NCBI GenBank assembly: GCA_044892505.1
Contig: CM097884.1
Location: 125,302,001-125,366,000 of the forward strand
Direction: 5' to 3'
Length of the DNA: 64,000 nt
Source of the DNA: Schmidtea nova
Lineage: Eukaryota
Part shown: piece after piece, positions 1 through 64,000 of the stretch
Layout of the letters: each line of letters begins with the position of its first letter
Numbering within the stretch: the first letter of the stretch is position 1
Made by a program: the position numbers and the translations under genes
Notes under the pieces: model-generated
Told to the model about the DNA's origin: nothing
What the model saw: only the letters and a program-made list of their open reading frames with translations
Databases searched by the model: none

Positions 1-1599
1 TATAAATAAGGGTTAGTTAGTATGATGGGTTTTTCAACAGTGATTGATGGGATTGAGAGTGGTATATAAGCGAACTAATTTCAATAAGATGACAAGTTGG
101 TCTGAAGAGAAAAATATTAGAAGTAAGAAATAAAAAGAATTTTGAAAATTAGGTGAAAATTGTCAGTGTTTAAAAATGAATATCTTCTCAATCAGATTTC
201 AGGTGTTACATCCTTCGGATAGTTTACCCAAAGCAAGTGAAAGTGAATTGACGTTGTGGAAATTTGTTTTTAATTAATAAATATTTTATTTTTTCGGTTT
301 TATTGATTTTCAAAGAACATAAGAAGTCAGAATAAAATTTAATCCTACCGAAACTATATTAGCCCTACAAATATTAAACGTAACCCTTATTATATAAATA
401 TTTTTAATAATAGAAAAATTTCGTGACAGAATAGTTTCTTAGTGAAAACAACTCAATGTTTGAAATCCAAATGGTGCACTTTATATTATTGAATTCCACT
501 GTATTCGAGTAATGCGAACGACTCATATTGATAGAAATATGGATATTTCGGAGGACACATCTGTCGAGATAAATTAATTTTCAGGAATCAGATGTAATCA
601 AATATAATTTCCCACATTGTCCATTTCAAAAACGTTTAATTGATTAATACATCTAATGATGATAAATTGCGATCCAATGCATAGATAACATAGATTATAA
701 GGATGATATTCAAAAAAACGTCCAAACACATGACGTAAAGGAATACCGCGTACGGTACAAAGAACTCTATGAAGAGTAAACAAAACAACTTATGTGTGAC
801 TTGTTTAACGAAAGATCAAATGGGGAATTTAAAAAGCGAAGGATGAATACTCAAATCTACTAGATTAAAGAACAAGCCATAATGTGGACAAAGAAATGGA
901 AAATAATCGGAAACTAATTGAGAATTACACAAGAAGATAATTTGTTGAAAACATAAAGTGATTTGTGAAAGATTACAGAAAAAACAATAAGATTAAATTT
1001 GAGTTAAAACGAAAAATTCTGATAGTAGATAATTGGAATCAACAAAGAGTAAAGTTCATGATATGCCTGAATTCACTAATCAGAAGAATTCAGAAATACA
1101 ATGCCAAAACGTTTGAGGATAGGAAAATAGAACAACTACAAAGAAAATTAGTATTGGCAAATCAGAAAGGAAATAGAAATAGGGGATCCTGAACTCATAT
1201 TTTGAATGATTAGAGAAAACCCATCGGCACATTTATTCTCGCAGTGTGCTATAGAAAGGGAACTAGTAAATACAGAATGAATATATTTGCAGAAAATGAA
1301 TAAAACATTTATAAAAACATCTCTCTCAATCAACATAATCCCATGTTCGGAAGCCCAAGAAACAACTGTCAATCAACAATCAATGATTTAATTGTGACAA
1401 TGCAATATGACAATCGTTACTATTAAATTTTATGAATATTTGCAGTCAATGATTTAATTTTGGCTATTTAATATGACAATTTATTATTATCCTTCAACTT
1501 TTATATTTCGTGATGTGTTAATTATTTATTAATTAGAATTAATTAAGTATAAAATAAATATTATTACAAAATTATATTACTGTTATTCATATACTTTAA

Positions 1600-1645
1600 C
1601 CCTTTGGACACGTAAGTATACTAAAATTTTAACGCATCCAAAGGG
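1600..1645. mobile_element. 46-bp piggyBac-type micro-element (TIR pair only)
   Basis: TTAA|CCCTTTGGACACGT...ACGCATCCAAAGGG|TTAA: 9-bp perfect (14-bp imperfect) inverted repeat starting CCC, flanked by TTAA on both sides. Confidence 0.6.
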
Positions 1646-3443
1646 TTAATTAGTTGAATTTATATCAGCTTTTTATTATTAATAATATTATTGTAGTAAT
1701 TAATTTAAGTATAACGCATAATAAATTAAATAATAAATTAATTAATAATAATAATTAATAATAATTAATAAATTAAATATAAATTAATTAAATATACAGC
1801 GCACGGACCGATAAAATAAACCATTTTAGTGGATTAAAAATAATTATTAAATTATTTATTTTACGGTCCGTAGTAAAGGTATAAATACCGATGCAAAATC
1901 TAAAATCATTGCGTGTTTTCATCAAAGGTTAATTCGGAGCGAACTTAAAATCCGAGCAGACAAAAAAATTCGACAAGTAATTTAGCATTTACAACACAAG
2001 TAAGCAACACAACAATCTAACAAACAACGGCACGCACTTAATAGAATATTTAAGCAATTTAATTAGAATCTTTAATCAGTGTGAAAACTATTATACGATT
2101 TCTAAGTAAATTTCATTTAATAAATTTGTAAAAGACTTTGTTCTACCTTTACTATAAATCTATAAATATATATACGTTAAGAATCTCACTAAGTATCGAG
2201 ACCTAGATAGAGATAAATAACCATCGAAAAGCAGCAACGAAAGAACGAAGAAATAAAATATTAACAATGAAAAAGTGTGCAAGTAGCGAAACACGAAATC
2301 ACAACCCAAAGTTTAGGAAAAAAAGTTAATTACGAAGTAATTGAAAAACTAAAAAGTTTGTAAAAGAAAGATGTATTATAAAGCCACGAATGAAAATTTA
2401 CAAGGTGTGAACTGTTTAAATTACCTTTTGGATAAAGAAGTCCAAATATCCGGAACATTGATAGAAGTGTTTAATAAATGGGGTAGAGTTAGAGACTTGT
2501 TTGTCCCAGTGGAAGATTATAGACTAGGCCTCAATAAATATTTCCTAAACATTTACGCGGACTATAAGGGAACATATGAGAAAAATAATCATCTCAATTC
2601 AGTCAAATCAAAACAATCCGAATCCCAAACCCAAACCCAATTTATATCAATTTCATTCAAGACAATATTTAATTGACTTATTAGGGTTTTTATTTTTTAT
2701 TGTATATTTTATATGAACTTGAATTTTATATTTTTATGTGACAGATTAGCTATTATTATTATTAACACTCAAATTGATTTTGATTTTTACCTTAAATGAG
2801 TCTCGGCTCATTTATACCCAATTCCTCATTACTCAGTATGAGTGTTAATAAATTATATAATATTATAAAAGGTTAATTAACAATTACATTTGGTAATTTA
2901 GTTTTAAGTTAATGATAATGATCAAATTTTATAATTTCCGTTGAACGTCCGTAACTTTTGTATGACTATTATATATTTTTTTAATTTTAAGTAATTTTGT
3001 ATTAATTAATATTTTTAAGTAATTTATAAATAAATTTTATAGTTAATTACAATTATAATTTAAAATAATCATATAAATAAAATATAAAACTTGATCTATG
3101 ACTTATTATTAAAATTTTGTGGGTAAATCACGAGATTTTTCACGAGTTACAGCTAGTATATATATATAATAACATATTTTAATATAAAAAGTAGAGTAAA
3201 ATTTACTCAAACCACCTAAAACAAAAACTCAACTTTATAGTACGATAGAGTAAATCTCGAAAGGACTTAAATAAAGAACAAGACACGACAAAAACTTTTC
3301 GAAAACAATAAATACAGGTCTATATCGAAATCCCTATATATGAAATGTTAGTGGAATTTTTATTTTCATAATTTCAAAAATATTCATTTTTCCAAATATT
3401 TTTTTGCAGAATTAAATCCACTTAAAATATAACAGATATAAAA

Positions 3444-4090
3444 ATGACAAAATTAAATGCATCAAAACCAGAACATCTGGACGTTTCCTACGAAATATGC
3501 TTTTTTTCATTTCGAAAAATGCGTCAGGAGATAAATTCAAACATGTGGATAGTATTGAAGTACACTAATGGCAAAAAAATTAATCTGTGGCTGCAGCATT
3601 GGTTTGCTTTGGAATTTCTTCTAGGAAAATATTTCAGCATCTTATTACATTTTGTGACCTTATTTACCAACAGATGCTGAACCTGTGATCGATTGATTTG
3701 AGAGTAATTACGTAGTCTGAAGAATACGAAAATACATAAACGATATACCAATTCGCGGTCCACCATTATTCCTTCCAACATTACGATCAGTTTTTGATTC
3801 AGTGGAATTGGGGATTCCACGCACTAAAAACGTATTTTGAAATTGCTTAGAATTATTGTAGAATTTCAACAACATATAAAAATTCAGATTGAATGCATTT
3901 TTCATGAACCAGTAAAGAGAAAACGAAGGGACATCGCACGAAAATAGAATTTTGACGGTGATAAAGAACCGACAAAACAAAACAATTGTGTTTTAAACTA
4001 TTATAATGCAACAGTATGAACTATTATGTGAAGATAATTCATAAATAGATGACCGGCAAAACAGAACAACCATGAATTATTTTCACGAAA
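3444..4090 (+). pseudogene. Degenerate Mutator-like (MULE) transposase fragment
   Basis: Across frameshifts reads CFFHFEKCVRR (CxFH motif), ALEFL and PPLFLPTLRSVFDSVELGIPRTKNVFE, matching the MULE C-terminal PPLFPPxxW...PRTNN..E pattern; several stops. Confidence 0.7.
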
Positions 4091-5076
4091 TAGATCAGTG
4101 TTTTATTGTATTTTTTAAAAATTAAAATAAATATTTTATTGTATGATAATTATTATTTATTTTCAAATATAAGTAAAATCAGCTAAAATAATTGTGATTT
4201 TAATTCTGTCCGGATTAAGAATGTCAGGACTTTAATACTCTTAAGAACTTCATTGTCGAAATTTTAATCTGCACAAAGTAACAATAGTGATCACCGTAAG
4301 ATTCAAAAAAACTAGAGTAAGAGAAACAAATACCAAACCCCCAATCAAATGTTCATAAAACAACAATTATAATAGTCTGTTAAAAAACCATTAATATCCT
4401 ATGAACTAAAGAAACATGATTTTAAGAGTATTCTTTACTTAACTATTAATTGAAAAAAAAATTATTTTAAAGTAGGGGGTTGTAAATAAAACTGATCCGA
4501 ATGTTTAACGTTGGTTAGAAACTGGAGTATCGACAGTTAGTTTAATTTAATTGCAGGCATAGCCGTAGTAAAAGCACAAAAAAGACTTTACCTCAAAATG
4601 ATTGAAAAAAATAATAAAACATTTAACCAAAACTATTTTAAAAAATTATGCATTGCAAATATGATAACGCGAAAAACATAAATATTGCAAAGAAACTCTC
4701 GATGATTTTAGGTAATCAATTAAAAGATACTTAAAAGTTTAAAAAAATACTTTAAAAAATTATGTCGAATGAACTGGTAAAAGATTTAGAAAATTTTTTA
4801 TTTGTATCGTTTCTTTTTTTGTTACAAATTGATATTTGTGTGAATACAAATTTGATATTTGTTGCAAATTTAACAAACAATAAAAAGCAGCATTGATTTG
4901 AAAAAGGATCAGCAGTATCTGGAATATATTCTAGTACTAGTTGATCAAGCAAATAAAAGATAATTTTTTTAAATAAAATCAATTATAAAGTTAATTAAAA
5001 GTAAAAATAATTCTTTGATGAAGCATGCAAAGATCGAAGAAAAATTATGTAAATATTTTTAACAAAATCTATTAAA

Positions 5077-5916
5077 TTAATTTTCTAAATTAGCAGTAGT
5101 CCATCTGCGTTTTTTAGTAGGTCGACTTTTTCCAAAATGAATTTTCAAATGTGCTTGAATATTTGTGTAAATTATCGATGATTGGCCGATATAGGAGAAT
5201 TTTATCTTTTTTTCTTTGCCGTCTTCTTTTTCACAGAGTCGACATACATATGTTCCGAAAACTTTATCATTCGTCTCTTCATTAAACCAATCTTCCAATG
5301 CGAAATCTTTTCCTCTTTCAAGTTGCATATCTGGAAATTTTGAAATAGTATTTCTCAAAACTTTTTCATAGGCACTTTCTGGAGCGTCGTATTTGTAAAA
5401 CTGTTCTGTGTTGCTTGCTTTTCCAGCATTGCTAGAATTTGATGCGTTAACATTAAGAGGTAGATCATTAGTTTCGTCAACTTCTTCGAATTTTTGAGGG
5501 AAAATAGTTTTATTGGAACTCAGCCGTTTGAATATCTCATTTTTATTAGGCTTCATGTCTGCTTTATCGTTTCGTTTTTTCGAAATGGTATTTTCAAATT
5601 GTTTTACCGAATGAGAAATTGTTTTGATTAATTTCACACGAAAAATCGGAGAAAACATAAAATACAAAGGGAAATCCGCGAATTCATTTCCGATGATTTG
5701 AGCGCGTTCCTCAGCTGGCATTGTAGACAATCGATTTTGTACATATTTTTCTATTAGATCCACAGAATGATCGGAAAATCTGTGAAAATGTTCGATCTCA
5801 CAATAACCACATAATTTCAATATCGGCGCGATGTATTGAGATTGAGTAGATTGAACTATTGAATCAAGAAATTCTTGGAACATTTTAATGAAATAATTTA
5901 TTGAAAATTCAAACAA
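5077..5916 (-). CDS. Uncharacterised 279-aa protein with C-terminal C2H2/BED-like zinc finger and basic NLS-like tail; possibly a transposon accessory gene
   Basis: Uninterrupted 840-nt ORF in very AT-rich DNA; CRLC...HLKIH motif; ends RPTKKRRW. Confidence 0.55.
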   Translation of the reverse strand: MFEFSINYFIKMFQEFLDSIVQSTQSQYIAPILKLCGYCEIEHFHRFSDHSVDLIEKYVQNRLSTMPAEERAQIIGNEFADFPLYFMFSPIFRVKLIKTISHSVKQFENTISKKRNDKADMKPNKNEIFKRLSSNKTIFPQKFEEVDETNDLPLNVNASNSSNAGKASNTEQFYKYDAPESAYEKVLRNTISKFPDMQLERGKDFALEDWFNEETNDKVFGTYVCRLCEKEDGKEKKIKFSYIGQSSIIYTNIQAHLKIHFGKSRPTKKRRWTTANLEN

Positions 5917-8900
5917 TTTATTTTATAATTAAGTTTTAAAATTAATAATATTAATTATAAAATTAATATTTTATAAATTTGAAATTTGAATTGACTATTT
6001 GAAAAATAACAATTATAATTTATTATTTTCATATTTTTATTATTTTATTTCAAGAAATTAAAGTAAAAATTGTTGCCAAAATAATTATGAAAAAAAATGT
6101 TAATAAATATTATTGTTACAAATAATTCATTGTTTCTAAATAATTATATATATTTTGATTTAGTATTAACAATGGAAAAATAAAAAAATACTACTGTAAC
6201 TATTAAATTTTTTTATTTTTTTTCTTTTTCATATTTTCATGTTTTTAAAATGTGTTTAATTTTTGAAATTTATTAACTCGAATAATATAACTTACCTTTT
6301 TCATAAATTTTTATATTGAATTAAATAAAATAATTATATAAATTTTAATAGTAATTAAATTTCTTATAATTTTGATAGATATTTAAAAAATATTTTCAAT
6401 TTATTTAATAAGGAAACATTCATTAAGAATGTCCTTAGCAAACAAGTATTTTGTTACCACCAACCCCACTTGTTTCTTTATGTCTTTTATGCGAAACATC
6501 TAACTCTGAAGGACGTTCCACGAAAATTTACATTCCTTATTTTCAGTAGAATTGCATTGAGTTTATAGGTTTGTAAATTTTTTTGTATATAATATTGTTT
6601 AAAATATTTAGTAAAAATTGTTCCAATTAAAAAAGATGACCCATTTTTTTCAGAACAAAATTATATATGAAAATAAAACATCTGTCTTTTTAATTACTAA
6701 ATTATTGCAGTCGGTTTCTAAATGTTGCTCATTCTCTCATTAAGAGAACTGAGAAAATAGTATTCAAATAAGAAGGCGTTGGGTAATAAATAAATCTCTG
6801 ACAGAAAATAATAGTAAAATATTAAAAAGGAATCTGTGGTAATTGTATTTTCTTGCAAATGACAAATTGAATAATAATCTGTAATTTTATATTAGGATTT
6901 TAATGAAAATGTAAATTGTAACTAAAAGTGCAGCTGTAGATAAGCACTTCCTTAATGTTCCATATTTCCTTTTTGTGGAGACATTTCTCTCCCTTCTTAG
7001 AATTTGGTTGCACAATTAAATGCTCATCAATTTATTTAGTTATAAAACTGATGCAAATTCGTTGTGATAAAGTAATAGAAATTTGCGATATATTTTCAAT
7101 CCACCTCAATAAATTCGTATTTTACAAATTCTTAATCGATTTTATGGTTTGTACTCGAAATCCTTCCTTGTTAACCGAAATATTTTATCAAAACGTTTCT
7201 AAAATAACACTTTTAAGACGTCTGAACTTATGCATATTCTATATTTTATAGTAATTCGTAGTTTTATATTCGTCATCAAATATCCTGTGTGTATATGTTT
7301 TCAAGCATTCACAAAATAATATTCACTAATCGACAATAAATTTAATTTATTTCTAATTATTTTAATTAGAGTTATTGAGACAAAAATAAACAATTTTTAT
7401 TGATGAGTATATATAATAATTTTTAATCTTTGGATAAAAAGATGAAATTTTAGATTAACTAACATTTCTTTTATAAAATTGAGTTTAATCTATTACTTTT
7501 AATAATATAGAACTGGGATCATTCTTTCTTTTTTTTGTTTCTTTAAAAAATCAGTAAAGTAATCACTTAGCAATCACTTAGCAATCACTTATTTGAGATT
7601 AAAGATCTTTAGCTTGTCAAAAGTTAAATATTGTATTCTATTTTACAATAATTGGAAAGATAAATAAATTTTTAATTAATTAGTTTGTATTTTTGTATTT
7701 ACACTTATTTAAAATTATTTGATATGTATTTATTTTTTAATAACCATCTATTTCCAATTTTTTGCTTAGTAATTCAATAAATTATTTCTTTTTGGTGCTA
7801 TAATTCATTTAATGTTCCCCATTAATTTATGAGTATTTCACATTATTTTTTGTAACCCAAGCATATTTCATTTCATCTCAAATTCAAAATGACAAATACT
7901 AAATTGATGTATAAACATTCATATAATACCTAAGTGCCAAATTCAGTATTATTTATAGACATATTCTATTTATTTAACAAATGCAGTTTTAACAAACACA
8001 CCATTAATATTTCTTCTTCAAATTCTTGCAACAATAGATTTTAAAATAGAGCATTGCTATTATTAGAAAAGGTTGGTCAACGTATTGGTCAACAAAACAT
8101 GGATCATTTTCTTTAGTTAAAACTAGAAGTTCGATATTTGTCAAGTAATCAAATTTTATTGACACCAAAGAGAGTTAGCTGGTACAGATACAAATACATC
8201 GTTCTCAATGTCGTGCATTTAATTTTGAAAATTTAGGTAAATAAGTTATGTATTATTTTAATACCTCTTAGAACTTAATAACATAATCAGCATAAAATTT
8301 AGTAACATGAGAAATTGGATTATAATTTTTGTAAAAACACAATTTTATAAAGATTTGCATGTGCTAAACCTTTTTTTCTTATTTTTTTCGTTTTTTATGA
8401 GGCCTGATAATAAAATCAACAAAGTCTAAACCTCTATATTTTGACTTACGAATTAAAAGAAATTAAAAACCGGAAATAATTAATTATTACAAATATATCA
8501 AAACAGTAATACACAATCCGAGTATTTTTATTTTTAATGTAAAATCTGACGTTATCATAGATATTGGTAATTTTCAAGGAAAGCAGTAGAACGGGAATGT
8601 TGTCATAAATTCAATGTAGAAACAGTGTAATGTCACAGCATACAATTCAAAACACTGATAAACTAGTCAAAAAGCAAATTTTAAATATAAAAAACGTAAC
8701 AGTTACATTAGCAAAGAATTATTGTATACTAGGTTGTTCTAAGGCACCAAGGCGCCCCCTTAGTCAATTTTTCACTTTTGGCAGTTTCATTTTTTAGTAT
8801 TAAATAATTGAAAAAAAATAAATGTCCATCTTCAATCTTGATTTTGACATTTTTTGCGTTTCTTGATCTTGATCCTGTATATCCAAGATCAATATGGTCA

Positions 8901-10035
8901 TAAACTCTCTTCAAAAAATCCCCAAAAAGAAAAAATGTGGAAAACATTGAATAAAAAAAGTAATCGTAGTAAACTTTGGGCGTTCCGGAATCACAGATAA
9001 ATAAATAAACAGATAATGTTGGGTAAATATTATATATGTGGAAAAAATATATTGAAAATTTGATTGATTGAAATTGATATTAAAGTTGTGTGATTTTATT
9101 TGTTATTCAAAAAAGTAAAAACTGTAAGTTAAAGCAAAGGAAGCAATTGATTAAATGATAGCAAGATAACCAATTTTTACAAAACACACATTAGAATAAT
9201 ATAATCAATAATAAATATCCAAGAACTGTCATATTGACTAATGCAAAATATTTCGAAAATAGTATCAAAGAATAATATTCTATGAATATTATAAATTTAA
9301 ATTTTATTTAATATTTATTAATAGTTAAATAGATAACATGAGTGTTTAGACACCAATTTTAAGAAAATTTATTTATTTTATAGTGTCGATGACTAATATT
9401 ATTTCACAAGTAGTTTAAAATAGTGTAGCTGTGTTATTTAATTAGGCTAGTGGTGCAGTTTTCATCCAAATAATAAATAAATCTGAAATATATTCAAACA
9501 CGAAAGAATGTAACTTGAAATACATCTTGAACACAAACACTTTAAACAATTGCAATAGTTCATGATACTAAAGAACTATTATATTGCTTCTCTATGAAGA
9601 ATGCTTAAACAAAAGAAAATAATTAGCTATGTTGGGATTATAGCTAAGTACTGAATACATTGCAGGAGCAAACAATGTTGTAGATTACTGTTGTTGGCCA
9701 TGGATCGCTTGTGACCTAAACGCTTTTATATGTGGCTTTTTTCAAAATCATGAAAATATTTAATTAATTAAATTATTTAATTCTGTTAAAAAATATTTTA
9801 AAGTTTTATTAAAAATATTTGATTTTAATTACAATTTTTTGTGTGGCGTGTTTAAATATTTAATTATTTATATCAAATTGTACAAAATGATGATTTCATA
9901 AATTTATTAGCTTATAAAATTACAATTCATTTAATTGCATATTTTCTTTTCATTTCGGAATTGCAATCACTAGAATCTGTGATTTCAAATCATCAAAATC
10001 ATCTCAGCCTGCTTCATTATTTGACAATCGGTTGT

Positions 10036-10314
10036 CTAATATCTGACTTTCAATAATGAATTCAATATCTTAGCAAATTTTTCGTCACTCTGACTCTTGT
10101 AACTGAATATCAGAATAGATATTTCTAGTTGGACATTATCTTTCAAATGTATGTCATATTTTAAACTCATACAATCAGCTGAAGCAATTCTTGGTAAATT
10201 TTCATAGAATTGGGTTACGGTTGCCAGACCCCTCCATGTACGATGAGAGAGGAGTTCGAATTGACAACTCCACCAGCCACCAGGAAATCTGCGAAGCTCC
10301 ACTGGCATCTCCAA
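10036..10314 (-). pseudogene. Unidentified coding-like fragment
   Basis: 92-aa GC-richer ORF (RRFPGGWWSCQFELLSHRTWRGL); coding-like sequence continues after a frameshift to about 9960; no family recognised. Confidence 0.25.
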
Positions 10315-10553
10315 ATCGCTATGCCATAGAAAATGATATGTTATATATTGATTAACGTTTTCGTATTAGCTCTTATTTCATAATTGTTGATTGTTTGTGT
10401 TTCATGAATGGTTTGATGATAATTGACAACGGTCCCCAAAGGGATAAGTGGTATAAAGCAGTCTAAGAAATAGTAATCAGGGTGTATGAGGGACGGGCGC
10501 TAAAGTTTACATTGAATTTTTAGTAGTTAATATGATGACTTTTGGATATTCAG

Positions 10554-11099
10554 GAATGAATTCAAATAGAAAGGCACACGTTATGACTAGCCGTTTTCTT
10601 AAATCTCTTCGACAGGAAAATACCGAGCTAAAGAGTGTCCTCGCCAGACAAACCCGAGAAGTCAAGGATTTACGCAAGACTTGATTTGCACCACAGGAAA
10701 AGAAGAAATGTCTCCAAAGTATCGAGCGACTCCAGCGAGCTCTTGATGAACTACACTAGATCTCACTGCTATCCGCTGCAAATTAAATGCCGACCTGAAT
10801 TATGTCACTCAGACCTATGTAGATCATCGGTTTCGGGCTAAGATTCGCCAAATAACACGCGAAAAATGTGACACTCGCCATTGAAACTCAGACGGAAGAT
10901 ACGAGGATCACTCCATTCATGTCAACATCTGTAGCCACTACAATCAGTGGGAAGACCAAAATACGGAACCGCATGGGAGCTAGGTGCCGAAGAGAGCAAC
11001 GGGTCTATGCTGAAAAATTAAACATACAAGTGGATTGGCTCAGTGAGCTAACCGAACGACAATTAGTAGACACTATTGACTACACTGTGTTATCTAAAT
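10554..11099 (+). pseudogene. Coiled-coil/Arg-rich orphan ORF family, copy A (disrupted; 3' end split by a hAT MITE)
   Basis: KIRNRMGARCRREQRVYAEKLNIQVDWLSELTERQLV aligns with copy B KRRNRLGAKRRRERRAYAEKLGIEVDFLSGLSEKQLI. Removing the MITE restores a TAA stop (11551-11553) inside AATAAATGTGTT, as in copy B. Confidence 0.7.
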
Positions 11100-11543
11100 C
11101 AGAGGTTCCCAAACTTCTTTGTCTCTGGACCCACTTGGAAATATTTTTGACATCTCGGGAACCACTGAATAAAATTAAGCATCGAGTACTCAGTAATATC
11201 TCATAAATTGGGTTAAAATATTCCGATTTACAGACAGCGTTTAGAAACTTTAGAAATTAGCACATTTAAAACATAAAAATGAAACTTAGAAAAACAGTAA
11301 AAAATTTATTTCAATGCAAAAGCAACAGTTTTAACAGTGTTATAACAGTTTAACTAATATTTATACAAGTAGAAGCTAGTTATAGCCCAATCATGGTCAA
11401 ATGTTGTTGTTCCGCTAGTTATACCGGAATAAAGTATGAAATTTGCGGGTTACTGAAATAAAAGACGAAAAAAGTTATGTTTTCCTAAAAACTTTCGCGA
11501 CCCACTTGCCAGAGCTTGGCGACCCACAGTTTGGGAACCTCTG
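11100..11543. mobile_element. Non-autonomous hAT MITE (Charlie/Buster-type ends)
   Basis: 16-bp TIR CAGAGGTTCCCAAACT at both ends; perfect 8-bp TSD ATCTAAAT. Confidence 0.9.
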
Positions 11544-11645
11544 ATCTAAATAAATGTGTTGTTATTTGGGTGAGACGGGTTTAGCAAATGTTTGTCTATT
11601 ACGAGAGATATGGAAGGATAGTAAAACAGCGCGGACTATCCAACA

Positions 11646-11812
11646 GGGACCATGAGGTTTAGGATGAATAGTAATAGGGTCTTCTATCGGCCCAGGACTC
11701 AAGCATATGAAAGAGAAGAATAGTGACCCCCAGGTCGCTCACCTGTTCTCTTGGTATGCACTGTATGGTACAGTACCAAAACGAGGTGGTGCTAGAGACA
11801 TTCCATGGGTAC
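11646..11812 (+). ncRNA. Conserved multi-hairpin motif, copy A (candidate structured RNA)
   Basis: GGGAC ... GGGTC-TTCTATC-GGCCC hairpin ... GTGACC-CCCA-GGTCGC hairpin ... long hairpin CACCT..TTGGT..ACTGTA-TGG-TACAGT-ACCAA..AGGTG ... CATGGGTAC; related to copies at 17776, 18850 and 41009. Confidence 0.5.
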
Positions 11813-12503
11813 CATAGCGGATGATAACTCTTTTTATGTTGGTATGTTTTGACCCTAGACGAATATCATCAAATCCAAATGAAATAACAACCAATACACC
11901 AGCACAATTCACACGATAAAGTATATTTTAGTTACCCAATAAACAAATATTTTAAACCCGGTAACTCTCAGGAATACAAAAATGAACAGAATTCAAAATT
12001 ATTTTATAATTTTACAGTTACCGGTTTTCGTTGAAATCAACACCCATTGAATATAGGAAATTGGTTTTATTTTCAATTTTTTTTTCAATTTTTATATATA
12101 TATATATATATATACAAAGGGCGCATATCGTCAAAGGCCTACATAGGAAAAGATTTTCTCATTTAATTCAGAAAGTATTATGGAAATTCAAGACACAAAT
12201 ATTGTGAAATCTTTTCGAGTCTCTGATTTACCTCAAAATGGTATAAAATTGAAGTCATGCTAAAATGCATTTTTTTATTCTTCTAATGTGTAGAACTTTT
12301 ATTTAATTGACAATAATGATGTTGATAGATATCGATGTTGATTGAAACGTTGATTCTATATAAAATTTAGAGCAAATAAATTTTATTTATTAGTTTTAAT
12401 TAGTCTTATTTTCAATTTTGGTAAAACCCTGTACGACTTGAAATGTGGACCATGTTCTTATTATCGTTAGGTCTTATTTTAAATTTTTTTCGTTTGTAAA
12501 ACC

Positions 12504-12550
12504 CCGTATTTCTTGAAAATAAGACCTGGTCTTATTATCGAGAAAATCCG
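12504..12550. mobile_element. pogo/Tigger-type terminal inverted repeat remnant (two TIRs back to back)
   Basis: CCGTATTTCTTGAAAATAAGACC-T-GGTCTTATTATCGAGAAAATCCG, an imperfect palindrome resembling pogo-family ends. Confidence 0.4.
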
Positions 12551-13329
12551 ATAAGTATTTGGAAAAAAAATAAATTTTGAAATACAATTTATAAAAATTA
12601 TCAAATTTCTATTTCGTGATTAATTTATGATTTTCTTGAAATAGAATATAATTAAAAATAGATAAACATTTTTAGGATGTTTAGACAATCGGTAGCAATT
12701 CTGAGACAATTTCTAACTTATTTAACGATTAAAAGATGATTCTTTTTCAATTTGTGAATTTTCAAAATTGTGTTTTATTATACTTATCCATATAACATCT
12801 GTATCTGAATGTCAAATGCCGTGATGATAGAAATCATTTTAACCTAACATAAAATGAATCCTTTAATTTTATTTAATGTGAATAATAATTGCGCGTATTT
12901 GTGAAATAAATACAAAATAATACAATTTTTGTTTTGATGAAACGATTTTAAACTAACAATTTAAAAATTTTCTTAAGAATTTCTTGTGCCAAATATAATT
13001 ATTTAGGAAGTGAACGATTCAAAACAGGACAAGTAATTTGTAATTATGAAAAATTTATGCATTCTTTTGTGTGATTTGATTTACTGGATCAATTTTTGGC
13101 CGTTGTTAAATCAATGGACATGTGGATTTTGCTTATATTTTAAACTAGATAAGGCATCTTCCAAATAATTAAATATAATCATATGAAAATAAATTTTGGA
13201 AAGGGAACAGAAATTTTGTTGTAAATGCGCATCCATAAACCTTAATTTAAAGAAATTGACAATAAAATTATTATATTTCAATTTTTTCAATAATAACAAA
13301 TTTGACAGCTACTTTATATTATGAATGTA

Positions 13330-14950
13330 AATTCTATACATAAAAAAGAACTGAAATTCTCTAAAGCGACTCTTGAAATTCTTAAAATTTCTCCAAGAAT
13401 ACACATTTCTTTTACAAAATACTGGTATAATGATGCGAAACTGATCAAACATTTTGCAATATATTTATCACTGGAAATTCAAAAGATTATTTGCATTTCA
13501 AAGTGAGGATTGTAATTAAGACAACAGTTGGTGAAAGGACATGTTCTATTTAACACTCGATACAACCAGATCAATCATTGACTGGTTAAACAATACTATG
13601 GATTCATTCTATTGAAAGAAAGTACATTAAAAAGGACTAATGAAGATTTAAATATAAACACGATTGTCTAAAATTTTATAAACTATTAATATACGACTGA
13701 ATCAATCATCTTTATTTCTGTCAGTGATTAATTTTGGATATAAAATTTCCCCGGTAGTTCTAGTGTTAAAATGCAACGACAGGAGTGTATTAAACGAACT
13801 ATTATGTCAAAGTAATTTGACACCTATAAGAAGGCATTTATTACTTCTGAAAAGGAACAACTTCAATGAAAGACATTTAGATATAGTTCATACATACTAT
13901 AATACCAAACTATGTACCCGGTCAAAAGAGCAATGAATAAATTACTTGAAATCAATATTGACACCAGACATAAACAAACAATGATTGAGGAATCAAATCA
14001 CTATAGGAAAGTTATGGAAGAAGTTCATTGCATATAAGAAATCATCTAAATAATCTGTCCCTGTAAAAAGCATTTTTACAAATTTAGTATTTATTGCGTT
14101 AAGACTACTTAATTAAGTCTATAGGTAATTGTGAAAATAACTTTTCTGTCCCAGTCAAATACTCGCGGTGCCCTGAGACAGCTACAGACATCTGTAAACC
14201 AACCAAATACATCGTCATTTAAATCATCTCTAACGAGAAAAATGAATTATTTCAAAGAACAAGACGAATAATATAATCTTATAATATATATTAACACAAA
14301 TGATACCGATAATGCCAAAGTTCAATATTGCGATCCAGCATTAGTGATCAAAGCTTTAAACTAAGTCTAAAATAAAGAACATTGGGGAGTTGGTAAAAGA
14401 GTTTGGTTTCAATTAGAGGGCATCGAGATTTCGAGACTCACCACAAATAATGTTTTTTTTAATTTATAATCAATAAGACCATACTGGAAGACCAAATACT
14501 GAAATGCAGTCCTTCAAGAAAACTGCTAATCAGGAATGAGTCTTACGTAGAATTATTAATCAAAGCAGATGAATTAACTGATTATATTGATGTAATTTTC
14601 TATTATATGAAATTCTTTTGTAAGAAAATATTGTATTGTGCTATATTTTTAATTTTTACCAATGCTGGACGAGGGTAGTGTTCAGTCGATTCTGCAATAG
14701 ATGTCGGAACGTGCGTTCTACAGAGAAAACCAACAGATTTGGGAGACTGCTTTTTGATCGCATGATTCAAGAAATTAATTCAGTCTTGTGAAATACCATA
14801 CCCTAATGAATGTGTTTCTTTATCCTAAAGGATATGTCCGGTAATGCGAAAAGTTTTTTAACTTTCTCAATCAAATGAAGATGGTTTGCAACAGTCCTTT
14901 AATCAAGCATCAATTTTTCATCCAATTCTCATGTCAATTAACCTAAAGAT
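13330..14950 (+). pseudogene. Highly degenerate hAT transposase remnants
   Basis: GERTCS...LTG*TILWIHSIERK resembles the hAT dimerisation domain; IDTRHKQTMIEESNHYRKVMEEV resembles the ZMYM1-like hAT N-terminal region; many stops. Confidence 0.45.
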
Positions 14951-15528
14951 GGTTTACTCAATCTTCATTAAATTTAATAGTTTAAATAAATAATTTATTG
15001 TTAGTTTCAAATTTTCTGGCCGGTCTAATTTTTGGAAATCAAATTATAAAAATTCTAAAATCAAGAATTATTTATATTTAAATAAAATTTCGTAGGGTGG
15101 AATATTAAATTGTAATATTATCAAAATATTATTTGAACTACGAAAAACATTTGCATTTAATTTTCATTTAAAATTTTATTAATTTACTAAAAATAAATAT
15201 CTAATGTGGAAAATTCACCTGCCATTATGCCCCGTTGGTACTCTGGATAAAAAAATTATAGTGATGAAAATTTTTAAAAAAGTAAAAATAGATCAATGTA
15301 AAATTGAACTATCGTTCACAAACTTCATTAAATAAAAAGTTTTTAGAAGAATAAATCACCATGCTTATACAAGTGAGCAAACACAAGTGCAAATAGTTCT
15401 TATTTCAGTATAAAAGAAAATTAAATTATACAGACATTACTATAAATCCATATTATGAATCCTTAGTTTCAAATATAATTGAGGCATCCTCGTTTGCTGC
15501 TCGCAATATTTTTCTGATTGCTGGCTCC

Positions 15529-15840
15529 TTAATTTTCCATGAAGAATGTTTTTTGATTTCCCACCATATCTAGAATTTTTACCGTCACTCTTATTACATG
15601 GATGTGGTATTCTTCCTTTTTTGATAATTTTAATTCATTTTTTATTTGAAATTTTGATCTTCTGTTGATGTTGAACAATTGAATTTTTATTTTTCTATCA
15701 TCCAACCTTAAGTAATTTGGGATTTGTATGTTGTTGGACATCTGAAATTTCCTTTATCCGATATGATTTCAAATCATCTTTAGGTAACTGTCCTAAGTTT
15801 TCCTGGTCCATTGTATCTGTTCCATTTTTACTAAATGTTT
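15529..15840 (-). pseudogene. Possible Gypsy integrase C-terminal (GPY/F) remnant
   Basis: KWNRYNGPGKL motif followed by degenerate coding sequence. Confidence 0.3.
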
Positions 15841-16064
15841 ATAATTTAATTTTGACGCTAGGGCTAAGATGGAGTACCCAAAGGATACTGTCTTAGTCGG
15901 TAGCGGTATAAATAAAAATATAAAATTACCTATTTAATTTTAAATTTTCTTATTTGTTTAAAATTTGTTTTAAGTTTTATGATTTTTAAGTTTGTCTTAT
16001 ATGCCCACTTTTTTATTTTTCTAGATCCCTTTTTCTACCCCTACACTCTCTTAGTATTAACCAA

Positions 16065-16920
16065 TCAGATCAATTTCCCAATTTTTCTATGTCTAAGAGT
16101 GGAGATTCGTATGAAACATTGATAAAAGAAAATGTCACTAGATACTACACTATTAATATGCCATAATTGCATGCAAAATAATTGTATCTCACTAAACAAA
16201 CGTCTCCTCACAATCGACCCTATGTATCGGAGTCTCGGATTGATTCGTAGGCTGTCTATCAGTCTTTCGAATTTGAGAGAAATGAGAATAATGACAAATA
16301 TTGTTATAATGATAATTGTTATGAACAATGTTACACATAGAATTTCATTTTCCGTAGATGAGGATGATATAGTTTTATTATTTGGATTCAACACCTTGAT
16401 GTTAACGGTTGTGATTCGAGTTGATTGATTTAATTTCTGTAGATAACTGTCCATATCAGTATATGATACCCGGACAAATTTGTCCTCAACCAAGGTTAAT
16501 TGCCCAAGATTAAAGTATCTGGATCGCCGATAATATTTAATTTTTATTAGCACAATTTTATAATTCGATTTTGATAGTAGTTGTCGGAAAGATAAGATCT
16601 GTGATTCATTTTGGTTCTCTAATATTGTTTGTATTTTTCCACAATAGTATAGAACAGCTCTTTGATTGGGGTACGTTTGACGGGTAGCATTTATCATCTG
16701 ATTATACACATAAAAGATAACTCTTTTTGTCTCATTGATCAATTGTAGCGTGTTGACTAGAATGGATTAAAACCCAATGATTGTTACTCTCAGTTCCGTT
16801 TTCATACGACTTTTCAAAATATTGTATTTGAATGTTATACATCTGAAATAATTTATCTTTACCATTTTTCTTCCAAGTGTTATGTTATATCCATTGAATG
16901 TTCCCGTCATTAAAGAAATT
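16065..16920 (-). CDS. Membrane-protein fragment, possibly env-like
   Basis: 225-aa ORF (coding-like sequence continues upstream past one stop) with N-glycosylation sequons (NAT, NES, NQS, NKT) and one hydrophobic segment ILCVTLFITIIIITIFVIILISL followed by basic residues. Confidence 0.35.
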
Positions 16921-17775
16921 TTTTAATATAAACAACAAAAATAATTTGTTTAGTGAAGCAAACTTTTAAAACAATCTTGCGGATGAACCTCCGGCCATTC
17001 TCTTACATCTACGTAAGTATGAGGCTGGACTTCAATGTCGCGTTGACAGCATGGGGATAGATAATTTAAGAGTTCACTATAAACTCGGGAACCAACACTG
17101 GCATACCTGCATCTCAACAAGCTGGAGATACTCGCAGCGAGTTAGAAATTCGGAAGATCACGAAAAAATACAAAAAAATAATGTAAATACATATTGATTT
17201 TCATCTTTGATTGATAACACATCGAATCCTTATTGAATACTAATTGAACTATTGAACCAATAAATGATGAGAAGCCATTTTTACAGCATTTAATTAAATT
17301 GACGCAGTAAAACAAAAGCATCTAGAATGCTTTTATTATTGTTTTTAACTTATTTTTTTTTAAATTATCTTATTTTTACCAGAATAAATTTATTTTTATA
17401 CATAAAATTTTAGTCATTACTTTATTAAATTTTATTTTTATTAAAATTTTATATTTTACATAAATTTTAACAACTTTAATTTTTATTTTTACAATTTACT
17501 TTTACATTTTTCATATTTAAACTATCATAATTAAGATTATTAATTATAAAATTCTGATTTTTATTATTACCTAATTTTTTAATGAATTTTTTGTTAATGT
17601 GTTTTCGTGTGTTTTCTACTCTTGTTTATTTAAAATTTTTATTTTTGTTTAAAAATGTTTGTCTGAGATACTAATTATTTCTTGCTGGTGTGAAACTTTG
17701 TAAATTATTACAATTCATTTCAGCTTTAGGGGATATTGTCATGGTCACCCTTATAAATGCATCCTTAACGATTGT

Positions 17776-17909
17776 GTACCCATGAGACCCCTTTATTCTC
17801 GTGTTGGTGCTGTACACCACAGCGTAGATCAAGCCGGCAGGTGAGCGGACTAGGAGGCAACGACTCCAGGCTTGTCTCTTTTACGGGCTCTTCTTTGTCG
17901 ATATAAGAC
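17776..17909 (-). ncRNA. Conserved multi-hairpin motif, copy C
   Basis: GTC-TTATATC-GAC hairpin ... GCTCACCTG ... GCTGT-GGTGT-ACAGC-ACCAACACGAG ... CATGGGTAC on the minus strand. Confidence 0.5.
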
Positions 17910-18344
17910 TGTAATAGTCAACAGAGTAATGCTATAAATAGTAAATATAATAGTTATGGGAAATTTCAATGTAAGTTGTTGTTAATAGGTAATTATTATT
18001 TGGGGTTGTAACAAATGATGAATGTAAATAAGTGTGTGTTAATGAGGAGGAAGATTGAAGAGCCCAACAGAGTTTCCTGTAAAATTTGTATTGGGACTGT
18101 TAGGGTGCTTGTTATGTATATTTAGATTTGTGATGGCGGGCTGGTATATGTGTTAAAAACAACAAATAATGAAAAAATTAAATAACAAACTTTATTTATA
18201 AAATAAGAATAAAATTAACTACTCATGTGCCCAAACCGTAAAACGTAATAAAAATTGAATATTTACAAAGACCATCTATATATCCTCTCACGTCCCATAG
18301 TCAGTCTTCATTTATTAGGGACTTCTGTTTCTCATAACCTAATG

Positions 18345-18800
18345 CTAATTTTTATTGATATCACTACAACACGACATTAAAAAGGGGATGACCTCTGATA
18401 TTAGGTCTATTTCGGTGAGGGAGTCCAGGTGTGACACCTGTGTTGTCAATTGTCGCGCGAATTTCCTTTGTTGCTGGAGAGGCCATTGCCTGGAACTCAT
18501 TATGTTTTGACTCGCTTTCGGTATCAGAACATCGGGTGTTTTGGCTGTAGTTTCCTTGCCACCGATTTTGTCTTTCATTTGCTTTTATTAAGGGTTTATT
18601 TTTAGATCTAGTTAGCTTTGTCCTGATCTGCTTGATGCTTAATTTGTAATTTTTATTCATTTATTTACTTTTTAAGTTCTCTGGTCTTTTCAAAAGTTTG
18701 CTCAAATTTTTTTAAGTTTACTTATTGTGCAGTCTTTACATGATATGTCCTTGCTCGCTTTCAAATTAATTGGATTTAGTTTTTGATCGTCAATATGACC
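18345..18800 (-). pseudogene. Coiled-coil/Arg-rich orphan ORF family, copy C (most diverged)
   Basis: QQRKFARQLTTQVSHLDSLTEIDLI aligns with EQRVYAEKLNIQVDWLSELTERQLV (copy A); the upstream part is coiled-coil-like with stops. Confidence 0.5.
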
Positions 18801-18849
18801 TTGACGTTGTTATGCCTCACATCAACAACTCAACATACAAATCATTAGA

Positions 18850-19010
18850 GTAACCATCTTGTTGCCGTCACAATCTAACGTTTGGTAATGCCACAAATGG
18901 GTGGATGTCCACAAACAGTGAGCGTCTAAAAAAATCGAAACTATGATTGACCGAACATTACAATGGGTTCAAGGACTACCGATAGAAGGTCTAATGCACA
19001 TTTGAGTCCC
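18850..19010 (-). ncRNA. Conserved multi-hairpin motif, copy D
   Basis: GGGACT...ACC-TTCTATC-GGT-AGTCCT ... GCTCACTG-TTTG...CCAC-CCATTT-GTGG...CCAAACG ... ATGGTTAC; shares CCTTCTATCGGTAGT with copy B. Confidence 0.5.
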
Positions 19011-19113
19011 TTATTTAACAATTGATCTGCAAGCATTCAATAAAATTTATAGAATCAATATTTACTAATAACAACCATTAATTTACCTTTATTATATAAA
19101 ATAAAACTATATA

Positions 19114-19150
<37 letters not shown>

Positions 19151-21518
19151 TGGTTTTCGTCCGAGAAAAATCTAGTCGCAACCTGATTGGTTGTTTTATT
19201 ATTATGTATATTGTATTTCATTATCGATTAAAATCTGTTTTTTCTTTCGTATAATGGACTTTTTCGGCGATTCTCAAGATTTCTCTTCAATGGTGAATTA
19301 TATTCTCATTTTATTTTTTACGAATTTAGTTCCCTTTTAGTAACAAGATTTATTCCACTCACACTCCATTTTCTTCCCTGGGGAATTCCATATTCATCAA
19401 TCTCAAGGATTTATTTTAAGGAAAAATTTATGTTCAATTAAATTTTATCCTTTGAAATTTTGTTATATTCAATCTCCTTCTTGGTCTAATAACTCCACAA
19501 GGATCACGGAAACTAATTTGCCATTCGGATTCTATTTTTGTAAATAAAATTTGTGCTATTTCATGTGTTTGGTTAAAGGGTATATTTTTGTCTAATTTTT
19601 GATTGATGGGTTTATTGTTCTCGAGAATCATCGAAGTTGGTTGTTATCTCTAGTAAAACTTAATTTCCTCGAATATTACAATTATGGGGAATCAATTTCC
19701 AATAAGTGAAATAAGTAATTTCATTGTACTCAATGTTATATGGGGAGATAGAATAATTAGGTGTTGATTTAAGATGCAACTAATGAATAGTAATGGGAAA
19801 TAGAATTTTCGTGATGACTTTTGTCTTGGTGAACCATACCTAGCTTTTTAGAATTTGATTAAATAAATATCCTACTTTCCTTAAAGTACAGTCAAACTAT
19901 TTATTTAATGATTATTAAATACATTTAGGATGTTACTTACTGTAATGATTGATTTGAGTCGGCTTTATGAATGGATGAATTTTGATAGGAGTTTGATAAG
20001 TGAGGTGATTTATGAAGAAAATGCTGTTGAATGCAACGATGCAATTTACTGTAACGTTGAAGGTTAGTTCGATGGAATGTTATTAACTATAATTATGATA
20101 GTTTGCATGGTAGGATGTTACAATTTGCAACTAGAATTATTAATGTTGTCCGGTGTTGTGAGTGACTTGATAATAACGTAAATGGATGGATTCCTAAATT
20201 GATTCTCAGTATGCAGCATGTTGCTGGTGCGTGTTAATGAGCGAAATGATGTAAGTTATATGTCTTTTATATGAATGAATTATATAGGCTATATGGTGTT
20301 ATTGGGTGAAATGATTAGTTTGATTTCGAAGATATATGAATAGAATTCTATATTCATTTTCTGGATGTAACATGCTGTATGTGGGATGTTAATGAGTGAA
20401 ATGATGTAATTTGAATGTATTTATAGATGAATGAACTTTTGTAGGCGGTATTAATGTTAATGAGTGATATGAATGTATTAATTTGAAAATATGAATTTAT
20501 AATTATTTCGTGATATCAAGGAGTATTTGATATTAATTTTGTTTTTAGTTAATTTATTAGTTTTTAATTATGTATCATCATTTTAGAATATGAATGGATA
20601 AGATTTCTTCTTTTAGAAAGGAACATTCAGCAACAAGCAACTTAAATTATTTCGCAAGAATTATGGAGTCTTAATCATCTAATTCTGCTCGATTTTTGGA
20701 AAATAATAATCTTGTTTTCTCAATTTTTTTAATGTTTGTGAAAATGAATATATATCTCTCATACCGGATATTTTTATATAATTAATCAGTATAGAAATTA
20801 ATTAAAGTTGATGAAATTTCTAATCCTAAAATTCTTATATGATCTATTGATTAGAATTTTCTTATTAATTTTATGCTCGCTAAAAGGGTAGTTTTACTTG
20901 TATATTTGTAATAGAATAATGGACTAACACGTTAAATTCATAGTAAGCTGATATACAAAATAATTTGAATTTTTGAGCATGTAATCACTTCAATTTCTCT
21001 GTACACAGATCTAGTAAGGTAGAAATAAGTTCAAACATTAGTTTCAAATAATGGTTTTAGTTTCTCCACTTTTCGTACATGATATTTCTTAAAATTTCAG
21101 GTAATTGATAGGAGTTTGATAATAGAGTTAATAGAGTTCGTTTCAATTAAGAATGTTTTATTCGAATAGGAATCACCAAGAGTTATTTTAATAGCCAATT
21201 TATTGTATTAATTAAAATTAATTTTATGCTTTCATAGATATATACTCGGAATCAGTCTATTACTCAAATTATTTGCAAATCTTTCGTATTCTATTAATTA
21301 TTTTTAATGCAGATAGTTTCGATATGGTCGTGTCCTGGGCCAGTCTGAAGTGAAATGTGAAGGAAGAAATCCTTACTAATATCGACAAGGACCTATAGGA
21401 TCGGCGACTTAGGATAAGATTCGAAAGATTGGGTCCCGTTAATTTTAATAATAATGATATAAATAATAATAGTAATTTAATATTGCTAATATAATAACAA
21501 TAAAATATACTAACATTG

Positions 21519-22630
21519 TTACTCCGCGGTGAATGGGGGCTGATCTTCTGTTCCGAAAAGAAAAGAAATTTTGTTAATATTGGAGTTTCTGTGACTTGAA
21601 TTTAATGGAGCTTTTAATAGAGAATTATTATTATTGTTGTTGGTGTTTAAGTTCATTTTCGATGGAGCTGGTGAAAAATTTACGGTAGATTTGACGTTAT
21701 TGCTATTTTTCATGTTGATTTGTGTTGCTTTCGACGTTTGGCCAACTATCCTGTATCCTGTGAATTAACACCCGACGATGTGCAAGGAGACTGCTTTTTA
21801 TGGGCATTAATCAACTGTTGAGCGACTTTGGAATCCGCTTGAATGAGAGAAAGCTTGGAATTTACTGGCATTGAATTTATTGGTTTTGGATTCTGCTGAT
21901 AAATCGATCGATTTATCGCTTCTAATGTTTGAACGCCGACGTTACTCATTGAAAGAATTGTAGCATTTTGGTTCTGTGAAGCGACTGGAGATGAACTTAT
22001 TGTTATTGCTGATAGACTACTAGTCGTTGAGTTGTTAACGATTAAAGACTGATTGGAAACTGTAGACTTGCAGGCATCTGATATATGATTGTTAGCTTGT
22101 TTGGATTTATCACTTTGTAAGATTTGGGGGCGAAATGTTTGATTTCCATCTAGACTTGAAGATTGACAGTTTTCTTCTGACACCATTTTTGGTGGTCCTG
22201 ATGTTGTTCCTACCATTGAATTGGGTTTCGGACCGCTTTGAGAGCAAATATTAGATGCAGATGGATTGAGAATATATTCCACATTAGTTGAAAGTAAAGG
22301 AGGTTTAGACGAGGACAACCACAGTGGCGAGCACGACTGCATAAAACATGTAGAGGTAGAAGATGATTTATTTGAGTTTATTGTGACATTTTTAATGGTT
22401 GGATAACTTGTTGGAAGTGGCGAAGGCACTAATGAATTGGTGGAGGAAGACATTAAAACAATAGATGAAATTTCTGACGATTTCATTAATTTGTCGTTCG
22501 GAATCGTTACTATTTTCAGTAATATCAGTATAGTTGGAGTATTTTTGAAGGAGGCAATTGAATGATGATATTGCAGTTGACTTAGAGTCTATCGATGATA
22601 AATTATCCAGACAACAACAACAGGACTGAT
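21519..22630 (-). pseudogene. Ser/Thr/Asn/Gln-rich low-complexity host-like coding segment, frameshifted
   Basis: 246-aa ORF (21746-22486) flanked by open frames in other phases (21519-21713; about 22630-22390); 7-bp tandem duplication CAGGATA at the first stop; no domain recognised. Confidence 0.45.
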
Positions 22631-23699
22631 TAACATTTAGAATTGTTTGATTTGTTTATTTAATTACTTTAAAAAAATAAAGTTTGGTTGTTTTAATATT
22701 TCACTGTAAGTATTTTGGAGTAGATTTTTTTGATTTGAAATAAAAATTCATGTTTATGAAAAAAAATAATAAATAAAGCTTTTTGAAATAATTAAAATTC
22801 CAAAAAACAAAATAATTATAACAAAATAATGATTTATCTGGGTTCAAATTGGATACAAGTTTTAACCATGGGTTTTTCTTGAGAGATCACCAAACTTGAT
22901 GCGCTGAAATCGTCCGAAGCCAAAACACAACAGTCATTGTTTGTTGACTTTGTATTTTATTATGTCGTGAGGTACTAACGCTTCACAGAAAATCATCAAT
23001 TTTTTTAGACCACTACAATATTGTTGTCGTTTACACATATGTTTGCGTATTATGTAATAATTTTAGATAAAAATTAAATAAAAACATTATTTTGAACAAG
23101 ATCTCCGACCTCTACGTACGGTATGAATCGAAAAAGGATGTGTGAGCTGCTACATCATAAAAGCATTGGTAATCATTCTCATTGCTTACGATATTCGGAA
23201 ACACAGACAATGACGTAGTTAGAAACATTTGTGTAGTAAGATATTAATCTATGTGCATGATATAATATTATTTATTTAGCATTCCTTCAGTGATTTATAC
23301 TTTAGTAAAATAAATAATACTCTTACATTATAATTTTAAAACATTTTAAATTTAAATTATTGGTTATATAAATTGATTGGTTAAATAATCACACCGCTGA
23401 TGGATAAAATTTTGGGTATAAGAATGACGGTTGCTTTCAAATGCTTTGACTAAAAAATTACTCAAATCAAATCAATAAAAATTCTGAAGAGCAAATGGGG
23501 GAGATTAAGGTATAAAATTATATGAAAATTATTATAGGGCAAAAGAAGTTGGAGAGATAAGAACAATGTGATAGAAGAAAATTTGAAGATCCCAAATTAG
23601 ACAAGGAATTAAGATGAAAAAATGAGAATATGTATGATCAAGACTTAATGAAAATACAATATGAAGTTATCAGAATTACTAATTACGAAAAAGGAAGAA

Positions 23700-24450
23700 T
23701 ATTGAAAAATTTATTTAGTTAAAGGAATGGTAGAAATTTTAGGGAATCATGGAATAATGTGGAAAATGATGAGAAAAAAGTCATCGTGTAAAATCACAAA
23801 ATAAGTTTGGCATAAACGAATGAGAACAGCCAATGGAATTGCTTGGATGGCCTTGGAATTTCAAGAAAAAATTCCAACAAGTTATGTAATACAGCGAATT
23901 ATGACGACGGAAGAGGAAAACAGGTTGCTACCAATAATAGAATATAATTTGAAATATCGAAAATTATTTATACGAAATTTATACGAAAGAACATGTCTAA
24001 AGAAGAAATTAGAAACATCATATTCATCAAATGGATTAAGAAAGAAACCCAAATGATCCCTTTATCAATTTATCTTATGGATTATACTGGGAGAATATTA
24101 TATATTTCGTTAATAACGCCAAGGCACAAACTCAAAAATAATGGGACGCAAATTCACTGGATCATGGGAAAATGTCAAAAAACAAAGATTACCAATACGG
24201 ATGTAATACGAAAATACATCAGTTAACAGCAAGAAAGATTCTGGTGGGCCATGATTTAAGAAATTAGCTGCTTTATAGTGAAGTACAACTTTATAGGAAG
24301 TACGAGACCTAGTAACTGCACAATCATTGTCAAAAAGAGGAGTGACAAAAAATGGACAATGATTTAAGCTGTCAATAGTAGCGAAGAAATATGCGGAATC
24401 CAAATGCGAAATGAAAGTAATTCTACTTGAGAAGATACGGATGCAGTTCT
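23700..24450 (+). pseudogene. Degenerate BEL/Pao-like integrase remnant
   Basis: NHGIMWK...KRMRT and KRGVTKNGQ*FKL segments loosely match BEL integrase and its C-terminal extension. Confidence 0.3.
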
Positions 24451-25110
24451 CAGAATATATTTAGTAATTGAAAATGAATGAGAAGGTGATATTATAAATT
24501 TCATAATTTTCTTTGTCCAAGGGGCTTATGAGTAATTCAACAATTCACATGAATATTTATTTTTTTTTAAATCGACATGACAACATATGTTTGAAAATTT
24601 CGGATTATCTATTTATGTTTTATTTATTAATGTTTGTTCTGTTATTAATAAATAGACACTTATTTTAAAGAACGTATGTTAATATCACTAAAAATAAAAA
24701 TCAATTATCTTACGCATTTTAACAATTTGATTTCATCATTTGCTGTTTCCGTGTAATGCTTATCACTTTAACAACTATCAGCAACAAATCGTTTTTCCCT
24801 TGTCAAATTTTGAAAATATAAAAACTAAATCTGAATAAATCCCAGCAAATACATATAAAAAACGTCCCCATCCAAGTTTTCTAACGACACGATAACGATC
24901 ATTAAACACTTGCCCAAGTTTTTCAGGATGATATCCACTTTTACCGAATCAAATATAATTCTGGAATGCCAATTTATATAATTGGAATTCCAGTAAAATT
25001 CATTTTTATTTTTTGTTGGATCAACCCAGAAACCAAAGATTATTATAAAAAGTCTAGATAACCGGGAGACAAATGATACTTGAAAGCACGTAAGTGCCAG
25101 AAAAATAAAC

Positions 25111-25318
25111 NNNNNNNNNNNNNNNNNNNNNNNNNNNNNNNNNNNNNNNNNNNNNNNNNNNNNNNNNNNNNNNNNNNNNNNNNNNNNNNNNNNNNNNNNN
25201 NNNNNNNNNNNNNNNNNNNNNNNNNNNNNNNNNNNNNNNNNNNNNNNNNNNNNNNNNNNNNNNNNNNNNNNNNNNNNNNNNNNNNNNNNNNNNNNNNNNN
25301 NNNNNNNNNNNNNNNNNN
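25111..25318. other. Assembly gap (other gaps: 45789-45933, 46041-46172, 56962-57093, 60864-61017)
   Basis: Runs of N. Confidence 0.99.
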
Positions 25319-28020
25319 CATTCATTCCTATTATTATCATTATTATTAAATTATGCAATTAAATTTTACTTCGGAAATGACTGAAGTATTTATTTCGAGG
25401 TTGAATTTTTTAATGGGGGAGATATGTTGAGAACTATTGGGGATAAATGGACAGTGTAATTGATATGATGTTTTGAAATTTGGAGAATGGGGGAAGAGCA
25501 AAAAATGAGAAAATAACAGCGAAATAAAAAGAAATAGAACTAGTCAGACAAGATTATTCCTAATTAAGAAGTACAAAAAGGGAAAAGGAATTTCAAAATC
25601 GAAAAAACAAGAAGAAAAATTATACCTTGACAGATTGTCAGAGATATCAGGATTGCAGGAGAAAAAGTCGGAATAACAAAAAATGGAACTATGGAATGTC
25701 GACAGTTGTTAAAGATAATGCGGGAGCTTGGAGAAAAATACTGGAACCAAAAACGGGAAAAACAAAATTTATCTCGAGAAACAGAAAATGACGAGTTATT
25801 AAAAGGAAAGCCGCAGTAGTTGAATGAAAAAATTTTATTTGGAGAAATTCAGATTAGAAAATTTAGATTGGGAGAAAATTAAAGGCTTAGATAAATTACA
25901 TTTGATAAGTTATATAATAGGAAAAACAAAGATAACATAGTAAACAAGAATTAGAAGAGTCAAAATATATTGAATAAAGTAGCAAGTCAAAGCACGAAAA
26001 CAACCAAAATCGATTGTCAATAATGGAATTGTTGTATTCTAGTTATTACACATTAGGGATATTCCTCAGGAAGTGTTGTAATAAGCTCTGTATTTATCTA
26101 TTTTGGTGTTGAATTGATTGAGTCATTATAAATTGTGTAACCAACTGTGATAATCAATAAATGTATATATTGTCTGAAAATTGTTGTTTTGTGGATCAGC
26201 ACGCTTTGGAGTCAGAGAATTAATTAGTAAAAAACAATAACCAAACAGTATTTATACCAATTTTCGATGTAGAATTTAATTAAATTTTATGTAATAAAAT
26301 CTTTTTAATTTATTAAATATCAAATTATTAATTTTATGCAAAATTTTATATCCATTTAAAATAATTTTATAGTAATTTATAAATTAAAATATTAATTAAA
26401 TTTTTATTTAATTTATCAGATTATTTATTTTATTGAAATTTATTTATTTTAAAATTTTCGATTTAATTTTATAAAAATTAAATAATTTATTAATTGAATG
26501 TTCGGAATTTTTCTCATTTGCGGTTAAATGCTGTAATTAATTGTTTTTGTTATATTTGTGTTTTTTCGCATTTACTTTGCTATTAGGTTTCAATTTAATT
26601 TTTAGACATGTTATAATAAATTTTTATGGGTTGCTTGATTAATTATGTTTATTTGGTGTTTCCTCTTTTAATTTAGTTCACATCGTGGGCGTTTTACGTT
26701 ACTGCACTATTTAAACAAAAAAACTCAACCAAACTCAGTCTTTGACCAATACGAAGTAGTTAGTTGTATTCATTGTCAATAATCAAACATTATGTTCTAA
26801 TATAAAAAAAATAAATTTAATTAACTTAATTTTAAGTAAAACTGAATTGTTTACCAAAACAAATCAGTTTACAAAACAATAAAAATAATTACTTTGATTA
26901 GTTGGAATTTGTTAACTTTGAAATTTATAAAAAATTCAACAAAAATCAGTTGTTAAAAAATCCAATAAGGACTGAAAGTGATAAATAATGATTAAGGGTT
27001 GTTATAAAACAATTAATAAGAATATATGAGGAATATAAAAAATGAAAATTATTAAATTGACAAAATCTATCTTATTAGTGGATTTCAGAGCTACTAGTAC
27101 ACATCAAAGTAAGATAATCAATTGTGATCTATTGACAATCTTGAGTTCATTGTGATATTCTCGTTTGTGTAATTATTATATTAAAATCTATTTTAAAGAG
27201 TTACATTAATTAAAAAACCAAGAACACGACTGGAATCAATAACATAAAACGAAAGAAAGGCAACCACAATACACAAAGATAAACCTAACTCTCACAATAT
27301 TTAATCCTTGAAAAACGAGTTAAAAGATATTAAAAGATATTTCTTATTTTTACGAGTAAAATTTCACTGCAATTGCTATTATTAAAAAATTTTATTTCTC
27401 AATCGCTCAAACACGATGCAAGTAATAACACATTTGAAGATTTTGTGAATTTAATATATTATTGGATATTATTGCTTTAATATTAAGACTTAAAATAATT
27501 TTAACTAGATTTTTTTTTATAATCATTAATTTAAACGGAGACTTTTAAAGCATTAAATTGAAATAAAATTTGAGGAAATTAATTTCAAAACTTTCGAAAA
27601 TTTATTAAAATTATTATTATTATTATTATTAGACGCTTTGAGTCGAATTTCAAATTTCAAATTTCAATAGTGCTATTAGTATTATTATTATTATATTATT
27701 GGGCCTGTCGGTACTTCATTATTGAAATGCACCTGTTAGTGCTAGAAATTGAAGCAAAAAACAATAATGAAATAATTTGTTTTAATAAGTCCCTAAAGGG
27801 TTTAATTAAATATTAAATTTATTAATGTATTTTTTTTTCTTTTGGGGGTTAACAAATTTTCCATATGAATATTATGATAGGGAGTCTGTCGAAATATATA
27901 ATTCGGGTGGTGCCTTTCCCTAATAAAATCTTTAACATATTTTATAAGTAAAAATATATAAAACCTTTGCCATCAGAGTCCAAGTGTTGGGAATATTTAT
28001 TGCATGCAATTAATTTATAT

Positions 28021-28027
<7 letters not shown>

Positions 28028-28081
<54 letters not shown>
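28028..28081. repeat. (TA)n microsatellite
   Basis: Uninterrupted TA dinucleotide run. Confidence 0.95.
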
Positions 28082-28084
<3 letters not shown>

Positions 28085-28271
28085 TTTTGACAATAATTAA
28101 AACAAAAATACATATTTAACAACCAAATTTTAATGATCACAATCACAATATTTTCATCACAAATTACTACTATAAAATTAATGTGATCAATTAACGCATG
28201 GATACTTTTTGTACCATAGCAGGATAATATTTTACTGTGACCAAATAATTGTTGATTTTACCAATAAATAC

Positions 28272-30648
28272 TAGGGTTGATCTTTTACCGATTATTTACC
28301 GATTTATCGGTATATTTTTTTCCGTTTTATCGGTAAATTATAATATTAATTTCGAAATTAATTTTTTTTTATTAATTTCCAAGTGTGCGTCATTAACAAA
28401 TTATTAATTGTTAATTACATTTTTTATTAGATTGTTTTAATTACAAACAAAAATGTTTTGCTACAAATTGTTATGTTTTTTTTAATTAATTGTTAATAAA
28501 TGACATAATTTTTTTTCAATAATTAGTTTTGTCTCAGCACTCATTAGAAGAAGATATATTTGTGATTATATTAAAAACGAAAATAGTAATTGAACATTTA
28601 TTTTAAATTTGAGAGCTCTTAGCAAAATGTCAGAGGCTTGGAAATATTTCAGAAAAGACACAAGTGATGGCGTCAGTGTTTGCAATATTTGTGGTTCAAA
28701 AATTCAGTACACAAGCTCTACGACTGGAATGTGGTATCACCTTCGAAAAAAACACGGGAAATCAATTGAAAAACAAGCTAAAGAAACAACAAAAATCTCT
28801 GCAGCTTCAGGAATCAAATCTGCATCAAAAATCTCATCTTTTTTCAAGAAAGAATCAATTGGAGAGGTTATTTCCAAACTGACAGCATTGGATGGATTTA
28901 GTTTCAATGGATTAGTTAATAGTTCATTTGTTCGAGCAGCCATGCTAGAAAAAGGGTTGGAATTTCCAAAAAACCACAGACAAGCAATTCAATTAGTAAA
29001 AACTTTTGCCAGTTGCATGCAGAATGAAATGAAAACTAAATTTCTTTCAATGATATCAAGTGGTCAACAGTTTTCAATTATTTTGGATGAATACACTTCC
29101 TTAAAAAATCGAAGGTTCATCAATGTCAATGTTCATCAAAAGAATAAGCACTGGAATCTTGGACTGAAAAGAATTTCTGGGTCTCTTCCTGCCGAGAAAG
29201 CAGTTGAAATTGTAACAGAAAAACTTGAAGAATTTGGGATGAACATTGTTGATCAAATTGTTTGCTCTGTCACTGATGGGGCTTCTGTGATGGTAAAGTT
29301 TGGAAAATTGATTCCTACTGGACATCAAACATGCTATTCACATGCCATTCATTTGGCCGTTCAGGAAGTATTGTATGAGAAACCTGCCAAAAAAGCACAA
29401 ACCCAAAGCAACAGCTTGGAAGAGGAAGAGGAAGATATTGCGAAAGAAAATAATATAAGTGATGAAGATGAAAATAGTGATGACTCTGATGATGAGGATA
29501 GCACTGGTCTTCTTGACAACTGCATAAATGAAAGCATTTCCATTCCAAAAGTTAAAATGAACTTTCAGTCTATCATCACCAAAATTAGAAAAATTGTCAA
29601 GCTATTTCGAAAGTCACCAGTAAAAAATGATGTACTTCAAGAAGAAGTAAAGAAACAACATGGAAAAGAAGTTTCACTTATCATTGATTGCAGAACAAGG
29701 TGGAACAGTTTATTATCAATGATTCAACAGTTTCTAAAAATTAAAGATTCCATAACAAAAGTATTAACGGATATTTCACCACATTTAATTTGCAGTGAAG
29801 ATGAATTTGATATTTTAGCAGACATTGTTGCAGCTCTTGAACCAGTTAAATTGGCTGCTGAGGCACTTTGCAGACAAGATGCAACTCTCTTAACGGCCGA
29901 AGGGATCTTTAAGTTTCTTGTGAACAATTTAAAGCATAAGAAATCAAACCTTTGTATTTTGATGAAAGATGCTATTTTGAGACGATTTGCTGAAAGAAGA
30001 CAAACTAATTTGGTTAGTTTATACAAATACCTCTCAAATCCAGAATGTCTTTACCAGGTTGAAGAGCATGACGTTTTCAATATGCCATCAAAATCTATAC
30101 TTCAAAAGACTGCTAAAAACATGCTATCCAGATTGTTCCCAACCTTAGAAATTGAAAATGATAATCACGTGAACTGTAGCACAGATAATGAGACTAAAAA
30201 AGAGGAACAGCTACTATCACTTCAAGATGAGCTAGAAGAGGCTATCAAACATTCTGCAAAAAAACAAAGACATAACTCACATGATGAGTTCAAGGCAATT
30301 TCAAAAGAAATGCAAGTCTTTGAAGCAACTGGAAAGAGGACACCAAATCTTGAACTTTTGTTCAATGCTCTTGAAACTATTCCTCCAACAAGTGTAGAGT
30401 CAGAACGTGCATTTTCTGCAGCTGGACTATTTGTTACAAAAATAAGATCACGAATGAGTGATGACCTTCTTGATACGTTGTGTTTTCTTAAAGCATATTT
30501 TTTAATGAAAAATAAATCTTGAAATTGCTCTTATTTCTATTTGAATGCTTTATAAATTTTTTTACCGATTTTACCGATTATATCGGTAAATTGTTGGATT
30601 TTTATCGTTTTATCGGTAAATTTAAAACTCGGTAAAAGATCAACCCTA
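28272..30648 (+). mobile_element. Full-length autonomous hAT DNA transposon
   Basis: 20-bp TIR TAGGGTTGATCTTTTACCGA; perfect 8-bp TSD ATAAATAC; subterminal TTACCGAT/ATCGGTAA repeats; single intact ORF. Confidence 0.95.
28627..30522 (+). CDS. hAT transposase with N-terminal BED zinc finger (631 aa from ATG)
   Basis: W..F...CNIC...TT.M..HL..H (BED), LDEYTS, VTDGASVM, CYSHAIHL (CxxH), TRWNS, ESERAFS. Confidence 0.93.
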   Translation: MSEAWKYFRKDTSDGVSVCNICGSKIQYTSSTTGMWYHLRKKHGKSIEKQAKETTKISAASGIKSASKISSFFKKESIGEVISKLTALDGFSFNGLVNSSFVRAAMLEKGLEFPKNHRQAIQLVKTFASCMQNEMKTKFLSMISSGQQFSIILDEYTSLKNRRFINVNVHQKNKHWNLGLKRISGSLPAEKAVEIVTEKLEEFGMNIVDQIVCSVTDGASVMVKFGKLIPTGHQTCYSHAIHLAVQEVLYEKPAKKAQTQSNSLEEEEEDIAKENNISDEDENSDDSDDEDSTGLLDNCINESISIPKVKMNFQSIITKIRKIVKLFRKSPVKNDVLQEEVKKQHGKEVSLIIDCRTRWNSLLSMIQQFLKIKDSITKVLTDISPHLICSEDEFDILADIVAALEPVKLAAEALCRQDATLLTAEGIFKFLVNNLKHKKSNLCILMKDAILRRFAERRQTNLVSLYKYLSNPECLYQVEEHDVFNMPSKSILQKTAKNMLSRLFPTLEIENDNHVNCSTDNETKKEEQLLSLQDELEEAIKHSAKKQRHNSHDEFKAISKEMQVFEATGKRTPNLELLFNALETIPPTSVESERAFSAAGLFVTKIRSRMSDDLLDTLCFLKAYFLMKNKS

Positions 30649-31580
30649 ATAAATACCCATTTCAAACAACGATGGTGCTGTAACTAATGGGTAAAACATC
30701 CCCCCAAAAAAAGAGCGCTGCTGCCAGAACTATAATTGCTCGAGTAATTTTTCTGGGTTCACAAGCTATCGATAAAAGATATATGTTCAATTTCGGCGTT
30801 CGGTTCCTTGCATTTATAATATGTTTTAACTCTTATTAAATTTTGTTCTAAATTGTAATAATTATAACATTGTTTCTATTTGAGATATTATGGAAACATA
30901 TTTTAAGATGCATATAATTTTTTAATCGAAAAGCAGATTTAGTCATTTAATTTCTAAAGAGTTGTACTATCTTTTCCATGACTTTCCATTCAACATTTAT
31001 AGATTTCGATGGAATAATAAAGTTAAAAATATGATAATTGCTAAATTCGGATGTATAGTTTTATTTCTGATTTATTGCTTTTGTTTATGACGTACTGGCT
31101 TGGGTTATGAAAAGATTTTGAACAAGAAAGAATAAAGGAATGTCGTTATTCTATCGTAAATTAGTTTTATTATGTCGAAAATATTGATTTAATAGCTCAT
31201 TGATCTGGTTGTTACTATGATATCAACAATACTCATATTATAGCCATCTTACACTTCAATGGATAATATTTATGTTATGTAGTAGTATAGATTTTGTATT
31301 CATCGATTTTTTATTTTCAGATGCAGTAAATTATCGTCGTTTTCGCAGAGATTAGAACATTTTCCCTGACATTCTCACGGATTGTTAGAGAGCTGTTATC
31401 CCTTTTATCTCTACAGAACCTTTTAAGAACTTGTGTAGCAAGTTGGTTTAAATATATAACTTTGACTTATTTTATTCTTTTGTTTATAATGTATTAAAAT
31501 GTATTGATGTATTAAAACAAATTTATTTTAAAAGTAATATATTTTATTTTTACAAAGATTTTACATTTTACCCAAATTTT

Positions 31581-32487
31581 GGATCAACAGTCAAATTTTC
31601 CCCATTTGATTATCAACAGCCAAATTTTCCCCATAAAAAATATAAGAATTAATAATCCCTTGAATTTAATGATTATCATATTTCAAAAGAATAATCCCAT
31701 GCATTTTGAATTTACACCTGAAGGACTTGAAAGAAGATTAATGGAATTAAACCAGAAAGAAATGGTGATCTTCCTCATGGAAAAACAATTCTTGGGAAGA
31801 GAATATTTGTGCTCTGAATGCGACAATGCAACATTACTGAAACCGTATAAGCGATCGATAGATGGTTATGCGTGGAGGTGTATGCATAAAAAATGTTCTT
31901 CATATACGAAATATATTAGCGTGCGTAAAAATTCTTTCTTTGCAGAGTCTTCGCACGGGTCTTCGCAACAGTTATTCCTAATAAGCAATCAGCCACTCTC
32001 GTGCCCATAATTAATCGACAAGTAGCCGCAGGGTCAGTTATATGGACAGATGAGCACAAAAGTTACTCCTCTCTCAAGACTCAGGGGTTCTTACATGATA
32101 CAGTTTGTCATAAGTATCAATTTGTCAATAAGCTGACAGGTACAAATACCCAAACTGTCGAATCGTTTAATAACGAATTGAAGCTCGCAATAAAACGCAG
32201 AAAGGGTGTTAAAGCAGATCAGAGGCCATGTTTTCTTAAAGAGTTTTGTTTTTACTACAACAACAAAAGGCAGTTTTTTGCGGCTGTAATGTCTTTATTA
32301 AAAATTTAGTTCTTATCTTATCTTTTTTTATTATATTTCATTTTTTTACTAATTTCGAAAATATCATTTTATTTAAATTATATTTTTTTTAAAAATATAT
32401 CATAACTTTAATTCTATTTAATTTTGTAATTCAAAAAATTTCAACAGTCAAATTTTCCCCATGTGGGGAAAATTTGACTGTTGATCC
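31581..32487 (+). mobile_element. Merlin (IS1595/IS1016-related) DNA transposon, internally deleted
   Basis: 24-bp TIR GGATCAACAGTCAAATTTTCCCCA; 8-bp TSD 7/8 (CAAATTTT/TAAATTTT); zinc ribbon CSEC..DGYAWRC, then after a deletion IWTDEHKSY, TVCHK, TQTVES. Confidence 0.88.
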
Positions 32488-33106
32488 TAAATTTTTATTT
32501 TACAATTTATTTTTGCATTTTTTGCGTTTATATTAATAAAATTAAGAAAACAATTGATAAAAATTTTTATATTTACTTAATTCTTTTTTGGATTTTTTTG
32601 TGTTTACTTTTTTCTCGTATTTACTTCTTTAAATTTGTTCAATTTAATTTAAATTTTTGTTTTAATAAATTTTTATCTGTGTTATTGATTACTTTTGTTT
32701 ACTTGATGTTTTTCTCAAATTTTTAAGTATACTTCGTGCTTGGTCGCTACATGCTATGTTTGCAATCACTACCCAATTTATGGGAATTAATTTTTCGCCC
32801 AGCAATACTATCGTCAAGATATAATAAAATCAATCAATAAAATCAATTAGTATCATAAATATTGTCATCGTGAGAAAATCAATAGTCAATTCATAAATCA
32901 ATATAAAATTTATATTTTCCATCGGATTTCTAGGACTGTGGATTTGTGTTGTTTGTTCTTGAACTGCGAATTTTCGTTGTTTGTTATGTAGAGTTGATTC
33001 TATATTTGTTCAAGGCTATTGTATAGTATTTTCATTTCATTATCTTTCCATCTTCCAACATATCCATTAGTAGCTTAATTAAATTATTAAGCTTAATGAA
33101 AATTAA

Positions 33107-33673
33107 CCCTTTCCCTGCGTATGATGAGTATTTCTAGTCAGAAAATTCTAATTCCAAAATTGGATGACGAGCAGGTCTCGTCATGACTGTACTAAGTTGC
33201 GTTGTGTTTTAATGATACGTCACATAGTTGATTAAATATTATCGTAAGTATAATAACAATAATATATTAAAAATATTTTTCTAAATACTTTTTTTACATA
33301 TCTACGTCACCGGAAATATGTTATTTTGGTGTCGAAATTTCTGAAAAATTTCCATAAAATTTATATTTTCCGTTTATATAATTAGAAAATCGAAAGAAAT
33401 TTCCATAAAAACTTACAAATCGTTATCTATATTATTGAATTTATTATCAACCTAAAAATTATCCCGATGACAGAGAGACGTAAATTTACTTCAGATTTGT
33501 TTGCAACTTCGCAAGATTCTAACGACAGTGATATAGATGTTGCGGAACCAAGTGATGGAGACTTTGAACGTGAAGAAGGGAACAGTTTTGATACAATTTC
33601 AGATTCGTCCCAAATGGCCTTTCATACAGTGTATAACTTATCTTGTAAATTTGTTAATTATAAACATATTTGA
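33107..33673 (+). mobile_element. piggyBac left end with decayed acidic transposase N-terminus
   Basis: TTAA|CCCTTTCCCTGCGT start; ORF 33467-33673 is rich in D/E/S like piggyBac N-termini; no right end found. Confidence 0.45.
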
Positions 33674-34236
33674 TCTTCTTTCCTATAGAAATTAACTACA
33701 TACAATCAATATTTGAATTTTTACGAACAAGATATATCAAGCGCCTTCAAGAAATTATTCAATTCAATCAAATCTGTCGTCCTGGTGTCTATTATCATTT
33801 GAGACAATTGTATCTGGATTTTCTAAGATCACATATATTAAATCCCGTATGTCAGTAATAAAATATAACCAAGTTATGATCGAGATAAGTGTTTTTGTAT
33901 TAAATCATATATTTGAACTTAAGTTTGAAGATTTATAAAATATTTATTTTGTATACGATTTATTTATTTTACAATATTATTCAAAATGTAACCAACGGCC
34001 AACGAAAATGAATAATCAAACAATGTTGAAAGACAGAATGCTGAAATTGGGTTAGAGAACTTAATAAACCTCACTAACATGTCTTATTGGCGAAGGTCTA
34101 TTAAATTCTACAGATTAGGAGATAAATTCGAATAATTTTAAATTTTAATCTTTCAAGTGCAGTTAAAAGGCATAATTGTGTCTATAATTCAACGAAAACC
34201 CCCATATAGCAATTAAAGAAAAGTTAATTAAACCAG

Positions 34237-34600
34237 GTGTTACAATTTGAAAAGATGTCATTGGACGACTTGTATCAAAAAATACTGAAGAAGGATGTTA
34301 TTTTACAATTATTACAACAATCTCATCCTCATTATGTTGTAACTGTGTGTGAGTTTCTTGGTCAAGCATTGGTACATAGGTGTATAGGTCGACGATGGCC
34401 GTTTGAATGGCCACAACGATTACGGGACTTCATCCCGATGGACTTCTTTTTAGGCATTATCAAAAATAAGTATATCCAAGAAAGCCACTTAATGTTGATG
34501 ATAAGTCCGAATTCGTAAGAGAATAATATCAAGAAATCCATATCAATAAAAACATTTGAGAAAGTGTGAGAAATTTAAAAATAGACTACGAGAATTTATA
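34237..34600 (+). pseudogene. Tc1/mariner transposase C-terminal remnant (WPPRSPDL-type)
   Basis: QQSHPHY..V.EFL.Q....RCIGRR.PFEWPQRLRDFIPMDFF matches QQDGAPPHY..V.EFL...RWIGRRGPIEWPPRSPDLTPLDFF. Confidence 0.75.
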
Positions 34601-35569
34601 AATAGTGAAGGCCAACAATTTAAGAGATTGAAGTTAGTTGCAATTTGTATGTTGTTCTTATTCCGACTGTTCTTATTGCTTTTTTTATAATTATATAAGC
34701 TGTGGTCTTTTTATCACATACTTTTAAATTCTTTTGGTTTTACTAATCGATCTTTTATAAACATTAAAAAATTATTAAACTTTCTTTAAATGGAGGTCCA
34801 TACCTGGGTATTTCAATACCAAAGCTTCACCTAGAATTTTGCTGATGAATAACAGAACTTACATTCACCGTCTATGCTTTCAAAATTTAGAATGGTCTAT
34901 CAAGATCCTGCAGAATTTCGTCGACTTTTGGAATACTGCAACTCTGGCTAAATTCTGTAATGCGTAAATTTGAAGAGTTACCGATAATTTACAATAAAAC
35001 TTTTCCAATATTTCGAATACTGTTAATTGGTTTTTTTTATAATGACCTCGGCTATCGAACATACAATAAAACAACCCTCTTATTACAAAAAAATTCAGTC
35101 CATTCTTTTTTTCAGGATTGACAAAACCACCTATTTATATATTATAAATTATGGAAAATCACTTAAAGCCAATAAACAGAGATCAGATATTTAACGGATA
35201 AATTCTGCTAAGAGAGATAAATATCAGAGATTAAAAATATACAAAAATGTGAAAAACTCAACTTAAAAACGATTTTAAAAACGATAATAGCAAAATCCAA
35301 AAACACTAAGGAGAAATAATATAAGTGGATAAATATATAAACATTTAAAGATTTATATGTAGTGAAAAAATACTATTTTGTTCGGTGTACTATATATTTT
35401 GTATGTATTTGGAGTTTCTTTTAAAGAAAAAATTTTAATGTAAATTGTTAACGTGTATAAAATTATTAGAAACTTGATTTAAACAATAACATTATATAAA
35501 CTCATGTTGAAGAATGGTTGCAAAAGAAATTACAAAGAACTAAGCAGATCTTTGAGATAAAAAGAGATA

Positions 35570-35900
35570 GTGAATCATTTAAGAGAACCTAATGAAGGAG
35601 TAGATTACAGAAGAAGATGGAAAAGAATTTTGGAAATAATGAACCAATTTTGGGAAAGGTGGAAGAAAGAACTCGTACCAATGAGGGGTATCAGACAAAA
35701 ATGGTGGAAAGGAAACGGAGAAGTCAAAGTAGGAGACGTTGTTTGGGTCTAAGAACCGAATATTTTAGAGGATCGATAGCCGTTAGCAATAATTAAGGAA
35801 GTGATTCCTGGTAGTGATGGAAAGATTAGAGTCGTTAAGGTTGAATGCCAAGGTAAAGAGAAAACCAGACCAATTGTGAAAATATTTACATTGGAATTGG
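35570..35900 (+). pseudogene. BEL/Pao integrase C-terminal domain remnant
   Basis: FWERWKKE...VKVGDVVWV...IKEVIPGSDGKIRVVKV...RPIVKI. Confidence 0.85.
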
Positions 35901-36888
35901 CCAAGAAAGTCCCAAAAAATATGAGTTGTGCCTGATAATACTTAAATAGGATATAAAATGAAATTAAAGTTCATTATTTGTGGTCATGGCAAGTTGTAAT
36001 TGTTAATATATCGATAAATATATAGATAATTTTGGAAAATAAATCATCAAGCGGGCTCTTTTATCAAGTTTTATGCTCTTCTGTTTGATTTGATCCGGTT
36101 AGATTATATTTTTTTCGCAAAATATCTAGCGATTGTCATACTCTCATTTATAATTGTGCCACATGACAACTGGACAATTGGTAATTGACCAGACGAAATC
36201 GGCGGTTTTAATTGAGACCAATCCTTATTCTATTCGATTATCTTCGAAATCCACATTACTGGGAACTAGAATTAAGCATTTTGTGTTTTATGTGTATATT
36301 GAGTGTGTGTGTACATAATTTGGGTGTGGGTTTTTCTTTTTGTGTGTGTATTTTGTAGTTAAGTTATTGGCGTTTTTTGATTGGCCCGTTCTTTGTGGGT
36401 CTGATAAATTCTGTGAGTGTGTTCGAGTTCTTCATGCGTTTTGTTTATGTGTATCGATGAGTTATTATCGAATTGAAAAACTTTCTTTGAAACATTAAGA
36501 AAATTGTGTGATTCTTATTCAGATTTTTGAAAATTATAGTTAACAATTGATAATTGGTAATTTTTTCTGAGAATCTTTGTTTCAATTTCAAATAATAAAC
36601 ATTTTTAATTTGTCTTTGAAAATAATAATTACAATTACAATACATAATCAAAATGGTAATTCTCATCTCAACCATGTATCAATTTATGTAATATTAGTTA
36701 CAACTGTTATTTTATAATTATAATTATTTATCATTATTATAATCATATATTAAATATTATATATAATAAAAAAATAACAACAATTACAATACATAATAAA
36801 AACGGTAATTCGGTAATTAATAACGGTAATTAATAATAATAATAATTAACATTAATAAAATCACTCTTAATAGTATAATTATGCATAT

Positions 36889-37476
36889 TGTTGTGCCTAA
36901 TTAAATTACCAAATAAATAAATATATTAATTAATTAATTAATTAAATATTGAATATATGGAAAATCAATCAAAAATCTTTTAATTTAAATTATTTATATT
37001 TGCAAAAAAATAACACATAATGGCTCCGAGAATACAAATTAATAACACAGAATAATATCAAGACTTTCTTAATTTTTTATCCAGTGTTATTTTGCCTAAA
37101 TTTTCAACAAAATCTGATCGAATTGTATTTACAAATAAAGAAAGAAAATGAGAATTTTGAATAATAGAATCTATATTGATACACAGACGAATGATCTGCA
37201 GGAATATATAGAATCATTTAACTCCGAGAAAAGGTTGAATTGTATTAAGGAGGTACATTTGGCATCTCACATGGGAGAAAAGGCAATTTTTAAAGAATTA
37301 CAACTTAGATATTATAATATTAAACAAGAGGATGTTAAAAATGTATTACAGAATTGCAATATTTGCTCCAGAAGAACAGTGACACGGAGTGTCACTTAGT
37401 TTGTGTCTGTTGTAATTGAGTAGGTACATTTGGCATTTTACATTTATTTTATTTGGCAATTTAATTAGGCACGACA
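36889..37476 (+). mobile_element. Ginger-like DNA transposon, internally deleted
   Basis: About 35-bp TIR starting TGT(T/C)GTGCCTAATTAAATT; 4-bp flanks ATAT/GTAT; integrase HHCC zinc domain VHLASHMG...CNIC truncated before the DDE core. Confidence 0.7.
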
Positions 37477-39428
37477 GTATTATGCATATAAAATGCAACT
37501 GATTAGCATTTGTCCATCTAACCCATATTTAATTTTACGTAAAATTAGTAAATATTATACTACTATTTAAAATAAGTAGTATAATTATAAGAATAATAAT
37601 AAACTTTGAAAATTTTCTATTGTCCCAGTGCTTCCGCCTGTCAATCCACTGTTTTTTAAATCTGCTACTGATAATTATCGTGAGATAAAATTTGATATAT
37701 TTAAAATTATTACAAATATTATGGCATTTGTATATTTTATTGTTGTTAAGTATGGAAAATTACTGTAAAATATTTTATTTAATCCAAAAAACGTTATATT
37801 GAGACTATCATTTGACGGGCATTATACGGGCATTATAATTTTAAAATTAGATTTATTTTCTATCTCTTCACTCCGCTTCTGCTGTCGCGGGCTAATGTGG
37901 TAATTTAGTACTAATTTTGTATCTAATATTTAAACCTAATATTCTAATATTTAGTAAATATTTGGAGTTTGTTTAAAAGATAAAAGATTTAATGTAATTA
38001 GTTCAAAATTATTATAAAATTTATTGAAATAATAACATTATATACAGACTTAAATTGAATTATTTATGTTGGGCTAACCGAATCACAGAATAAAGACCCT
38101 GAATAAGAGAAATAAAAACCTAATAAAAATAGAAATAAAATTAACAACAAACCAACAGTGTTCAGCAATCCGAATCGTTGAGATCAGAACAATAATAATA
38201 ATAACAATAGATGAATAATAAATCATCTGAAAACCTACCCAAGCAAGACGCGTCAGTCAACGCGAATAACCATAAAACGAAAGCGCGTAGGTGTACCGCC
38301 TGTTAATACGATGAAAATTTAAAACAAATCCGTCAATACAAATATAAACATAAAGCAGTAAAAGAAAATACCTGACCAAACACGCAGAAAAATAATGCAG
38401 TTGAAATAAATACCAAACATATATGAGAACAGAGGACGATTCTGATTGGTTGATGACCAAACAAAACTACTATATAAGTAGTGACCAATTTCAGATCATA
38501 ATGTCATTTTTTTGGTGTCGTTTATCACTAGTAAATTGCTATTGTACTAGCGTACTGTTATCAGAAAACCATTGTATCAGAGAAATCGATCGGAATAAAA
38601 GGTATATTGATGTGGATTTTGATTTCAATTTTTATAAACCCTCATGATTAAAATAAATAGGTTGTCCCGAAGGTGATCTGATCTGACGGGATCTTGGGCC
38701 TCTCAGCGCAACACATTTTCATGCGAGGGCTGATGCGGCGAATGAATAGGTTTTCTAAATTAGTTTGAGAGGGGTGCACATAGGTATTCTGATTTACCAC
38801 TCGCGTCATCAAGATCCAACCTCACCGAAAATCAGGATTAGTACAGCTACTATCAGAAACAAATAATTCGTCATAATGATAAAAGATCGAGGTTAAGTAC
38901 ATCATGATATCGTCTACAAATGAACTCTAGGAAGTCGGCGCCCTAGGCGTGGGTATACGTGCGACTCATAAATGAATTGAACAAGGTTTAGATGTAAGCC
39001 GAAAGGGTGGTATCATTAGACTTAAGTTGTGTATAACATCATAGGTAAGAGATAAACGCAAAGTTTGAAAAGTACCGTAGGAAATCGGCTACCAACAGTT
39101 TAGATATAAAACTAAAATCCCACCCATCTCTAAAGATCATTGTCTTGAGGGTATTGCCCGACATGAATATTATTTGGTTGTAAATGGTAAAGGGTGATGT
39201 TTTAACCACTGATGATCAAGAAGTGAATGATGTTTTAAAAATTGAATGAATATATCAGACACCGTGTATTGAGTGATGATGATCGATACACCAACACATT
39301 ATAGTAACTCACTGTGGGCCGATATGAGTGGGTTCCACAACCAATATAATATGATAAAATATTAGATGATGATCATTAATCCAGAATGCAGAACAAAACC
39401 GAATTGAATACTTTGCAGGTAAAAATTT

Positions 39429-40100
39429 GTGATGCGTGATGATGATCCCAAAACTACGAATGTCTATAATAGCATTATTCAGATCATGTCAAATATAAAA
39501 TCGCGCCAGCAACGATACCAGCCCCTGAAGGCGATATTCACTGATGCAAATACGACTCCGGAACGAATCAAGAAATCGGCCGAATGCCATCTTCGGGCGC
39601 GGAAGCGTCACCATGTGGATGCCGATGTGCGAGCAATGGCGTTTCCCGATAATCTTCGAATCCGATGGGAAGGAGACCCATCGTGCCCGGTATCTCCGGA
39701 CACTATGACCGAAACACGAGAGAAATGGTTCCTTCAATTTGAGGACGAGCAGGCCATGCCCCGGTGGATCCTCACGTTCAACCCCATATCCGGCTAGAAG
39801 CTTCGACAGCTAGGCTACATATTATTAGATCGGCCAAGGTGCATCTGCACAGGAGAACTCCTAACCTACACCAATACTCCCGGAAATAGGGACATGGATC
39901 AACGCCAGTGGAACCGCGGAGTACAGATGTGGGAGGTATTTATTTTCCAGGGTGAACTGTGTTGGAATCCATGCCCATAACTATACCAGGAAGATGGAAA
40001 AGGACGAGCCGAGCCGAGCGAGAATACGATCAGGATTTGGTCGAATTTTGATAAACACCTGACAATGGATGAAGTGATCGACATATTTTATCATAAATAA
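39429..40100 (+). pseudogene. Unidentified GC-richer coding-like segment upstream of orphan ORF copy B
   Basis: 122-aa ORF followed by further open stretches in shifted frames (DQRQWNRGVQMWEVFIFQGELCWNPCP). Confidence 0.35.
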
Positions 40101-40298
40101 ATGAGTGTTTTGTTACATTGTTTTATGCCTGAATGTATGTGGTACAAGTGATTGACGTATAGACAAATTGAATGGCGAGTGTGGGGTAAAGAGGGGTTAA
40201 AAAATTGACAATTATGCCAGCGAATGAGCAGGGAATGAGTGAAATATGCGGAATCTATTTTAAAACGAATATACTAACCCCTCCAATTTTCCTTTTAG

Positions 40299-40856
40299 AT
40301 GAAGGTAGCGAAGGACCACGAATACAAGGAGGCGAGATTGTCCCGAAAACGAGTAAAAGTCCTCGAGAGTCGCCTAAAACAGTTAGACACCGAGATGACC
40401 CTAATAAAAACAACATGGTTCCATCCGGAACGGGTTAAAACCATCCAACAAGCTAGATATCGGGCGGAAAGGGCATTAGAGGAGCAGACGCGCGAAACAG
40501 CAGCAGTCAAGCTAGAGCTCAGTAACTACTTACACGCCTCCACGAAAGAATTCATTGAGCAGCAGCTGAAGCCTCTCATCCGCACTAGCACATTCAATCG
40601 GTGGGCCAAGTCGACTAGTGTCTCCATGGGAGTGCAAACCGATGCCAATACAAACCCAAGTCCAGATAATCCGGAAATGATTCATCAACGAGAGGGATCG
40701 AAACCTACAAAGAGAAGGAACCGACTAGGTGCCAAGAGACGTCGGGAAAGACGAGCGTACGCCGAGAAGTTGGGGATAGAAGTCGATTTTCTAAGCGGCT
40801 TATCAGAAAAACAATTAATCCATCTGATGCATCCGGAAATGTTATTACCCGAATAA
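40299..40856 (+). CDS. Coiled-coil/Arg-rich orphan ORF family, copy B (intact, 185 aa; possibly a spliced exon)
   Basis: Open frame; preceded by branch point TACTAAC (40272-40278), pyrimidine tract and TAG acceptor (40296-40298); stop lies within AATAAA; homologous to copies A and C. Confidence 0.7.
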   Translation: MKVAKDHEYKEARLSRKRVKVLESRLKQLDTEMTLIKTTWFHPERVKTIQQARYRAERALEEQTRETAAVKLELSNYLHASTKEFIEQQLKPLIRTSTFNRWAKSTSVSMGVQTDANTNPSPDNPEMIHQREGSKPTKRRNRLGAKRRRERRAYAEKLGIEVDFLSGLSEKQLIHLMHPEMLLPE

Positions 40857-41008
40857 ATGTGTTATGTACAAATTGTGTTCTTATGAATGAATGTGGGATG
40901 TATGAGGGTTTAAGTAAATGAACGATTGATAAAATCCAATTCATTGAAAGCCAAAGGACGTAAGGAAAGTAAATCAACCCTAGACGGAGTGAATCTAAAT
41001 AAATGAGG

Positions 41009-41164
41009 GGGACCGGAATAAAACCACACAAACCTTCTATCGGTAGTGGTGGACCCGTGAATAAATAAGGGAATAGTAGCCGCAAGGTTGCTCACCTGCC
41101 TTATCATTTCACAACGTTGATACAGTTCCAACATGATGAGTAGTTAGGGATACATCATGGGTAT
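41009..41164 (+). ncRNA. Conserved multi-hairpin motif, copy B
   Basis: GGGAC ... ACC-TTCTATC-GGT ... GTAGCC-GCAA-GGTTGC (GNRA loop) ... CTCACCTG ... ATCAT..AACGT-TGAT-ACAGTT..ATGAT ... CATGGGTAT. Confidence 0.5.
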
Positions 41165-43197
41165 CAGCGGGGGAAAGCGCGTTTATGTTGGCGAGATTAC
41201 CCTAACCAATGACATCGAGTATAATCTCTGTTGCAAAATCTAAACAACAAACTAGCATTTATCAGATTGTAGAATATTGATAGTAATTATGATTACACAT
41301 AAGTAAATATTTAATAGGGTTTGCTTCAAGGGTACGTATTTTTGGGGGAAAAGTTTTACATTATATTTTTCATAATTAATTCTTAATAGTATTAAAATAA
41401 AACAATTATAGAATTAAAAATAGAATTAGAACAGAAACATCGCTAAACGCACAAAATATTAAAATTTTAATTGCAGAACCGTAGCTAAAATAATAAAAGG
41501 AAATTCTTAGAAAATTACATATTAAAGTTAATAAAAAATTTTAATCCGTATATACTGACTTGGAACAATATTTTCTTCAACATTTGATCGAATTAATCAA
41601 TTTATCTCAATAAATTAAAATTTCATTATGTATTATATTTATCTAAAGATTGCAAGTGTTTTATTAAAAAAGTTAGCTAAGTTTAAAAAGCTCATGTTCA
41701 GAATAGTTTGTAATAATTTTTGCAGTTATTTTTGTGAGCAATAACTAAAAAATTCGACTAAATACAATCCTACTAAACATCAATTCAACTAAAAACAATT
41801 GAACTAATTACAATCATACTAAACTTTTAAATTACAATATACTTTTTAAACATTTTACTTTTTTAAAACTAAAATTTAACTTTGAAATTATAATATTCTG
41901 AACAATTTATAATTTTAAAAAATTGAAAGTTTATAGCAAGAAGTTAACCCATATAAATTTTATCAATTGAAAATGTATTACAAAATTTTAAAAACAAAAA
42001 AAATCAATGATAGTTTATTGTTAAATGAATTCATTTTTACATAAAATGAATTAGAGGTTTTAGTAAAGGGCCTAAAATCAGGTTAAATAATTATATTCAA
42101 CGATTTAGTTAAAATTTAATTAGTTGAATTAAGTTTTAGTCGAATTGTAATTAGTTGAATTGTTTTAGTTAAAAGCTCAGTTTTGAACGATGTAATAAAA
42201 AAATGAAGAAAAAATGACATTAAATATACTAGATGATGATCCTAGATGATGATCCTAGAAATGAAGGACCTAATTTTTAAAAGGAGCCTGTAGTGTTCCT
42301 TGTTCTCACTATATTTCACTTAAAATCTCGTTTTTGTCAGAAATCCAATAATTATTACATCGCTTGAAAATCATTCATTTAGGCAATTTTAAATGAAACT
42401 ACAGTGTAAATTTTAATATTTTATAGCTAAAATTCAAATACTATCGTGTGATGCGACAGTCCAAATTTTATTACAAATAGTAGTTTTAAATTTGAAAACT
42501 ATTTTATTTCTTTCCAAAAAATGTCTGTCTTTCCTTTATTTTTGTCGTTGAAAAATGGTCACTGTAGTCATACATGATTTTAAAGCTGATATGCTCTAGA
42601 AATGTTGTGTCAATGTTGCTGAACCAGTGATATTTAATTTAGACAAAATTAGAAGGCCTTAGAAGAGATGTTTGAAGCTTTAGAAGATTTATTGAGCAAA
42701 AAGTAAAGCAACTTATATGATGAAATATAAAAAGAATTTGAATGTTTTGTCAATTAACATATGGTATGACATTTTATCTACAATTAACAAAATTAGTAAA
42801 AATTAGTAAAAATGAGAAAAATAATAATATACTTATAAGGTTTCATGGGACACTTAAAAATTTGATAGATTATTTAAAATAATTTCAAAATAATTTTTTT
42901 TAAATCAAGATTTGAAATTTGTGAGTTTAAAGAAATAAGATCAAGAAAACGAAGACGTAAATTTGACCATGAAATAACCAACACGTGTACAAATAATTCT
43001 AAAACAAATTTCTTAGAAACAATAGATCAATGAATACTGTCCACAAAAAGATTCTAGCAAATAAAGAAACATGGTTTAACTCTAGGTTTCCTTTATAATG
43101 GTCCTTCACCAATAATGATAGACGACAAAGATCTAAATTACTTCAATGAAATCATAACTCCCCATTTTCTAAGATTTTTTTTTCTTTTTCTAAGCCC

Positions 43198-43707
43198 CAA
43201 CGCCGGCTTAGGAGCGATGCAGATATGGCAAATGCATAGGGCGGCCTGAGTAATGGGCGGCAAATTGACCAACATTTGTGTTACGTTTTTTAAAATTTTA
43301 TTTAAATAATTAAAAAATATATTAAATATTAAAAAATGTTGTAATTTATATTAATGATTTGACTGATTTTAATATGAATTTATATACAAAATATACTCAA
43401 GGCTAGATATCTGTAATATTTTGCATATCTTTAGCTGTTTCCAAATTTTTTCTTCGTTGTGGTTTGAGTTTGAGCTAAAAATTTTAGGCATTCAAATAGT
43501 TTTTTGAAACTTGATTTATTTCAAATCAAAAAGAAAATTAATTTTCATCGTAGTTGGCTGCTTTCCTAATTTCAACAATATCGTTTTCAAACAATATATT
43601 TTTTCATACATTTTTCTCAGTATTTTTATTATTAAAAGTTTAAGAAATAATATTGGGCGGGAAAATTTATATATGCACAGGGCACCACAACTGATGTGCC
43701 GGCGCTG
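43198..43707. mobile_element. hAT MITE with GC-rich ends
   Basis: Ends CAACGCCGGC / GCCGGCGCTG; 8-bp TSD 7/8 (CTAAGCCC/CTAAGCTC). Confidence 0.75.
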
Positions 43708-44031
43708 CTAAGCTCCTTTTCGTTGTTGTATCTCACCAGAACATTTTTGCTAAATTTGATGAAAAGAGACGATTGGAATTCTTTCTGTTTTCAAAAAGAT
43801 TCTAGCAAATAAAGAAACATTTTTATTACGTCCATAATATGCAGTTTACATTTTAGAAAAAACGCATTTTATTTATCGTTGGTGTTATCTCTTATTTTAC
43901 TTAAATATTTGGTGATGCGTAAGCGCACCACTGGCTTTATAACTATAGAAGTTATAGAATGAAATTCGCAGATGCAGTATTTATTTGTGTCTTGTGTTGC
44001 GCGGTTTTCGTTTGATAAGAGTTAGTGAAAC

Positions 44032-45190
44032 ATGGCATTTCCGAGGTATTTAACTCATAAGGAATTAGAAGCTGCCCTTGAGGAGATTGTGACGGAATTG
44101 GAGAATAATAATGAAAGTCGTAAGTACCCGTATTTACATATTCTTACATATAAAAAATATTGAACTATTTAGTTTAACTCGAAATTATTGTGTCAATAAC
44201 GTAAAATATTTAGTTACAGAACATGTCGACGCCGTTTATATTCCACCCGGAGTGGATTCTTTGACCGACGAAGAAACTAAGAATGATGAAAGCAATATAC
44301 GAGAAGTTCAGGAACCACATGATATAGTCTGAACTTTCGAGTTGCATGTGCCGAACAATACACAATATCTCGACTACTGCAGCACTTTGCCTACTGCCAC
44401 ACCTGCACCTGATTTTGATTCTTCAGATGATGAAACATTGGAATCCAAAAGAAGACGTATGTTGCCTGCAAACCACCACCTAGCTTCTGAAGTCAAATGG
44501 AAAAAGGGTCAGATTGAATATACTCACACACCTACATCAGAAGAGTTTCGATCATGCGAGGAACTAAAAAATAAGCTTTCGGGAAAATCGCCTCTTGAAC
44601 TATTTTTCTCGTTTTTCGATGACGAAGTGATTGACTTAATTTTAAATTTTTCACTAAAATATGCTCAAGACAATAACCGCCATAATTTTCATTATCAAAA
44701 AACGAACTTTTAAATTTTATAGGAATTTTACTGTTTTCCGGTTATCATTCATTACCACATATTCAACATTACTGGTCTACTGATGAAGACAAAGGAATTT
44801 CATCAAGAAATGTATGAGCCGAAATAGATTTCAATCTATCAAACAGAACTTACATTTATCTGACAATAATCTGTTAGATAAATATGATAAATATGCAAAA
44901 CATAGACCCTTTTTCGATGTTATAAATAACAAAAGATTACAATTTGGAATATTTGCATTCAAATTATCCATAGATGAACAAATGGTTTCCTACTTTGGAT
45001 GACACTCGTGTAAAATGTTCATAAAGGATAAGTCAGTCCGTTTTGTTTTCAAGTTTTGGTGCCTTTGTTCATATGATGGGTATATTTTTTATTCACTTCC
45101 ATATGATGGTTCAGGAAATGTCATTCATTCTGCCCTCGGTCTTGGTGGTGACGTAGTTATGAGTCTACTTTCTGTGATAGATAAACCGGT
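44032..45190 (+). pseudogene. piggyBac (PGBD-like) transposase pseudogene, 3'-truncated, with a probable short intron
   Basis: PLELFFSFFDDEVI, MSRNRFQSIKQNLHLSDN, LSIDEQMV..FG, KFWCLC..DGY; GTAAGT...TTAG intron candidate at about 44120-44214. Confidence 0.88.
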
Positions 45191-45339
45191 AAATCAATTT
45201 TTCAGTACAATAAATATATGGGTGGGTAGACTTACATGACAATGGAATTGCAAATTATAGGTGCCAAGTATTTGGGAAAAATGGTGGTGACCTTTATTTT
45301 GTAATACATTAGATAGCTTAGTAGTAAATGCATGGAAAA

Positions 45340-45600
45340 TTTATAATATTGTTAACGAAACTAATAAAGCTAAGGGGGTAACATTGAAAGTTACTGGCAT
45401 AAAGCATCAGTCGTACCTGGACTATTTTAATAATAACCAAATATTTTCTGTTTTCCAAGCCAGAATCACAAGTAAAAATCACCAACTTTTTACTATTAAA
45501 AATGAAAAGACTGCACTGACAAACGCAGATGATAAAAGGAAATGCGCTGCAGAAAATAAAAGCTTGGCATATGGCCATTATATGGGAGGTAAATTGGTGA
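45340..45600 (+). pseudogene. C-terminal fragment of a Polinton/adintovirus-type family B DNA polymerase
   Basis: NKAKGV...ITSKNHQLFT...KTAL...DDKR...SLAYGHY, the characteristic C-terminus of these polymerases. Confidence 0.75.
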
Positions 45601-46172
45601 TATTTCAACATACCGATCCAAGAATCAATACAGATCACAAATTTCAAGATCCAACTGAAGAAGAAACAGTTTTATTAAATAAAATTTGTTGAAAATTTTA
45701 GTTTTTATTGTTTTCATTTATTTATTTATATATTGTAGATTAGTTTCAGTCTGTTTTTATAATTTGGGTATTAATTCTTAGAAACTATNNNNNNNNNNNN
45801 NNNNNNNNNNNNNNNNNNNNNNNNNNNNNNNNNNNNNNNNNNNNNNNNNNNNNNNNNNNNNNNNNNNNNNNNNNNNNNNNNNNNNNNNNNNNNNNNNNNN
45901 NNNNNNNNNNNNNNNNNNNNNNNNNNNNNNNNNAGATAATAGTAGTAATAAATATTAATAAAAATATTTATTAAAAAAATATTAAAAATAATACTTATAA
46001 AATATTATTATTAATAAAAAAATATTAATTATAACTGTAANNNNNNNNNNNNNNNNNNNNNNNNNNNNNNNNNNNNNNNNNNNNNNNNNNNNNNNNNNNN
46101 NNNNNNNNNNNNNNNNNNNNNNNNNNNNNNNNNNNNNNNNNNNNNNNNNNNNNNNNNNNNNNNNNNNNNNNN

Positions 46173-51064
<4,892 letters not shown>

Positions 51065-51083
<19 letters not shown>

Positions 51084-51183
51084 CGCCCTTTCAATTATTT
51101 TATTGGCATATGTTTTGAACATCACAAGAGGAGATTGAGGATCAATCATAAAGTTATTGTAAATTGCAAGACCATAATCGGGG
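51065..51183 (-). repeat. LTR-like arm 2, 3' part (end of fourth 114-bp unit plus 45-bp tail)
   Basis: Reverse complement of the corresponding part of 46466-46624, with one substitution in the tail. Confidence 0.9.
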
Positions 51184-51420
51184 TGTGATGTAATTATAAC
51201 GGGATATTCGATTTCCCTAACCCTTATTATATATTGTGTCATGCCTGCATGTGTGATTGATTATGCTTGATTGACTGGGTCCTCAGATGACATCATTGTT
51301 TATTATTTTCCCAAGAAGCTATTGCTGATTGTGCTGGTGTCGGCACACCGGGTACTATAAATAGTACCAAGATTTCTTAAATAAAGTTTTAGAACTTCAA
51401 AAGTCATTCTTATTCTTTAC

Positions 51421-52590
51421 ATGGCGACCACGCTTTCAACTCAGGAATTATTACGGATTCTCCCACAGCCGAAAATCTATTCAATTGGAGACGATTTGGA
51501 AGAATTTATTGAGAAGATCGAATCATATTTTTCAATTATTCAGTTAGACAATAGTCAAAGAAAAGTAATTGTTCGAGCTTATTTGGACGAAAATTGCCGC
51601 AACAAATATGACAAGATTCCAGATGAAGAAGATTATGTGAAAAGGCTTAGACTAGCATTCGAAGTAAACCAGGATTTAGCTAAGGATTTGGAAAATTTGC
51701 TAAATTACCGAAAAAGAGAAGATGATGCAGAAACATACATCAGCAAAATTGAGAAAGGCGTTCAGAAAATTCTGAAGCACAAACTAACAATGTCAAATTT
51801 GACAACATTCTTCCTAAAGCATTGTCTTGATAATGAAGAAGAAAAACGTGAAATAAAAAGATATGAAATGACGGAAGATTTGCTGAAAGTAAAATTATCG
51901 AAAGAAGACTTCAGAAATGACGGAGAGTCAGTACAGAAAGGTCCAACGGCAAATAAATATATTAAAAGAATTTTACAGAAATTGGATGAAGATAAATCAA
52001 AGATACAACAAGTTTCAGCCGTTGGAAATGCCTCTTACGCGTCAATTGTGAAAAACGGTCAATACAATTCCAATGAAAAAAGAAATAGTTATGGAAATCA
52101 GCGAAATCAAATTGATAAGAAATATGAATTTTCAAAACAAAGAAATCAATTTCAAGGACGATCAGATTATCAAAGGAATTTCAATAGAAATTTCAGTGGA
52201 AGACCTCAAAATGGAAACAATTATCAAAATCGAAGTTCAGATCAATATTCAAAAGTGCAATGTTACGCATGCCGTGAAATTGGTCATATTCGTCGGGAAT
52301 GCCCAAATATGCGTTGTTCGTGTTGTGGAAAAGCAGGTCATTTAAGTTTTCAATGTTTTCAGAAACAACATCACTACGAGATGAGATTTCAAAGAACTTC
52401 GAATCAAAACAATGGAAATTTCAATCGATACAATCGAAGTTCTAATCAAGAAAATGATCGAAACAATGGGGATCACGTGGCTGCAGTAGATGATGACGAA
52501 TCGAGAGACTATGATGGACAGTCAGAGATATCGGGAAATGCCAAAGCTCCGAGCAGAGGGGATATGTTAGGAGCGATAAATCACATGTAA
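51421..52590 (+). CDS. gag: Gypsy Gag with two CCHC zinc knuckles
   Basis: CYACREIGHIRREC and CSCCGKAGHLSFQC. Confidence 0.92.
   Translation: MATTLSTQELLRILPQPKIYSIGDDLEEFIEKIESYFSIIQLDNSQRKVIVRAYLDENCRNKYDKIPDEEDYVKRLRLAFEVNQDLAKDLENLLNYRKREDDAETYISKIEKGVQKILKHKLTMSNLTTFFLKHCLDNEEEKREIKRYEMTEDLLKVKLSKEDFRNDGESVQKGPTANKYIKRILQKLDEDKSKIQQVSAVGNASYASIVKNGQYNSNEKRNSYGNQRNQIDKKYEFSKQRNQFQGRSDYQRNFNRNFSGRPQNGNNYQNRSSDQYSKVQCYACREIGHIRRECPNMRCSCCGKAGHLSFQCFQKQHHYEMRFQRTSNQNNGNFNRYNRSSNQENDRNNGDHVAAVDDDESRDYDGQSEISGNAKAPSRGDMLGAINHM
52533..52574 (+). promoter_or_regulatory. Predicted -1 ribosomal frameshift signal (gag-pol)
   Basis: In-phase slippery heptamer G GGA AAT (52533-52539), 6-nt spacer, stem GCTCC/GGAGC; the -1 frame is open from here into pol. 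Confidence 0.7.
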
Positions 52591-52604
52591 GCAATGATAA
52601 ATTT

Positions 52605-55600
52605 TTGAGGACCCTAAATGCTGAATGTAATGATTGTTTGGTTGATTGTTTGTTTGATAATGTTAATGTTGATTTTTTCCCCAATCAAAAATCTGATTAT
52701 GACTTTTATTTAATTAATAATTGTAATAATGAACAAAATGAGAATGACTGTATATTTGTGAGTGATTGTTATAAAAATGATTGTATTTTAAATATATTTA
52801 ATAAAAAATTAAAATTACCGAGTGTAAATGTTATTAAAGATATATTTGATATAGGATATTGTAAGGTAGATGGTAGACCATTTAATAATGTTAAATTAAA
52901 TAATGTGACTTTTAATTCATTATTTGACACAGGAGCAAAAATAAGTGTTTTATCTAAAATGACTGCTGAAAAATTGAATTTAAAATATTTTAATGAAGGA
53001 AATAGAAAGATATCTTGTGCCAACGGTAGCATGTTAGGGATTTTAGGGAAAGTTTCTTTAAGGTTAGAGTTCAACAATAAAGAAATAACTGGAGAATTTT
53101 TCGTTGCAGAGGAAATATACCCAGAAGTAATTATAGGAATAGATATATTGAATTCTTTAAATATTAAGTTAGTTGAATTTTGTAATGAAAATGTCCTCAG
53201 TTTGCAAGCAAAATTTGGTAATAATTTAAAATTAAATATTAAAAATAAATATATTAATGAAATATTGAAAATTGAAAGATGCAATCCGATATATGAAATA
53301 GTTATTGAATTCTCAGATATTTTTATGTGTAATAAATGGGATATAGGCAAAACAGATATTTTAAAGCACAGAATAGAAACTAACTGCAATCCAATACCAA
53401 TTAAGCCACGGCGACAACCAATGCACTATGAGGAAAAACTAGAGGAAATTGTTAAAAACCTAGAAGAAAATAAAATTATAGAGAAATGTGAATCACCTTG
53501 GAATTCACCAATAGTTTGTGTGCCAAAAAAGGGAACTTCTGAAATTCGAATGTGCTTGGATTTTAGGATTTTAAATTCAAATACTGTTAGACCAGCTTTT
53601 CCAATTCCCAATGTTGATGAAATGCTAGATTCTTTGTATGGGGCCAAATATTTTTCGTCGATCGACTTAGGAAATGCTTATTATCAAGTTGAATTGGATG
53701 AAGAGAGTAAATTGAAAACAGCATTTTCTACAAGACAGGGCCAATTCTGCTTTAATAGGATGCCTTTTGGGATAGCTGCCGCACCATCAACGTTTCAAAA
53801 ACTTATGACATTAATAGTTGGAGATATGATGTGGAATGAAGCATTAGTCTATTTAGATGACATACTGATCTTTTCGAAAACTATTGAAGAACAAAAAGAA
53901 AGAATAAATAAGCTCTTCCTTAGAATTAGGAAATCTGGACTAAAAATTAATCCTGAAAAATGCAAGTTCCTAGTATCTGAATTAAAGTTTCTTGGACATA
54001 TAATTAATGAAAAAGGTATTAAAACAGATGAGTCTAAGATTGAAACAATTAAAAATGTAAAGCAGCCTAATTGTGTGAAACATCTTAGGAGCTTTTTAGG
54101 ATTGTGTAATTACTATAGGAAATTTATTCAAAATTACTCAAAAATAGCTAGGCCATTGGAATCTTTAATTGGAGGTAAAAGCAAAAGTATTATTTGGACA
54201 TCACAATGTGAAAAAGCTTTTGACGAGTTAAAACATAGTTTGATCAGTGCACCATTACTATGTCATCCGGATTTTAATAAAACATTCATTTTAGACACTG
54301 ATGCTAGTTTTGATTGTATTGGTGCTGTTTTATCACAAAGAGGTGACGATAATGAAGAAAAGATAATCGCATATGGTTCAAAAAGTATGAATAAACATGA
54401 AATTGGGTACTGTATAACAAGAAAGGAATTATTATCTGTTTTCCATTTTACACAGCATTTTAAACATTATCTGTACGGAAAAAAATTTATTTTAAGAACT
54501 GATCATAAGGCAATCACATTTATGTTAACTACAAAAAAACCAATTACCGCTCAGTTTCAAAATTGGATAAATTTTTTAAGTAGTTTGGACATGAAATTAG
54601 AATATCGCAAAGGTGAGAAACACAATAATGCGGATGCACTATCACGACTGAATATTGGAAATTGCACACAATGTCAGATGAATCATATTGATGCTAAAGC
54701 AGAAAGAATTAAAACTAAAATTTTAGCAATGTCGATAGAAGATCAAACATTTAAATGGCAAAGTAATTCTGAAGAAATAATGGAAATAAAAGAAAACATT
54801 CAGAACGGCAAAACTGAAGATTATTATGTGGACAATGGAATTATTATGACTCATAATAATAAAATATATATTCCTTCATATTTGAAAAATGATTTTATAC
54901 TAGAAATCCATAAAGAATTGTGTCATGCAGGAATCAACAAAACGACAAGCTACATAAAGAATTATTATAATTTCCAAGAAATGGACAAAAGTATTAGGAG
55001 AATTATCACAACTTGTGAAATTTGCCAGAAACGTAAAACATTCACTGGTAAAACAAAAGAAGTTATTGAAAAACTAATTGCGCATGAACCATTTGAAAAA
55101 ATATATATTGATTTTTGTGGCCCTTTTAAAATGACACCATCTGGCAAAAGATATGTGATGGCTATAATAGATCATTTTAGTAAATATATAGTATTAAAAG
55201 CTGTAAGAACACAAGAAGAAAAGACATTAATTGATAATCTGGAAAGTTCGTGGATATTGAAGTTTGGACCACCAAAGGAAATTCATGTTGATAAAGGAAA
55301 ATGTTTCGAATCTCAAGCTTTTAAAAATATGGCAATGAAGTATCACTTGAAGATTGTTTATTCAAGTCCTTATCATCATCAATCTAATGGACAAATTGAA
55401 AGGCAATTTAGAACGCTAAGAGACTGGATTTCCTGCTGTTTGGACGAGAAACAGTTTAAGACATGGGAAGAAGCATTGCCTCATATAGAATTTGCAATGA
55501 ATTCAACAATGCAGTCAAGTATAAAAGTTAGTCCTGTTGAAGTAATTTATGGAAGGAAATTTTGCAAAGAGCGTTTTACTAATGGTCCAGAAATTAATGC

Positions 55601-55877
55601 TAAAGAACAAAAGAAACATGAAATTGCATTGAATATTAAATCATTGAACCGTATAAATAATTATAATCAGGAAAATCGAATACATAGATCTTTTGGAGTC
55701 GGTGAATTGGTACTCGTCAAGGAAGATATCAGAAACAAGCAAGATAACAGGTATTGCGGACCTTTTGAAATAATGGAAAAATATAATAAAAATAGTTATT
55801 TATTAAAGAATGCTGATAATAAATGTATTACTAGAAATGTGGAATGGCTAAAGCCATTTAAAACGAGGGGGATGTGA
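52605..55877 (+). CDS. pol: Gypsy Pol (PR-RT-RH-IN)
   Basis: LFDTGA (PR), YLDD (RT), LDTDAS (RH), H..CH..C..C, IYIDFCGP, HVDKG, NGQIER, YCGPF (IN); stop lies inside the 3' LTR. Confidence 0.96.
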   Translation: MRTLNAECNDCLVDCLFDNVNVDFFPNQKSDYDFYLINNCNNEQNENDCIFVSDCYKNDCILNIFNKKLKLPSVNVIKDIFDIGYCKVDGRPFNNVKLNNVTFNSLFDTGAKISVLSKMTAEKLNLKYFNEGNRKISCANGSMLGILGKVSLRLEFNNKEITGEFFVAEEIYPEVIIGIDILNSLNIKLVEFCNENVLSLQAKFGNNLKLNIKNKYINEILKIERCNPIYEIVIEFSDIFMCNKWDIGKTDILKHRIETNCNPIPIKPRRQPMHYEEKLEEIVKNLEENKIIEKCESPWNSPIVCVPKKGTSEIRMCLDFRILNSNTVRPAFPIPNVDEMLDSLYGAKYFSSIDLGNAYYQVELDEESKLKTAFSTRQGQFCFNRMPFGIAAAPSTFQKLMTLIVGDMMWNEALVYLDDILIFSKTIEEQKERINKLFLRIRKSGLKINPEKCKFLVSELKFLGHIINEKGIKTDESKIETIKNVKQPNCVKHLRSFLGLCNYYRKFIQNYSKIARPLESLIGGKSKSIIWTSQCEKAFDELKHSLISAPLLCHPDFNKTFILDTDASFDCIGAVLSQRGDDNEEKIIAYGSKSMNKHEIGYCITRKELLSVFHFTQHFKHYLYGKKFILRTDHKAITFMLTTKKPITAQFQNWINFLSSLDMKLEYRKGEKHNNADALSRLNIGNCTQCQMNHIDAKAERIKTKILAMSIEDQTFKWQSNSEEIMEIKENIQNGKTEDYYVDNGIIMTHNNKIYIPSYLKNDFILEIHKELCHAGINKTTSYIKNYYNFQEMDKSIRRIITTCEICQKRKTFTGKTKEVIEKLIAHEPFEKIYIDFCGPFKMTPSGKRYVMAIIDHFSKYIVLKAVRTQEEKTLIDNLESSWILKFGPPKEIHVDKGKCFESQAFKNMAMKYHLKIVYSSPYHHQSNGQIERQFRTLRDWISCCLDEKQFKTWEEALPHIEFAMNSTMQSSIKVSPVEVIYGRKFCKERFTNGPEINAKEQKKHEIALNIKSLNRINNYNQENRIHRSFGVGELVLVKEDIRNKQDNRYCGPFEIMEKYNKNSYLLKNADNKCITRNVEWLKPFKTRGM

Positions 55878-56108
55878 TGTAATTATAACGGGATATTCGA
55901 TTTCCCTAACCCTTATTATATATTGTGTCATGCCTGCATGTGTGATTGATTATGCTTGATTGACTGGGTCCTCAGATGACATCATTGTTTATTATTTTCC
56001 CAAGAAGCTATTGCTGATTGTGCTGGTGTCGGCACACCGGGTACTATAAATAGTACCAAGATTTCTTAAATAAAGTTTTAGAACTTCAAAAGTCATTCTT
56101 ATTCTTTA

Positions 56109-56597
<489 letters not shown>

Positions 56598-57505
56598 TCA
56601 AATAGTTCACACTTTGAAATTAACGTTTTAATTTCAATCCAAATCAAAATCGAAGAAAAACAAGAATCCAGTAATAACTTCCAAATTATAAAACTAAATT
56701 CAATTCAAATTCAAAGCTTCCTCTAAATTCCATAATCGAAACCATCACAAAAATTCATTGGAATAATAAAACAAACCCATATTCCTACAATTCAATTATC
56801 AATAAAAATAATCAATCAAATCAAATTCTCAAACTCTAAAATCCAAGAAAAACAAGAATCGAGAGATAATAAAATTCCAAATTATATTGCGCACACAGAC
56901 GCTAGAAATCGTAGATCCCAAAAAAATGCACACACATACGGACGCGAAAACGAAACTGTAANNNNNNNNNNNNNNNNNNNNNNNNNNNNNNNNNNNNNNN
57001 NNNNNNNNNNNNNNNNNNNNNNNNNNNNNNNNNNNNNNNNNNNNNNNNNNNNNNNNNNNNNNNNNNNNNNNNNNNNNNNNNNNNNNNNNNNNNTACATAA
57101 TAATAATAATTGTAATAATAATTATATTAATATTACTAAAAAAATAATACTTATATAATATTAATAGTAAAAAATATTATTAAAAACTTTAAAACTTTTC
57201 TAAATTGCGTCAAAAAATTTAAACAAAGATGACTTTGACTGTTGACCTCGATTATGTAATTATGATGTCATAACTAATGTGCTATGTAAAAGGCCGAGTA
57301 ATATTATGTAACAATCATGTGTGTTATGTAAAACCCGTGCTTTTTGTACTGGTTACATAATCAGATGTGTTGTGTAAAGCTCGAACGATTACTTAATATA
57401 CACACGGGGGTATTGAGGCAGTAAGCTCATTACCTTCTACTGAAAGCGAAAGAGATTCTATAAAGACTGAAGTAAATCAATCTACACATCATCAAATATA
57501 TAAAA

Positions 57506-57994
57506 CTAGTTAATTGCAAAGCGCCTAAGGCACCCGTTGACAAATCATAAAATAAATGAACAGTTTGACATACTAAATATTTATTAAAAATTCTATTTCT
57601 TATATTCTTAAGCAATTTGAAAATTATTTCTGTTATATATATGGAAAATATATAAAAAAAATTAATAATGATATGGATTCGAGATTTCTTCGTCGTTTAA
57701 GAAATTAAATTTAACTTTGTGATAATAAATATGGTTGTAAATAATGCCTAAAAGTAAATTCAAGTTAGTTTTGATTGCTTCGGATTAATTTTTAATTTAT
57801 ACTTACAGAGAAAATTTGATTTAATTTTTTTTTTTGGAAATTAAAAGTAGAAAGCGCTTTTTCAAAAATTGGTAATCTTGTAAAAAATATATGATAGTAT
57901 TAGTGAGAGAGAATTTTTTTATGATAGTGTTAGAATCAACCAATCAGTGAATCAGTCAGTGAATCAGTGATGAGCGTAATTATTATATGGTAGA
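57506..57994 (-). mobile_element. Non-autonomous Helitron
   Basis: Minus strand: A|TCTACCATATAATAATT ... GTGCC-TTA-GGCGC hairpin, short spacer, CTAG|T. Confidence 0.8.
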
Positions 57995-58749
57995 TAAGAA
58001 AGACAGTCAAATTTCATGATAACATAAATAAAGTATAATATATGTAAGAAATTTTATTTGAACTCAGTAGTAAAATATATTGCCAAAATGAAGTGAGGAA
58101 ATAAAATTTATCAAATATTCTATCTGATGTAAAATTTTGTTCTTTCAAAAGTTATGTTAATAATCAGTTTCTAATTTGGTTTTCATAATAAATAATTAAA
58201 ATTTATGACGAGTTAATATAGAATTATCACATAATAAAACTTTATTTATTTACAGTAAAATCTTGATATAGCAATCCTGTTTATAAACAATATTCACTTA
58301 TTACAGACTTTTTCACTAGTGCCTTGTTTTTGAATTGAAAATATATTGTGAATACTTTGTATATAACAAACTTTGGTTATAACCCTAATAAATTATTTTC
58401 TTAATTCATACTATTTCTGTGCAAAAATATTCGAATATAACAAACAGTACGAATCAGTTGTACATCAATGTAAGTATTGGTTTATATAAAATTATTATTA
58501 TAAAATAAAATCTATTCTCTTGACTCAATTTTTATTTTACCTGTGTTATTTGGAACTTGTGTTTTGCGTGATTAATTTCTTGATTATAACTGAACTTGAT
58601 TGATTTGTGTATAAGCATTTCTATAAAGATAAATTTTAGTTTCAGTTCAAATTTTGTATAGACAAGTCAATAAAATTTTCATTTTAGAATTTATTTATCC
58701 GTTGTTGTAAAGAACAGCTTTTTCTCACAATGATAAACTAACCATATTA

Positions 58750-59030
58750 AAATGGCTAGCTAGAAGAATTTGAACTACGATAAGATTGGCATGCATTTCA
58801 AAGTTATAAAATCAACAATTTCAGGAATTGTTCGCAATTGAGAAAAATATGAACATGCAGGTTATTTATGTGTTAAACGAAGAAAAATATATTTGAAAAT
58901 TATTTAGAAATTGAAAGTTATTAAAATTTGGCTGAATGTGAGCATAACAGTTTGCAGCAAAATTTAACATTTCTGAATGTCACATAAGTGATGGGTAGTT
59001 AGATTGCTGTAAAAAAAGAAAGTCTTTATA
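58750..59030 (+). pseudogene. pogo/Tigger transposase N-terminal remnant
   Basis: YDKIGMHFKVIKSTISGIVRN (HTH) and FAAKFNISECHISDG*L..CKK (CENP-B-type ASxGWL). Confidence 0.55.
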
Positions 59031-60192
59031 TAATTAGTGAAAATACATGTGTTGGATCATGAGTGAAAGCCCATTCAGACATTCCTCTTAAATATATATT
59101 ACGAAACAGGCTCAAAAAACAAAGTGAATATCTATGCGGAAAATCAGGTAGGGAATCCCTATAACAACATTTAATCGAATAATCATAAATCGATCATTCC
59201 TAAACCGCTTATTATCTTTCAATTGATCATTCCTAAAAATTAATCAATCCCAATAACAATCAGTAATCTTTCAATCATTTATGAAAAAACTGTATGACAA
59301 TTCTACATTATGTGTTTACTATCCTTATTGTGTGTTATGACCATATTAACAATATTTACTGAACAATATTATTGTTGTAATTTTATATTTATATTTTTAT
59401 GGAAAAAAACAAATAAAATACTGTAAGCGCATAACATAAAAACATTACACGCACCCTTGTTCATTAAAAACGCTGTATTTGGAAACTTAATTTGATCATA
59501 TTGGTAAATTTTTGTAATTAAATAAATTTTCAAAAACAAATAGACTTATTTATTTTTTCTATAACCAGTGCACGTTGAGGTCCCAACACATGAGTTTCTC
59601 TAGAAATTTACACTAACTGGATTAAATATAAATAACGTGGTATGTTAGAAAAGCATGAGCACAGAAAATGTGTTCAATTTGGATTAGATATCATTATTTT
59701 ATAAATAAAGGCCAAATAAATTCATGTAGTGATGGAAAATTAAGTAAAGAAGAGGTAAATGCTCTATTCGGAGCTAATTCTGATGGTTCTTGTTATTGGG
59801 AAATATGCAAAGCCTTAATTTTTAAAAGATATTGAAAACGATTCTGTTAGAAGATGGGCGAATAATAAAAATTTTTAAATTAAAACACTATATAGGAGGG
59901 AATAAACATAGGATAAATATAAACATAAAAAACAAAATTGAGTCGAGACTTCAAGGATGATTTCGAAAATTCATCAAAAATCTGATTTATTTGTGATGAA
60001 AATTATAATGATTTTAATAACAAATATGTGATCAATTTAGTGACAAGTTATTCTGACAATTTTTGTGATTTATCATTATGTTATTTATTATATTTTAGGT
60101 TATTAATCTTTGCTGTTATAATTCGTAATTCATGGTTAATTGATTTCTATAATTTTTTGTTTTCAACATATGTTGGAAGCTGGAAGAATATT

Positions 60193-60767
60193 TAAAACAA
60201 TAAAACTGAAATATTATGAAATAGGAGTTAACAGATATAGGATAATATAGACAACAAGGGCAACAACGATCATCAATACAACCCATCAAACAATCCAATA
60301 TCAAATAATTGAATATGAAACTGAATTTCATTTGATTTTATTTATTGTATTTTATTTGACTTTATTTTGATATGATAACAATTATGTGATGACAATTATA
60401 TGATCAGAAAAAAATTATTAAAATAGATATAATTTAAAAATAATTATTAGTTAATTCTAAAATTAAAATTTGTTATTAATAAAACAATAAAACTGAAATA
60501 TTATGAAATAGGAGTTAACAGATATAGGATAATATAGACAACAAGGGCAACAACGATCATCAATACAACCCATCAAACAATCCAATATCAAATAATTGAA
60601 TATGAAACTGAATTTCATTTGATTTTATTTATTGTATTTTATTTGACTTTATTTTGATATGATAACAATTATGTGATGACAATTATATGATCAGAAAAAA
60701 ATTATTAAAATAGATATATTTTAAAAATAATTATTAGTTAATTCTAAAATTAAAATTTGTTATTAAT
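60193..60767. repeat. Near-perfect tandem duplication of about 287 bp
   Basis: Two copies starting at 60193 and 60480, differing only in one short AT tract; close to a gap. Confidence 0.9.
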
Positions 60768-61149
60768 TTTTGTTATTGACGCGAGGCGTCACAGTACAAT
60801 TGTTTGGACATTTTAAGTGTCAATGCATAGAACAGAACGCTCTTCAAGATCAATAAAAACAAANNNNNNNNNNNNNNNNNNNNNNNNNNNNNNNNNNNNN
60901 NNNNNNNNNNNNNNNNNNNNNNNNNNNNNNNNNNNNNNNNNNNNNNNNNNNNNNNNNNNNNNNNNNNNNNNNNNNNNNNNNNNNNNNNNNNNNNNNNNNN
61001 NNNNNNNNNNNNNNNNNAATACACACTTGATAAAGACTGTGCCGAAATATTGTGTTATTGTTTATAAAAATTTTTTTGATCTATAGTCATCATTATGAGA
61101 ATTATTGATAATAATAATAAAAAAAGATCAAAGGTGAAAAAAGACAATT

Positions 61150-61167
61150 ATGATGATGATGATGATG

Positions 61168-61210
<43 letters not shown>
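61150..61210. repeat. (GAT)n(AAT)n compound microsatellite
   Basis: Direct inspection. Confidence 0.9.
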
Positions 61211-61216
<6 letters not shown>

Positions 61217-61528
61217 GGAATATGTTATTTAACTGGTAAATACATCATCTTTAGAATATTAATTTAAGAATTATTGTTGAAACTGCAAATAAATAAATTA
61301 TAAACTCACACAAAGTAAACCAAATAAAAAAATACACAATAAAAATTATATATATATATATATATTCGAACTTTCATCAGATAGGTGTCGCTGCGCTTAA
61401 AAAATTCTTAAAATAAATACACGAATTAAAACAAAAAACAGTTAATTATATTAAAATTAGATAGAAAAAAGTTACAAGAAATTAATATAATTAATAGGGT
61501 AGAGGTATAAACCAGATATAGATTAACC

Positions 61529-63220
61529 CAGTGTTTCCCAACGTGGGGCCCACGCCCCACAAGAGAGCAATCTAAGTTTTTAGGAGGTCAATTTTAAATT
61601 TTAATTTTTTTCGAAAGTAGATGCAACATTCATTCAAATCACTAGCGAAATATAAATTAATTAATTGAAAGACCTGCGTTTTTTCTATTAAATTAAAAGA
61701 AAATTTAGAAAAAAGAAATACGTTGAAAACTTTATTTGCAGTTAATACTGCAAATAATAATCGTACACTCGAGGCCAGTTATCAGATTGCAATACTTATT
61801 GCCAAATCCGGGGAAAATCATACGATTGGCGAAAATTTAATCAAGCCAGCAATATCAACATTTCTTGAAACGGTTCTGCGAAAAGACGATATTTTGCCGC
61901 TTAGTAACAATATTGTAAGCAGGAGAATTGACGAAATGAGTGAAAATGTTGAAAAACAACTTGTTGAAAAACTCCGAACAAAATATTTCTCACTGCAAAT
62001 GGATGACAGTGAGTCTATATTGATAGCATATGTGAAATATGTTGATAAAGAGGATTTTGAGGAAGAAATGTTGTTTTGTACGTCATTAGAAAGCACCAAA
62101 ACGGCGAAAGATATATATAATAAGTTAAAAGATTTTTTAAATATAAATAATATTCCATTGGAGAACATTATTTCCTGTGCTGCAGATGGTGCTCCTAATA
62201 CGATGAGGAAGAAAAATGGCTGCAGAAAAATGATGAAAGCTGAGAATCCAGGAATGCTACTCGTACACTGTGTTTTGCTCCGAGAAAACTTGGTAGCGAA
62301 AAATATTTAACCTCAACTTTATGAAATATTAAATTCTGTTATAAAATGTATCAATAGCATTAAAGCTAGTGCAAAATGCGAACGTTTGTTTAAGTTATAT
62401 TGTGAAGAACAAAATTTAGACTATGTTAGGCTTTTACACCATACTGAAGTAATGTGACTTTCAAAAGGAAATTGTTTAAAAAGGTTTATGGAACTATTTG
62501 ATGTTGTAAAGGTATTTTTGTACGACAAGCCCGAAATGATGTATCTTTTGACAGTTGATGGCAAAGCACTTTTAAGTTATTTATCAGGTATCTTTGAAAA
62601 ACTAAATATATTAAATAGCCAGCTTCAAGGAGAAAATAGAACTCTTATTGATGCTAAGGCAAAGATATTCGGGTTCATTGCCAATATTGAATTGTGGCGA
62701 AAAGATATCTGTAGGAAAAACTTTGTTAGATTTTATTGGTTCGAAAAATGAATGTGATAGACGACACTATACTTGCCATTGTCAATTACTTGAAAGTTTT
62801 GTCAGCCGACTTGACAGAAAGATTTACAGATTTAAAAGAAATCGACTTTCCAGCCTGGATAATGCAGCCAATGTTCGTGGATTTATCAGATATATCAAAT
62901 ATTCATTATCAAGAAGAACTCGCAGAAATACAAAATAATGAATCAATTAGAACTTTTTTTCATTTAAAAGGATTAAAGACGTGGTTTTGTATGGAAACAG
63001 AGACAAAATATCCCCATACATATAAATTTGCGAGAAAATTGCTGCTACCTTTTCCTTCCTCGTATTTAGCTGAGTGTGGTATTAGTGCTTTGAATGATTT
63101 GCTGCTGAAAAAAGAAATCGATTGGACGCGACTAAACGTGGAAACTGAAGAATTAAGCTAACCAAATTAGAACCAGATATCAAGTCTCTTTGTGATTTGC
63201 AACAAGCGCAAGGATTTCAT
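61529..63220 (+). mobile_element. hAT (Buster/Charlie, ZBED5-like) transposon, decayed
   Basis: Left end CAGTGTTTCCCAAC; FSLQMDDS, ADGAPN, VHCVLLRENL, HTEVM*LSKG, SYLAECG.SA across stops and frameshifts; right TIR not found. Confidence 0.85.
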
Positions 63221-63429
63221 TAAGTTATATTAAAATCTATAACTGATAATTATGATAATATGAAATCTATATTAAAAATTCTTTTAATTTTATTTGTGTT
63301 ATTATAGGGTTTTTCGATCTATTTGGATTTTTCCGATCATTTTGGAATTAAATTAATTAATTTATTAATTGATTTAATATTTTTCAATCAATTTCGATAT
63401 TTTATCAATCATTTTGGAATTTGCCCTTA

Positions 63430-64000
63430 ATGGCAAACAGACTAACAGACCAAATTCGACAAACTATTGTCACGAATTATGAACAAGGTAAACCCGTAGC
63501 TGAAATTGCCACATTTCTTAATATCCTTAAATCCACTGTTTATGGTGTGATTAACGTATTTACCACCTCAGGTCGAATTGTTAGACTTACGTCTGGTGGT
63601 GATAGACGCTCTGTTTTATCTGAAATGCATAAAAATCAAGTGCGTAATTGGGTGGACGCAAATCCGTCTATTACTTTGGCAGCACTAAAGAATTTAGTTT
63701 TTAACGAATTTGGAATAAATTGTTCTGTAGCAACAATTGATCGATGTTTGAGATCATTCCATTATACATTTAAGCGAATGTCTCTAATTCCAGAACGCCG
63801 AAATTGCCCTGATGTAATTAATTCTCGGCATTCCTACGCACTTAATTATCTCAAAAACATTGCTGTCATCTCTTGATTACAAAGTTATCTTTATCGATGA
63901 GACAGGCTATAGTATTTCAATGAGAAGTAAATATGGACGATCTGTTTCTGGTACAAGACCATATACAAACGTGCGTGCAATTCGTTCAAGAAATATTTCC
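63430..64000 (+). pseudogene. IS630/Tc1-like transposase, frameshifted, runs off the window
   Basis: Paired-type HTH N-terminus, GGDRRS, then KVIFIDETG (first catalytic D) in the +1 frame after 63876. Confidence 0.8.

What the first reader, a model, noticed from the sequence alone, without database searches (positions are those of the whole stretch)
11646..11812. Four-copy multi-hairpin motif with compensatory changes: candidate new structured RNA or ribozyme
Seen at 11646-11812 (+), 17776-17909 (-), 18850-19010 (-) and 41009-41164 (+). Hairpin 1 keeps the loop TT(C/A)TATC while its stem changes (GTC/GGC, ACC/GGT, GTC/GAC). Hairpin 2 is GTGACC/GGTCGC in A and GTAGCC-GCAA-GGTTGC in B. The inner stem of hairpin 3 is ACTGT/ACAGT (A), GCTGT/ACAGC (C), AAC-GT/ACAGTT (B). 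Fixed blocks are GGGAC, GCTCAC and ATGG(G/T)TA. Inference: pairing is conserved despite low identity, as expected for a functional RNA or ssDNA structure. The 3-bp stem with 7-nt loop resembles P3/L3 of HDV-like ribozymes, but I could not complete that fold. A decayed exon (AHL....L..T.P.R...WV) is the alternative.
Basis: partly seen in the sequence, partly recalled or inferred. Interest (0 to 1): 0.75.

Follow-up and report, generated by a model that had tools for sequence, protein, structure and literature searches.

The report
Conserved RNA tail of jumping genes
The "four-copy motif" is the conserved, folded 3' tail of a very abundant family of retrotransposon-like repeats in an AT-rich animal genome: the RNA structure is real, but it is a mobile-element part, not a new ribozyme or a gene exon.

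Summary
All four copies exist where stated. A covariance model scores them at E 1e-34 to 5e-8. They are not a four-copy family: the model gets about 164,000 first-look candidates genome-wide, and all 150 scored are significant.

The motif lies 60-85 nt upstream of a sharp non-poly(A) 3' end (...ACCAGCA) of interspersed elements. These elements are truncated at the 5' end, and the three full-length copies found have 5-6 bp target duplications. Family B is about 3.3 kb with two orphan ORFs and no reverse transcriptase. ORFb is under purifying selection (dN/dS 0.06-0.25, dS often above 1). In the same copies the motif core is 94-98% identical.

Covariation supports three helices and a small hairpin with loop UUCUAUC (79.7% paired against 65.7% when shuffled). 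Rfam has no match and no reading frame is open.

Best reading: a cis-acting RNA tail recognised by a retrotransposition machinery supplied in trans. The partner enzyme was not found. APE-type LINEs are nearly absent. Seven Penelope-like and five non-LTR 3' ends sampled lack the motif. I did not find this family noted earlier in the scan.

The parts
11646..11902 (+). Copy A: 3' tail domain of a family-A element. The model core is 11674-11821 and the element's 3' end (...ACACCAGCA) is at about 11902.
   Evidence: R2 hit at 149.6 bits. Family-A genomic copies align to 11675-11900 and stop there.
11677..11693 (+). H1 in copy A: GGGTC / loop TTCTATC / GGCCC.
   Evidence: Sequence. The inner 3 pairs covary: GC/AU/GU, UA/CG/UG.
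11711..11752 (+). H2b (11711-11717 with 11746-11752) encloses H2 (GTGACC 11723-11728 with GGTCGC 11733-11738). The conserved internal-loop block GCTCACCTG is at 11737-11745.
   Evidence: At one H2b position the pairs are AU 19, UA 11, GU 6, UG 4, CG 2, GC 1.
11780..11807 (+). H4 in copy A (11780-11786 with 11801-11807). It is degenerate in this copy (4 of 7 pairs) but intact in most relatives.
10856..11206 (+). Remnant of ORFb (coiled-coil plus basic C-terminus) upstream of copy A.
   Evidence: 41% identity over 80 aa to ORFb of copy B, E 2e-10. The same ORF recurs upstream of the motif in family-A loci.
39433..41258 (+). Copy B: the 3' 1.8 kb of a family-B element. Weaker homology reaches back to about 38562. 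Full-length relatives are about 3.3 kb.
39429..39797 (+). ORFa fragment (RSAE.HLRA...WFLQFEDEQAMPRWIL), an orphan protein.
   Evidence: No Pfam match. No credible relative among 1.84 billion representatives.
40299..40856 (+). ORFb, intact, 185 aa: coiled coil, then KRRNRLGAKRRRERRAYAEKLGIEVDFLSGLSEKQL.
   Evidence: dN/dS 0.06-0.25 among 7 intact copies. No Pfam match and no relatives.
41009..41258 (+). Copy B: 3' tail domain. The core is 41027-41173. H2b is 41065-41070 with 41099-41104. H2 is 41076-41081 with 41086-41091 (GCAA loop). H4 is 41132-41138 with 41153-41159. The 3' end reads ...AACTAGCA.
17705..17914 (-). Copy C: a 5'-truncated family-C element consisting of the tail only. The core is 17767-17914.
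   Evidence: The upstream 80 nt belong to a different repeat.
18779..19048 (-). Copy D: a 5'-truncated family-D element. The core is 18841-18995.
   Evidence: Two longer family-D copies share at least 1 kb more upstream, including internal tandem repeats and no long ORF.

Best explanation
The motif is the core (about 150 nt) of a roughly 250-nt conserved 3'-terminal domain carried by a superfamily of interspersed retroposon-like elements. At least four families, A to D, are represented in this window. The elements are copied through a sense-strand RNA and inserted from their 3' end.

Shown: the position of the motif in the elements, its abundance, 5' truncation, short target duplications in three full-length copies, absence of a reverse transcriptase in the full-length family-B unit, purifying selection on ORFb, extreme conservation of the core, and covariation in helices H1, H2b, H2 and H4.

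Inferred: the folded tail, with its invariant unpaired blocks (UUCUAUC loop, GCUCACCUG internal loop, AUGGGUACCAUAGCGG), is the cis-acting platform that a trans-supplied reverse transcriptase/endonuclease must bind to start copying at the nearby 3' end. The element's own ORFa/ORFb proteins may also bind it. Under this reading every lineage, coding (A, B) or non-coding (D), has to keep the tail. This is the same logic as the shared 3' tails of stringent-type LINE/SINE pairs and the R2 3' UTR.
For: - Position: the core ends 62-84 nt before a sharp common 3' end (...ACCAGCA, no poly(A)) in 29 of 29 family-B copies. Families A, C and D have the same layout.
- Retroposon hallmarks: 5' truncations occur at many different points. 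Three full-length 3.3-kb copies share the 5' end (G)TTGGGCCAGG and are flanked by 5-6 bp duplications: CAAATG, AAAGT, ATATT.
- Abundance: about 164,000 first-look candidates, with all 150 scored significant. Summed contig depth on 41000-41207 is about 6,000-10,000 times single-copy depth, against tens of times on the ORFs.
- Constraint: among 7 copies with intact ORFb, dS is 0.5 to above 2 and dN/dS is 0.06-0.25. In those copies 41028-41178 is 94-98% identical, against about 73% for the ORF.
- Structure on a plain MAFFT alignment: 77.9% of cells paired, against 73.6% shuffled and 34-38% with partners slid. Double-change cells number 66 against 35.7 (0 of 500 shuffles).
- Structure on the model-fitted alignment of 52 distinct sequences: 79.7% paired against 65.7%, 239 double-change cells against 97.5, covariation score 0.451 against 0.212.
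- Strand: many G.U pairs (for example UG 36, GU 14-16) favour the sense strand.
- Linkage: the motif sits downstream of ORFb in families A and B and in a further diverged family (L064:3411-3555 after L064:3752-4309).
- Known precedent: 3' tail stem-loops recognised by LINE proteins (PMC4176376, PMC1636434).
Against: - No reverse-transcriptase-bearing element with this tail was found. The tail is absent from a 3.1-kb Penelope-like tandem unit, from 6 other GIY-YIG 3' ends and from 5 non-LTR-type 3' regions. These are only small samples.
- APE-endonuclease LINEs, the usual partners for such tails, are nearly absent (PF14529: 0 hits; PF03372: 3 hits).
- The target-duplication evidence rests on three copies.
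- Predicted folding energy is not unusual (z -1.0).
- The near-identity of the family-B core could reflect recent tail swapping or recombination rather than selection.
- No RNA data were available, so transcription, RNA ends and binding are untested.
Confidence: 0.62

Rival explanations
1. The tail is mainly the packaging or RNP-assembly site for the element's own ORFa/ORFb proteins (gag/ORF1-like chaperones). Non-coding family-D elements would hitch-hike on those proteins. Recognition by the reverse transcriptase would lie elsewhere, for example in the last 60-80 nt.
For: ORFb has a coiled coil plus a strongly basic C-terminus and is under purifying selection. ORFa is also conserved across lineages. 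The motif is tightly linked to ORFb in three families. The core is more conserved than the terminal 50 nt.
Against: No fold or homology evidence shows that ORFa or ORFb binds RNA (pLDDT 42; no Pfam match). This rival is not exclusive of the best explanation.
Confidence: 0.15
2. The motif is a self-cleaving ribozyme, HDV-like or of a new class, that processes the element's transcript.
For: A 3-bp stem with a 7-nt U/C-rich loop resembles P3/L3. Copy D can form a 7-bp P1 (AGGGACU/AGUCCUU) immediately after P3. Sequence conservation is very strong in unpaired blocks.
Against: P1 is not conserved in families A, B and C (longest runs 2-5 bp, within shuffled controls). There is no Rfam ribozyme match at E<=10. 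The motif lies in the 3' UTR, not at the element's 5' end. I saw no excess of copies starting at the motif: the loose ends at 41009 look like diverged upstream sequence.
Confidence: 0.06
3. The motif is a 3'-end formation or stability element for a non-polyadenylated RNA, protecting the end or directing its processing, with no role in reverse transcription.
For: The elements lack poly(A) and have a precise conserved 3' end. The structured domain lies close to that end.
Against: This would not by itself explain why unrelated element bodies (family B coding, family D tandem-repeat non-coding) all carry the same module and amplify to tens of thousands of copies. No triple-helix or tRNA-like signal was found.
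Confidence: 0.08
4. The motif is a decayed protein-coding exon. This covers the reader's frame AHL...WV, or an exon on the opposite strand ending at CAG|GTGAGC.
For: GCTCACCTG is the reverse complement of a consensus 5' splice site. One weak local peptide match links A and C.
Against: All six frames have 2.1-2.8 stops per core on average, and at most 2 of 30 sequences are open in any frame. Variability shows no triplet periodicity (0.19/0.19/0.16). Indels shift frames between families. The motif lies downstream of the ORFb stop codon in intact elements.
Confidence: 0.01
5. The motif is a DNA-level signal: a single-stranded DNA structure or recombinase site of a DNA transposon such as a Helitron or Crypton-like element.
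For: The element has a conserved 3' end with hairpins and encodes no reverse transcriptase.
Against: There are no terminal inverted repeats, no CTRR end and no fixed T after the 3' end. Target duplications are short and variable. 5' truncation is frequent. G.U pairs are strand-specific. No Rep/helicase or tyrosine-recombinase ORF is present.
Confidence: 0.03

Closest known systems
Shared 3' tails of stringent-type LINE/SINE pairs (eel UnaL2/UnaSINE1, zebrafish ZfL2; PMC1636434, PMC4176376)
   Same: A conserved stem-loop domain sits close to the 3' end of retroposon RNA. It is kept by otherwise unrelated non-autonomous elements and matters in both sequence and structure. The copies show 5' truncation.
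   Different: This domain is larger (about 150-250 nt, with several helices). It does not end in short tandem repeats or poly(A). No partner LINE with the same tail was found. APE-type LINEs are almost absent from this genome.
R2 retrotransposon 3' UTR RNA (Rfam RF00524)
   Same: A structured 3' UTR of about 200-250 nt, without poly(A), that the element's protein binds to start target-primed reverse transcription. Structure is conserved more than sequence between lineages.
   Different: There is no Rfam match. These insertions are dispersed with AT-rich, unrelated flanks, not site-specific. The 5 non-LTR-type 3' regions sampled lack the motif.
Protein-coding non-LTR elements without a reverse transcriptase (Drosophila HeT-A; mammalian HAL1).
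   Same: The elements keep gag/ORF1-like ORFs under selection but have no reverse transcriptase, so they must use one supplied in trans.
   Different: ORFa and ORFb have no detectable similarity to any known ORF1/gag. The elements have no poly(A) and are not telomeric.
HDV-like self-cleaving ribozymes
   Same: A 3-bp stem with a 7-nt pyrimidine-rich loop, like P3/L3. Such ribozymes occur inside retroposons.
   Different: There is no conserved P1 or P2 and no match to the Rfam HDV-type models. The motif is 3'-terminal rather than 5'-terminal.
Conserved central domains of SINE superfamilies (CORE, V, Deu, Nin-DC, Meta; compare PMC4758252)
   Same: One module is conserved across element families whose other parts are unrelated.
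   Different: No tRNA/5S/7SL-derived head or pol III boxes are present. The module is sub-terminal, and many carriers are 3-kb protein-coding elements.

Membership tests
HDV-like ribozyme | P3 (about 3 bp) closed by a 7-8 nt L3 loop | tested here: met
   GTC/ACC - TTCTATC - GRC/GGT in all four copies and most relatives.
HDV-like ribozyme | A 6-7 bp P1 whose 3' strand directly follows P3, conserved across relatives | tested here: not met
   Only copy D has it (7 bp). Families A, B and C have longest runs of 2-5 bp, not above shuffled controls.
HDV-like ribozyme | Match to curated HDV-type covariance models | tested here: not met
   No Rfam hit at the gathering score or at E<=10.
HDV-like ribozyme | Site-specific self-cleavage | not testable with these tools
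   Needs in vitro transcription.
Stringent-type LINE/SINE 3' tail | Conserved structured domain at the 3' end of a retroposon, with covariation | tested here: met
Stringent-type LINE/SINE 3' tail | The same tail on an autonomous element that encodes a reverse transcriptase | tested here: inconclusive
   Not found in 13 sampled RT-element 3' regions.
Stringent-type LINE/SINE 3' tail | Short tandem repeats or poly(A) at the extreme 3' end | tested here: not met
   The ends read ...ACCA(G/A)CA, followed directly by unrelated flank.
Non-LTR (target-primed) retroposon | Variable 5' truncation with a fixed 3' end | tested here: met
Non-LTR (target-primed) retroposon | Short target-site duplications of variable length, with no LTRs or TIRs | tested here: met
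   5-6 bp duplications in 3 of 3 full-length copies and no terminal repeats. The sample is small.
Non-LTR (target-primed) retroposon | Own reverse-transcriptase ORF | tested here: not met
   The full-length 3.3-kb unit holds only ORFa and ORFb. These elements are therefore non-autonomous.
Penelope-like element | RT plus GIY-YIG ORF upstream of the tail, or a hammerhead motif | tested here: not met
   Seven Penelope-like 3' ends lack the motif. No hammerhead hit in Rfam.
Protein-coding exon | A frame open across copies, with triplet-periodic substitution | tested here: not met
SINE | tRNA/5S/7SL-derived head with a pol III promoter | tested here: not met
   ARAGORN finds no tRNA-like sequence in the window. 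No Rfam small-RNA hit. Short copies are 5'-truncated long elements.

The most novel reading that the evidence does not exclude
The tail is the recognition and priming platform for a non-canonical mobilising enzyme, in a genome that has almost no APE-type LINEs. The enzyme could be a Penelope-like or restriction-like-endonuclease reverse transcriptase, or a so far unrecognised activity that works with the orphan ORFa/ORFb proteins. If so, this would be a new, very successful class of RT-less, two-ORF retroelements (tens of thousands of copies) defined by this RNA module.
Probability: 0.2. Interest if true: 0.65.

Novelty: new member of a known kind. Interest (0 to 1): 0.4.

Why it matters
The motif marks one of the most abundant repeat superfamilies of this 1.25-Gb genome, at roughly one copy per 5-20 kb. 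A covariance model of it gives a compact handle for annotating those repeats, which carry no Pfam-recognisable protein.

The biology is also unusual. Elements whose ORF synonymous sites are saturated keep a 150-nt RNA core almost unchanged. They encode two selected orphan proteins but no reverse transcriptase. The genome lacks the usual APE-type LINE partners. Finding which enzyme reads this tail would show how non-autonomous retroelements are mobilised in this lineage.

Tried and rejected
- Rfam at gathering score and at E<=10: no match.
- tRNA scan of the window: none.
- Opposite-strand exon ending at CAG|GTGAGC: rejected by stop codons and frame shifts.
- HDV-like P1 search: not conserved.
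- Folding-energy z-scores: about -1, uninformative.
- ORFb: no Pfam match, no word-search relatives, Atlas hits below 0.8.
- ORFa: no Pfam match. Of 1.84 billion representatives, a profile search gave one hit. That hit is a tandem-repeat protein whose score comes from 10 weak repeats, so I treat it as spurious.
- AlphaFold2 model of ORFa: pLDDT 42, unusable, so no fold search was run.
- Exact-protein contig look-up for ORFb: not on record.
- Sequencing runs: the four holders are DNA contigs and no RNA run was found.
- Automated target-duplication search at 15 'homology start' points: no signal, because those points are lineage divergence, not truncation.
- Search for the partner enzyme: a gypsy element, a Penelope-like tandem unit, 6 GIY-YIG 3' ends and 5 non-LTR-type 3' regions all lack the motif.
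- Literature search by motif words: only chance primer matches.
- I built no full-length consensus of any element.

Full report
**Context.** The window is AT-rich (about 27% GC) animal nuclear DNA. It holds BEL/Pao, gypsy and hAT elements and no tRNA genes. It lies on the third of three very large chromosomes of a 1.25-Gb assembly.

**Observation.** Plain blastn does not link them, and mean column identity is 59%. A covariance model built from relatives recovers exactly these four sites in the window, at E 7e-34 (A), 7e-20 (B), 4e-19 (C) and 5e-8 (D), and nothing else. Chance is excluded.

**Not four copies.**
- DNA searches of the whole assembly give 66 first-look candidates for the A type, 1876 for B, 51 for C and 4131 for D.
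- The model gives about 164,000 first-look candidates, and all 150 scored have E<=2e-15.
- Public DNA contigs laid on copy B show summed depth on 41000-41207 of roughly 6,000-10,000 times the single-copy level, against tens of times on the neighbouring ORFs. This is a rough figure, not a copy number.

**What carries the motif.**
- All 29 family-B copies examined end at the same base (...AACCAACAAACCAGCA). There is no poly(A) or microsatellite, and the flanks are unrelated and AT-rich.
- The motif core ends 62-84 nt before that end in families A to D.
- Upstream, copies break off at many different points. For example, the window's copy D (270 nt) lacks at least 730 nt that two other family-D copies share.
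- Three family-B copies share a 5' terminus, (G)TTGGGCCAGGCAAATCA, about 3.3 kb from the 3' end. They are flanked by 5-6 bp direct repeats.
- There are no LTRs or TIRs, no Helitron-type end and no fixed target.
- Together these are the hallmarks of target-primed retroposition through a sense RNA. The target-duplication evidence rests on only three copies.

**Coding content.**
- Family-B elements carry ORFa (about 200 aa or more) and ORFb (185 aa: a coiled coil followed by a very basic segment).
- ORFb also lies upstream of copy A (41% identity), in family-A loci, and before a more diverged motif in L064.
- Among seven intact family-B ORFb copies, dN/dS is 0.06-0.25 and dS is 0.5 to saturation. 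These are old lineages of a functional gene.
- Neither protein has a Pfam family or a credible relative in the large protein libraries. A model of ORFa was of low confidence.
- The 3.3-kb unit contains no reverse transcriptase.
- Family-D elements have internal tandem repeats and no long ORF.

**Constraint on the motif.** In the same seven copies, mean pairwise identity is about 73% over ORFb and 67-79% in the proximal 3' UTR. It is 94-98% over 41028-41178, then 86-89% towards the end. This means either strong selection on the nucleotide sequence or repeated homogenisation of tails. Both imply that the tail is what matters for propagation.

**Structure.**
- RNAalifold alone finds little, and single-sequence energies are ordinary (z about -1).
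- Inspection of 30 sequences from several lineages shows four elements:
  - H1: 3-5 bp with loop UUCUAUC.
  - H2b: AAGNGAA/UUCNCUU. It encloses H2 and leaves GCUCACCUG as an internal loop.
  - H2: GUGACC/GGUCGC.
  - H4: CGUGGGG/UUCCACG in family A, CAUGAUG/CAUCAUG in B, CACGAGA/UCUCAUG in C.
- On a plain MAFFT alignment 77.9% of cells pair, against 73.6% after shuffling and 34-38% when partners are slid. Double-change cells number 66 against 35.7 (0 of 500 shuffles).
- On a model-fitted alignment of 52 distinct sequences the figures are 79.7% against 65.7%, and 239 against 97.5 double-change cells. H2b, H2 and H4 pair at 85-89% with up to six pair types per position. This alignment leans towards the model, and relatedness inflates such tests.
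- The between-family compensations in H2, H2b and H4 do not depend on that fitted alignment.
- Frequent G.U pairs favour the sense strand.

**Alternatives.**
- Coding is excluded.
- The HDV-like idea fails on P1 conservation and on Rfam.
- Hammerhead and other ribozyme families give no hit.

**Who mobilises them?**
- APE-type endonuclease domains are essentially absent.
- GIY-YIG (Penelope-like) elements are abundant, with 3406 candidates that often lie in tandem or inverted arrays and ORFs of about 855 aa.
- Non-LTR-type reverse transcriptases with ORFs of about 1009 aa also exist. Some form arrays on small contigs, which agrees with earlier scan notes of site-specific elements with a restriction-like endonuclease.
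- None of the 13 RT-element 3' regions I could fetch carries the motif.
- The partner remains unknown. This is the main gap in the explanation.

**Verdict.** The finding is a real, covarying RNA structure, but it is a cis-acting tail of a very abundant non-autonomous retroelement superfamily. It is a new member of a known kind, not a new ribozyme or a gene.

Noticed in passing
G000 genome-wide; L071:237-2801 and 3373-5937: APE-endonuclease LINE domains are almost absent (PF14529: 0 hits; PF03372: 3 hits). GIY-YIG gives 3406 candidates. One sampled Penelope-like element is a perfect 3,136-bp tandem with intact 854-aa ORFs, and many copies lie in inverted pairs 1-3 kb apart.
   Followed up: partly
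L062:1137-3959 (-): An open 941-aa frame matches the Monjiviricetes viral fusion glycoprotein family (PF24664, E 2e-84). This is either an endogenous viral envelope-like gene or the env of a retroelement.
   Followed up: no
L068+L067 (C2:331407300-331412000) positions about 1029-2868; L069: Family-D elements contain a long internal array of tandem repeats, with units of roughly 75-150 nt, upstream of the conserved tail. They have no long ORF.
   Followed up: partly
L069:135-279 (+) and L069:401-554 (-): Two motif-bearing copies lie tail-to-tail, with their 3' ends abutting within about 20 nt. This may be nested insertion or a target preference for the tail itself.
   Followed up: no
window 28609-30522 (+): An intact 637-aa hAT transposase ORF with BED zinc finger and hAT dimerisation domains.
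   Followed up: no
L066:4267-6065 (+); L063:6303-8768 (+): A run of three adjacent open frames in L066 looks like a transposase; I did not scan it. The 822-aa ORF in L063 has a weak Endonuclease VII match (E 5e-5).
   Followed up: no
G000 C39, C55, C10 and the first 0.6 Mb of C2: Non-LTR-type RT ORFs (632-1015 aa) recur at regular spacing on small contigs and at a chromosome end. This suggests site-specific insertion into a tandemly repeated target.
   Followed up: no
5' end of full-length family-B copies: L061:6756, L064:6871, L066:6851: The 5' terminus (G)TTGGGCCAGGCA and the 3' terminus ...AACCAGCA share CCAG(G)CA. TGTTGG also recurs about 80 nt before the 3' end. This could be terminal redundancy. 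Two of three junctions carry an extra G.
   Followed up: no
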